64,000 nucleotides of DNA from positions 33,232,001 through 33,296,000 of the forward strand of contig OZ024746.1 of the NCBI GenBank assembly GCA_964016885.1, read 5' to 3'. The notes beneath the pieces were generated by a model. The model was not told the origin of the DNA. It did not search any database and saw nothing but the letters and a program-made list of their open reading frames with translations. Both the position numbers and the translations under genes were made by a program. The number at the start of each line of letters is the position of its first letter. Position 1 is the stretch's first letter. Source of the stretch: Eledone cirrhosa. Taxonomy: Eukaryota. Positions 1 to 64,000 of the stretch are shown piece by piece.

Positions 1-248
1 TCATAAATAGAGAGAGAGAGAAAGATAGAGAGAAAGGGATAATGGATGTGAGAGAGTAGATTGAAAGAGAGACATAGAGAGATAATATGTATATATATAC
101 ACACACACATATATATGGGCCTTCCAATTTCATTTTACAGTATATACATGTCTCTGTATATTTTAATTATTTAAAATTATTTTTAAGTGCACGTGAGCCA
201 ACCAAAGTTAACCTTGGCGGGATTTGATTGCAGACCGTAATGGGCCGC

Positions 249-249
<1 letters not shown>

Positions 250-332
<83 letters not shown>
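250..332. repeat. (CA)n microsatellite; representative of dozens of (TA)n/(CA)n/(GA)n tracts in the window
   Basis: Pure dinucleotide run; accounts for the poly-HT/poly-VC ORFs in the track. Confidence 0.98.
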
Positions 333-336
<4 letters not shown>

Positions 337-440
337 CACAGAGATATATGTATGTATACATAAATATATATATATACATTTCGTTTCTGAATTTGTTTAG
401 CAAGATTCTTTATATATATACATATATACACATATTTATA

Positions 441-556
<116 letters not shown>

Positions 557-963
557 TAAATATATATATTTTTTCTCTAGGTCGTTTTGGAAGCCTCAAC
601 AATGCAGGTGGGTAATTCTATGGGTAACAAGATCCGGTGGTGGAGAGAGAGATGTAAGTGAATGTAGAATGAGATGTATAGTGTGTAGAAGAACGTAGGA
701 AAGAGCGTAAAAAATAAAAATAATAACACGAGATAGAGTTACTTTGGGACAGATTTTTAATTGTCCCTATATTTCGGAATCACATCCATCAACTGGGGGA
801 TTTTCCGGGGGGGGGGGGGGGGGTTATCTGTCGGATAGGATGGATACGTGTCCTCTGGTGTTTGTTGTTTTGAATAACTGAGGTGTTCAGAAGAGCGTGC
901 GCGCGCGAAATGAGGTCGGTCAAGCAGAGCTCGGCGGCCGAAATAGTTCTTTTAATTGTGGGA

Positions 964-1011
<48 letters not shown>

Positions 1012-1818
1012 TTACGGTAAAGATTGATGCAATTCAATTCAAGCACTCAACGTACGTTTTCCACAGGAATAACAGAGTATATTCAGAATAAGAATATGCA
1101 AAGTAGTTTCAGATGTTAAAGTCCTTTATTGATAAGACTCTGATACATATTTCAATATCGACAGTGGCTACACGATTCTGCGGATCCAGTGCCATGATCT
1201 CAACAGCCAGTTTCTTACATAATAAGGTTACGTTCCCCATGCAATCCAATTTAAAGCGACAAGAGAACGGAACAAGATGATGTTCTTGAAGGCTCCACCC
1301 CTTCCGCCGTGAGCGCTAATTTACCTCCACAGCCTTGTGCAGTTGCAAATGTGAAGGAATTTGACCATCTAACTACTACCCCAAAACATAAGAAAACTAT
1401 CCTAGGCAAGACACCCCCACGAAAAAACCCAATCAATCTCCTCCATCCAGGCCGGAAAGGTGACACGGTCATAGGGTTCATGGCAGCCACTAAGTTGTAC
1501 TTTACTACTAGTCGTACATCCAGTGGCACCAACCGAAACTCTGTGGTAGTTATTGAGTATAATTTTCAATAAATTTCAATACTACCCCTAAATTATGGTT
1601 GGACAATAGAATTGACCATCACCTGCGAAGAGAATATAAACTTAATTCTCGGGTCTAGATATTATGGTTTCACAATGGAATTTAAAATTGGTAATAAGAT
1701 TGAAAATTAAAAATTAAAATTTAAAATCTTGATTGAAGGAAATAAAAAAATATAAAAAATAGGAAGAGGTGTAAATTATAAGTTTGAAATTATATATATA
1801 TTTATATATATTTTCATA

Positions 1819-1922
<104 letters not shown>

Positions 1923-1929
1923 ATATATA

Positions 1930-2918
1930 AGTATTGAAATTTCCGTTGAAAACAGAAAAGGTCATAGAAGTGAAGAGTGCTCTATGTAAGTATCAGAGCA
2001 AAATTTAATGTATAAAAATCAATACAATATAATTACCTTATTACCAGAGGTTTCCCGAATGAGGCGAATACGAAAGAAGCGTCTTCATTCGTTCGTCAGA
2101 CGAGGCAATATAAAACATGGGTAAATACTTGGAAAGTCTCGTCAAGAAAATCAAAAAAAAAAAAAAGATATAGACAAATGAATTAGAATATGAAATATAT
2201 AATAATCTTTCAAGAAATATAGTTAGGTGTGTGTATATGTATGTATATACGCTCACAGATGTGCATATAGGTGTATGCACCTATGTATACGAATAGTGAA
2301 AAATTGTGAAAAATATAAAATATAAAATATAAAATATAAAATATAAAATATAAAATATAAAATATAAAATATAAAATATAAAATTTAGGGCAAATGTATC
2401 TGTATGTCTGTAATCTACAGACAGAATAGATACATCATAAGAATATGAATATGAAGGCGCGCGCATAAACACACCTACACACACGTACACTTAGATGCGG
2501 AAGTAAAAGAGGTAAGGGAGTGTAATAATTAAAGAAAAGTATCAATCTCGATATATTTATAAAAATGGAACAATAATTTAGAAAGAACAAATTTAGAAAG
2601 AAAAAATTAAAGAAAAGAAGACAAAAAAGGGTACATACATACACAGACACGCATATCCCACGGAAGAAACGCAAAAATATACATGCTTATATACACACGC
2701 ACACTTACACATCCATACGTTCGATACGTACACACACACACACACACACACACATACTTACACTCATGCATATTGACCTGTTTGCATGCACACGCATAAA
2801 AATGAGTAAGTAAAAAAAAAGGTGGGGGGGGGAGAAGAAAAAAGGAACAAAACATAAAACCTAGATGTCAAAACACGGATATAAAGACACATACACGTAC
2901 CCATACACATATACACAC

Positions 2919-2990
<72 letters not shown>

Positions 2991-3978
2991 GCACGCGCGC
3001 GCCTCATACGTAGTCGCTCATGTACATATATAGAAAGTATACACACATTAAGGCGTTCAGCCATATTGATACAGGGTATAAAAAACTTGTCGATAAGTAA
3101 GTACAAATATAAAATTGTAAGATTGGCTGCGTAAAAATAAAAAAATAAAAATAAAAATGAAAAATATATCTGGATTGGAAAACACAAAAGTAGTGTTTCC
3201 TAGCATGCAAGATGACATTCTCTTCAATATCGGAGATATTAGTAAACCCGCTAGCGAAATTTAAAGCTTTCGCTAAAAGGGTCTGAGTGATAGATGGGTA
3301 GAAATCTACAATGACAAATTGGGTGAATCTAGAACTATTTTTGTTTTTAATATTATTAAACCAATGTACTACGGAAGAGCTATTTATCCATTGGAGTAAT
3401 TTAGACTTACTTCTAATGTGTGTATTTAATTTATTTAAAATTTTTTTGCTGGCAAGACCAATATCAGTCTTAGCAGGGTTGATTAATCTACAATTAGGAC
3501 GATTAATAAAGTCGGGTTTATGATCTTTAAGGGTGATATACGCAGAACGTTTAGCAAGTTTTTCTGTCCTATTATCTATTTTTAAAGAAACAGCTAATTC
3601 TTTAGCTTCCTTATTTATATTATGGTACGTATTTATATTAGCTATTTGGTATTTAGAGGTGATATTATCTATTAATAGTTGGGCGTGTAAATTATTATTA
3701 ACTTCATATAGGTTTTTAGTTTTATCGGAGAAGATGAACTTATTATTAGAAGATTTGAAAGTTGAAATATCATTAGATAATTGAGATTGAAAAGGGTTAG
3801 AGTACTTACGAAAATTGATATTGTTGATTAGGTTAACTAGGTCTAATTCAAAGGCGGTCATATCTTTTACTCTTTGCGGGTATTTATGAGTTTTGATGTC
3901 AAAATATTCCGTAGAATCCGTGTTAAATTGTCCATCGAGAATCAAAGCTTTCCATCTCATTCTTTTAACAACCTTCTT
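1930..3978 (-). mobile_element. Penelope-like element (Naiad-like), internally deleted: N-terminal RT region plus 3' UTR with HHR
   Basis: ORF 3004-3960 has MRWKA, FELDL, SDKTKNLY, TLKDHKPDF, CRLINPAK, QFVIVDFYPSI. Homology stops near 3190 and is followed by an AT-rich 3' region with an HHR, then (TA)n. Confidence 0.85.
2032..2108 (-). ncRNA. Type I hammerhead ribozyme
   Basis: Minus strand: UUGCCUCGU-CUGACGA-aCGAAUGA...UCAUUCGg-GAAA-CC ucu GG-UA/AUAAGGUAA; predicted cleavage after GUA, between 2042 and 2041. Confidence 0.75.
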
Positions 3979-4493
3979 TTATATATATATAAGGGATAAC
4001 AAATTATCGTTATAGGTAATCCAGTTAGAGGTTGTGAATACTCCGTATTGTGGATAGTTTTAGCGTTCGGCGTTGTTTGACTCAACAAGTAGTTTCATTA
4101 GGTAGCGAGTTTGTGAGTTCTCGGGAATTCCTATGCAAGTTAATCTTGGAGTAATAATAGAGAAAGAGTGAAGAATAACATGGTCAACAGTACAAAAAGG
4201 GTTGTATTTACAGTATTAACAATTGTTTTATTGATTAAGTTGTCTAAAAATTGCTAATCACTTTAAGTTGAGTCACTCAATTTTAAATACAATGTATTCT
4301 TAACCAAATCATCAGAAAAACTTATTAAAATTTTACACGGCGTTTGTAATATACTAGGGAAATTCAAATTACAACATCAGTAATAAAGAAAGGAAAAGAG
4401 AAAAATAAGAAAAAGATAGAAACAAAAAGAAAGAACAAAAAGAAAAAAAGATAAAGAAAAAGAAAAGGAAAAAGAAAAAATGATGAATAAATA

Positions 4494-4683
4494 ATTGTTT
4501 CTACTTTTGGCACAAGGCCAGCAATTATTCCAGTACATTACTGGTACTTTATTTTATCGACCCCGTAAGAATGAAAGGCAAAGTTAACCTCGGCGGGATT
4601 TGAACTCAGAATGGCAAGGCCCGTAACACCATGCCTCAAAGCATGGTGTCTGACCCTCTACCGATACTGCCAATCCACCGTCC
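4494..4683 (-). mobile_element. tRNA-derived SINE with Nin/Deu-like central domain
   Basis: Reverse complement reads GGTGGATTGGCAGTATCGGTAG...GAGTTCAAATCCCGCCGAGGTTAACTTTGCCTTTCATTCTTACGGGGTCGATAAAATAAAGTACCAG...GTAGAAACAATT; more than 10 copies in the window. Confidence 0.85.
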
Positions 4684-5495
4684 AAATGATGAATAAATAA
4701 TAATAAATAAGTTATAATGAAGATGATAAAAAGTAACTAAAATGTTTTTGTATGTATGCGAAGAAAAGTGAACATAATATGATTGATGAAAATAGTTGTG
4801 GTGTTGGTGGTTAAAATATAAAGATGTGATGGTATAAACATGAAAATACTAAATATATACATATATGTATTGGTTAAATTAATAAATTAATAAATTGGAA
4901 GTTATGTTAGAAGTGAAGAGAATACGATAGGATATAATGTAAGAGGTGAAATAGATTTAGGGAAAGAGAGTGACAGAGAGAAAAGTTAGGAGGTTATGAT
5001 GTTGATTCATTGATTAGTTGATTTATTGACAGTTAATAATAACAATAATGGGTTATTATAATAGACTCAGGTTGGATCGAATCAAGTTGGTTTGAAATTA
5101 GCGAATTTAGTAGCAGCTTTATGCCTACAGAAAATTGACCGCTCAATTTTGCTGTTAAGCAGCATTTTGTCATATTTTAAAATATGGAGCAACTCCATAT
5201 TGCAAATTACGCTGTAGGCTTTTGTCCCTGACAATTTCGACTAGCTAATCCAGTATTCTTGGTTTGTATCTTTAAGCTACAAGTTAATAATGAAAATTAA
5301 TAATTATAAACCTACTTTCAAAATCAAGGTGGTGTCGTTCATGGCTTTCCTAGAGCTATTAGTCATATTTAGGGTCAACTTGTCAATCTGCTGGCTTCTT
5401 TGGTAACAAACTTATTATTTCTATGCGTGATTAACAGTTGAATTAATTTAATTTTATTATTTTACCTGACAAATAATATATATATATATATTTAC

Positions 5496-10082
<4,587 letters not shown>

Positions 10083-10829
10083 TATATATATAAATCAACA
10101 TATAAATATCTATACACACACAACGGAATTTCATTTAGTAGGGTTGGGTGAACCAAGTTTACTTATGTCCAAGATGCCATGCAACCATATATATTAATCG
10201 GGACCAAGTATGTATGTATCTATCTATGTATATTTGCATATATCTATTTATATATGTATTCATGTATATATATATTCATGTATGTATGTATTTATCTATG
10301 TATTTATATGTATATTTATGTACACACATATATACATATATATATATACATATATATATACATACATATATATATATACATATATATATACAAATATACA
10401 TATATATATACATATATGTGTGTACACACATATATGTATATATGTGTGTATGTATCCATTCTTGTATGTATGTAAAAATGAGTATAGGTATGTATGCATG
10501 CATATATATATATATTTGTGTGTCCATGTGTGTATGTGTGTTTGTCTGCTTACGTATAAAAACAAATAATCCATTATGTTCAGTTCCTATCCTAGAATAG
10601 AAATAAGCAATTGCAATATACGAAGAAAATATTGCCCTAAAATCTTTTAATTAGAAAAACGCCTATCATATTGTTGAGAGAGATTACATTTTGGCTGACG
10701 TCCATTTTGATTTTGAAGGACTCTCTCTCTCTGCTAAGCAAATCTATATTTTAAAATAAGAAATAAATGCACGCTCATTGGCTTCCATCGATTCAAAAGA
10801 CCGATCGCAATCTCAAATAAATAATATAT

Positions 10830-11026
10830 TTTCTTCTTCTTCTTCTTCTTCTTCTTCTTCTTCTTCTTCTTCTTCTTCTTCTTCTTCTTCTTCTTCTTCT
10901 TCTTCTTCTTCTTCTTCTTCTTCTTCTTCTTCTTCTTCTTCTTCTTCTTCTTCTTCTTCTTCTTCTTCTTCTTCTTCTTCTTCTTCTTCTTCTTCTTCTT
11001 CTTCTTCTTCTTCTTCTTCTTCTTCA
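10830..11026. repeat. (TTC)n microsatellite
   Basis: Pure trinucleotide run; explains the poly-K, poly-S and poly-E ORFs. Confidence 0.98.
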
Positions 11027-11577
11027 CCGTTATTATTACTATTATCATTATTGCCATTGCTGTTCTTGTTTTTGTTCTTTTCGTTTTCCTGTTCATCTTT
11101 CTGTATGATCATTCAAACGTAATAAACGAAAATGGTGATAGCAAAGGCAGCCAAAATATAATCTTAAAACTTCACGAATAACTAAAGTACCGCACAAGAA
11201 TGACAAGATGAATATGCACTAAACCTGCTCATGCGTATTAGGTGCATTTTGAAGCGTAGTCAAAATGTCATCTGACCTTCATCAACTATGAAATTTGCCA
11301 TCGAATATCAACATTCTTAAACTATTTTTGATGTTAGAAGTGAACGTTCATTGGGAGCCAACACAACTCTCATTTATTCAGTTCTTAATTACTATAAAAC
11401 TTGTTCAAGCATGCCTCGCGTGCTGGGTCGATGGGGGAAATAAAGTTGGTTGCTGTATCATTCTACATATAAAGAAATACGTGTGCTGCAGTGTTTATGA
11501 ATGGAAAGTCTATAGCAGCCAACGAGGAAATATAAATATACATTAATTCATATATATGCATAGGTGTCTGTGGGCTG

Positions 11578-11665
<88 letters not shown>

Positions 11666-11760
11666 TATATACATATATATCTACATACATACACACACAC
11701 ACATATATATATATACACACACATATATATATATATATATACATATATATAAGTATATAT

Positions 11761-11845
<85 letters not shown>

Positions 11846-11880
11846 TATATATGTATTTATATATATATAAATATATACTT

Positions 11881-11956
<76 letters not shown>

Positions 11957-12123
11957 CTATATCTATTCATATATAAACACCCATACCTACTCACACACAT
12001 ATGTATGTATTTTGTGTATATTACTCCATCATTATTATATGAAGTTTTAGCTTCTATGCATAGGAAGAGATGTATTTTTAACTACACACCTCACACATAC
12101 TGAGAAAGTAAGGTAAAAGACAT

Positions 12124-12158
<35 letters not shown>

Positions 12159-12669
12159 CACATATATGTGAATTGTATGTATAATATATATGTGTGTGTA
12201 TATGTGTGAGTGTCTGTGTATGCATGCGTGTGTCTGTGGTCGCGTGTATGTAGGCGGGTCTAGGTATATGCGAACGCACTTACACACATCAATACTTTGT
12301 TTATTTTTATCTGGCTGTGTGATTCTGCTATTTGGTAGTAGTTAAAGAATGTGATGGAAATTTCCAGTCCACTAACTGCACTACTCACTTCATATCTACG
12401 ATTATTTCCTGTTAAATTGTGTTCTTTCTGCCGTCAAAGCAAAATCTGAGAAACGCTTATGTCTTCGCTATGAATATGACAATTTTGGCCAGAACAAAAT
12501 AGATTTATTTCTCTTTATTTATTTTTTAGTGCCAATTCTCTCATAGCAATAAGATATAGCATGGCCAGTTTATCTTACGCAGTATGTTATTACACGTAGA
12601 ATTTAATAAAACATGTACAGTCTAAGTAGATTTCTATTTTTATTTCCTCCGTCATGATTACCATTATTA

Positions 12670-12703
<34 letters not shown>

Positions 12704-12913
12704 CATAATATTATTATTATTGATATTAGAATATTGTTTTTGTTGATTCTTGTTTTTGCTGATGCTTGTTGTTGTTGATGGAGGTGCTGTTATGCTTATT
12801 ACATTACCTGTTTATTTTCTAGCCATTTTCTCATTTATGTTCATTGAAATGGGTATAGAGAGAGATGTTTGCATGTATGAATTTATATATGGTTATCTAT
12901 ACATATAATATAA

Positions 12914-12965
<52 letters not shown>

Positions 12966-12984
12966 GCCTTTATGGTAAATAAAG

Positions 12985-13035
<51 letters not shown>

Positions 13036-13538
13036 AATATATGTGTGGTGTATATATACATATAAGAAAAAATCATGTTACACATCTACAACAATATATA
13101 TATATCCTACTCTCTTCCCCGTCTCTCTCTCCCTCTCCCCCTCTCTCTCTCTATACACACACACACACATATATATATATATATGTGTGTATATATATAT
13201 ATTATGCAATATATATATTGTCTTTGTATTATTCTCTTCTAACATTTTCGATTTATTAGTATGCTTTCATTCGAGTAGAAGTAATCCTTGTTGTTATATT
13301 GTGCAATATAAAGGTTCAAATCCGAGTAAAGACTACTAGTTTATATTGGGGTTGTGAGAGGAAGTTTATTTTTTCCCTCATCTCCTTTATTAATCTCCTA
13401 ACTAAAACATATAGTGGCAGTGCAAATCTATTTAAACAATAATACTGCATCTGTGACATTTAACCGATCATAGAATCCTATGGCGGACATTCACCATTTT
13501 TTAGTTCTATTTCAACCGAATAAGAATTGCCGTCTAAT

Positions 13539-13723
13539 AATTGTTTCTACATTAGGCACAAGGCCAGCAATTACCCAGTACATTACTGGTACCTTATTTT
13601 ATCGACCCCGTAAGGATGAAAGGCAATGTTAACCTTGGCAGGATTTGAACTCAGATCGTAAGGGGACGTAACTATGCTGGAAAGCATGTCCGACCCTCTA
13701 CCGATACTGCCAATTCACCGCCC
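13539..13723 (-). mobile_element. tRNA/Nin-type SINE
   Basis: Same family as 4494-4683. Confidence 0.85.
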
Positions 13724-14382
13724 TAATAATAACTTCATTGCGGTGTTCGTTACTAACGGCGAAGACGCTAACTCTCGGAAATTGCTCACAAGAAACAACG
13801 GCTTTCAAGAAAGGTGAGTTCCACATGGAAGTATATATTATGAGTCCAGCTTAAGTTGCAGTTGGTTTATGTGCAATACCATTGAATCAATTGAATACAG
13901 CTGCGTTACAGCTCAGTTCACCTAAATCAGTTTACGCGAAACGATAACTTAATGGCATCAATAATACACACTCAATAAATTAATATTGGGGTTGGGGTTG
14001 GGTGGGGGTAATCTTGACTCTAAATTTGTGCTCAGGAATGATATTCCGTTTTAAATATGGTCGCGGACGTAAATATGTGAATCGCGTGTAAAGGCCATCC
14101 ATGCGGCCTTCTTGAAGAAGTATGCTTATTTGATTAATTGCGCTTCTAGTTGACGTTTGTTTGTTCTTCCGAGATATATAAGGAGGTTCATTTTTATATT
14201 CACTTCCTTAGAAAGATATCACATAGGTTTGGGTCAGACATAAGAATAACAAATCTAGACTTATTCTGACGGCCATCATAAGTCTAGTTTTAGCCACATG
14301 TGATTGGTAAACTTGCTTCGCAGTTTGGAGTAAATTTTAACCTCATACACACACAGACACACACCCAAACATACACAAAGGA

Positions 14383-14413
<31 letters not shown>

Positions 14414-14825
14414 GTGGGCTTATATGTATGTATGCGTTCCTGTGATTATATTTCCTTATCAGAAATTCGACAAAAAGGATCCATTAAAATAATTACTGTT
14501 GTGAGGGTAGTCAACTAAATCCATGGAAATTGGTGTCTCAACATGGCCGCTGTCTAATGAGTAAAACCTGTAAAAGAATAACCGAATTAAAAAATGACAC
14601 ACATGTATTTCGTTGTTCAGCTTTCAGAAATTATTTTAGTTTCAGTACACCTAAAACACAATTTTACAGCCCTCACACAAAACTTGTTACAAGCTGTCAC
14701 AATAGTATATATATATATTCTATTGTGACAGCTTGTGACAAGTTTTGTACACAGTATACAAGTATACACACACACACACACACACATACACACACACACA
14801 AACACACACATATATATATATATAT

Positions 14826-15165
14826 GAAATAAAATAAAAATGGCGTAGACATTACAATACAATACAACAGAAGGGAACATAATAATAGTACCACTGATGA
14901 TGTTGCAGATGTGCCACGAAAGAATTTTGATAGACTATATATATATATTTATATCTGTATTTTTAACCGTTGGTACATCAATGATAAACGTTGATTGCCA
15001 AATAAATTAACTATGGAGATATCAGAATACAGAAGCGAAAACCAACCAAACAGTGAGTGTGTTCTGTTATTATTTCTAGCAATATTTTTACAACAATATG
15101 ACCCTCCCCAAGTATAACAATAATTGTTTTGACACACGATTTCATATCAAAAACAACCTTGAAGA
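14826..15165 (+). mobile_element. Solo pLTR of the Neptune/Nematis-like PLE with a degenerate HHR (14886-14932)
   Basis: Homologous to 27115-27365; CCA-CUGAUGA-uGUUGCA gaug UGCCAC-GAAA. Confidence 0.75.
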
Positions 15166-15203
15166 AAAAAAAAAAATATATATATATATATATAAATATA
15201 TTT

Positions 15204-15320
15204 GAAGGCGTGTGGCTGAGTGGTTAGAGAATTAGATTCACAATGTTGAGGTTGTGAGTTCGATTCTTGGACAGGGCGATGCGTTATATCCTTGAGGAAG
15301 ACATTTTATTTCACGTTGCA
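15204..15320 (+). mobile_element. tRNA-derived SINE head with CORE-like segment
   Basis: A box TGGCTGAGTGG and B box GTTCGATTC, followed by TCCTTGAGGAAGACATTTTATTTCAC; no full tRNA cloverleaf. Confidence 0.7.
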
Positions 15321-15438
15321 CCTTCTACCTGGAGTTGCGACCGATAGATAGTATTAGCAACTGGAAAGACCGACGAAAACATTGTTTCCTCGGTCCGATT
15401 TGACGAAAGTCAATCGATATATATATATATATATATTA

Positions 15439-16102
15439 CTAGACACTGTACGGCTTAATTCGTGATGTTTGTTTACAAACACACCGAGCATTATAATACA
15501 TGTTCGGTGAATCCATACGTACATATATATGTGTGCATGTATGTATATATATATATGCATACTACTGTATGTCTGTATACATATATGTATGTACGTATAC
15601 ATACTTATATTTAAGTAACAGCCGTACTAAGAGTGAGAAATGAAATTTCGTTTCATTTTTTCCGTTTATCGTTTTCGGTACCCCGGCCGATTAACTCACT
15701 CGATATGCAAATTAGGCTGCTCAGCCGTTAATATGCATAAGGAAAGTATATACTTTCAGACGTTCAACCATCTGGCAGGAAGGTATACGTTGCTGACGAT
15801 AGCTAATAAGCTTGAAACTAGTACAGTGTTCCTTTGTCAGGGTTGAACAAATGAGCAACGATGGTTGCTAGACACTGTACGGCTTAATTCGGGATGTTTG
15901 TTTACAAACACACTGAGCATTATAATAAATGTTCGGTGAATCCATACGTACATATATATATATATATGTGTGCATGTATGTATATATATATATATACATA
16001 CTACTGTACGTCTGTATACATATATGTATGTACGTATACATACTTATATTTAAGTAACAGCCGTACTAAGAGTGAGAAATGAAATTTCGTTTCATTTCTT
16101 CC

Positions 16103-16108
<6 letters not shown>
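15439..16108 (+). repeat. Partial tandem of a 429-bp unit (about 1.55 copies) between (TA)n tracts, HHR-bearing
   Basis: CTAGACACTGTACGGCTTAATTCG at 15439 and 15868. Confidence 0.9.
15788..15828 (+). ncRNA. Minimal type I hammerhead ribozyme
   Basis: CGUUG-CUGACGA-uAGCU aaua AGCUu-GAAAC ua GUA/CAGUG; palindromic ACUAGU; predicted cleavage after 15823. Confidence 0.8.
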
Positions 16109-16139
<31 letters not shown>

Positions 16140-16219
16140 TTAAAGGTTAATCAGTCTCTAATACGTAAACATCTCAATGAGAGAAATTTGTGAGAGAAGC
16201 AATATTATATGTTAAAATT

Positions 16220-16407
16220 AGGGCGGTGGATTGGCAGTATCGGTAGAGGGTCGGACGTCATGCTTTCCAGCATAGTTACGTCCCTTTACGATCTGAGTTC
16301 AAATCTCGACGAGGTTGACTTTGTCTTTCATCCTTACGGGGTCGATAAAATAAAGTGCCAGTAATGCACTGGGTAATTGCTGGCCGTGTGCCTAAAGTAG
16401 AAACATT
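16220..16407 (+). mobile_element. tRNA/Nin-type SINE
   Basis: Full-length family copy, GGGCGGTGGATTGGCAGTATCGG...AAGTAGAAAC. Confidence 0.85.
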
Positions 16408-18051
16408 TATGTTAAAATTAAATGAAAAAACCCTCTATTTCTGGGAGTAGAAACAAGATATTCTATCTAACTATGCTTATATATAGATCTCTCTACCATG
16501 GTTTTATATGGGGTTGATTATTATTGGAACCACCAATAAGTTAGAATCCGCTACACTCTTCATGGGAGTTTAATTCTTCAAGAGCTAAGAGAAATTGAAA
16601 AAGATATAATACACACTGTTTCATTTACCGAGGCAGCATGGTGAAAAAAACAAAACAAAAAACAAACACACGTAGTGTTCCATTCTCAAAATCTAGGATA
16701 TGAGGACTACTTGACAGGCTTATAATGTTGCTAGAAATAACAGCCTAAAGACCGTCTGGTATTTGAGAAAATAGTAATCAATACCGAAGTAGAATTTTTA
16801 ACATTCAGTTTTTAAATGTTAATTAGAGAGTCTTCTTATTCTGGAGATTCACCTTTTTATAACAGTGTCATCACATTCTAATTACCGAAACTCCGGAGTA
16901 ACAAGACCCATTATTTAGCCATAATAAGATGAGTATATATATATATATATTAATATATATATATATAAATATATATATATTACTAATGTATGATATAGAA
17001 ATAAATGATTATACAACGTATAATATGAATTTGACCCTTGAAATATCACGTCGTCCACTTGGATTGCAGAATGATTTGAGCTAGTAAAATATATCTTATT
17101 CCTGAATAAACTTTTGTTAGTATTCCATTTGTATATTTAATTCCTCTTCCACTTTCATTATGTCTGTGTGTTTAATATAATTCTTGCTGTTTGATTATAC
17201 TTATCTTTGCCTACGTAAATTCTTTTCTGGATTTTCTCTTTGTTTATGGCAATACCACTAATGTAACCGTTTCTGGTGTGAGATCTCAGAAATACTGTAC
17301 GTAAAATCATTGTTTTCTCTTTCAGATATTTCTTTATATTTTTGTCTTGTTTTAACAAGTTCTGTTTTGAGAATATTAAACTTCAGATGTTTTGCTTCTC
17401 TCATCAAATTCAGTTATTTTATTTTATTAAGCTTTTCCTGTTGTTGATTTGATTTGGTTTTTGCAATTCTATTTTTATTCCACCCCCTGCAACCTTACTC
17501 GTTATACGAAAGTCTTTAATCTCTGTTGTAATATTATTGATCGAACGCTTATATTTCGAAATGAAGGTTAATGGAAAAACTTCGACTTAAACGTTTCCGA
17601 TGTCGTGTAGTTGTTTCAATCTTGTTGCCATCTCAATTTACTTCAAGTTATTACCACGAAGACATCGTAAAATAAAGATTAAAATTTAAATTCGATGGAA
17701 ATAATTCAAAACACTCAGTAAATAAAATTGTTCCGAAACTATGGAACTGTCGAAGAAAAGTTTGATTAATAAATTGGAATTCTAAAATAAACTCAAACTT
17801 TACCGTAGTAGATTATATAACACACACATAAAGGCTGGAATTACATAAAATGTATTTATAATGTCTTCGAAATCGACAAGGTTTTAAAGAAATACGGAAG
17901 CGTAACTGACGAATTGTTACTCTACTTAGGAAGGATGCCTCTCGATGATAGTTAATTTATCGGAACGATTAAATTACATCACGATTCTCACTCATGTGAA
18001 CACACATTAACATTCGGAAAGCACACACGTACATGCATATATACATAATAC

Positions 18052-18278
18052 ATGTATGTATGTATGTATGTATGTATGTATGTATGTATGTATGTATGTA
18101 TGTATGTATGTATGTATGTATGTATGTATGTATGTATGTATGTATGCATGTATGCATGTATGCATGTATGCATGTATGCATGTATGTATGTATGTATGTA
18201 TGCATGTATGTATGTATGTATGTATGTATGTATGTATGTATGTATGTATGTATGTATGTATGTATGTATGTATGTATG
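18052..18278. repeat. (TATG)n/(TGCA) compound microsatellite
   Basis: Tetranucleotide run. Confidence 0.97.
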
Positions 18279-18399
18279 TTTACTAAATAAAACAAACAAA
18301 TTACAGGGTGCAATTTTACACAGTTATATTAGGTATATGTGTGTACACAGATACCTCTCTGAAGATGGAATTTGAATAACAACCTTTGTTTTCCTTTTT

Positions 18400-18430
<31 letters not shown>

Positions 18431-18436
<6 letters not shown>

Positions 18437-18855
18437 ATGATATTAATAAATGGAAACTATATTTATAAAACCATATTTATTTTATTATATAAATTTCAAA
18501 GGTTACCAACATTTTGGTACGCTTTCATCAGATAAAATACAAAATTTGTTTTCTAAATGATGACATACCCAAGAAACCAAACCTCATCGGTTCAGGTTCA
18601 GTTTGATTTCTTGGGTATGTCACCATTTATAAAACAAATTTTGTATTTTATCTGATGAGGGCGTACCAACATTTTGGTACCCATGAAATATATATAATAA
18701 AATAAATATGGTTTTATAAATATAGTTTACATTTATTAATATCATTGATATTATACTCCAGAAAACTTGTAGAATTCTTCGAATCTTCGAATCTTCGAAT
18801 CTGTTATAAATAAAAATTTATTTGTTGAATAACCAACAAATTAAATATCTTTTTG

Positions 18856-18860
<5 letters not shown>
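18431..18860. mobile_element. Fold-back (inverted-repeat) insertion in (TA)n with an HHR-like motif in each arm
   Basis: 18431-18583 is inverted to 18601-18751. Plus arm: UAUUUUAU-CUGAUGA(18652-18658)-GG..GUACCA acauuu UGGUAC CC..-GAAA-UAUAUA-UA/AUAAAAUA. Minus arm has TCATCAG at 18525-18531. Confidence 0.75.
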
Positions 18861-18908
<48 letters not shown>

Positions 18909-19929
18909 TGCCCCCTCGTTATTGAATATGGCCATTGCACGATATACCATTATTAATAATTATTAATTAATTCTATCGTGCAATGCCTGTGAAGATATTT
19001 GTTAATGTGAGGAAAGAGTGTGCTCTGAGCCAATCCCACTCTAGGAGCGACAGTAGCTATAACCCGAAAAGAAGAAAAGATCAACATCATCGGTAACTAC
19101 TGAGCCGCAGGTTTTATATCGGAGTTATCCCAGTTTTCTGAGTTGCATTCTCCTAGAAGAATGCCCTGACAAAGGCTAGGGGTCCTTCACTCCCAGTGGT
19201 TTAACCGCGCTGTACATGTGTATATACACATTTACACACTTTTGGATGGCCGTTGACTCTTCTGAGTTCTTCCGCCCTTTGTCAGGTTGTCTTTTACACA
19301 CATACACACACACACACGCGCACACACACACACGCACACACACACACACACACACATATACACCCCCCCCCCCACACATTTATATATATATATATATATA
19401 TAACTTCCATAAATATGATTGGTTTCGGCTACTAGTTGCCCAGGCCGTGTTTAACTTGATAGCACCACCTGTCGAAGTCTTTCAAATCATGATTTGGACA
19501 CCATAGCCCACTGAATTAGAGAGTTATTGTTCTTGAAAACCTATCCGGGAGTAGGAGGATTATCCGGAATTTCTCGGAGGGATTTGTCCTACGACCTTCT
19601 GAGTTTCATGGGATCTGTTTCTGTCTTTATGTGCTTTGTTAAAGAGAACGGGACTAGCTGAGGTGAAATAATTGTGTTGTAATGTTGAGATGTGAATTTG
19701 ATTTTTGTGGTGGACGGATAGCATGGAGCCCCAAACATTAGGTGTATTTTACAGATGATGTTAACACCATTTGGGAAATGCTGATGGAATATTTCCCACA
19801 TAAAACAGAAAATGTAGCGTTCATGGCGTTAGAGAGAGTAGAGTCTGAGCTTTTCTACTCGAACCCAATAATCTTGTCAATGCTTGTCATGTGAGAGTGA
19901 TAGAATGGAAGGGAGAGTAACATGTACAA

Positions 19930-20092
19930 AGAGAATCATCCATATTTCTTTACGAGTACTCTTTTTCTGACCCTCGAGTGGATGAAAGGTAAAGTTGACA
20001 TCGGCAAGATTTAAAGTCAGAGAATAAAGAATAGAAATGAATAAGACAAAGCATTCTATCCGATATTCTAATGACTGTGCCAATTTGCCGCC
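19930..20092 (-). mobile_element. Diverged tRNA/Nin-type SINE
   Basis: GGATGAAAGGTAAAGTTGACATCGGCAAGATTTAAAGTCAG...TGCCAATTTGCCGCC. Confidence 0.55.
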
Positions 20093-20375
20093 TTTATATG
20101 TTTCTTGAATAACATGGTTCTTTCAAAATATGCTAAACACGTTCATGCAATTAGATTATTTCAATTAATTTAGTATATTTTATTCAGGTTCGTCCACTAT
20201 ACAATCTGTTACACCACTCCGTGCATTTCCAAATACTTGGAAAAAAAACAACAAAACATTCATATAGTTTCTTATATAAAAAAAATGTTTTTATTACATT
20301 AGTAAATCTTAAGTACATTACTAATTTAGCATGTAAGTTTCTATGACGTATCTTGAATTTTATGCTAAATAGCGC

Positions 20376-20464
<89 letters not shown>

Positions 20465-20489
20465 GATAGATAGGTATATATATATATAT

Positions 20490-20588
<99 letters not shown>

Positions 20589-20612
20589 TCTATCTATCTA
20601 CATATGATAGAT

Positions 20613-20654
<42 letters not shown>

Positions 20655-20693
20655 ATCTATCTATCATAGATAGATAGTTATTGATATATATAA

Positions 20694-20770
<77 letters not shown>

Positions 20771-20835
20771 AAGTTTTATTTAAATCGTTGGGTTAACAAC
20801 GAGTAAATATTTATAACGAGTAAATATTTATTATC

Positions 20836-20945
<110 letters not shown>

Positions 20946-20967
20946 AAATATATATATATATATATGC

Positions 20968-21011
<44 letters not shown>

Positions 21012-21037
21012 GTATAAATATATATATATATATATGC

Positions 21038-21070
<33 letters not shown>

Positions 21071-21087
21071 GAACTATATATATATAT

Positions 21088-21545
21088 GTTATACTTGGGG
21101 AGGGTCATATTTGTGTAATATCGCCAGAAGTAATAACAGAACACACTCACTGTATGGTTGGTTTTCGCTTCTCGCTTCTGTGTCTTTTATATCGGTAATC
21201 TAACTTACTCGGTCCTCATTGTTGCCATAGACTGACCGACGGTCAAAAATAATACAAATACAATATAGACACAAACACATATATATAGTTTATCATAAAT
21301 CTTTCGTTGCACATCTGCAACATTGTCAGTGGTGCTATATTTTCCCCCTGTTGTATTGTATGTCTACGCCATTTTTATTCAGTCTGTCTATATATTTATT
21401 TATTTATTTGCTTGTTTGTTTATTTTATTTTATCTTCTTTGCGCATGCGTTTGCATGTGTGTATAGTGTTTTGTTTGCTGAGTGATGGATGACTAGTGTG
21501 TGTTTATGTGCTTGTTGTTATTGTGCTTGTGTATTTATTTATTTA
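21088..21545 (-). mobile_element. pLTR fragment of the Neptune/Nematis-like PLE; HHR core mutated (CUGACAA)
   Basis: Homologous to 21838-22290. Confidence 0.75.
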
Positions 21546-21586
21546 TTTATTTTATTTTATTTTATTTATCTATCTATCTATCTATG

Positions 21587-21622
<36 letters not shown>

Positions 21623-21645
21623 GATATATATATATATGTATATGC

Positions 21646-21707
<62 letters not shown>

Positions 21708-21722
21708 GTCTATATATCTGTC

Positions 21723-21789
<67 letters not shown>

Positions 21790-21792
<3 letters not shown>

Positions 21793-22778
21793 TTTTGCGA
21801 GGTTTTTGATATGATATCGTGTGTCGAAACAAATATTGTTATACTAGGGGAGGGTCATATTTGTGTAATAATATTGCCAGAATTAATAATAGAACACACT
21901 CACTGTTTCGTTGGTTTTCGCTTGTGTCTTTTATATCGGTTAATTTATTTTATTCGGTCCTCAATGTTACCATTGACTGACCAACGGTCAAAAATACAGA
22001 TATAATATAGACACAAACACATATATATAGTCTAACAGAGTTCTTTCGTTGCACATCTGCAACATCGTCAGTGGTGCTATCCCGTTGTATTCTATGCCTA
22101 CGTCATCTTTATTTAGTCTGTTTATTTATTTATTTATTTTTTTTTTTGTCTTCTCTGCGCATGCGTTTGCGTGTGTGTATAGTGTTTGATGTGTGTTCGT
22201 GTTTGGGTGATTGTGTATTGGTTATTGTATTCTATCTTAGTTTACTGGTGTGTGTTTATATGTGTTTGTTGTCATTGTGCTTGTGTATGTATTTATTTAT
22301 TTATACTTCTCTTAGGTCAGTATTGTTTGTTTGGGTGTTGTTGTTATTCCATTCATTTTTTCTGTTTAGCCTTGGTCTTCTAAGTTCTATTTCGCTGGTC
22401 TCTCTGATTTGCCTATCTGCTGGGTCATTTCTATGTTTAGATATTATTCTAATTTCTATGTTGTCTATGTTACCGTCCTGTTGTTGTCTGGCATGTTCGT
22501 ATAGTACTCAACCATTTTTTCGTCCTTTTAGTTCCCCCCAGTGTTGGTCTATCCTTTCACCTATGCTACCAGCTGTCTCGCCTATGTATGTTGTTGTCAT
22601 ATTTCTGCAAGTACTCTCTGTACATCTTATGCTATAGACTACGTTTCTAGTTTTACAGTTTATCCGGTGGTTTACTTTACATGTAATACATTTATTATTA
22701 GTACAGTGGTTTTTTTAAAAAGGGTAGGTTTTGCTGATCAGGGATTTTATGGTGGTTCCAGGCTTTTCTACCACTTTC

Positions 22779-22780
<2 letters not shown>
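21790..22780 (-). mobile_element. 3' fragment of the Neptune/Nematis-like PLE: Cys-rich linker, GIY-YIG endonuclease and pLTR
   Basis: Manual minus-strand translation: GTTIKSLISKTYPF..CTNNKCITC...CKTRNVVYSIRCTESTC..TYIGETAGSIGERIDQH..RQIRE..LNRKNEW, with frameshifts. Confidence 0.85.
22033..22079 (-). ncRNA. Type I hammerhead ribozyme in pLTR
   Basis: UAGCACCA-CUGACGA-u-GUUGCA gaug UGCAAC-GAAAG aa CUC/UGUUA. Confidence 0.75.
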
Positions 22781-22813
<33 letters not shown>

Positions 22814-22837
22814 TCTGTCTATCTACATATGATAGAT

Positions 22838-22901
<64 letters not shown>

Positions 22902-22958
22902 CTATCTATCTATCTATCATAGATAGATAGTTATTGATATATATAAATATATATATAA

Positions 22959-22992
<34 letters not shown>

Positions 22993-23000
<8 letters not shown>

Positions 23001-23775
23001 CGTAAAATAAGAATATTTCTTTAAACATTTTTTTTTTTTTTAAATTAACTTACTTACTTAAATTTTCACTCCAACTAATTAGGTTCTGCAATGGGATAAA
23101 GACAGTTACGTAATGAACTGTTGAGAATATCATTGCGTCATCAGGGAGGTCATTCTCAGCCGAGTCTCCAGGCAATGCGCGGACACTGGGGACTCATATA
23201 AAAATAATAATAATTCGGTAACTGGAACAGCTATCGAGGACTGGATTCCAGCTACTGAAAATTCTCACTGCCACTGATCATATGGCAGATTCTAAAGAAT
23301 CAATCACGTGACACAGAGGGTAGTCTGTAGGAATGGGATGGTAAGATGACAGACGCCTACTAACACCCCCCAAAAAAATTTAGAAGTGGTTTTGGCAGGT
23401 TTGCTCGACAAATCAGTGATTTGGAGATAAATATAGATAATTTAATATATCTACTAACATAAGCGCACAGATGTGCGCTAATGCCAGCAAATACACAGGT
23501 TATTTCATAGTACCTAGGTGGTTCAATGCAGGAGAATGCAGAACAATAATATAAAAGACGTAAAATAAGAAAATTTCTTTAAACATTTAAAAAAAAAAAA
23601 TTAACTTACTTACTTCAATTTTCACTCCAACTAATTAGTTTCTGCAATGGATAAAGACAGTTACGTAACGAACTGTTGAGAATTTCATTGCGTCATCATA
23701 TATATATAGAGAGAATTTCATTGCGTCATCATATATATATAGAGAGAATTTCATTGCGTCATCATATATATATAT
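22993..23775 (-). repeat. Partial tandem of a 558-bp unit (about 1.27 copies) between (TA)n tracts, HHR-bearing, with terminal stutter repeats
   Basis: AAAAGACGTAAAATAAGAA at 22995 and 23553; GAGAATTTCATTGCGTCATCA(TA)n occurs three times at 23678-23775. Confidence 0.85.
23069..23148 (-). ncRNA. Type I hammerhead ribozyme with extended stem II (this copy reads GAAC)
   Basis: CUCC-CUGAUGA-cGCAAUG...CAUUGCa-GAAC-CUAAUUAG-UU/GGAG; the second copy has GAAA but lacks the 5' end of the core. Confidence 0.65.
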
Positions 23776-23933
23776 AGAGAGAGATAGATAGATAGATATG
23801 CATATACATATATATATATATTATATATATATATATAAAATAAAGTACCAGTAATGTACTGGGTATTTGCTGGCCTTGTGCCTAAAGTAGAAACAATTAT
23901 ATATATATATATATTTATATACATAGATAGATA

Positions 23934-23975
<42 letters not shown>

Positions 23976-23987
23976 TATCTATCCATG

Positions 23988-24020
<33 letters not shown>

Positions 24021-24023
24021 GCA

Positions 24024-24131
<108 letters not shown>

Positions 24132-24143
24132 TATCTAACTGTC

Positions 24144-24180
<37 letters not shown>

Positions 24181-24184
<4 letters not shown>

Positions 24185-27100
24185 TTGCGAGGTTTTTGAA
24201 ATGAAATCGTGTGTCGAAACACATAATGTTATACTAGGGGAGGGTCATATTTGTGTAATAATATTGCCAGAATTAATAATAGAACACACTCACTTTTTCG
24301 TTGGTTTTCGCTTCTGTGTCTTTTATATCGTTGCATGTGTCTTTCCATTTCTGTTGGGTCGCACATGCGGGACACGCTCTTCATCACTCGTACCAAGTCT
24401 GCGGTCAGAATATTAAACTTAGCACTACTGAACATTGCTGAGTTTTTGAGTATCAGGTATTTGGAGGCCATGAGTTTAGCATAGTGTGAATGGAGAATGT
24501 TGGCTCTCTCGTCTATAGTGTAATCCAGAGTTCCGTGTCTAATACAGGTAGTCTATTGTTAGGGTGTTTGGATGGGAAGTCGATAGTTACAGTTATACTC
24601 TGGTGTATGAAATTAGCTATCTGCTGGATGCTTTCCATTGTACTATGTTCTAAATCAAACTTGTTAGTTCTCTCTTGTGGGGATGTCCTTATTACTATAT
24701 TGATGTCGTCTGCGTAACGAGAGTACATGATGAGGTCTATGGAGCTCTCATCAAGGAGATCTTTGAGTCTCCTTTCCCACCATACCATAAAAAGGTTGGC
24801 AACGTCACCAGCTCTGCTGACGCCAATGGCTGCTCCGTCATTTTGGGTGTAGCTCTTCTCGTTGACTTTGAATATGTGGCCCTTTAAGGTAGTTTTGATA
24901 CAAGCCCCTATTGCATGTGCGACCATTTTTCTTACCTGATCATTGTTTTGGGGGGTCCGTATAGCTTTGGTCCACCCAATGCACCTTCCCATGGGAGTCT
25001 TTTTTGCCATTGAGGTTATGGTGGGGGTCTACCTCCATGGGTCTACTGGGGCAGAAATGTCTAAGGTCATGGCTGTCTAGGTAGTCAGTATCATAGTTAA
25101 GTCTAAGTATTCTAAGTAGGAGGTCCAGTTCGTCTGTGTCGACGTCGCAGAACTCCACCTCACTCTCAATGATCATCTCCACACATTTTTCCACAGCAAA
25201 ATCAATGTTAATGGATGGGTACAGTGATACCACATCCATACTGCCTATTATGCAGTTGGATAGGTTTTTGTTTTTGTTGCACTCACTGACTCTGCTGAGG
25301 AGGTCCTCTGTACTGTCACATACATCTTGGGACATCTTGATTATGCGGCGTATAACCATTGAGAGGAGGTTGGAGATCCTGTAGTTGCTAGCTATATTTG
25401 CTCCGCATAGAGTTCTTGTTGGTGGTCCTGTTGTCGGGTTGTCGGGTCGTCGACTGTCTTGTGGTCTTTGTGGAGCCCATACAAGGGTGGTTGCCATTGT
25501 TAGACGCCTGGAAGTTGTTGGCAGTGCATCTGCTTGGCTTTAGGATGTCGGTCCACATCATCATGTGAGCGTTGAGGATTTTCTCTCTCCCATCATGTAT
25601 TTGCTGTGCAATTTCGCTCGAGTTGCTCATGTGGGGTTGCATAGCCTTGATGTACTTCGGCATGCTGTCTATTGACATCCTACCAGACTTATCCGTGGGT
25701 AGACATACTACCTCACCATCCCCTGTGCGATGCTTGAGGCTAACCAAGCCTTCTACAGGTTTCCTCCCAAGTTGTTGGACCTCAGTCTGCTCTGTCTCTT
25801 AGTATACCGGTCTACTATTTGTCTAATCTTATTTCTAGCTATGGTGAACTGTGCCTCTGTCTCGTCATCTATTTGTTGTGGTATACAAACCCTTTTATTA
25901 AAGGGTAACCTCGTAGGATAGATATTACCCATCTTATATGTTTTGTCAGCTGGATTGAAGAATAGTTTCTCTAAGGGGTTGTCATTATATCTATCGTCAT
26001 AGTTGTGTGTGTTGCTATTATTGTTATTATGGTGGTTGTTGTTGTTCGTATTATTAGCATTATTATTACTGTTATCATTGCTAGATGTATTGTTGCTGTG
26101 ATTGTTAGATGTATTGTTGTTGTTTTCTCCCCCGTTATTGTTGTTGTTACTGTTATTTCTACCATTGTGGTTGTTACTTTTATTATGTTTCTTGTTTTTG
26201 TTGTTGTGTCTATCATTAATGTTGCTATTTCTATTATTACCACTGTGGTTGTTGTTGTTGTTACTCGTATTATTTCCATTATTACCACTGTGGTCGCTGC
26301 TGTTGTGTCTGTCGTTAATGTTTCTATTATTATTATTATTGTGGTTGTTGTTTTTGTTCTGTCTATCGTTATTATTATTACCATTATTACTATTTCTCTC
26401 TCTCCTGCTATTGTTATTGTTATGACTGTTACTATTATAGCTGTTATTTCTATACTCAGAGTTATTGTTTATATTACTACTATCGTTATTATTGTTGTTG
26501 TTGTCGGTATAGTTGTTGTTGTTGTTTACTTTTGCATTCCAACGTATTTTTGTGAAACACTTTTCCAGCTCCGTTTTGCACTCGATAGGGTTAATCTTTT
26601 TGTAGATAGCAATTTTTGGTGGTAGCTGCAGAATTTGTTGCTCTTGTTCACTGATTAAAGTGTTCCCATAAATATTTACTGCGTGGTCATTGGTAAATTC
26701 TTCCGGTAGTTCTACATCAGTCATACGGATATTGTTGGGTCTTGCTGGGTATTTTTGTCAATATTCTAATTTTCTTTCTTCTACTTTTTCTTATTCATCC
26801 ATTCTAATTTCTTATTGAAATGCCTATTGCATTAGTTTCGGGCGTATTTCGTTTCACGTCGAATGACGCTCATGAGTTCATCTCTCTCGTTTGGAGTGGT
26901 GAGATTTCGAACTTACCGTTAATGCGTTTCTGTCTGTAAAGTTCGTTAACTTTTGTGTATGTTGTTCTTTTCATATTAACTGTTATTGTGTGTTTTAGTC
27001 GTTCAGCTTGTGTTTTGTTCAATAATAAATTATTTACTTGTTTTGATATGTTTGTTGTGTATACTTTGAAGGAAACACAGTGCTTTTTCTTAAAGCACTG

Positions 27101-27365
27101 TGTTTCCTTCGGAAACATAATAGCACCACTGACGATGTTGCAGATGTGCAACGAAAGAACTTTGCTAGACTATATATGTGTTTGTGTCTATATTATATCT
27201 GTATTTTTGACCGTTGGTCAGTCAATGGTAACATTGAGAACCAAATAAATTAAATTAACCGATATAAAAGACACAGAAGCGAAAACCAACCAAACAATGA
27301 GTGTGTTCTGTTATTAACTCTGGCAATATTATTACACAAATATGACCCTCCTCAAGTATAACAAT
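24181..27365 (-). mobile_element. Neptune/Nematis-like Penelope element, frameshifted, with inverted pLTR at its 5' end
   Basis: PTDKSGR, SMDVVSLYPSI, YTQNDGAAIG, VANLFMVWWE, YSRYADDI, LPVLDTEL across ORFs 24513-26724; 24226-24330 is inverted to 27260-27365. Confidence 0.9.
27121..27167 (+). ncRNA. Type I hammerhead ribozyme in inverted pLTR
   Basis: UAGCAcca-CUGACGA-u-GUUGCA gaug UGCAAC-GAAAG aa CUU/UGCUA. Confidence 0.75.
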
Positions 27366-27403
27366 ATATATATATATCAATAACTATCTATCTATCTATC
27401 TAC

Positions 27404-27466
<63 letters not shown>

Positions 27467-28057
27467 ACTAACTACTTATCTTTTAAGACATTAACAAATA
27501 TACGACCAACCTATAATACGTCCATGCACCATTCAAATCTCCAATCCCATCACTCTCATTTCATAGACTATACATACATTTCCACACATACTTTTTCAAA
27601 TAACGTTTTTACGTTTTCTTCACGTCAAGCCTTGTCACACACAATAATATATTATAAACGTGAACTTCAACCATTTCTCTCTTTATATATTTTTTCTCCA
27701 TTCCATGTTGTTATTCTTTCCTTGAATTATTTCTCGATATTTTTTCTCTTTTTTTTTCATTTTTTTTTCTTCTTTTAGTTTCTACCTTTTCTATCGATTC
27801 TATTCTTCTCCTCGTTTTACCTTCCAATTTTATTTCCTTCATGTAGAAGTAATATTTTCTTATGAATTAGAAACATAAAATTGTTTTTATATATTTCACA
27901 CATAGTCATACAAAGGCTCACACGCACAAATAGTGTGTATGTGTGGGTATGCGTATGTATGTGTGTGTAAATGCATAAGTGCGGAAAGTTATATTTTTCG
28001 TATTTAGTATATTTCATATAATTACCCAGGTTTTACATTTTATAGAGTTTTTATTCC

Positions 28058-28140
<83 letters not shown>

Positions 28141-28145
28141 TATAC

Positions 28146-28176
<31 letters not shown>

Positions 28177-28198
28177 TATGTGTGTATATATATATATA

Positions 28199-28368
<170 letters not shown>

Positions 28369-28380
28369 TATATATATATG

Positions 28381-28464
<84 letters not shown>

Positions 28465-28468
28465 TATG

Positions 28469-28539
<71 letters not shown>

Positions 28540-28608
28540 GTATATATATATGTATATGTATATATATATATATGTGTATATGAATATATATGTATATATA
28601 TATATGTG

Positions 28609-28709
<101 letters not shown>

Positions 28710-28787
28710 GTATGTATATATATATATTATATATATATGTATATTATATATATATATGTATGTATGTATATATTATTTATATATATG

Positions 28788-28834
<47 letters not shown>

Positions 28835-29030
28835 CAATATATTTAGAAACACACAGATACATGCGGGCACACACATATATACATGAATGCATCCGCACCC
28901 AACTGTGAGTTAAGGGTGCCAACTTCACCGATGTTGCTCAATGAATGACCGGGACAGACCAATTCAGTTGAACCAGACTGAACCAGTATCAGAGTTGTAG
29001 ACGCGTTCTTGAGACTAGTAAAATGAGGTA

Positions 29031-29120
29031 TCCTCTTGATAAGTCGGCAGACCTCGCAGGGACTCTATATCTTTATGATATATTGTTTTTGTTTATGCCA
29101 CGAAACTACGTAGTCGAGGA
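29031..29120 (+). ncRNA. Type I hammerhead ribozyme, U3-A8 core variant (copy 1)
   Basis: UCCUC-UUGAUAA-GUcGGC...GCCAC-GAAAC-UACGUA-GUC/GAGGA; predicted cleavage after 29115. Confidence 0.8.
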
Positions 29121-29625
29121 ATTTAGGAGCAGTTTAGGTATGATACATTTTATTACTAATTATATCTAAATGTTTCTTCTCTCTTCATAATGTATTTTTA
29201 ACTCTGATACTGGTTCAGTCTGGTTCAACTGAATTGGTCTGTCCCGGTCATTCATTGAGCAACATCGGTGAAGTTGGCACCCTTAACTCACAGTTGGGTG
29301 CGGATGCATTCATGTATATATGTGTGTGTCCGCATGTATCTGTGTGTTTCTAAATATATTGTTAATAACTCCCTCTGGTCGAGCAATCTTTGAAGTGTGG
29401 GAACAACTGGAAAGCTTCCATTACTCATTCTTCTAGCCTTCTTCACCACCTCTTCTGCAGCCTCGATATGAATACCCCCTCCGCCTCCGTGGTATTTTCT
29501 TCGTGGTTATAGGAGGCTTAGCTCTGTTTCTCGACCGTTATATCGCGTGACTATCTCCCCCTCCGCCTTTTGGGATTCTTTCTCACGTCGTGTAGACGCG
29601 TTCTTGAGACTAGTAAAATGAGGTA

Positions 29626-29715
29626 TCCTCTTGATAAGTCGGCAGACCTCGCAGGGACTCTATATCTTTATGATATATTGTTTTTGTTTATGCCACGAAA
29701 CTACGTAGTCGAGGA
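29626..29715 (+). ncRNA. Type I hammerhead ribozyme, U3-A8 core variant (copy 2)
   Basis: Identical to copy 1, offset +595. Confidence 0.8.
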
Positions 29716-30220
29716 ATTTAGGAGCAGTTTAGGTATGATACATTTTATTACTAATTATATCTAAATGTTTCTTCTCTCTTCATAATGTATTTTTAACTCT
29801 GATACTGGTTCAGTCTGGTTCAACTGAATTGGTCTGTCCCGGTCATTCATTGAGCAACATCGGTGAAGTTGGCACCCTTAACTCACAGTTGGGTGCGGAT
29901 GCATTCATGTATATATGTGTGTGTCCGCATGTATCTGTGTGTTACTAAATATATTGTTAATAACTCCCTCTGGTCGAGCAATCTTTGAAGTGTGGGAACA
30001 ACTGGAAAGCTTCCATTACTCATACTTCTAGTCTTCTTCACCACCTCTTTTGCGGCCTCGATATGAATACCCCCTCCGCCTCCGTGGTATTTTCTTCGTG
30101 GTTATAGGAGGCTTAGCTCTGTTTCTCGACCGTTATATCGCGTGACTATCTCCCCCTCCGCCTTTTGGGATTCTTTCTCACGTCGTGTAGACGCGTTCTT
30201 GAGACTAGTAAAATGAGGTA

Positions 30221-30310
30221 TCCTCTTGATAAGTCGGCAGACCTCGCAGGGACTCTATATCTTTATGATATATTGTTTTTGTTTATGCCACGAAACTACG
30301 TAGTCGAGGA
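30221..30310 (+). ncRNA. Type I hammerhead ribozyme, U3-A8 core variant (copy 3)
   Basis: Identical to copy 1, offset +1190. Confidence 0.8.
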
Positions 30311-30379
30311 ATTTAGGAGCAGTTTAGGTATGATACATTTTATTACTAATTATATCTAAATGTTTCTTCTCTCTTCATA

Positions 30380-30469
<90 letters not shown>

Positions 30470-30500
30470 TATATATATAATATATATATACATATATATA

Positions 30501-30603
30501 TCCCACCGAGGTTAACTTTGCCTTTGATCCTTACGGGGTCGATAAAATAAAGTACCAGTAATGCACTAGGTAATTGCTGGCCTTGTGCAAAAAAGTAGAA
30601 ACA
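30501..30603 (+). mobile_element. 5'-truncated Nin-type SINE
   Basis: CCGAGGTTAACTTTGCCTTTGATCCTTACGGGGTCGATAAAATAAAGTACCAG. Confidence 0.8.
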
Positions 30604-30626
30604 CTTATATATATATATATGTATGA

Positions 30627-30725
<99 letters not shown>

Positions 30726-30797
30726 ATATATGTATATTTATATATATGTATATATATATGTATATATATGTATATATATATGTATATATATATATGC

Positions 30798-30901
<104 letters not shown>

Positions 30902-30924
30902 ATATATATATATATATATGTATG

Positions 30925-30955
<31 letters not shown>

Positions 30956-31036
30956 ATATATATATATATATGTATGTATATATATATATGTATGTATATA
31001 TATATATACATATATATATGTATGTATGTATGTATG

Positions 31037-31067
<31 letters not shown>

Positions 31068-31072
31068 GTATG

Positions 31073-31109
<37 letters not shown>

Positions 31110-31134
31110 GTATATATATATATATGTATGTATG

Positions 31135-31227
<93 letters not shown>

Positions 31228-31228
31228 G

Positions 31229-31277
<49 letters not shown>

Positions 31278-31280
31278 ATA

Positions 31281-31347
<67 letters not shown>

Positions 31348-33127
31348 GTATGTATATATATTTATACATACATATATATATATACGAATGTTTTTGTGTA
31401 GGAGGCGTCTGTGTGTATGTGCTTGAGTGTATATAAGGAACCATTTTTCTACCTCTCCTCCTTCTAATTGCTGGACTTATGCTAAATGTAAAGAAATATT
31501 ATTGGTGCATTGTTTATATATTTTCAATAGTCATAAATGTTCAAGTCTGTGTATTAGAAAAACTGAATACTTGGTGTAAAAATTCAACAGTTGTATCCTA
31601 AATACCAGTACTTTAACTGCGTCTTTGGTTTCTATTCTGATATTATTAACGCCTTCGTAATTACCCCCGTTGTTTTGTCTGTGTTTATATATAATTATAT
31701 TTCTATCAACTAACTAATTCTGTTATGCGTTGGTTCCCTGTAAAACATTCGTGGATACCAGACGTGCAAATGTCGTGCCTGTGCTTTCATTGTAAAATTT
31801 TGTCTTGAAAGTTACAACTTTATGTTTTATATATTAAATTGGTCAACTAAATTACGTTGTTTGTTTCGCTAGTTTGTGTGTTAGTGTAGATGAGGTAAAG
31901 TCTTCATTTTAATGGTATTGTAGTATCTTCATTCTATGAGTTTGTGGTTAGGATCATTATATGTTGATTTATTCCAATGCCGAACTTATCCAGAAATGTG
32001 TGATGATTTAAGTATTTTTCTGTGTTTGATCATTATTTACATATTCAGTTGAATGGCCTAATAGATAAATGAACTATATGTCAATGGTATCGGTTATTAA
32101 GCACGATATATCGAAATTCAAAGATTTAAGTATTTTGTTTACTGCATATTCATGACAATACCATAAACAAAAGGTGACAACAAAAAGCATACAGAATAGA
32201 AACCAGAGACAGAAGATTAATTATACACAAATCTATATGACTCTGCATGGGCATAAATGCAACTATTTGGAGAAATGTGGTTATTTCAACAAAACGTTAA
32301 TTAGCGAAATACTTCAAGCTATCCAATATTCATGATATGTCACGATGAAGAAGCAAACAAAATACATTCTACACCTACCTATGACTAATATGAGTGAATA
32401 TCGTAGCCAGATAGCTAAGTAAAGAATTATTGATTTTGTAAGAGAACAATCTACTTAGAAACAGTCTTTTTAAACAACTTGGACAAATTCTGTGGGAGGA
32501 GTATTGTACAAGTAATATGTGAACATCGCATCTCCACACGATTCACAACCACCAAGTGACAATTGAGGACAATAGATGCTATAGTCCACAATACACAAAT
32601 ATTGGTTATATAGTTTATTTTATTTTAAATTTCCTTATGCTGTTCATTTCAACAAGATTTTACGAGATCTTGGTTTCACGCTGTACATTGCATTTCAAGT
32701 TCAATTGTCGAATTACCAATCCCTCACAGTATTTTGGTAACACTGTGAGAACATTGGAAAAGGTGCTTTAATGTAAATGTTCGGAATCATCTCGGTTAAT
32801 GATAAACGTCTTTACTAGGATAACAACAATTATGAAAATATTCCGAAGTGATGACATAAATTTCAATTACAAAAAAAAAATTGTCTATGAAATACTCATA
32901 AACTACAAATCCTGTTGTATTATGAGTTCAATAAATGTCCTACCAATCTGGAGAATATATAGCATGAAACCAAATATTCGCTGAGGGTGGCCATTCAAAT
33001 CTTACCAAACAAAAAACTGTAATGGTATCATGATGCTCAATTGCCACAGAAACTGAATGTTCTAATTAAACATTTTTTATTATGTAGGGAATCTTTTTAT
33101 TAAAAAGATTTTGTTGTTGTGGCCGGT

Positions 33128-36100
33128 TACGTGACGTATTCTATTCTATAGCGATTAGGTCTTCAAAATGTTTATTATAAACATACAGAATATTTTCGAA
33201 TATTCTATGTCTATATTCACATATATATCGCTATTTCAGAGCATTTATTCCAATTTCTAATTTCTGCCGGACCGGCAACCGCTCTTTCAAACCAGTTCCT
33301 GTACACAGCTAAGTATTCTATAAGTCTCTAGCTGTGTCATTCTCGATAAAAGCACTGGATATGTAGTCCTGATGAGTTCTAACGAGAATGAAACGCGTAG
33401 ATTACTTCCCTTGCTTTTATCGAGAATCTAATTGTAATACGTGACGTATTCTATTCTATAGCGATTAGGTCTTCAAAATGTTTATTATAAACATACAGAA
33501 TATTTTCGAATATTCTATGTCTATATTCACATATATATCGCTATTTCAGAGCATTTATTCCAATTTCTAATTTCTGCCGGACCGACAACCGCTCTTTCAA
33601 ACCAGTTCCTGTACACAGCTAAGTATTCTATAAGTCTCTAGCTGTGTCATTCTCGATAAAAGCACTGGATATGTAGTCCTGATGAGTTCTAACGAGAATG
33701 AAACGCGTAGATTACTTCCCTTGCTTTTATCGAGAATCTAATTGTAATACGTGACGTATTCTATTCTATAGCGATTAGGTCTTCAAAATGTTTATTATAA
33801 ACATACAGAATATTTTCGAATATTCTATGTCTATATTCACATATATATCGCTATTTCAGAGCATTTATTCCAATTTCTAATTTCTGCCGGACCGGCAACC
33901 GCTCTTTCAAACCAGTTCCTGTACACAGCTAAGTATTCTATAAGTCTCTAGCTGTGTCATTCTCGATAAAAGCACTGGATATGTAGTCCTGATGAGTTCT
34001 AACGAGAATGAAACGCGTAGATTACTTCCCTTGCTTTTATCGAGAATCTAATTGTAATACGTGACGTATTCTATTCTATAGCGATTAGGTCTTCAAAATG
34101 TTTATTATAAACATACAGAATATTTTCGAATATTCTATGTCTATATTCACATATATATCGCTATTTCAGAGCATTTATTCCAATTTCTAATTTCTGCCGG
34201 ACCGGCAACCGCTCTTTCAAACCAGTTCCTGTACACAGCTAAGTATTCTATAAGTCTCTAGCTGTGTCATTCTCGATAAAAGCACTGGATATGTAGTCCT
34301 GATGAGTTCTAACGAGAATGAAACGCGTAGATTACTTCCCTTGCTTTTATCGAGAATCTAATTGTAATACGTGACGTATTCTATTCTATAGCGATTAGGT
34401 CTTCAAAATGTTTATTATAAACATACAGAATATTTTCGAATATTCTATGTCTATATTCACATATATATCGCTATTTCAGAGCATTTATTCCAATTTCTAA
34501 TTTCTGCCGGACCGGCAACCGCTCTTTCAAACCAGTTCCTGTACACAGCTAAGTATTCTATAAGTCTCTAGCTGTGTCATTCTCGATAAAAGCACTGGAT
34601 ATGTAGTCCTGATGAGTTCTAACGAGAATGAAACGCGTAGATTACTTCCCTTGCTTTTATCGAGAATCTAATTGTAATACGTGACGTATTCTATTCTATA
34701 GCGATTAGGTCTTCAAAATGTTTATTATAAACATACAGAATATTTTCGAATATTCTATGTCTATATTCACATATATATCGCTATTTCAGAGCATTTATTC
34801 CAATTTCTAATTTCTGCCGGACCGGCAACCGCTCTTTCAAACCAGTTCCTGTACACAGCTAAGTATTCTATAAGTCTCTAGCTGTGTCATTCTCGATAAA
34901 AGCACTGGATATGTAGTCCTGATGAGTTCTAACGAGAATGAAACGCGTAGATTACTTCCCTTGCTTTTATCGAGAATCTAATTGTAATACGTGACGTATT
35001 CTATTCTATAGCGATTAGGTCTTCAAAATGTTTATTATAAACATACAGAATATTTTCGAATATTCTATGTCTATATTCACATATATATCGCTATTTCAGA
35101 GCATTTATTCCAATTTCTAATTTCTGCCGGACCGGCAACCGCTCTTTCAAACCAGTTCCTGTACACAGCTAAGTATTCTATAAGTCTCTAGCTGTGTCAT
35201 TCTCGATAAAAGCACTGGATATGTAGTCCTGATGAGTTCTAACGAGAATGAAACGCGTAGATTACTTCCCTTGCTTTTATCGAGAATCTAATTGTAATAC
35301 GTGACGTATTCTATTCTATAGCGATTAGGTCTTCAAAATGTTTATTATAAACATACAGAATATTTTCGAATATTCTATGTCTATATTCACATATATATCG
35401 CTATTTCAGAGCATTTATTCCAATTTCTAATTTCTGCCGGACCGGCAACCGCTCTTTCAAACCAGTTCCTGTACACAGCTAAGTATTCTATAAGTCTCTA
35501 GCTGTGTCATTCTCGATAAAAGCACTGGATATGTAGTCCTGATGAGTTCTAACGAGAATGAAACGCGTAGATTACTTCCCTTGCTTTTATCGAGAATCTA
35601 ATTGTAATACGTGACGTATTCTATTCTATAGCGATTAGGTCTTCAAAATGTTTATTATAAACATACAGAATATTTTCGAATATTCTATGTCTATATTCAC
35701 ATATATATCGCTATTTCAGAGCATTTATTCCAATTTCTAATTTCTGCCGGACCGGCAACCGCTCTTTCAAACCAGTTCCTGTACACAGCTAAGTATTCTA
35801 TAAGTCTCTAGCTGTGTCATTCTCGATAAAAGCACTGGATATGTAGTCCTGATGAGTTCTAACGAGAATGAAACGCGTAGATTACTTCCCTTGCTTTTAT
35901 CGAGAATCTAATTGTAATACGTGACGTATTCTATTCTATAGCGATTAGGTCTTCAAAATGTTTATTATAAACATACAGAATATTTTCGAATATTCTATGT
36001 CTATATTCACATATATATCGCTATTTCAGAGCATTTATTCCAATTTCTAATTTCTGCCGGACCGGCAACCGCTCTTTCAAACCAGTTCCTGTACACAGCT

Positions 36101-36356
36101 AAGTATTCTATAAGTCTCTAGCTGTGTCATTCTCGATAAAAGCACTGGATATGTAGTCCTGATGAGTTCTAACGAGAATGAAACGCGTAGATTACTTCCC
36201 TTGCTTTTATCGAGAATCTAATTGTAATACGTGACGTATTCTATTCTATAGCGATTAGGTCTTCAAAATGTTTATTATAAACATACAGAATATTTTCGAA
36301 TATTCTATGTCTATATTCACATATATATCGCTATTTCAGAGCATTTATTCCAATTT
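33128..36356 (+). repeat. Tandem array of a 310-bp unit (10 full copies plus a partial), each with an HHR; non-LTR retrozyme-like
   Basis: GTGACGTATT at 33131, 33441, 33751, 34061, 34371, 34681, 34991, 35301, 35611, 35921 and 36231; only one substitution noticed (G>A at 33585). Confidence 0.98.
33339..33427 (+). ncRNA. Type I hammerhead ribozyme, first of 10 copies (repeats every 310 bp)
   Basis: GUAGUC-CUGAUGA-GUUCU aacg AGAAU-GAAAC gc GUA/GAUUAC; stem I extended by AUUCUCGAUAAAAGCA/UGCUUUUAUCGAGAAU; predicted cleavage after 33399, 33709, ... 36189. Confidence 0.92.
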
Positions 36357-36389
36357 ATAATTAATATATTTATTATAACAAATATTTTA

Positions 36390-36541
36390 AAAAGTGGCCG
36401 GTGTACGGTTTGAAGGAGTGACCGGTTTTGTAAAGAAAGATTATATTAATTTTAACACCATTTTGCCAGGACTTTTTAAAACAACCACTTAAGAGTGGTG
36501 GTCGGTTTTATGATGGACCGGTTTAGAGAGGTCTTACTGTA
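36390..36541. mobile_element. Tc1/pogo-like DNA transposon end
   Basis: Ends ...AGAGGTCTTACTG|TA (CAGT terminus plus TA target) with GGCCGG/GACCGG subrepeats; partner end not found. Confidence 0.45.
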
Positions 36542-36591
36542 TAGTATAGTATCTATCAATTGACAGCAAGTCGCTAAATACATAGATTAGC

Positions 36592-36659
36592 AAGGGCCCC
36601 CTATACTCGTGGGGCCCCCGGGCAACTTCCCAGCGTGCCCATGCGTTAAGACGGCCCTG
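36592..36659. mobile_element. GC-rich MITE-like terminus
   Basis: Reverse complement begins CAGGGCCGTCTTAACGCATGGGCACGCTGGG; single end only. Confidence 0.4.
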
Positions 36660-37390
36660 CGCCCAGGGTCACCCCGAGAACGTCGTCGCTCTTTCCCTCC
36701 ACTAGCCCTCTATAGAACGCCGAGGTGGATGTTCCACCGATACTAGTGCTGGTAGAAGGCGATGAGCGCTTGCAAACATTCCAGCTTCAAAGCGGTACCC
36801 CTCGGTCTTTTCCTGATCCAGGACTGCAGCTCCGTCAAGGAGACGAGCTGGGGAAAAGCGCGTCTGCCAAACGGCGACCACACATGTTCACCGTCAAGGA
36901 AGCACCAGAGATGTCGCAGCCACAGCGCATGTTTGCGCATCATCATCCACGGCATGCCTAGTCCTCCACGCAACACGTGTTGACAGCAAATGGATCGTGT
37001 GACCATGGGAGCACGTCTATTCCTTAAAAAGCGGAAGAAAAGGCGTTTCATTTTGGTCAGAGTTGGGCGGGGGCGAGGTACGACGGTCAGGCGGTAGCAG
37101 ATGACGGACGCAATGTACGCATTCGCCATCTCCGCCCGACCTTTCAGAGACAGCCTCCTCTCGGCCCATTTCTTGGTGAGAGAGACCACCCTGCTCGGCA
37201 CCTCGCTCCATTCTTTCTCCATCTGGAGGTCCGGACCGAGCAATTTAACCGGTCCGTCCGTCCAGCACTCCACGACGCTGCCGGACGTCATGGATTTGCC
37301 TCTCCAAGTGCCGAGTTGCAAGCCCACCAACTTTTTCTGGTTTATCTTTGCTCCTGCCACCGCTTCGTATTCCTTGTCACTACGGTGACA
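36660..37390 (-). mobile_element. L1/Tx1-clade LINE ORF2 fragment (post-RT region)
   Basis: YEAVAGAKINQKK, RLSLKGRAEMANAYIASVICYRLTVVP, FFRFL, GGLGMP in ORF 36743-37603. Confidence 0.8.
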
Positions 37391-38337
37391 TAAACGGCGT
37401 AAGCTGACACAGATCTCCCGCATCCCAGTTTGCGTGGGACCCCACTCATCGTCTCCAATTTGTGCAGTAACGGCTCGAGGGCTAGTCACGCACTGGGATC
37501 GATTTAATCGACTTTCCCCTCCCCCAAAATTGCTGGCCTTGTGCCTATATAAGAAACCATTATTATTATTATTATAGTTAATTGTGGAATGGTATACAAA
37601 CATTTGAGGTTAGCAACGATTTTCATAGATTGCTCAAATAATGCCAAAACCTCCTCCAAAATTGTTATTTGCTAGAACGTGCCAATCTCACTACATGAAA
37701 GCATCATGTACTATCTCTTAAAAAAATGGTTTTGTATCAGTAATATCATTCCAATTATAAATGGAATAATTGATATGTTTCATATATGTCATAGTAATTA
37801 TGTTAAATTGTTAAGTCAAATCCGAAACATCTCTTTTCGCATATAGATAAAAATAATTATAGTCATTTTGTATATTTTTTATAAATTAGAGGAAAGAAAA
37901 CATTATTGTCATTTCTGTCATATTAGATGATATAATGTTTGATAGATTTTAGCCGTATGATACATTTCCAGACAGTTTTATTTTGTATTTCTCTAAAACT
38001 GGTGTGTGTAAAATAAAAATAAAAATTATAATAATAATACCATTGTCAGAGCTTAAGAATTGAAAAAATGAGGAAATACGCATAATCATATACATAAGTA
38101 TATATACATACTTTTTTCGTTTTTTTTCTTTACTCTACTCGTTGGAATGTGGCCATGCTGAGATAGATACGTGAAGAGATTGATCGTTTAATAATGTGTA
38201 TTAATAAAGAATATGAGAGTAATTATACATACACAATAACAGCAACTTTTGTCCAGTTTTTGAGTAATCACTATCCGATAGGCGAATATCTTTCACATTC
38301 CATTACATAATTATTGTTGTTATTAAATATATATTTA

Positions 38338-38748
38338 GGGTGGTGGATTAGCAGTATCGGTAGAAGGTCGGACAACATGCTTTGCAGTATAGAGTTACGG
38401 CCTTTTACCTTCTGAGTTCAAATCCCGCCGAGGTTAGCTTTGCCTTTCATCATTACGGGGTCGATAAATAAAGTGCCAGCAATGCACTAGGGCCGATTTA
38501 ATCGACTTCCTCCTCCCCCAAAATTATTCGCCTTGTACTCAAATCAGAAACCATTATTAGGTGGATTGGCAGTATTGGTAGAGGGTCGGACGCCATGCTT
38601 TGCAGCAAAGAGTTACGTCCCTTTATGGTCTGAGTTCAAATCCCGCCGAGGTTAACTTTGCCTTTCATCCTTACGGTGTCGATAAAATAAAGCACCAGTA
38701 ATACTCTGGGGTAATTGCTGGCCTTGTGCCAAATGTAGAAACAATTAT
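38338..38748 (+). mobile_element. Two head-to-tail tRNA/Nin-type SINEs
   Basis: GGTGGATT(A/G)GCAGTAT at about 38340 and 38560; the two copies have different 3' tail variants. Confidence 0.85.
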
Positions 38749-40015
38749 TAAATATTTATTTATCATGGACTTAAAGGACTCTAAAATTTTAGATATACAA
38801 GGATAATAGAATGCCATGACCAAATATTTGTCTTTTATATTCGGCAATGAAATAAACACTTTATTTACAGCATAAGTATTGTTAAATACAGCTGGCCATG
38901 ACAGGACTCTCGTATTAGTTGTTAATGTACGCTCAATGTCGCCTGTTTCTTCCTTCAGAAGCAAAGTGGACATATATTCATTCATAGAGGAATCGAAATA
39001 ACACCCACCTAGTAAATTGGAACCCCGGGGACCTAATACTTTGTGAATGCCGTCGTAACTGCATTCGTTGTTTCTATTGAGCTCACATTCAAGGTAAACC
39101 AGCTAGCGACATAACACTTTAAAGAATACATATGGGATGGACTGCAGAACGAGATTAATCTAACCCTGGGGATAAACACCTTTCTGGCGAAAATTAGGAA
39201 GATATTTAAAGCAATGATATGAGCCCTGTTTATTTTAAACTGTGTAAATATGTACGTTAATACTCTTATATCCTAAGATGAGACTACGAATGTGTTGAAT
39301 GGTTAGGATTTCATTTATGTGCATTATGTGCTGGGCCTAGTTTCAATATTTCTACGAGGAATCTTCTGAAAATGCCATGTACTATAGCTTCATGTCAAAG
39401 CTGTACTACAAATGTGTAGGTTGAAACTGTTTGCAAGTTGAAATTCTGTGGTGATATCATGAAGATCACATTCGCCTGTGGAACACTCAGCAATTGAAAC
39501 CTATATTTCTGGAACTGTTCGCTCTGGTGATGAAAGGTACACATATAATCACAAACACTTGACTACTCTGGTAGTTAGTCATATCTTTAGACGATTTTGT
39601 GTATGAATAAGATTGACGAGATATTGAAGAAAAAGAGAGAGTGAGCGAAAGTAACTTTGGTATGGCACGTTTATCCTTTGATATTTAAAAATATAGTTTT
39701 GATACCAGATTTTCCTCTACGGTGTCATTCAACTGTCATGTATTTTCTCATTTTTATCATATTCCTTTTTATGAGACAATTTGCGAAGTCTCTTTTATCA
39801 ACTTCTATGAGCATTCGCCTGTAGGTACAATTGACAGCTACAGCTAGCAATGATAGAGACTTAGTTCATGAAACCATTAGTTACAAATGAAATACCCTAT
39901 GTACGAATCATACTATATACATATACAAATATATATATATATATATGCGTATTTATATATAGAGATATATAATGTATGAAGATATAAGTATATACATATA
40001 TTTGTGTATATATGT

Positions 40016-40046
<31 letters not shown>

Positions 40047-40555
40047 CAGAAATACATACAAGCGTACACACACGTGCAGACACATACGCCACACAGAAAT
40101 AAGTGACTGAGTGTTTGTATGAATGCTTGTGTGCGTGTCTATCAGTGGGTTTGGCTGATATAATGCATTGCAATAGAAGAGAATAATAGCTCTTTGAATT
40201 TTACTGTCTCTATTTGATATACTGTTGTTAATTATAAAGGCAAAAGTTTAAAATATCATCTAAAAGTGCCGTCATAACGATAGAATATTAGGACATTTTA
40301 TTAGCACGATGATCTCTCTACAATTGTGAACATCACAATTGTTTTGAAGTAGTTTCTAGAAACGATAACTTATAGAGAAGAGAAAAATCAATAACATTAA
40401 CAAAAACAAGCAAGTATAATATAACAAGATTGCAAATCATAGGTATAAATATACAGCTACTAATAGCAGACACGTATAGTTATATAACAAAATAGATTGA
40501 TACATAAATCAGAACAGGTCTACATCACATATATAGGTATATATTGAATCACATA

Positions 40556-40610
<55 letters not shown>

Positions 40611-40695
40611 TATATATATATATATTCATAGGTATGTATATATTGAATCATACACACTATATATGTGTGTGTATGAATATATATATATATATTAA

Positions 40696-40905
40696 TCCTT
40701 TAACGTTCAAACCGGCCAGAATTCTCTACCTCTTTCTGTTGAAACTGGCTGTAACTGGTCGCTCAAACTGATGTTAAGGTATTGTTCACAAAATAAATAC
40801 TTTCAAAATCCCATAGATTCGATATTATGTGAGATAATTATATAAGGTAAAGCCTTTAACATGAAAATATAATAGTATATATAAAATAATGTGAATGCTA
40901 AAGGG
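40696..40905. mobile_element. piggyBac-like MITE
   Basis: TTAA-TCCTTTAACGTTCA ... TGAATGCTAAAGGG-TTAA: imperfect TIRs with TTAA target duplication. Confidence 0.7.
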
Positions 40906-41020
40906 TTAAAAGAGAGAGAAAAAAGCGGTAGAGAGTAAGAGAAAGTGAAAAAGTCAATTTGAGGAAGGGTGTGAAAGGGAGAGGAAGATAGGGAGCGAAA
41001 TACATCGTCTGTAAGTAATA

Positions 41021-41132
41021 TACAGGTAAAATCCCGTTATAACGAGTACCATTATAACGAATTTGAGTATAACGAAATTCTCTTCAATCCCCAGCCACAC
41101 GCTCGATGTGTTTCGCCCGATCTCGTTATAAA
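41021..41132. mobile_element. pogo/Tigger-like transposon end
   Basis: TA-CAGGTAAAATCCCGTTATAACG with three TATAACGA subrepeats. Confidence 0.5.
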
Positions 41133-41389
41133 GAATTTGTCCTTACAAAAATGTTAGCTTTTCCCGTTTTATTCAGGTTTCTTTTTACATGGTCAGCAAT
41201 AGTCCAGCCTTTATTGAACATGCCTATAGTCGGTGATATTCTAAATACAACCCTATTCTAATTAGAAGTGTATCAAGTACGAAATTTTCTAATGAGCTTG
41301 TGTCTACTTATTTAATAATTCGGTGTTACCTGGGAAAGATTTGGCTGCTATTACTAGAATATCCAATGTCCATTTAAACTATCCCGTCT

Positions 41390-41604
41390 CAGCCAATTTC
41401 CATGGGGTTGAGCAAATGCATACAAACATTTGAGGTTGGTGTTAGGAAGGACATCCAGCTGTAGAAATCAAACCAGAATCAGTTCCTATATGAGCAAGAC
41501 AAGGTCAGTCGACCGGACACTGCCCACAACAGGACAACCCGTCTAACCCATGCTAGCGTGGAAGAAAGGACGTAAAATGGTGACGATGATGATGATGATG
41601 ATGA
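41390..41604 (+). mobile_element. SINE/LINE 3' portion with (GAT)n tail
   Basis: GGTTGGTGTTAGGAAGGACATCCAGCTGTAGAAA...AACCCATGCTAGCGTGGAA...GGACGTAAAATG(GAT)n. Confidence 0.6.
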
Positions 41605-42569
41605 CATATTCCACATTGTTCATCGTCTCGAATACTTTGACAAGGAATTCCAATAGGTTATAGATAAGATTGAGAAGCTTCACCTTTCACCCGTATTCGT
41701 TTTACTGCAGAGTGAAAGGGTAAAAGATAAAACGACGAGCATTTCTCAAGGAAACGACCTGTCAATTGAATAAATTAATATATGATCCTGATCCCAACAT
41801 TCTAACTTGACCACATGCCTAGTGCTAAGAATTTCTATCGTATTCCAGAGTGGTAAGGTTGAGGAAATATAGAATTATCTTCAGACATTCAATCATAAAA
41901 TTTGAAATAATCTAGAAGTAGTAAAGAGATGGGCGCTGCACCTTGGTAACCGCTTTCGAAATATGGGTGAGTATTGAACAGCCTATTTTCAACATGAGCA
42001 TGTAGGCGGAATTTACAGCTGTCTGATAGTGAACATGATGTTGATCATGTGGGATTATTTCATTGGTGCTAGATTGTTGCTGTCCCTGTATCTTGACATT
42101 GCATTTCAATCATTTTGTATATATTTTTTCTGAGGGTGTTTCCGTCGATTCTGCGTAAAATATTGTTATTGTTATTATTACTTTCATTTCGCTTTATATA
42201 CAATGACTACCGAGTATCGATCTCATGGCTGGGGCAGGCACCGTTGGGTTTGACAGTTTTTCGATAGTTTGATTTTCATTTTTCCTTCTTCACATTCACA
42301 TATTAAGTCACATCAGAAAAGTTGATAGGTAAATAAGTTTTTAAAAAATGAGAAAATAAATATAGAAAATTAGAAGTCGGAGGAGATAAAAAGAAGTATT
42401 AAGAAGTATAAAATATATGAGGTAATTTTGAATTAATTATATTTGAATGGTGTTAAATATCAATTAAATTTAATATAAAAATGTAAAAAAGAATTGTTTG
42501 TTGACATATTACAAAGAAAAATTTAAAAAAGTGATCTATCATTTAGATCTATCATTTGTATTTCATAGG

Positions 42570-44760
42570 TGATAGCCTTACCAGGTATGTTTTTCTAGGA
42601 ACATCAGACCACCTGCCTTTATGACACCTAGTGTATCTAGCATTACCGGAATATTTTGGGTTATATGGGGCCACATGCGGTTTATCTCAATTTCTACATA
42701 TTTGGAAGTTTTCCATAAACATTTGCTGACACCTTTCTAATATTCCTGTCAATGAGTAAGTAGGTCTTGTTTTTAAAATCAATAATACTAACATCAGGGT
42801 GGTTTGCGTTAATAGTACGATCTGTGTGAATGGTAAAGTCTCGAATGATTGATAGTCTTTCAGTTTCAATTACTGGTTGGGTTTGCGTTCATGTTAGTCT
42901 CTATATTTTCTATATTGTATTGTTTCAGTGGATGTATTGCCCCACCCTACTATCATATCTAAACTTATACTCAGTTGGTGCTAGTGTGGGGTATCCTGAT
43001 ATATCGTTAATTCTTTCAAGTTGTACAACACATATCCTGCATTTGGGGATCTGCTCCGTTTCTGAGAATAGTTGCCTGGTAATTCCTATAAAAAGGTTTT
43101 TTAGACATTCTAACTTTGACATGCTTCTGTAGATCTTTGCTGACCTAGTTGGAATTAAGTCAGTTCCAACGGTTCGTTGTATGTCTTCAGTTTATAGATT
43201 TTTACTGTACCTTGCTGCCTCTTTGTGTACTAAATGGAGTTTATTTTGGTTTTCTTGATTTCATACTAACACCATCATCCAGTTATCGGTGCTCTTTGGG
43301 TACGTTTGTAAGCATATGAAAGCTGTAATTTTGTACGTTTCAAGGGCTTCCAAGAACCTTTCATGGGATACATTGATGGGATTTTCCATAACCAATCCAA
43401 GCAGTGCTTAGATTCTTTTTGGGCCGTCAATTTTCTCAAATCATCTTATTAATTGATAGTTGGTCTTTGCACCCATGTGTGATCTGCTTTATTACATTTT
43501 GTTCTAGTGGAATGATTTCATTTCATTAAGGTATATCCGCTCAGTTAATATAGATCTCATGCATTTGTAAGTCGTAGTGAGACAGGTTATCATCTTATAA
43601 CTTTTTTTGCTACAGCTGTTTTTTTGGGAGGAAGCGAGGTATATTATGCCTTTTGTTCACCTTTTCGGAATTACGTTTGGGCTTTGTATTATGGATGTAA
43701 TTTCATCAGCAAGTTATTCATGCATACATATAAGTGCATTTAGCCAAACGCTATGGATTTGGTCTATTCCAGTTAATGTCCATTTATGTACTTTACTAAG
43801 TGCCTGGCTTCGTTCTCGCAGCTCTATTTCTTGCATTTCTTGATCGTTAATATCTCTCTATTTCTTCTCTATTACTCCATTCAGCTTCTTTATTATATTG
43901 TTTAACATTGCTCCATATATTTGCCAGAATTGTTGAACATCGTTCATGTTTCTTCATTCCTTAACCTCCACTGGGTGTTTCTCTATTTGCTGGTAAAATC
44001 TCTTTGCATTAGTTTCAAAGATATTATTTGGTTAGTAGAACTTGTTTCTCTTATCATATCGTCTAACTCTCTGTATTTTGACCTAGATGCGCTGTTACAG
44101 AGTCTCTATAGAGTTCAATATATCCTCTTAATCTGTAACCTTATACTTTCTTCTAACTTTTCTTGCTTTTCTATTCTTTACCTTTACACACTTGGCTAGT
44201 TCTTCGACTATTGACATTTCACCTCTCATGTTATTCATTTCTTTCTGTTTAGGTTGCTTATGAACATGTCTGGTTTTCTTTTTCTTAATTTCAAGACCAA
44301 TTTTACAACTTATATCTTTATATGTAGAGTATATGAGATTGTTAAGAGGGTTCAATTCGTTTTCACCTTCTGAAATCTCCTCCATTGCATTCTTGTAAAT
44401 TTTTAACTAGTGAAAACTATTCTTGTTATTTTGAAACGAAGGTAGTTTGACTCTGTCCTTCACATGGTGCATAAGATTTTACTTAATTCTCTAACAACGA
44501 CTTCATTGGCTTCTGCAATGTTTTGTGCATTGCCTTTTAAAATTCTGTGATCATTTTCATTAACCTCAGCAGCTGGTTCCTTAAGTTGTTCTTTACCAAC
44601 ATTTCTATTCTCCCCTATTTCCTTATTCTTCTCGTTGACTTCTTCTTCCGATAAGTTATCAATTGTTACTGTCAGAGTCCTGATACTGTTAGGCTGTATT
44701 GGTATTTTTGGCTTTCTGTTTTTACATTATGTTTTTATCTCTTTTAATTTAATCAGTGTC
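42570..44760 (-). mobile_element. Decayed R4/Dong-clade non-LTR retrotransposon (RT motifs, CCHC knuckle, restriction-like endonuclease)
   Basis: Minus strand: KVHKWTLTGIDQI, YKMITCLTTTYK, GCKDQL, LSTAWIGY, KCRIC..LAPTEYK..VGQYIH, DFTIHTDRTINANHPDV; many disablements; central RT region appears deleted. Confidence 0.8.
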
Positions 44761-45495
44761 AATTTGTTATTACTTACTATAATGAATGTGGCTATAATGA
44801 ATGTGGCTATAATGAATGTGGCTAGAACCAGTCACTGTGAAGGTCCCTCGCCCGGTATGTTTGGAATTCCCAGCAACACGGGAAGTGATCTTGTTTAGGA
44901 GATTCGTTACCAATCAACAGATCACATACAGAATTTACGGGCAACTATACTCAAATGGACGAAGGGAGAGTACGCTACACTGATTGAAAGCTATGAAAGA
45001 GCAAATATGGAAGGAAGTCGTGGAGTAGGAGAACGTACTGTGGATTTTTGGAAAAGAGCATGTTTGATGAGTCAGAAAGAAAACTAATTAAACAACTGAT
45101 AGTTATTAGAATGAAGGGCTGATTACCTGAGGTTGAGATATCTCGGATTAGTGAATGTTTAAAGGAATCTGCAGGTGAATAACAAAGGGAGGTTAGAGCA
45201 GAAGCTGAAGCCGCCTCTAAGGTTGAATACGGAGAGAAAAATGGGCAATATGAGTAGGGAGATCAAATCACGTCTAGATCATGTTTGCATTTCATCATAG
45301 TGATCGATAAATAAACTACCAGCTCAGTATAGTGGCTGTTTTTTCTTATTTATCTCTTTCCCTTCATTGGAAGTAAACGTTTCACCCCACCTGGAGAGTG
45401 ATAATGCTCTCCAGAAAGTCTATATGCACAAGAAGTTGCGTGTGTCAGGTGGGTGATACGACAAGTGTATCAATAGTTATAGGCTTGTCATCTTC

Positions 45496-45540
<45 letters not shown>

Positions 45541-45600
45541 TTTAGGACTTGTAAAAACCCACCCACCAACCCACTATTAGATGCATTTGAGCAGGACCTT

Positions 45601-47679
45601 ATGAACTTAATCCTTAAAATTAAATTCAAAGGACGCAACACCAACAGCAAATTACAGAAAGATATAAAAAAACTACTGGACGACCTTAAAAACACCAAAG
45701 GAATTGTAGTAAAAGCGGACAAAACATCAAACCTGTACACTATGGATTGCACTACATACAACAACTTCATTCGAAAAGAATTACATAAAAAATATAGAAA
45801 AACGAGTGAAGTAACCCTTAAGCACATCAATGATGAGGCATGCGAAATAGTGAAAAATCTCGGAATCGAAGATAGGACAGGACCACTCTTACCGGCGGTA
45901 CCCACCTTCAATCTTAAGGACCACAAGGTAAACTTTGATAATGACCCTAAAATTAGATTAATCTGCCCCTCTAAATCAGATATAGGTAAAATAAGCAAAT
46001 ATATCTTAGATAGAATCATCCCCCAAATTAAGGCTAAGGTTAACATTAAACTCTGGGGGAAGACCCAAGAAGCAATAAGATGGTTTAATAGCATTAGCAA
46101 TAAGAATAAATCTAAGTTTATCCAGTTTGATATCGATGAATATTACTCATCGATATCACCTGAAACTTTAAATAGAGCCATTAAGTTTGCTAAGGATAAC
46201 TCTGACCTTACAAACGATGAAATTAAGATTATATTAGAAGCTAGGAAAACTATAGTCAAATTTGAGAACAGTTATTGGGTACGTAAAGATAGACCCTCTA
46301 ACTTTGACATAACAATGGGCTCTAACGATTCAGCGGAAATAACTGATATTGTGGGGTTATTTATCGCCTTTAGACTCCAGGAAAAATTCAGCAATCTCCA
46401 CGGCGGAATATACCGCGACGATGTTCTCCTCCTAGCTAAAAACCTTAATAACCAAAAACTAGAAAAACTACGCAAAGATATAAGAAAACTACTACTCGAA
46501 ATAGGACTAACTATAACATATGAATACAACCTTAAAGTAGTTAACTTCCTGGATGTCACACTCAATTTAAACTCTGGTTTGATTAAACCGTTTCATAAAT
46601 TGAATGAAAATCTCAAATACGTAAATGTTGGGTCTAACCACCCCATCTCTATAATTAAATCTATCCCTAAAAATATTTCCCTTAGAATCTCGGGTCTATC
46701 TTCTAACATACAAGTATTTAAGGAACACGCCGAGTACTACGATAACGCCCTTAGTAAAGCAGGCTACCTCAACAAAATAGAGTACATAGATGGGAACAAT
46801 CAAAACACCCAAAATAAATCCCACATAGGTAGATATAATAACACAACACCAAACCACACTTACTACCATAGTATGCACACCAGTAAACCAACAAACAAAA
46901 CTAATAGAAAGCGATGCAAAGAGTACTTATGGTATAACCCCGAATACAATAGCTCCATTAGTACAAATTTACCAGTACTCTTCTTTAAAATAATTAAATG
47001 ACATTTTCCCACATCACACAAATACCACAAAATCCTAAACCCTACCACTATAAGACTGTCATACTCTACAGCGTTAAACCTTGAACAACACATAAAAAAG
47101 ATCAATACTAGAAGGTTAAACGAAAACACTAAGAACTTAAGTACAAAGAACACAAAAAAAACAGTAGACAATACACTACAGAACATAAATAAACCACACC
47201 TAAGTTCGTCCGCAATACTACTCCAGAGAAAACCCAACGTACACAACTGTAACTGCACCTATCCTGACAACTGCCCCCTCGGCAATAACTGCCTGGAAAA
47301 AAATATTATTTATAAGTGTACCATTAAATCCGGAGGCAACGAGTGGTATTACGTGGGATCAACGGCAACATCGTTTAAATCTCGATTGTATAGGCATTCT
47401 TACTCAATAAAACACCAGAGCCAAAGAAATGTAACAACTTTAGCAGAAAAAGCTTGGACGCTCAGGGATAGCGACCAAAAGTTTACCCTAAAATGGGAAA
47501 AATTAGCTAAAACCCAAAGCTTTTCCAGGAGCCAAAATTTCTGCAAATTGTGTAATCTTGAGATTTATTACATAATCACACACAAGAAGAAACTGCTGAA
47601 TAACAGAATTGAACGAACATTATTCTGCCGTCACAGAACTAAAACCCTTTTTTCCCACTACAAGCCGAATATTACATAA
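45601..47679 (+). pseudogene. PLE RT-GIY-YIG polyprotein with a single in-frame TGA at 46999-47001
   Basis: [88 protein letters not shown]; ORFs 45601 and 47353 are in the same frame. Confidence 0.9.
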
Positions 47680-48004
47680 AAGAGGGACATCCCCCAACTA
47701 TATAAACCTTAATCTAGTTAAAAAAATATAAAAACAATCTCTTCTCAACATATATTAATAACCTTAAATTACCATACTAATAATGAAAAGATATGCTGAT
47801 GAGAATAGGTACAAATATGCGATAATGAATGTGTCTAAAAACGTCCATAAGTATGTATATATATGTGAAAATGTATATAAATAAGTAAATATATATATAT
47901 GTTTGATGTGTATAGTTAGATGTAAGTGTATTCATGTATTAAAGTGCTTATATATATATATATATGTATATATGTGTATATGTATGTGTATGTATATATG
48001 TATG

Positions 48005-48039
<35 letters not shown>

Positions 48040-48631
48040 GTATATGTATGTGTATATATATATATATGTATGTATATATGTGTATATGGATGTGTAAGTA
48101 TGTGTATGTGTGTACACATGGACTAGAGTATGTATGTATATATGTGTGTGTCTATACGTGTGTATATAAAGATAAGTTGAGTATGAAAATGTATACACAT
48201 GAGCGCGTATGTATGTACATGAATACATGTGTGTATATATATGCGTATGCATGTGTATATATATGTAAGTATGAATATGTGAATTGTGAGTATATGTATT
48301 TTGTAGAGGTGTGCAAATATATTTGTGTGTGGATGCGTGGGTGAAAGGATACGTACACTTGAAAGAAAAATTTAAGTCTGAATGTTAATTAAGTGCAAAC
48401 ACAAAACCAACCACGCATATCTTTACTATCTCTAATCCTTCTATAGATTTAGAAAAATAACCAATAATATATTCTATAAAAAATGTCAAAACAACAGATG
48501 GGAATCTAATTACTCACTGCCACCAAGAATTCTCACTGCTATCGAAAAACCACTCCTTCAACTATTCTTCTAACAACTTCACCCCTCCCTCCTAATATTC
48601 TCTATAAAAACTAAATAGGTCCTCAGTAATA

Positions 48632-48748
48632 TTATTCTGATGAAATGACAGTAAATAATAACATTGAAATATTGAATGTCTGCATAACTAAAAGTTTGTA
48701 GATAGCTGTTTTAGGTTATGTAACTGTTATAGAAACACGTGTCAATAA
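48632..48748 (+). ncRNA. Type I hammerhead ribozyme with multibranched stem II
   Basis: UUAUU-CUGAUGA-aAUGACAGU[two hairpins]ACUGUUAUa-GAAAC-ACGU-GUC/AAUAA; predicted cleavage after 48743. Confidence 0.7.
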
Positions 48749-48782
48749 ATTCCTTTCAACTAAACTGTATCCATTCAAATCT

Positions 48783-48849
<67 letters not shown>

Positions 48850-48854
<5 letters not shown>

Positions 48855-49412
48855 AAAATAATAGGAGGCTGGACTTGTTGTAAATCATTGAAAGGTTTAT
48901 TATACTATGATCATTTCAATGACCGGGTTCCGTATGAATCCGGTGATATCATCAGGTATTCGAAATATAATAAATGAATGTAACAGATCAAATCCAAAGG
49001 GGCTGAAAATCATAGACCTGAGGACGACCGACCATCTAGCATTCTCCACTTTATCCGGTTGCCCTCAACTTGAAGATGCTAGATGGTCGGTCGTCCTCGG
49101 GTCTATGATTTTCAGCCCCATAGATTTCATCTGTTACATTCATTTATTATATTTCGAATAGCTGATGATATCACCGGATTCATACGGAACCCGATCATTG
49201 AAATGATCATAGTATAATAAACCTTTCAAGGGTATACACAAGTCCAGCCTCCTGTTATTTTATTATAATATTTAACTCCATACTCGCACCACCAACCACT
49301 CAAACGAAGACGGTTGAGCTGCTTTACGTTGAGTACTCTCCATATTATTACATCAAGATTGACCACACGGAATGACTAGCTCTATCCAGTGGTGAACCTT
49401 CAAACCTTAATA
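48850..49412. mobile_element. Fold-back insertion with an HHR in each arm (48902-48959 minus, 49158-49215 plus)
   Basis: 48850-49042 is inverted to 49077-49268; AUAC-CUGAUGA-uAUcACCGG..CCGGUcAUu-GAAA-UGAUCA-UA/GUAU. Confidence 0.8.
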
Positions 49413-49424
49413 AATATATATATA

Positions 49425-49615
49425 TAGGAAAAAGTATGACCCCGACGGCAGAGCTCAAGCCTTTTCGACGGCTATTTCAGTCCAGAAATAGCCGTCGAAA
49501 CAGCTTGAGCTCTGCCGTCGGGTTCATACTTTTTCCTATTTCCCACTCTACTACCCTAAGTATTGAGTACTCCGGTGCGTTATGGTCCATCTGGTTCCTT
49601 ACGACAATTTCTTTG

Positions 49616-49618
<3 letters not shown>
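49425..49618. repeat. Short fold-back insertion in (TA)n
   Basis: 49425-49477 is inverted to 49482-49538; no complete HHR. Confidence 0.8.
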
Positions 49619-49664
<46 letters not shown>

Positions 49665-50168
49665 ACAATGACGTAGAAGTCTGTAGGTAAGAATTGGCCT
49701 AATTTATTCCATACACAATCGCTGTTATACTTATTTCGATGGTAACTGTTATGTAATAGTTATGACTTCATCGTTCAGATATTAGTTGCAGTGTCATCTA
49801 CCTTATACGAATACTCATGGAGTGCACAGTTCTACATGTATACTTCGTCGTGTGCTCTATGTTCCGTACACTAATGACTGTTGATTAATCAACACAAAAT
49901 ATACCATGACTATAACAGAGAGAGATACAGAAAGAGAGATAGAAATAGATAGATAGAAATATAGATATATAGATAGATAGAAGGGATATAGAGACAGAGA
50001 GAGAGAGAGGTAGATTTTGAAATGAAATAGTAAGTCAATATGAGAAACAGTCAGTCACAATGATGTATAGATTATATAAACATATATTTTAATTCAAAAG
50101 AGAGCGAATGGCTTGCACATACAAAACCAATGCTAATGGGTAAATGAATATATGTATATATATGTATG

Positions 50169-50355
<187 letters not shown>

Positions 50356-50702
50356 ATACATACATATTCAGGGAGTGGTGAGAGAGGATTGAAACAAAAA
50401 TATATCAAGAGAGATATATATATATATATATATTTGGAAGAGGCGATCGTGATTGTATATCGGAAACCACTTACCAATTCGGTTGTAATTCAGAGAACAC
50501 TTAGTAGAATTAACGCAAGGAACAATAGAGAATGGCACAAGCTTAAATTGGTCAGTCATTGTTACTCGGCTAGCTTTCTTTCAAAATCAGTTTAAGTGTT
50601 TTATGAATTACAGTCACCTTTAGGAAAGGTCAGGGTATGATGGAGTGAGATAGAGGAAGACAACTAGTTCGGAACTGGAATGGAAGAATAGCAAGAGAGC
50701 TT

Positions 50703-50758
<56 letters not shown>

Positions 50759-50946
50759 GTGTATGTATGTATATATATATATATGTATAAATATATATGT
50801 ATATATTTATACATATATATATATATATATAATATAAAATCAATATATATATAAGATCAATATATATATATATGTGTATGTACGTATATATATATGTATA
50901 TACATATATGTATGTATATATATGTATATATATGGAATGTAGAAAA

Positions 50947-51051
<105 letters not shown>

Positions 51052-51530
51052 TATATATATATATGTGTATATATATATATATATATATGGTGTGTGTTTG
51101 TGTGACTGAATGTGTTGGTTTATTCATGTGGTTTGTGTGTGTAAGCCTGCTAATTTTGTTTAGTCGTACTGAAATGAATGCATCTGTGTAAGATGACCGA
51201 GATGCTGTGTGTGCGAATTAATATCATGTATCATAGATACTATTCTGTTATGCTTAATGATTGTTAATATATTTTGTATATACTGACAATCACACAGAAC
51301 CACATCTACACCCTTCCGCAACCACACACACACACACACATGCGCTCACAGACACAGTCACTCTCTCTCTCTCTCACACACCTATATATATATCATAGAA
51401 AATAAAGAGGGCGGGCCGCTTGCGATAACAATGAAAGAGAAATTATTGAAATAAGAAGTAAAATGGAAATTAACATATATGTATTGGCCAATATGGTATT
51501 CATACACATATACGCGCATATATATATATA

Positions 51531-51581
<51 letters not shown>

Positions 51582-52132
51582 ATATGTGTGTATGTGTGTT
51601 TGTGTGTCAGTGTGTGTGTGTGTGTGAATGCGTTTGTGTGTTTGTGTGTCTGTGTCTGTGTGTGGGTATTCATGTGCACGTGTTATAGAGTAATTCAAAC
51701 GAGGAGTGTGTTAATAACGAAAATAACAATGCAAAAGGTTTTCCCCGTTTTAATTAATAGGAAACGTCACTGAATATAAAAAAAAATATTGTCCGTCAGT
51801 GGTGAATAATAGCAGCGTCTTCCGATGAACGTTTATTAAAATGTTGCAAAGTCGTTTCTTGCCAAAATTTTATGAAAGAAACTTTGAAAAATAGTCTTAC
51901 TTTACTGAATACATTGTTATTTTTGCTTTTCTCCTTTCTGCAAAGTGAAATATCGAAATGAATGTTGCTAATAATGTTTTCTACTTTTGGCACAAGTAAT
52001 AATACTATGTAGATAAGTGTGTACAAGTAAAGGCAACGAAACCGACAGTTGAGAGTCTTAATTAAATTTAAGAAAAACCTTTCCCTCCATATTTCACTGA
52101 ATATCCCATTCGCTAATTGTAATGATATATAT

Positions 52133-52199
<67 letters not shown>

Positions 52200-53189
52200 C
52201 AGACTCACATTCAAGGGATTTTTGTTTAAAGTAACCGTTTAGGTTTTCTATTTCATCACGTTAAACGGCAGCTGTTTCATTTTATACCTACTATATAGAT
52301 TTACATATAATATATGGATACATTCAATATCATTATTTCAAAAATGTTTATTGGCGATTTGTTTCTGAAAATGTGATTCGTTTAATTACAACATCAGGCA
52401 GCGGAGGAATGAAATACAATTATGGAAGATGTGAACAGCTGCCAATCGTATCATAAGACCACCTGGAGAAATGTGTCGACATACGATTTTGTCTGTGGTG
52501 ACTTAGGAAATTAGTATCTTCCCTATTATATATTTTCCTTATTATATATTTTCCCTATTATATATTTTCTCTAGTATTTTCATACGGTTTCTTGACCTTG
52601 CGTCACCAACTAAAGACTTTGGAATCTGAAATGACGTGCCTGTCTCAAGTACAAAATAGGTCACTGTCTAATATACGTGTGTATGTATGCGTATTTGTAA
52701 GCATGTGTGTATATATGTATGTATATTTTATATTCCCGATTTATATATTTGAGTTCATGTTGACCGCCTAACTGCTCAGGGTTGTAGAGAAATTAAGCCT
52801 TTTTAAATTTAAAATAAGTAGCCACGTTTTTAACGCGTCCTTTGCACATAAATAGATTATTTACGTTAGAAGAATGTCTTGAATATATTATATAATTCAA
52901 CATACATTGTTTATGCTATGTAAGAATTAAGAAGCTATATATTTATACATATGGGTTGGTACATATTCTGACTTTCCGACAATAACGGTTTTATAGTAAT
53001 TGACGTGTTTTGGGAATGACATTTGCCGGCTTGACACCATTGCTTTATAGATAAATTCTGTTTCTCAACTTTCTTACAAAATTGATATCACGGAAGCAGC
53101 TGACATCCACAAAATGTGTGCTTGATTGAGGCAGTCCACAGATTTCCCTCAACAAATATTCATAATTAAACTCTTTTTCTTTTTCTTCT

Positions 53190-53585
53190 TTTCTTCGCCC
53201 ACCTAATTCTGAGAGGGTCATGGGGGAAGAATCCTCAAACACTCCCTCCAGTGGGTCCTGTCAGAAGCAACCGTCTCCAACTGATCCGACTGGAGCGCCA
53301 AGAGTGACCAGCCAAGCTCATGGCTGTTATCCAACCATCTTGTTCGGTGTCTACCCTGGGTCTTTTACTTGTTGGTTTCGCCCGTAAAATCTGTCCAGCG
53401 ATTCTTTCCTGAGATATTCTGACAACATGCCCACAATCTCGGAGCTGTGATCTCTCAATTCGGAAAAACAGCGGCTCTATCTTGAGTTATTCTCTGATCT
53501 CCGAGCTACCTACTTTATCGAGTGACGTTTCTCCAAAGACCCTTGGGAGGAAACCCAATTCGGCCGCTTGTATTCGCGATCATAT
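53190..53585 (-). mobile_element. RTE-clade LINE 3' fragment
   Basis: Minus strand: RIQAAELGFLPRVFGETSLDKVGSSEIRE*LKIEPL..IERSQLR..GHVVRI..KRPR..TRWLD. Confidence 0.75.
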
Positions 53586-54794
53586 TCTTAAACTCCCCAA
53601 ATTTTATTCGAATTTCCGTTGAATATTTATTGATGAGATTCAATGGAGTACCAAAATATTATCGTCCCGTGGAATAACTTTTTTATTATGTTATTTATTA
53701 CGATCAGATTTGATAATTTATTTATATCCTGTGATAAGTGGGGGTACCAAGGCTTGATTAAATGTTGAATAAAGAACATTAAATGTTTGCTAATCCACAT
53801 ATCATTTATTAAAGTCGTTTGCTAATCCACATATCATTTATTAAAGTCGATATAACACAATGGAAATATTTGACGTATTTATAATACGAGTAGATTAATG
53901 TAAGATTTTGTATCTTTCATTCAATTCGCAATGTAAATACAGTCGTAAGGGAAAAGAACACCTCTCAAACGAGAATGAAAACCTGGTCATTCGCCTCATT
54001 CGAAACACTTTTATATTTTGTTCTTCTGCAATATATTCCTTTCAAATGCCTGTATTTCTAAGTTTCGCACAAGACACACAATTTGTGAGCTGATATATTT
54101 TATCGAATCGAACACGCAACATATCTAAATGTTAAAATACTAAGGTGGTGATGGTGGGTTTTGATATTTGACCTGATTGTAACAAAATACTACAAAGTAT
54201 TTTGTCCATCTCTGTAAGCAATTTCACAATCAGCTCTCAAACAGTAAATATATGGTTAAATATCCGTCGCCACTGGGAATGTTTAAATATGAAAACATTC
54301 CACACGCAACTCCTAATGGAAATGAAAAAAAAAAACGTCTCAGGAAATCACAACAGTAAAATAATACTGAGTTTCTGAAACAGTAACGCAGCCAGTTTGT
54401 TGTTAATTCGCAAGCGTGGATACTTCACGTCACACGTATGGTGTTTAATAAATGTAATGCGAGGGAAACTAAGTTAGTGTCAGGAAATCTGCGGACGGTA
54501 AAGACAACAAAACACAAGTAAATAACTGGAACGATTCAATGAATGAGTAGAGACACATATTCATAAATAAAGTAGTATTCCTCCTCAACCGAGACTAGTA
54601 TTAGAAACGCACGCCTGCAATTAGATATAGAATTATTTTTATAAGTGGTAAATATAGCCTTTATCACTTTATCATAAATATCTCCTACAAATCATTTCAA
54701 TCAAGAATATATGCATTTATATATATATATATATAGTTTTTATTTTATATATATATGTTTGCATTTAAAAATAAAAAAAATATATAAGTATATA

Positions 54795-54891
<97 letters not shown>

Positions 54892-55876
54892 TATATATAT
54901 ATCATATTTCATAGGGTGTCTGCGTGTGGGTATGTGTGTGCATGTGTGTATGCTTGTGCGCGTTTCTATATGTACGACTGTGTGTAAAACTTGTAGAAAT
55001 TTCAAACACGATATGCCCGTAGTTTTTATGAAAAGTAGATTCACCACAAACTTTTGTTTTAGAGTGACATTCTGTATCACGAAATGCACGCTTGATCGCG
55101 CCCGCAGACACACACAATACGATGAATAGTATCTCCGTTGTTTCAATGGAGAGATGATGAGTTCTAACAGCCTATTCATTAAATTATCCGGAATGTAGCT
55201 GAGAGTACCACACCCATACGCCTGTAAGCTTACCAACACAAGTCGAATGAATTAATGTGGCATATTCTATGACAAAACTGCTGCCCGTATTATATGTACA
55301 GTCAGTTTGATGGGTCGGGGCCGATACCCACCATCGCAGCTTAACGTTGTGGGATAGAAATAGAAGCCTCCCTGATTGCAAAGCTAACTTCTTAATCACA
55401 ACTTGTTCTAAAGATACACGCACCAACATACGGATAGACACAAATACAGACCCAGAAACACACACACACAGACACACACAAACTCATGTATCCCCCCCCC
55501 TCTCTCTCTCTCTCTCTCGCTCTCTCTCTCTCTCTACCTATATATATATACACAAATGTACATACGCATTTACACTCACATACTCCTGCCTTTATTGAAT
55601 TGCAAATATTTATCGAATTACAATACAGATTTTAAGCGCTTAAGATTTTCGATAAATTTTCCTCGATATTGAGACGGATAATAAAGATTTTATCTCATAA
55701 CTTAGAAGTATCTAGAAACAACGCTGAATTGCCTAGAATATATTTCAATTTGACGATGTTGTAAATGTTTGTGGTCTTCAATAACGCCTTTAATGTCCTT
55801 CATTAACTTACTCCGAAAATCTCTTAGTTCAATGCTAAAACACACACATACACACACAAACATATACACACGTACA

Positions 55877-55972
<96 letters not shown>

Positions 55973-56118
55973 TATATAAACATATATATATACGTATATA
56001 AATACATATATACATACATATATATATATACATATATACATACATATATACATATATATATATAGATATACTTACATATATATACAAGTATATGTATGTA
56101 CGTATATATATATTTGTA

Positions 56119-56151
<33 letters not shown>

Positions 56152-56162
56152 GTATATATGTA

Positions 56163-56231
<69 letters not shown>

Positions 56232-56236
56232 ATATG

Positions 56237-56308
<72 letters not shown>

Positions 56309-56524
56309 CACACACTCACAAACATGTATATTGGTATATATATATATATATATATATATACATACACACATATATTTGTGTGTATATGTGAATTACTATA
56401 TGTATACATGTATGAATTCATACATATGTATGTATATATTCTCGTATATTTGTAACCATTGAGAGCGTTTTAGCAAATGTGGAATTCGTGCCGTATTTAT
56501 TATCATGTGATGACAATAATGGAC

Positions 56525-56574
<50 letters not shown>

Positions 56575-57150
56575 TATATGTATATAATTGAATATATGTA
56601 TAAATGTATATATATATATATATATATATTTATACATATGTCTATAACTGTATATGAATATAAATATATATATATATAAACGTATGTATATATATACGTA
56701 TATATATATTCTAAATTATATGAATGATGTCTAAACGCATACATGCAAACATACACACTCACTAAACTTACTTGTTCTTTAACATTCATTTCATAACATA
56801 ATAATTGCATCTACTCACTAGAGTTGTCCAACATGATTTTATAATAGATGTTACGTTTCCAATAGGTGTTATGCTTCTATCCTATATAAGAGATATCTAA
56901 ATTAAATGGCGAAATATAAGCAACCACATCAATATTTGCACAAGTATTCTTGAGGTTGTGAGTATATATATATTCCATATAATTGATATATATATATATA
57001 TGCAACATTTCCTAATCCACACTTCCGTCATTTATCTTTCTTTACCTCTCTATATAAGTGCTCTAGCAGAAAATACACATACACATGCAAATCACAACTA
57101 TATATATATATACACACACACACATATACATACATATATATGTATCTTAA

Positions 57151-57200
<50 letters not shown>

Positions 57201-57872
57201 CTTAAAGATAGTGTATTCGGCATTGATATACTTGCATTAAATATTGTTATAGCATATATTTATATATAGATGGTATAGAACGTCAATAGTTTTTAAATTT
57301 TGATAGATTTGTCGATGACAGGATTCATTCGAAATTATGTGTATTTCTCTGGAAAACCTCCCACGTGTAAGCAACCAAAAAACTCACGTATCACTGCACG
57401 TCTTACTGGATCGTGGTCTAAATAGATTTAATGGTCCAACATCATCTACATCTTTCCTGACATATTCTTCTCCATGTGCGATCGTAAGAATATGGCAGAA
57501 CATTTTAGGAATCAAATCCACGACATTACGATCATAAGTCCAACACCCTGACCACAAGGCCACGCGTCTCCACAGCTGTGCGTGATGGATTGTCTAATTG
57601 TGTGACCATGTACATGTATGTTTGGTGGTGTGTAGGGTTCATATGTTCACGCTTAAATTCTCCAACGTTTTCCAATCCAAGAATTTTTGGCTCTTCATCT
57701 CAGCGGCTAAATGTCCAAAAAGAACCTATTATAATTTAGTCCTCAAAGTGTCCATTAACTTCTATATGCGGAAAATTGTCGAAGGTACGTCATACTCTGA
57801 CATCTTCTTATGTGTAACGCAAAACAACTCATCTCATAAGAATCGACTTTTAACAAATCACCGTAAATTTGC

Positions 57873-57909
<37 letters not shown>

Positions 57910-58466
57910 CAGATGTGTGTGGGTATATTTTCTTATATACCAACATATATAAACTCTTAAAAATATAAATATAAGAACATGTAATAATTATGTAAGTTTA
58001 AAACAGGGTTATTCATAAAAGCAAGAGGAAAGAAACTGTCTGCCTATGTATGTATATAGGCACACTGCTTCAAATGTTTAAAGAGGAAACCCGGTAAATA
58101 AAATTATATAGGGAAAGTGTGTTAGAAAAATGTGAGTCGAGAGAGCATAGGTTAATGCGTAAGTAGATGGACTCGGAAAACTCAGGGAAATTCTCGTTGA
58201 GGCAATAGAAACTGATACCAAATAGTTGAAGACGTTTTACCAAATGAGTATGCCCATGAGCGTATGATATCTAGCTGAATATGTGCCAACAGTTGCATTG
58301 CGATAGGGAAATGGGAGTAGGATTGCAAAATTAGGAAGTACAAACAGCACTTTCTTGATAATCAATTTAAATAGAGTGATGCACAGTTGCTAGTATGTAG
58401 AATAATTGTGCTACGATATTGTCCAGAATATTTACATGGAAATTTAGGAAATTATATAGATAATAT

Positions 58467-58580
58467 AATTGTTTCTACATTTGGCACAAGGCCAGCAATT
58501 ATCCCATTGTATTACTGGTACTTTATTTTATTGACCCCGCGAGGATGAAAGGCAAATTTAACCTAGGCGGGATTTGACCT
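58467..58580 (-). mobile_element. Truncated Nin-type SINE
   Basis: Family match. Confidence 0.8.
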
Positions 58581-59024
58581 CACCGAAGTTAACTTATATA
58601 GAAAATATAATGGCTGAATTTCACGCTTCCTATTGGCCCAGTTGTATACATTTCTCTCTAGACGTGAACCGTTTAAAATCATTTGACTAGAATATATAGT
58701 CTCTTATTTTCTAGTTATTTATTGATACCCTCACAACAAATGTATATCATTATATATTTTGTATATCTTCTTTATTATGAATGAGTTGTTAAAAGCAAAC
58801 AGCATTCAGGGAAAAATAATGTATATTGTATATCAAGAAAAACATTTTTGAAAGCAATATTAGATATACCACTAACCTTTTAGAAAAAAAAAATGAGAAA
58901 ATGAAACTAGAAAATACGTATTTCAAATATGTATATTGTTAATTGACAAGCACTAATGGGCCAAACCACACACGTATTACTCTTACAGTCACACGGATAC
59001 ACACACACACAAATAAAGACACAC

Positions 59025-59124
<100 letters not shown>

Positions 59125-59125
59125 G

Positions 59126-59188
<63 letters not shown>

Positions 59189-59660
59189 AAATTCAAATCA
59201 AAGCAGCTATATCCGTCTCTCTTTTATCAGAGAACTATAATACACATTGAAAAACTATATATTATAAACAAATCTGTTGTTCTTTATAAATGCTAACATG
59301 GAACGATAAAATAATACTTTTTGTACCAAGTTATTCAATCATAACAAACGATAACAAAAGACTCACACGGAAACACACATGTACTCACATAGATATAGAC
59401 ACAGGCAAAAACATAGACGCACAAACTGATATGCACACGCAAACATAAGAACAACAATACGAATAATCACAAGCCTACACACATGAATCTATTTCATAAA
59501 TATTTACGTGTATCTATCTATCTGACTAGATATAATAAGAAGCAAACGAACTTTACTATAGATATAATATGCTTATAAACATAGGATATTCAAGACCAGT
59601 TCACATTAGAGCCCTGCACAGTACCTAAACGGATGATATTGATCTTTCTTCAACTTATTG

Positions 59661-60046
<386 letters not shown>

Positions 60047-60050
60047 TTAT

Positions 60051-60470
60051 ATATTAATAAAAGGAATTCCAGCTTTGTCTGATTTACTCCTTTTATTTAC
60101 AAACCTTTAAAATTATAATGATATTATAATGAAATAGTATGGTAGAATATTAAATGTTAAGTGTTAATTGAACAAGTACTTTCATGCTTTTGCAATCTTC
60201 AGGTTCACATTCTGTGGTGACAGTCAAGTTTGCAATTTTCAACAGTTGAACATTGCAAACTTGACTGTCACCACAGAATATGAACCTGAAGATTGCGAAA
60301 GCATGAAAGTACTTGTTCAATTAACACTTAACATTTAATATTCTACCATACTATTTCATTATATTATCATTATAATTTTAAAGGATTGTAAATAAAACGA
60401 GTAAATCAGACAAAGTTGGAATTCCTTTTATTAATATAATCTTATACACAACCATACACACCCGCGTATA
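60051..60470. mobile_element. Fold-back insertion with a minimal HHR in each arm (60169-60207 minus, 60281-60319 plus)
   Basis: Arms of about 185 bp; UGAAC-CUGAAGA-uUGC gaaa GCAu-GAAAG ua CUU/GUUCA. Confidence 0.85.
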
Positions 60471-61027
60471 TTTATATACACACACACATATATATATATA
60501 TAAAATACAAGGACGATTTTTTAAGCCTTCATTACGTTTATTGATTGGTGACTCGCGTTTCGCTATTGATCAGCTCAAGGTTCGATCTGGCCCGAGTCTG
60601 GAATCAAAAGCTCGTCGTACCTCTGCTGTTGCAAAGGCATTACAGTATTCCATGACAGACTAGGGGAAGTAATTTACAGAAACGAAAAACAAAAATCGAA
60701 ACATAATACAGACATAAATGATAAAAAATAGAAATTAAATATTGAAATAAAATAAAATAATATATAGCGAAGACAAAATAAGCATAAACAGGAAAAGAAA
60801 CAAATGGAAAGCAAGGGAAACTATATAGCAGTTAGGAGGTTCTGTTGTTGAATCTAATATTTCACTTTAACATATATTAACATGTGTAAACCAGGAACCT
60901 CAATTTAAATTTGATTTGTATCTGGTTGGTAGGATTTCTTTTCTTTTTACTTCAAATTCAATATCTCTCTCACTATAATTCGATATCACAATCTCTAATA
61001 GATTGATCATTTCGAATATATAATAAT

Positions 61028-61440
61028 AATTGTTTCTACTTTAGGCACAAGGCCAGCAATTATCCAGTGCATTACTAGTACTTTATTTTATCGACCCTGT
61101 AAGGATGAAAGGCAAACTAAACCTCGGCGGGATTTGAACTCAGACCGTAAAGGGACGTAACTATGCTGGAAAGCATGGCGTCCGATTCTCTACAGCTGCT
61201 GCCAATCCACCGCCCAATCCACCGAATATATTATAATAATGATTTCTACTTTAGGCACAATGCCAACAATTTTGGGGAAGGGGAAAATTAATTAAATCTA
61301 CCTCAGTATATTATTGGTACTTTATTTTTTCTACCCCGTAAGGATGAAGACAAAGTTAACCTCGGCGGGATTTGAATTCAGAACATAAAGGGGTATAACT
61401 CTATGTCTGACGCTCGACCAATACTGACAATTCACCGTCC
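61028..61440 (-). mobile_element. Two tandem tRNA/Nin-type SINEs
   Basis: Family matches at 61028-61214 and 61238-61440. Confidence 0.85.
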
Positions 61441-61666
61441 TTATAATACAACAGAAATAATAATAGGAACGAGGTGTCAAAATATCATCATTATGTTTAC
61501 TTACATGTGACGCGCGTTTCGCTTTCGATCAGCTCAAGGGACAATCAGTATCGATCGTGTTTATTAAAAGATTGAAGATGAAAGGAATACAGGGATTGTG
61601 TTAATTCTCATTCACAATTTCTAAAAATATAGATACATAAACCTATATATTCATTACAGAAAGAGC

Positions 61667-61748
<82 letters not shown>

Positions 61749-61762
61749 GCTCTTTCTGTAAT

Positions 61763-61852
<90 letters not shown>

Positions 61853-61858
<6 letters not shown>

Positions 61859-62326
61859 AATTAAAAAGAACAGAAAGATGCAGTAAAAGAGATTTATTCG
61901 GTTCTTACGTACGTTTCAATAGACATCAATTTGCCTAGATCTCGCTACATCTATAATATTATATATTTAGTAGAGCATTCGATATCCAATGCACAATCCA
62001 TCCCATATCATCAGAGATTATGTTTAATCTCTGATGATATGGGATCGATTGGATATCGAATGCTCTACTAAATATATAATATTATAGATGTAGCGAGATC
62101 TAGGCAAATTGATGTCTATTGAAACGTACGTAAGAACCGAATAAATCTCTTTTACTGCATCTTTCTGTTCTTTTTAATTCTTTATACACGCCCCGGAATA
62201 TAGCTAAACTGGAATATACACCTTTTTTCTGCATTTCGTTGAGCACCACTCTGTTGTAAGCTGACATTCCACTACACGGTACATAACACTGTGTCCTGGA
62301 AAACATTAATGCACTCGTGCATAACC

Positions 62327-62330
<4 letters not shown>
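61853..62330. mobile_element. Fold-back insertion with a long-stem-II HHR in each arm (61903-62017 minus, 62028-62135 plus)
   Basis: 61853-62020 is inverted to 62025-62185; UCU-CUGAUGA-uAUGGG...UCUAUu-GAAAC-GUAC-GUA/AGA. Confidence 0.8.
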
Positions 62331-62411
<81 letters not shown>

Positions 62412-62440
62412 AATATATATATATATATATATGTATATAT

Positions 62441-62670
62441 CTAAAATAGAAAACGCTTCTACATGACTAGAACTGTTACAAAGCAGAGTATAGATATTTA
62501 ATATAGCAAATCCTTCTACGGGACTAGAACTGTTTCATTCGGGAGGATTTCTCCTGAATGAAACAGTTCTAGTCCCGTAGAAGGGTTTGCTATATTAAAA
62601 TATTTATACTCTGCTTTGTATTGAGTACCTTACTTACTGTGGTTACCCCAGATTGAACCCGGCATAAACA
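62441..62670. repeat. Short fold-back insertion in (TA)n
   Basis: 62477-62545 is inverted to 62551-62620; only a possible 3' half of an HHR (GAAAC..GUC). Confidence 0.8.
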
Positions 62671-62763
62671 TTATATATATATATATATGCATATATACAT
62701 TTATATATGTATACAAGTTTATATATATATATATAAATATATATATTTATATGTGTATATATT

Positions 62764-62837
<74 letters not shown>

Positions 62838-62839
<2 letters not shown>

Positions 62840-64000
62840 TGAATACTATTCCTCTATTTCACCCGAAACCCTGCATAAGGCCCTCTCTTTCGTTAAGACT
62901 AACTCGGACCTCACAAACGAGGAAATTAATATTATACTTGAAGCTAGACGCACAGTAGTGCACTTTGAAAATAGTTATTGGGTCCGCAGGGATAGACCCT
63001 CGGAATTCGACATTACGATGGGTTCTAATGATTCGGCGGAGGTCACGGATTTGGTTGGAATCTATATAGCCCATAGACTCCAGAGCGAATTTACGGACCT
63101 CCACAGCGGAATATACCGCGACGATACACTTCTATTATTCAAGAATATGAACAAACAAAACCTAGAAAGGCGACGTAAAAACATTAGGAAACTTTTCTTA
63201 GAACTAGGGCTTAATATTACCTTTGAACACAATCTTAAGGTGGTCAACTTCTTGGATGTTACCTTCAACCTTAATAACGGTAATATAGAGCCATTTCACA
63301 AACTTAATGAAAATCTTAAGTACGTTAATGTAAAATCGAACCATCCTCATTCCATTATTAAATCTATCCCTAAAAATATATCCATAAGGATCTCCCGACT
63401 GTCGTCTAATTTGCAGACCTTCAACGAGCATGCTGAATATTATAATGACGCACTTAGAAAAGCTGGTTACTGCGAGAAAATTGAATATCTAGACGATAAC
63501 CACATAAGTACTATGAATAAAACACATCTAAGTCGAACTAGTATTGCACCACACACACACATCAATAGGCATACTAACAGGTGCAAACCAGCAAATAGAG
63601 TCAGACGTAGAGAGTACATATGGTATAACCCCGTGTACAATTCTTCTATTAGCACTAAGATTATCTCACAATTCTATACACTAATCAATAAACACTTTAG
63701 AACTTCACATAAATACTATAAAATCTTTAACTCGCGCACCATTAGACTCTCATACTCCACTGCACCTAACATAGAACAACTAATTAGAAAACTCAACTCA
63801 GCAATACTGAATAAGTACATCCCTAATGACTCAGCGCACCAGCATAGCAACATGCAACGCACTAACACGCAACCACAACCCCACCAAACTATCCAGGATT
63901 CTACTGCAAAACATAAAAATAGTTGTACCTGCACCAAACCAGGTACGTGCCCACTGAATAACCAGTGCCTAGCACGCAATATTGTCTACCGGTGTACAAT
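62838..64000 (+). mobile_element. 5'-truncated, frameshifted Penelope-like element (Naiad-like) running off the window end
   Basis: Manual translation: [76 protein letters not shown]; close paralogue of the 45.6-kb copy. Confidence 0.9.

Follow-up and report, generated by a model that had tools for sequence, protein, structure and literature searches.

What kind of element is a 595-nt tandem repeat in the genome of Eledone cirrhosa that carries a hammerhead ribozyme motif of unusual core in each unit, and how are its copies made? The repeat lies near the middle of a 64,000-nt stretch of contig OZ024746.1 (the window). Coordinates refer to the window, and unit positions count from window position 28996 (unit position 1).

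Layout of the element and its hammerhead motif

The direct repeat spans 28996-30385 (1390 nt, 2.34 units) with a period of 595 nt. Units 1 and 2 show five mismatches over 595 sites, and the final 200 nt are identical. Ahead of the direct arm lies an inverted 165-nt copy of 29200-29364 (28832-28996; identity 164/165). No open reading frame (ORF) longer than 80 aa is found inside the element at the window locus, and the ORF with reverse transcriptase (RT) and GIY-YIG endonuclease that marks an autonomous Penelope-like element (PLE) is absent from it. The sequence-only reading of this locus, which had described a Penelope-type arrangement of an inverted partial copy and 2.3 direct copies in TA repeats without an ORF, is confirmed. 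The features of the insertion are as follows.

28060..28833, no strand: (TA)n target, left flank
28832..28996, minus strand: inverted arm, unit positions 205-369, with its 3' end at fixed site B
28996..30385, plus strand: direct arm, 2.34 passes of the 595-nt unit, with its 3' end at fixed site A (unit position 200)
29024..29029, also +595 and +1190, plus strand: predicted pseudoknot, 5' strand UGAGGU
29031..29120, plus strand: type I hammerhead 1, predicted cut after C 29115
29031-29035 and 29116-29120, plus strand: stem I of hammerhead 1, TCCTC and GAGGA
29036-29042, plus strand: core UUGAUAA of hammerhead 1 (U3 = 29036, A8 = 29041)
29043-29049 and 29096-29101, plus strand: stem II base of hammerhead 1, 6 bp with one bulge
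29051..29056, plus strand: ACCUCG of the stem II internal loop, the predicted 3' partner strand of the pseudoknot
29057..29091, plus strand: predicted hairpin prolonging stem II, with 12 of 36 columns altered between subfamilies and pairing retained
29102-29115, plus strand: GAAA (29102-29105), palindromic stem III (29105-29114, 10 nt) and GTC ending at 29115
29116..29195, plus strand: predicted long hairpin 3' of the cut site, then fixed end A (29195, 29790, 30385)
29196..29364, plus strand: tail of about 165 nt between fixed ends A and B
29359-29364, again 29954-29959, plus strand: end B, after a predicted hairpin
29626..29715, plus strand: hammerhead 2, identical to hammerhead 1, predicted cut after 29710
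30221..30310, plus strand: hammerhead 3, identical to hammerhead 1, predicted cut after 30305
30383..30501, no strand: (TA)n target, right flank

The three hammerheads read UUGAUAA with stem I TCCTC/GAGGA, as had been noticed from the sequence. TTGATAA starts at 29036, 29631 and 30226, and GAAACTACGTAGTC starts at 29102, 29697 and 30292. Stem II had been credited with about 45 extra nucleotides, and 46 nt separate the two strands of its base in hammerhead 1. The motif has the type I arrangement of three stems around the core with stem I open, the G10.1-C11.1 and A15.1-U16.1 pairs and an NUH cut site. It departs from the literal core C3 U G A N G8 A by U3 and A8, in the window and across the family, with the Watson-Crick 3-8 pair kept. 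CTGANGA is absent from both strands of the element in the window, which bears out the expectation that CUGANGA searches would miss the motif. Rfam gives no hammerhead family match at the element. It likewise overlooks the canonical C3-G8 hammerheads of a 310-bp array in the window, and the miss is therefore not specific to U3-A8. That array (33128-36362; 10.4 units of 310 bp at 99% identity) contains ten canonical C3-G8 type I hammerheads, the first near 33363, and is a second retrozyme family. It falls below the Rfam gathering threshold, and its ends lie outside TA repeats, with a TGGCCGG motif near both.

The free fold of 29015-29135 is no more stable than those of shuffled sequences (z = -0.01), and a fold forced into the hammerhead is 1.1 kcal/mol less favourable than the minimum. 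The stem III palindrome is predicted to be capable of a 10-bp dimer helix (-12.9 kcal/mol). In the circular fold prediction, the 3' strand of stem I is sequestered in the downstream hairpin. Two GAGG and two CCTC segments are found in this region (29025-29028, 29032-29035, 29052-29055 and 29116-29119). In the modelled pairing they could form stem I and the pseudoknot, or could pair crosswise and block the active fold, making a conformational switch possible. The U3-A8 hammerhead of the family is likely to be catalytically active.

The U3-A8 core across the genome and its conservation

The sequence-only reading had called for a genome-wide copy search. A core-plus-stem pattern in which positions 3 and 7 were left free and position 8 was a purine gave 6,418 genome matches, compared with 8 for the reversed control, and the hammerhead motif is therefore not a chance occurrence. 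The exact U3-A8 core with longer context gave 6,170 matches. Nine C3-A8, eight U3-G8 and no C3-G8 copies are present among the 6,418. Same-context patterns retrieved no C3-G8 sister in the genome; sisters with other stems would escape these patterns. The single CUGANGA match with the same stem III was set aside, since it reads as a chance inversion junction. The 3-8 swap is fixed in the 595-nt family, and the change itself is not caught happening in this genome. Of the earlier proposal that C3U and G8A form a compensatory double change in a rare natural variant, the U-A swap of the 3-8 pair stands, while the double change is deduced from the class consensus (no C3-G8 relative was found) and the variant has already been published. 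Natural covariation from C3-G8 to U3-A8 is on record for phage and bacterial hammerheads, and such ribozymes have already proved active in vitro (PMC3088659). U3-A8 also occurs in Schistosoma PLEs, with about 1,300 hits (PMC4209133). The U3-A8 core is thus a known variant and not a new one.

Copies with the two changes unlinked had been named as a possible refutation of the compensatory reading. Seventeen of the 6,418 copies carry one change only; they resemble sporadic mutations, and the test is not a fair one. C3-A8 sits in a single pass of the unit in all seven multi-hammerhead insertions that contain it. U3-G8 sits in one pass in five of six such insertions and in both passes in the sixth (L115), where a wobble template was therefore copied. 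The single mutants were rejected as evidence of selection, their distribution over passes being no different from that of private variants, 17% of which are template-borne (21/124). In sequencing run X1, the family is present at very high depth, and no variant reaches 5% at position 3 or position 8. Near-identical pieces of the family also occur at low depth in runs recorded for other organisms (mostly 2-13; ~100-800 in X4), and X22, a raw run from the same study as X4, gave 0 family reads in the ~1% of it that was read. A spread of the family to other organisms was rejected, the low-depth pieces being probable carry-over and not evidence of transfer.

Selection on the motif had been proposed from the three copies in the window. 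These copies are passes of one insertion and not independent evidence; they were most likely copied from one template and therefore cannot show selection. The comparison of subfamilies does lend the proposal support. Identity to the window unit varies among copies from 73 to 100%. The oldest subfamily, represented by the commonest letter per column in 28 insertions, differs from the window at 126 of 595 columns (~21% divergence). Only 1 of the 44 columns of the core and stems (I, II-base and III) differs, compared with 125 of 551 elsewhere (Fisher p = 4e-4). In this subfamily, all 36 copies compared have A at position 8, and 34 of them have T at position 3. Because the core and stems are conserved across subfamilies, the hammerhead motif is very probably under selection, as far as sequence comparison can tell. 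Among young copies, template-borne variants make up 2 of 82 distinct variants in the ribozyme and 12 of 151 elsewhere, a depletion that is not significant (p = 0.15).

In 18 hand-picked copies, 95.7% of the cells of the proposed structure are paired, compared with 33-52% in slid controls. Covariation over the whole structure is barely above that of shuffles (13/500 for the score and 107-267/500 for the other four measures). The predicted 6-bp pseudoknot is paired in 18 of 18 aligned copies, and five of its pairs are invariant. The sixth, at the end of the helix, is U-A in old copies and U-G in young ones, and an intermediate group has C-G. C29 is found in 173 copies and is accompanied by G61 in 18 of 20 targeted copies, G61 being the majority state anyway. 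The change amounts to one evolutionary event, and its support for the pseudoknot is modest. Hammerheads of all three types are known to form pseudoknots that link stems I and II (PMC3088659).

Two fixed 3' ends, one per side, and a probable single template per insertion

Mapping of 176 loci plus the window yielded 137 distinct complete insertions; by a rough estimate, the genome contains about 4,000 in all. The 3' ends of the mapped arms take one of two places, unit position 200 (site A) and unit positions 364-369 (site B), and almost always abut TA repeats, whereas the 5' ends are scattered along the unit. The set contains 77 A+B, one A+A and one B+B insertion, 49 single-armed insertions (28 A and 21 B) and nine irregular ones. 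Among clean head-to-head insertions, 77 of 79 pair A with B, with the ends 165 nt apart (binomial p = 1e-20). The A+B rule is valid within each ascertainment set, and the old subfamily contributes 12 A+B, no A+A and no B+B among 28 insertions. The inner junctions are variable, mostly with 0-7 nt of overlap. Arms longer than one unit are frequent on both sides (53 of 115 for A, 37 of 103 for B). The arrays are short and dispersed, with at most ~5 units per arm, and no coding segment lies between the arm ends in the mapped insertions of the family. The window insertion is typical, with a short B arm and a long A arm. The inverted 5'-truncated copy, the one-sided tail and the AT-rich target are those of PLE-mobilised insertions.

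Several loci have structures of their own. Two near-identical insertions 2.5 kb apart share the same inner junction (L064-L069, contig C1, near 19.62 Mb) and are probably a local duplication; they count as two entries in the insertion-end count and as one in the haplotype count. L055, L219 and L224 are compound loci, and at L055 a young copy lies beside or inside an older-subfamily copy in the same TA run. Within the unit, 29138-29218 (unit positions 143-223) resembles an intron of GT...AG type, with a GTATGA start, a branch-like TACTAAT, a pyrimidine tract and a CAG end. The segment spans site A, which would be removed if it were spliced. Four sequencing runs, none of them recorded as RNA, contain no joint that skips it.

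Haplotypes were compared across 121 young insertions. Between the two arms of an insertion, 5 of 411 common-variant sites disagree, whereas arms taken from different insertions disagree at 35.6% of such sites; between consecutive passes, 7 of 769 disagree. Private substitutions either are shared by all passes of their insertion (21 cases, of which 11 span both arms) or are confined to a single pass (103 cases), and none is present in some but not all passes; many insertions have only two passes, and the some-but-not-all class is tested by a few long ones (L052, L072, L096 and L166). One private substitution is present in all 8 passes of L096. The main pattern, which the sequence-only reading did not bring out, is the use of two fixed ends, one per side, together with apparently one template for both arms. 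The A+B rule, the 165-nt tail and the single template have no match in the literature consulted on PLEs and retrozymes. Titles and abstracts on U3-A8, on PLE twin priming and circular RNA and on retrozyme pseudoknots mention neither an A+B rule nor such a pseudoknot. The pattern suggests, as its simplest reading, repeated copying of one monomer, i.e. a circle, from both DNA ends. A single template of circular form is fairly probable on this evidence.

A footprint of cleavage was sought in the 5' junctions, which were counted by eye with indel rows dropped (15 in the cut-site window and 11 in the control window). At unit positions 114-129, 23 of 85 junctions among 100 of 147 matches listed start at 121-122, the predicted cut site. 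In the control window (247-262; 82 matches), the best adjacent pair holds 19 of 71. Both windows exceed the uniform null, and because the control window peaks as much as the cut site, the excess of 5' truncations there is not specific.

Enzyme, template and place among known elements

The window carries several PLE fragments. At 45536-48788 (plus strand) lies a 5'-truncated copy, with one in-frame stop (46999-47001), of a very young PLE of Hydra type. The 3,599-nt unit of this family has a 785-aa open frame in many genomic copies (L207-L216), and at least 149 matches are 100% identical over a 183-aa query. The frame contains the motifs RWK, DKT and CxCx5C, which are marks of the Hydra clade, a clade that inserts in (TA)n (PMC8557442); by motif description, it matches the Hydra type. 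A hammerhead-like core lies upstream of two fixed ends 115 nt apart in the 3,599-nt unit. Its five complete two-armed insertions all use one of each end, in (TA)n, and it forms tandems too. The search for a partner covered two Hydra-like families, in a genome with about 35,000 further PLE candidates, and neither shows significant DNA similarity to the 595-nt unit; alignments of sites A and B are no better than shuffles (196/300 and 29/300). This similarity search ties neither family to the 595-nt unit as pLTR-sharing partner or as mobiliser.

Older Hydra-like fragments with a GIY-YIG match are found at 5477-7612 (plus strand) and 3004-3978 (minus strand), and relatives of the former carry a canonical C3-G8 hammerhead. 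A broken RT-bearing element at 24513-26757 (minus strand) has a long asparagine-rich insert that recalls the N-rich inserts of rotifer Penelope elements (PMC3846280).

In the 595-nt element, every tandem unit is non-coding and contains a whole type I hammerhead, and the family is dispersed, recently mobile and multicopy. By these sequence characters, it belongs to the non-autonomous non-LTR retrozymes and inserts in the manner of PLE-mobilised elements; it is not an autonomous PLE. PLE-type target-primed reverse transcription (TPRT) very probably mobilises the family, to judge from its insertions. On balance, the family appears to be a young non-coding tandem retrozyme with a unit of 591-595 nt and thousands of copies, whose U3-A8 hammerhead likely yields monomers that probably become circles and would be copied by a likely Hydra-clade PLE enzyme from two fixed sites onto cut TA ends. 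The element would be transcribed, and the transcript would be cleaved after 29115, either as a monomer aided by the pseudoknot or as a dimer through the 10-nt palindrome. The cleaved monomer would be ligated to a circle. TPRT would then start at sites A and B on the two ends of a cut TA repeat, with a borrowed Penelope-like enzyme, likely of the Hydra clade, and the two cDNAs would be joined at their 5' truncation points. A more detailed model is offered tentatively. A dimeric Hydra-clade Penelope enzyme may prime one circular hammerhead-made RNA at the two fixed sites 165 nt apart, one per cut (TA)n end, with both RTs rolling round the same circle. The ribozyme would be a pseudoknot-stabilised type I form with U3-A8, and its two GAGG and two CCUC segments would perhaps swap partners as an on-off switch.

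As the main rival reading, the fixed ends and shared haplotypes could also come from a linear, uncleaved multimer of one homogeneous source array copied by the same enzyme, with the hammerhead acting elsewhere, for example in freeing transcripts from read-through RNA, and no circle being copied. Such a single source locus would likewise give arms of one haplotype, and the autonomous 3.6-kb element is tandem too. In vitro, unprocessed RNA is the main substrate of an anole PLE protein, hammerhead mutants have no effect on insertion and no RNA reads begin at the cut site (PMC11167929). A linear template is nevertheless unlikely: insertion-private variants are found in all passes of an array, as many as 8 over the two arms, with no case of some but not all, and the multimer would have to be an equally long homogeneous array, itself a product of repeated monomer reading or of gene conversion. 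The U3-A8 motif might instead be a hammerhead with weak catalysis or none, maintained as a signal in protein binding or folding that serves the PLE protein. Hammerheads of metazoan PLEs have low activity in vitro (PMC4209133), the anole ribozyme cuts only with the protein present (PMC11167929), genomic junctions at the cut site give no clear footprint over the control window, and in the predicted circular fold a downstream hairpin takes up the 3' strand of stem I. Retention of the core positions, stems I-III and the predicted tertiary contact over ~21% divergence, and the reported in vitro activity of U3-A8 ribozymes (PMC3088659), make this signal role improbable.

An origin at the DNA level, by satellite expansion, as an inverted-repeat DNA transposon or through conversion between arms, is very improbable. 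Unequal crossover has been proposed for tandem amplification of retrozymes (10.64898/2026.07.22.740005), and conversion could make arms homogeneous. Against this, the 3' ends are fixed and the 5' ends scattered, the two ends differ and are not terminal inverted repeats, the arrays are short and dispersed (about 5 units per arm or fewer), and a coding PLE leaves the same footprint. The circular, PLE-copied retrozyme remains the preferred account of the family.

The family shares several characters with metazoan non-LTR retrozymes, namely non-coding tandem units with one type I hammerhead each, GC <45% and thousands of copies (PMC7229834; 10.64898/2026.07.22.740005). A PLE origin and a circular intermediate have been proposed for those elements as well, and 595 nt is within their reported range of 51-972 bp. 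Circles have been shown in vivo for retrozymes of coral, mussel and axolotl (PMC7229834), and the PLE origin has been argued by phylogeny (10.64898/2026.07.22.740005). Unlike metazoan retrozymes as described in these sources, the 595-nt family has a U3-A8 core, a long stem II and a predicted pseudoknot, and its insertions are head-to-head and two-armed with two fixed ends. The 3-8 swap is shared with phage and bacterial hammerheads (PMC3088659) and with those of the Schistosoma mansoni Cercyon PLE, where the context of U3-A8 is also that of a PLE (PMC4209133). The Schistosoma motifs are described as minimal, heterogeneous and mostly single (PMC4209133), whereas the present family has a full three-stem motif with a 10-nt palindromic stem III, and U3-A8 is fixed in more than 6,000 near-identical copies of a tandem non-coding element.

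An inverted 5'-truncated copy with a one-sided 30-40-bp tail has long been known for endonuclease-bearing PLEs (PMC3846280, PMC8557442). Their insertions resemble those of the 595-nt family in head-to-head orientation, a tail on one arm, microhomology at the inner junction and, for the Hydra clade, TA targets (PMC3846280, PMC8557442, PMC11167929). The anole PLE protein nicks and extends both DNA strands in vitro. It begins copying at two internal sites of its RNA, which delimit the tail, but, in contrast to sites A and B of the 595-nt family, these start sites do not differ between the strands (PMC11167929). The first start site of the 595-nt family lies ~80 nt 3' of the hammerhead cut, compared with 85-92 nt in the anole element (PMC11167929). 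Unlike these PLEs as described, the family has no ORF, its tail measures 165 nt, and each of its two arms may be longer than one unit. It is also set apart from the PLE insertions in the published accounts consulted by its near-strict pairing of A with B, counted on 79 insertions, and by a template common to both arms, counted on 49.

Descriptors based on CUGANGA undercount retrozymes, with more than 6,000 copies overlooked in one genome; a 2026 retrozyme pipeline uses canonical and minimal descriptors (10.64898/2026.07.22.740005). The value of the family lies in its insertion footprint and not in the core swap. Mobilisation of retrozymes by PLEs has so far been argued from co-occurrence and phylogeny (10.64898/2026.07.22.740005), and the origin of the tandem and inverted structures of PLEs is a named open question (PMC8557442). 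The two-ended single-template model can be tested directly in vitro, since the template is 0.6 kb long, its two start sites are mapped, natural variants serve as barcodes and the genome also encodes a Hydra-type enzyme that appears intact. If that model is true, two-ended rolling-circle TPRT would generate three structures of Penelope elements, namely their inverted repeat, their one-sided tail and their tandem pLTRs.

What the first reader, a model, noticed from the sequence alone, without database searches (positions are those of the whole stretch)
33128..36356. 10.4 x 310-bp array of hammerhead-ribozyme units: candidate cephalopod retrozyme / circular-RNA locus
Seen: ten virtually identical 310-bp units plus a partial, with no ORF. 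Each has a complete type I HHR: stem I GUAGUC/GAUUAC, CUGAUGA, stem II GUUCU/AGAAU, GAAAC-gc-GUA. Stem I is extended through an internal loop by a perfect 16-bp helix. Established: non-LTR retrozymes in other metazoans are tandem repeats of a few hundred nt with type I HHRs. They are processed into monomeric circular RNAs and are thought to be mobilised by Penelope-like elements. Inference: a read-through transcript would self-cleave every 310 nt (after 33399, 33709, ... 36189) and release up to nine 310-nt monomers able to circularise. I do not recognise this family and cannot confirm novelty without a search.
Basis: partly seen in the sequence, partly recalled or inferred. Interest (0 to 1): 0.92.

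Follow-up and report, generated by a model that had tools for sequence, protein, structure and literature searches.

The report
Ribozyme RNA circle spread by Penelope
This is one of well over a thousand genomic copies of a small self-cutting RNA parasite (a retrozyme), and the shape of those copies suggests that a Penelope-type retrotransposon enzyme copies a single RNA circle round and round into both ends of a cut in TA-rich DNA.

Summary
Confirmed: 10.4 copies of a 310-bp unit (one substitution among ten units), each with a canonical type I hammerhead; covariation across sister families, including C3-G8 to U3-A8, supports a selected ribozyme fold. Helix III is a 1-bp stem with a palindromic loop, so cleavage is probably dimer-dependent. 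It is a non-LTR retrozyme, a known kind. New is the genome-wide footprint: at least 13,304 ribozyme copies; insertions are mostly two head-to-head arms with variable inner 5' ends and two fixed outer 3' ends 26 nt apart (unit positions 139 and about 165) running into (TA)n; 53 of 53 paired ends are one short plus one long; both arms share one haplotype; arms read through the cleavage site. An active autonomous Hydra-clade Penelope element in the same genome inserts the same way. Best reading: Penelope enzymes in trans prime both target strands on one RNA circle and reverse-transcribe it as a rolling circle. The window array is an atypical one-armed copy with a 9-nt target deletion. Not shown: cleavage, expression, circles, the partner element. 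An A-to-G (editing-like) bias failed its pre-set replication test.

The parts
33128..36354 (+). Retrozyme array, 10.4 x 310 bp; one arm only; starts at unit position 39 and ends at position 165 (positions counted from the cleavage site)
33363..33405 (+). First of ten type I hammerheads (repeat every 310 bp to 36153-36195): 6-bp stem I, core, 4-bp stem II with G.U at its base, 6-nt loop II, palindromic helix III; predicted cut after 33399+310k
33339..33427 (+). Extended stem I of the first unit: 3x1 internal loop, 3 bp, 2x2 loop and a perfect 16-bp helix (33339-33354 with 33412-33427)
36321..36328 (+). Unit positions 132-139, an (AT)4 run: the family's short 3' end (inferred first priming site); read through in this copy
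36329..36354 (+). 26-nt 'tail' (unit positions 140-165) ending at the family's long 3' end (inferred second priming site); the 3' junction of this insertion
32967..33127 (+). Left part of the dispersed host repeat into which the array inserted
36355..36560 (+). Right part of the host repeat; empty copies show an AT-rich target, 9 nt lost at the insertion, no target duplication

Best explanation
A non-autonomous non-LTR retrozyme mobilised in trans by an endonuclease-bearing Penelope-like element (PLE). Inferred cycle: an array is transcribed; neighbouring hammerheads pair through their palindromic helix III and cut out 310-nt monomers; a host ligase closes them; the circle, having one hammerhead only, is stable. 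A PLE protein cuts both strands of (TA)n or other AT-rich DNA and primes each strand on the same circle, one at position 139 and one at about 165, and copies round the circle until the two cDNAs stop at random places and are joined head to head. Shown here: the ribozyme anatomy and its covariation, the dispersed family, the two-armed, two-ended, clonal insertions, and the same architecture in an autonomous PLE. Inferred: transcription, cleavage, ligation, the circular template, the identity of the PLE. The window array is a copy in which only the long-end arm was completed or kept.
For: Fold: 11 of 16 named pairs change on both sides over 15 sequences of four families, 0 of 500 shuffles reach the covariation score, slid controls 31-55% paired against 94% (related sequences can beat the shuffles); C3-G8 is U3-A8 in sister subfamily A'. 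Over 157 arrays no array-fixed change hits the core except free position 7. Spread: 6636+6668 exact hammerhead matches, control 0; 1398 long-end and 1760 short-end junctions with (TA)n, controls 0. Architecture: 25 of 36 loci picked by similarity show a head-to-head centre and 16 of the 19 with both outer ends visible have one short and one long end; 17 of 20 loci picked by position; 66 of 78 resolvable among 100 more; 53 of 53 outward end pairs on C1 are short plus long. Circle: arm consensus identical in 8 of 8 two-armed loci, 6 fixed haplotypes in 11 arrays; arms of up to about 27 copies; 2 of 146 5' ends lie within 5 nt of the cut site, about 5 expected by chance. Positive control: an active Hydra-clade PLE (30 copies 100% identical over 487 aa at the top score, open frames of 785 aa) has one short and one long end in 6 of 6 informative pairs, into (TA)n. 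Literature: inverted copy, tail and (TA)n bias of PLEs (PMC8557442); two internal RT start sites and extension of both strands in vitro (PMC11167929).
Against: No cleavage or RNA data. The pair at the base of stem II is not Watson-Crick in 12 of 15 aligned rows plus one G.U (most arrays have U.U), and stem II has pair probability only about 0.55. 8 of 9 predicted Xenopus retrozyme dimers did not cleave (bioRxiv 10.64898/2026.07.22.740005). In the anole PLE, hammerhead cleavage was dispensable and unprocessed RNA was the main template in vitro. No PLE with a terminal repeat homologous to the unit was found in the few families examined. The window locus itself is one-armed and not in (TA)n. 47 of 100 short and 20 of 73 long ends had no pattern-matching partner. 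One array beside an assembly gap is a haplotype mosaic (L040), and some older arrays (L050, L057, L058) share variants among a few units.
Confidence: 0.72

Rival explanations
1. PLE-mediated, twin-primed insertion as above, but from long linear read-through transcripts of homogeneous donor arrays; the hammerhead and any circles are side products or act at another stage.
For: PLE hammerhead cleavage is dispensable in vitro (PMC11167929); donors are themselves homogeneous, so daughters would be too; the base of stem II is weak; L040 is a mosaic.
Against: New variants appear fixed in all units and both arms at once, in nested haplotypes, which needs a one-monomer bottleneck; only 2 partly shared variants in 11 position-picked arrays, both in one 26-unit array; the catalytic core is conserved.
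Confidence: 0.17
2. A PLE terminal-repeat remnant inserted as one or two copies and then expanded locally as satellite DNA by unequal crossover (the local-amplification scenario discussed in bioRxiv 10.64898/2026.07.22.740005).
For: Older arrays show variants shared by units 3, 4 or 7 places apart (L058), so some local turnover happens; that paper finds homology between retrozymes and PLE repeats in Xenopus.
Against: Well over a thousand young dispersed insertions with fixed ends; both inverted arms are multimeric and identical; the window array sits at a sharp insertion point in a repeat whose other copies are empty.
Confidence: 0.06
3. Mobilised by a LINE or by a DNA rolling-circle mechanism rather than a PLE.
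For: LINE twin priming can also give 5' inversions (recalled); L1/Tx1-like fragments lie nearby (label recalled); no homologous PLE partner found.
Against: No poly(A) or target duplication; two fixed internal ends, one per arm; the same pattern in an autonomous PLE of this genome.
Confidence: 0.04
4. The near-perfect array is an assembly artefact.
For: Its exact copy number is not bridged by any public contig laid; a few loci touch gaps.
Against: Private single-unit variants, locus-specific haplotypes and clean junctions with an empty-site allele; contigs of run X1 show loose (TA)n ends at unit positions 139 and 170 (X1 may be the source sample).
Confidence: 0.01

Closest known systems
Metazoan non-LTR retrozymes (coral, mussel, axolotl; Cervera and de la Pena 2020, PMC7229834)
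   Same: Tandem units of a few hundred bp, low GC, one canonical type I hammerhead per unit, self-paired circle with the hammerhead free to fold, thousands of copies, PLEs in the same genome. Helix III is like axolotl HHR_Amex1 (one pair plus palindromic tetraloop); the U.U base of stem II in most arrays is like HHR_Amex2.
   Different: Unrelated sequence (not compared base by base; supplement unreadable). The parts read describe direct tandems with larger target duplications when present; here two inverted arms, two fixed ends, (TA)n targets, and a deletion at the one site with an empty allele. Expression and cleavage are shown there, not here.
Vertebrate retrozymes as PLE derivatives (Li, Clavereau, Pollet, bioRxiv 10.64898/2026.07.22.740005)
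   Same: Same class and same proposed partner class.
   Different: Their evidence is co-occurrence and homology with pseudo-LTRs; 'tail' occurs 0 times and 'inverted' once (a reference title) in that text. Here the evidence is the insertion footprint, and no homologous pseudo-LTR was found.
Endonuclease-bearing Penelope-like elements (Hydra, Neptune, Naiad, Poseidon; PMC8557442, PMC11167929)
   Same: Inverted 5'-truncated copy, a tail at one end only, (TA)n or AT-rich targets, two internal RT start sites.
   Different: No ORF; canonical rather than minimal hammerhead; arms are multimers of a 310-nt unit; tail 26 nt (30-40 reported; about 112 in the Hydra family here).
Non-autonomous Chlamys elements such as MRC1 (PMC8557442)
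   Same: Non-autonomous PLE passengers with multicopy head-to-tail insertions.
   Different: Those resemble their autonomous partner at the 3' end, and most Chlamys lack canonical hammerheads.

Membership tests
non-LTR retrozyme | Tandem repeat of about 150-450 bp with a canonical type I hammerhead in each unit | tested here: met
non-LTR retrozyme | Low GC, no coding capacity | tested here: met
   GC 34.8%, longest ATG frame 30 aa
non-LTR retrozyme | Stable self-paired monomer with the hammerhead free to fold | tested here: met
   z -3.94; circular fold keeps stems I and II; stem I probability about 0.99, stem II about 0.55
non-LTR retrozyme | Dispersed multi-locus family | tested here: met
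non-LTR retrozyme | No LTR, primer-binding site or polypurine tract | tested here: inconclusive
   No LTR-flanked unique core in any locus mapped; primer-binding site and polypurine tract were not searched for
non-LTR retrozyme | Self-cleavage in vitro | not testable with these tools
   needs transcription of dimers
non-LTR retrozyme | Accumulates as circular RNA | not testable with these tools
   needs RNA data
non-LTR retrozyme | Autonomous PLEs in the same genome | tested here: met
canonical type I hammerhead | Core nucleotides, 6-bp helix I, 4-bp helix II, short palindromic helix III (PMC4209133) | tested here: met
canonical type I hammerhead | G10.1-C11.1 pair | tested here: not met
   G.U in the window, U.U in most arrays, A-U in 15; a U.U variant is described in axolotl
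Rfam hammerhead families | Score above the gathering threshold | tested here: not met
   0 hits; HH9 18.6 of 52 bits
PLE-type insertion | Inverted 5'-truncated copy adjoining the 5' end | tested here: met
   family-wide; absent at the window locus
PLE-type insertion | Tail at one end only (two RT start sites) | tested here: met
   26 nt; 53 of 53 pairs
PLE-type insertion | (TA)n or AT-rich target | tested here: met
autonomous PLE | ORF with RT and GIY-YIG endonuclease | tested here: not met
   no ORF
derivative of a PLE pseudo-LTR | Homology to the terminal repeat of an autonomous PLE | tested here: inconclusive
   none significant in the few families examined; most PLE families of this genome were not examined

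The most novel reading that the evidence does not exclude
Each insertion is a clonal DNA record of one RNA circle, copied from both cut target strands by a dimeric Penelope enzyme at two fixed sites, and changes made to the RNA itself (A-to-I editing by ADAR in its paired stems) are thereby written into the germline, so that the family evolves partly at the RNA level like a viroid. The twin-primed-circle half is the best explanation above; the editing half rests on a pooled excess of array-fixed A-to-G over T-to-C changes (17 against 8, p 0.026), none with a 5' G and 14 of 17 in stems, which did not pass its pre-set replication (9 against 6, p 0.30).
Probability: 0.2. Interest if true: 0.82.

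Novelty: new member of a known kind. Interest (0 to 1): 0.58.

Why it matters
How animal retrozymes move has been proposed (PLE enzymes, circular templates) but, in the papers read, supported only by co-occurrence and homology. This young family carries the footprint itself in over a thousand insertions and adds a rule, one short and one long end per insertion, that ties the two RT start sites seen in vitro for a Penelope protein to the two target strands and explains the PLE inverted-repeat-and-tail structure. A 310-nt non-coding RNA with two predicted start sites, next to an intact active PLE in the same genome, makes both questions directly testable, and points to a small RNA cargo for PLE-based insertion.

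Tried and rejected
Expression: no RNA holder listed among 6 runs from 6 studies that hold 83-87% of the words; of 4 laid, X2-X4 each give one 340-nt contig (310+30), which a tandem DNA and a circle would both give, and their kind is not on record. Partner search: Hydra family of 45.5-48.8 kb (best local alignment matched by 46 of 300 shuffles), Neptune-like family of 24.5-26.8 kb, partial Hydra copies beside loci, and six downstream stretches of long GIY-YIG frames out of 150 listed showed no significant homology to the unit; higher scores for families B and D fell in TA-rich sequence. The 80%-identical piece in L053 proved to be a sister retrozyme, not a PLE. Editing: discovery 10 A>G against 2 T>C of 24 rare fixed variants in 57 arrays, L040 left out; replication 9 against 6 of 31, p 0.30, some being misassigned older-subfamily markers; selection for G.U wobble is an equal rival. 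The variant tally skips some copies (best-match regex) and was not used for conservation claims. Promoter: no convincing element; two T4 runs argue against Pol III read-through (inference); the bacterial promoter scan is irrelevant and at chance; no tRNA in the window. Exact hammerhead pattern: 0 in metagenome and viral contigs. No earlier notes on this genome. The supplement of PMC7229834 could not be read and PMC5785218 is not held; either may list cephalopod repeats or inverted arrays.

Full report
Observation. The array is real: period 310, 10.4 copies at 33128-36362 by TRF, with one substitution among ten full units. Each unit has a type I hammerhead, cut predicted after 33399+310k, a perfect 16-bp extension of stem I and no ATG frame over 30 aa. 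The monomer folds better than all 100 shuffles. Rfam gives nothing at gathering score and only a weak HH9 match, so ribozyme identity had to be tested by comparison.

The ribozyme. I found sister families in the genome: A' (315-316 bp, 65% identical), B (467 bp) and D (466 bp). In an alignment of 15 hammerhead regions, 94% of cells pair, 11 of 16 pairs change on both sides and slid controls pair 31-55% (kinship inflates such tests). The tertiary pair C3-G8 is U3-A8 in A', a natural variant reported in PMC3088659 and PMC4209133 (passages). Helix III is palindromic in all four families. PMC4209133 states that such helices impede monomer cleavage but allow dimers. Among 157 arrays, array-fixed changes in the hammerhead fall in stem I, position 7, the base of stem II and loop II, not elsewhere in the core (unit positions 1-3 not scored). 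Against activity: the base pair of stem II is G.U here and U.U in most arrays, stem II is marginal in RNAfold, and 8 of 9 Xenopus dimers failed to cleave.

The family. An exact degenerate hammerhead pattern occurs 13,304 times, control 0 (a lower bound, about 4 Mb). Of 36 loci picked by similarity, 25 show two arms joined head to head with inner 5' ends at variable places; outer 3' ends fall at unit position 139 or about 165 and run into (TA)n; 16 of 19 with both ends visible have one of each, and 3 have another end. Genome-wide there are 1398 long-end and 1760 short-end junctions, controls 0. On the first 166 Mb of C1, among 73 long and 100 short ends, all 53 outward pairs within 20 kb are short plus long; 47 short and 20 long are unpaired. 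Of 20 loci picked by position on C1 (a few listed places were not fetched), 17 are two-armed, 2 one-armed, 1 cut by a gap. Of 100 more, picked for having a (TA)n end, 66 of 78 resolvable are two-armed; 3' ends are 89 at 139, 45 at 164-172 and 4 elsewhere; 146 5' ends are spread round the unit with 2 near the cut site. Families A', B and D have the same two-armed, two-ended form, with tails of about 26, 70 and 59 nt.

The window locus. It is one-armed, from position 39 to the long end. It lies in a dispersed repeat; in 8 of 11 other copies examined the site is intact and shows an AT-rich target, 9 nt lost and no duplication.

Clonality. Variants are typically fixed in all units and both arms of an array and differ between arrays; arm consensus is identical in 8 of 8 position-picked loci, with 6 haplotypes in 11 arrays and 2 partly shared variants, both in the longest array. 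Exceptions: L040 beside a gap, and some older arrays. Read-through of the cleavage site for up to about 27 copies from internal start points is what a circular monomer gives; a cleaved linear monomer cannot give it, and a linear multimer does not explain array-wide fixation of new variants (inference).

The mover. PMC8557442 (passages and section 11) describes inverted 5'-truncated copies, a tail at one end and (TA)n targets for PLEs, and defines the Hydra clade by RWK, DKT and CxCX5C motifs. PMC11167929 (parts 1-2 of 4) shows a PLE protein cutting and extending both strands of AT-rich DNA and starting at two internal RNA sites that bound the tail; it also finds hammerhead cleavage dispensable. 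The window holds a Hydra-clade copy whose family has these motifs, intact 785-aa frames and many identical copies. In 6 of 7 two-armed copies fetched both ends could be read, and all 6 have one short and one long end, about 112 nt apart, in (TA)n. It shares no significant sequence with the unit, nor did the other PLE families seen, so it is a control for the mechanism, not a proven partner.

A weaker lead. Array-fixed rare changes were 10 A>G against 2 T>C in the discovery set, while single-unit changes ran 4 against 16. The pre-set replication gave 9 against 6 (p 0.30); A>G stayed commoner among fixed than single-unit changes (9 of 31 against 11 of 135, p 0.004), but some sites were misassigned and single-unit calls include alignment noise. 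RNA editing written back into DNA is possible; selection for G.U pairs explains much of it equally well.

Host. Molluscan haemocyanin genes are present; the best single-unit PDB matches are, from recall, squid and octopus proteins, and seven units per gene is from recall the octopod pattern. High ADAR activity in cephalopods is also recalled, not tested.

Novelty. The class is published: PMC7229834 (passages and parts 2-4 of 6; supplement unreadable), bioRxiv 10.64898/2026.07.22.740005 (parts 1-3 of 5 and passages), PMC7761336 (passages). Hammerhead counts exist for giant squid (PMC6962438, passage). Searches (listings and abstract starts) found no cephalopod retrozyme and no account of inverted, tailed retrozyme insertions; Repbase and Dfam could not be searched, and subscription papers and supplements may hold either. 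Verdict: a new member of a known kind whose insertions give unusually direct sequence evidence for Penelope-driven, twin-primed, rolling-circle copying; interest 0.58.

Noticed in passing
window 45538-48788 (+): 5'-truncated copy of a very active Hydra-clade Penelope-like family (intact 785-aa frames elsewhere; two 3' ends about 112 nt apart; only a degenerate hammerhead-like motif at 48638); this copy has a stop at 47001.
   Followed up: yes
window 15508-16097 (+), hammerhead at 15793: Diverged copy of sister retrozyme family D (466-bp unit). Families B and D carry an octamer-type motif downstream of their long end that family A lacks; snRNA-type promoters are recalled for newt satellite 2.
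   Followed up: partly
L115:1640-1732 (-) and other A' copies (L114-L138): Older sister subfamily A' with a U3-A8 hammerhead core, a mismatch at the base of stem II and a longer palindromic helix III; further subfamilies about 63% identical in L108 and L149.
   Followed up: partly
window 18470-18750: Head-to-head pair of minimal hammerheads (18531 -, 18652 +) with a TA palindrome in helix III, next to a (TA)n run: a short inverted PLE-type insertion of another family.
   Followed up: no
window 60202 (-) and 60286 (+): Inverted pair of hammerhead-like motifs matching the terminal repeat of the GIY-YIG family in L298 and L299.
   Followed up: partly
window 24513-26757 (-); motifs at 14894, 22071, 27129: Broken Neptune-like PLE of an older, abundant family (about 91% protein identity between copies) and copies of its minimal hammerhead.
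   Followed up: partly
window 3004-3978 (-) and 5477-7612 (+): Two further Hydra-type PLE copies, broken; the second has a GIY-YIG hit.
   Followed up: partly
window 36743-37609 (-) and 62859-63488 (-): Fragments that look like L1/Tx1-type LINE ORF2 and ORF1 (label recalled; no Pfam hit for the first).
   Followed up: no
window 32967-33127 and 36355-36560: Host repeat ends like a DNA-transposon terminus before a TA (label recalled); no matching inverted end was found in the copies fetched.
   Followed up: partly
unit position 186 (window 33585): The single difference in the window array, G to A at a CpG, recurs as a single-unit change 12 times over the arrays examined: a mutation hot spot.
   Followed up: partly
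L040 (G000:C2:315860800-315870250): Array made of four known haplotypes in series beside an assembly gap, with the same central junction as L043: mis-join or template switching between circles.
   Followed up: no
runs X2-X4: Runs filed under three other organism codes each hold one 340-nt contig of the unit and little or nothing else of this stretch; kind not on record.
   Followed up: no
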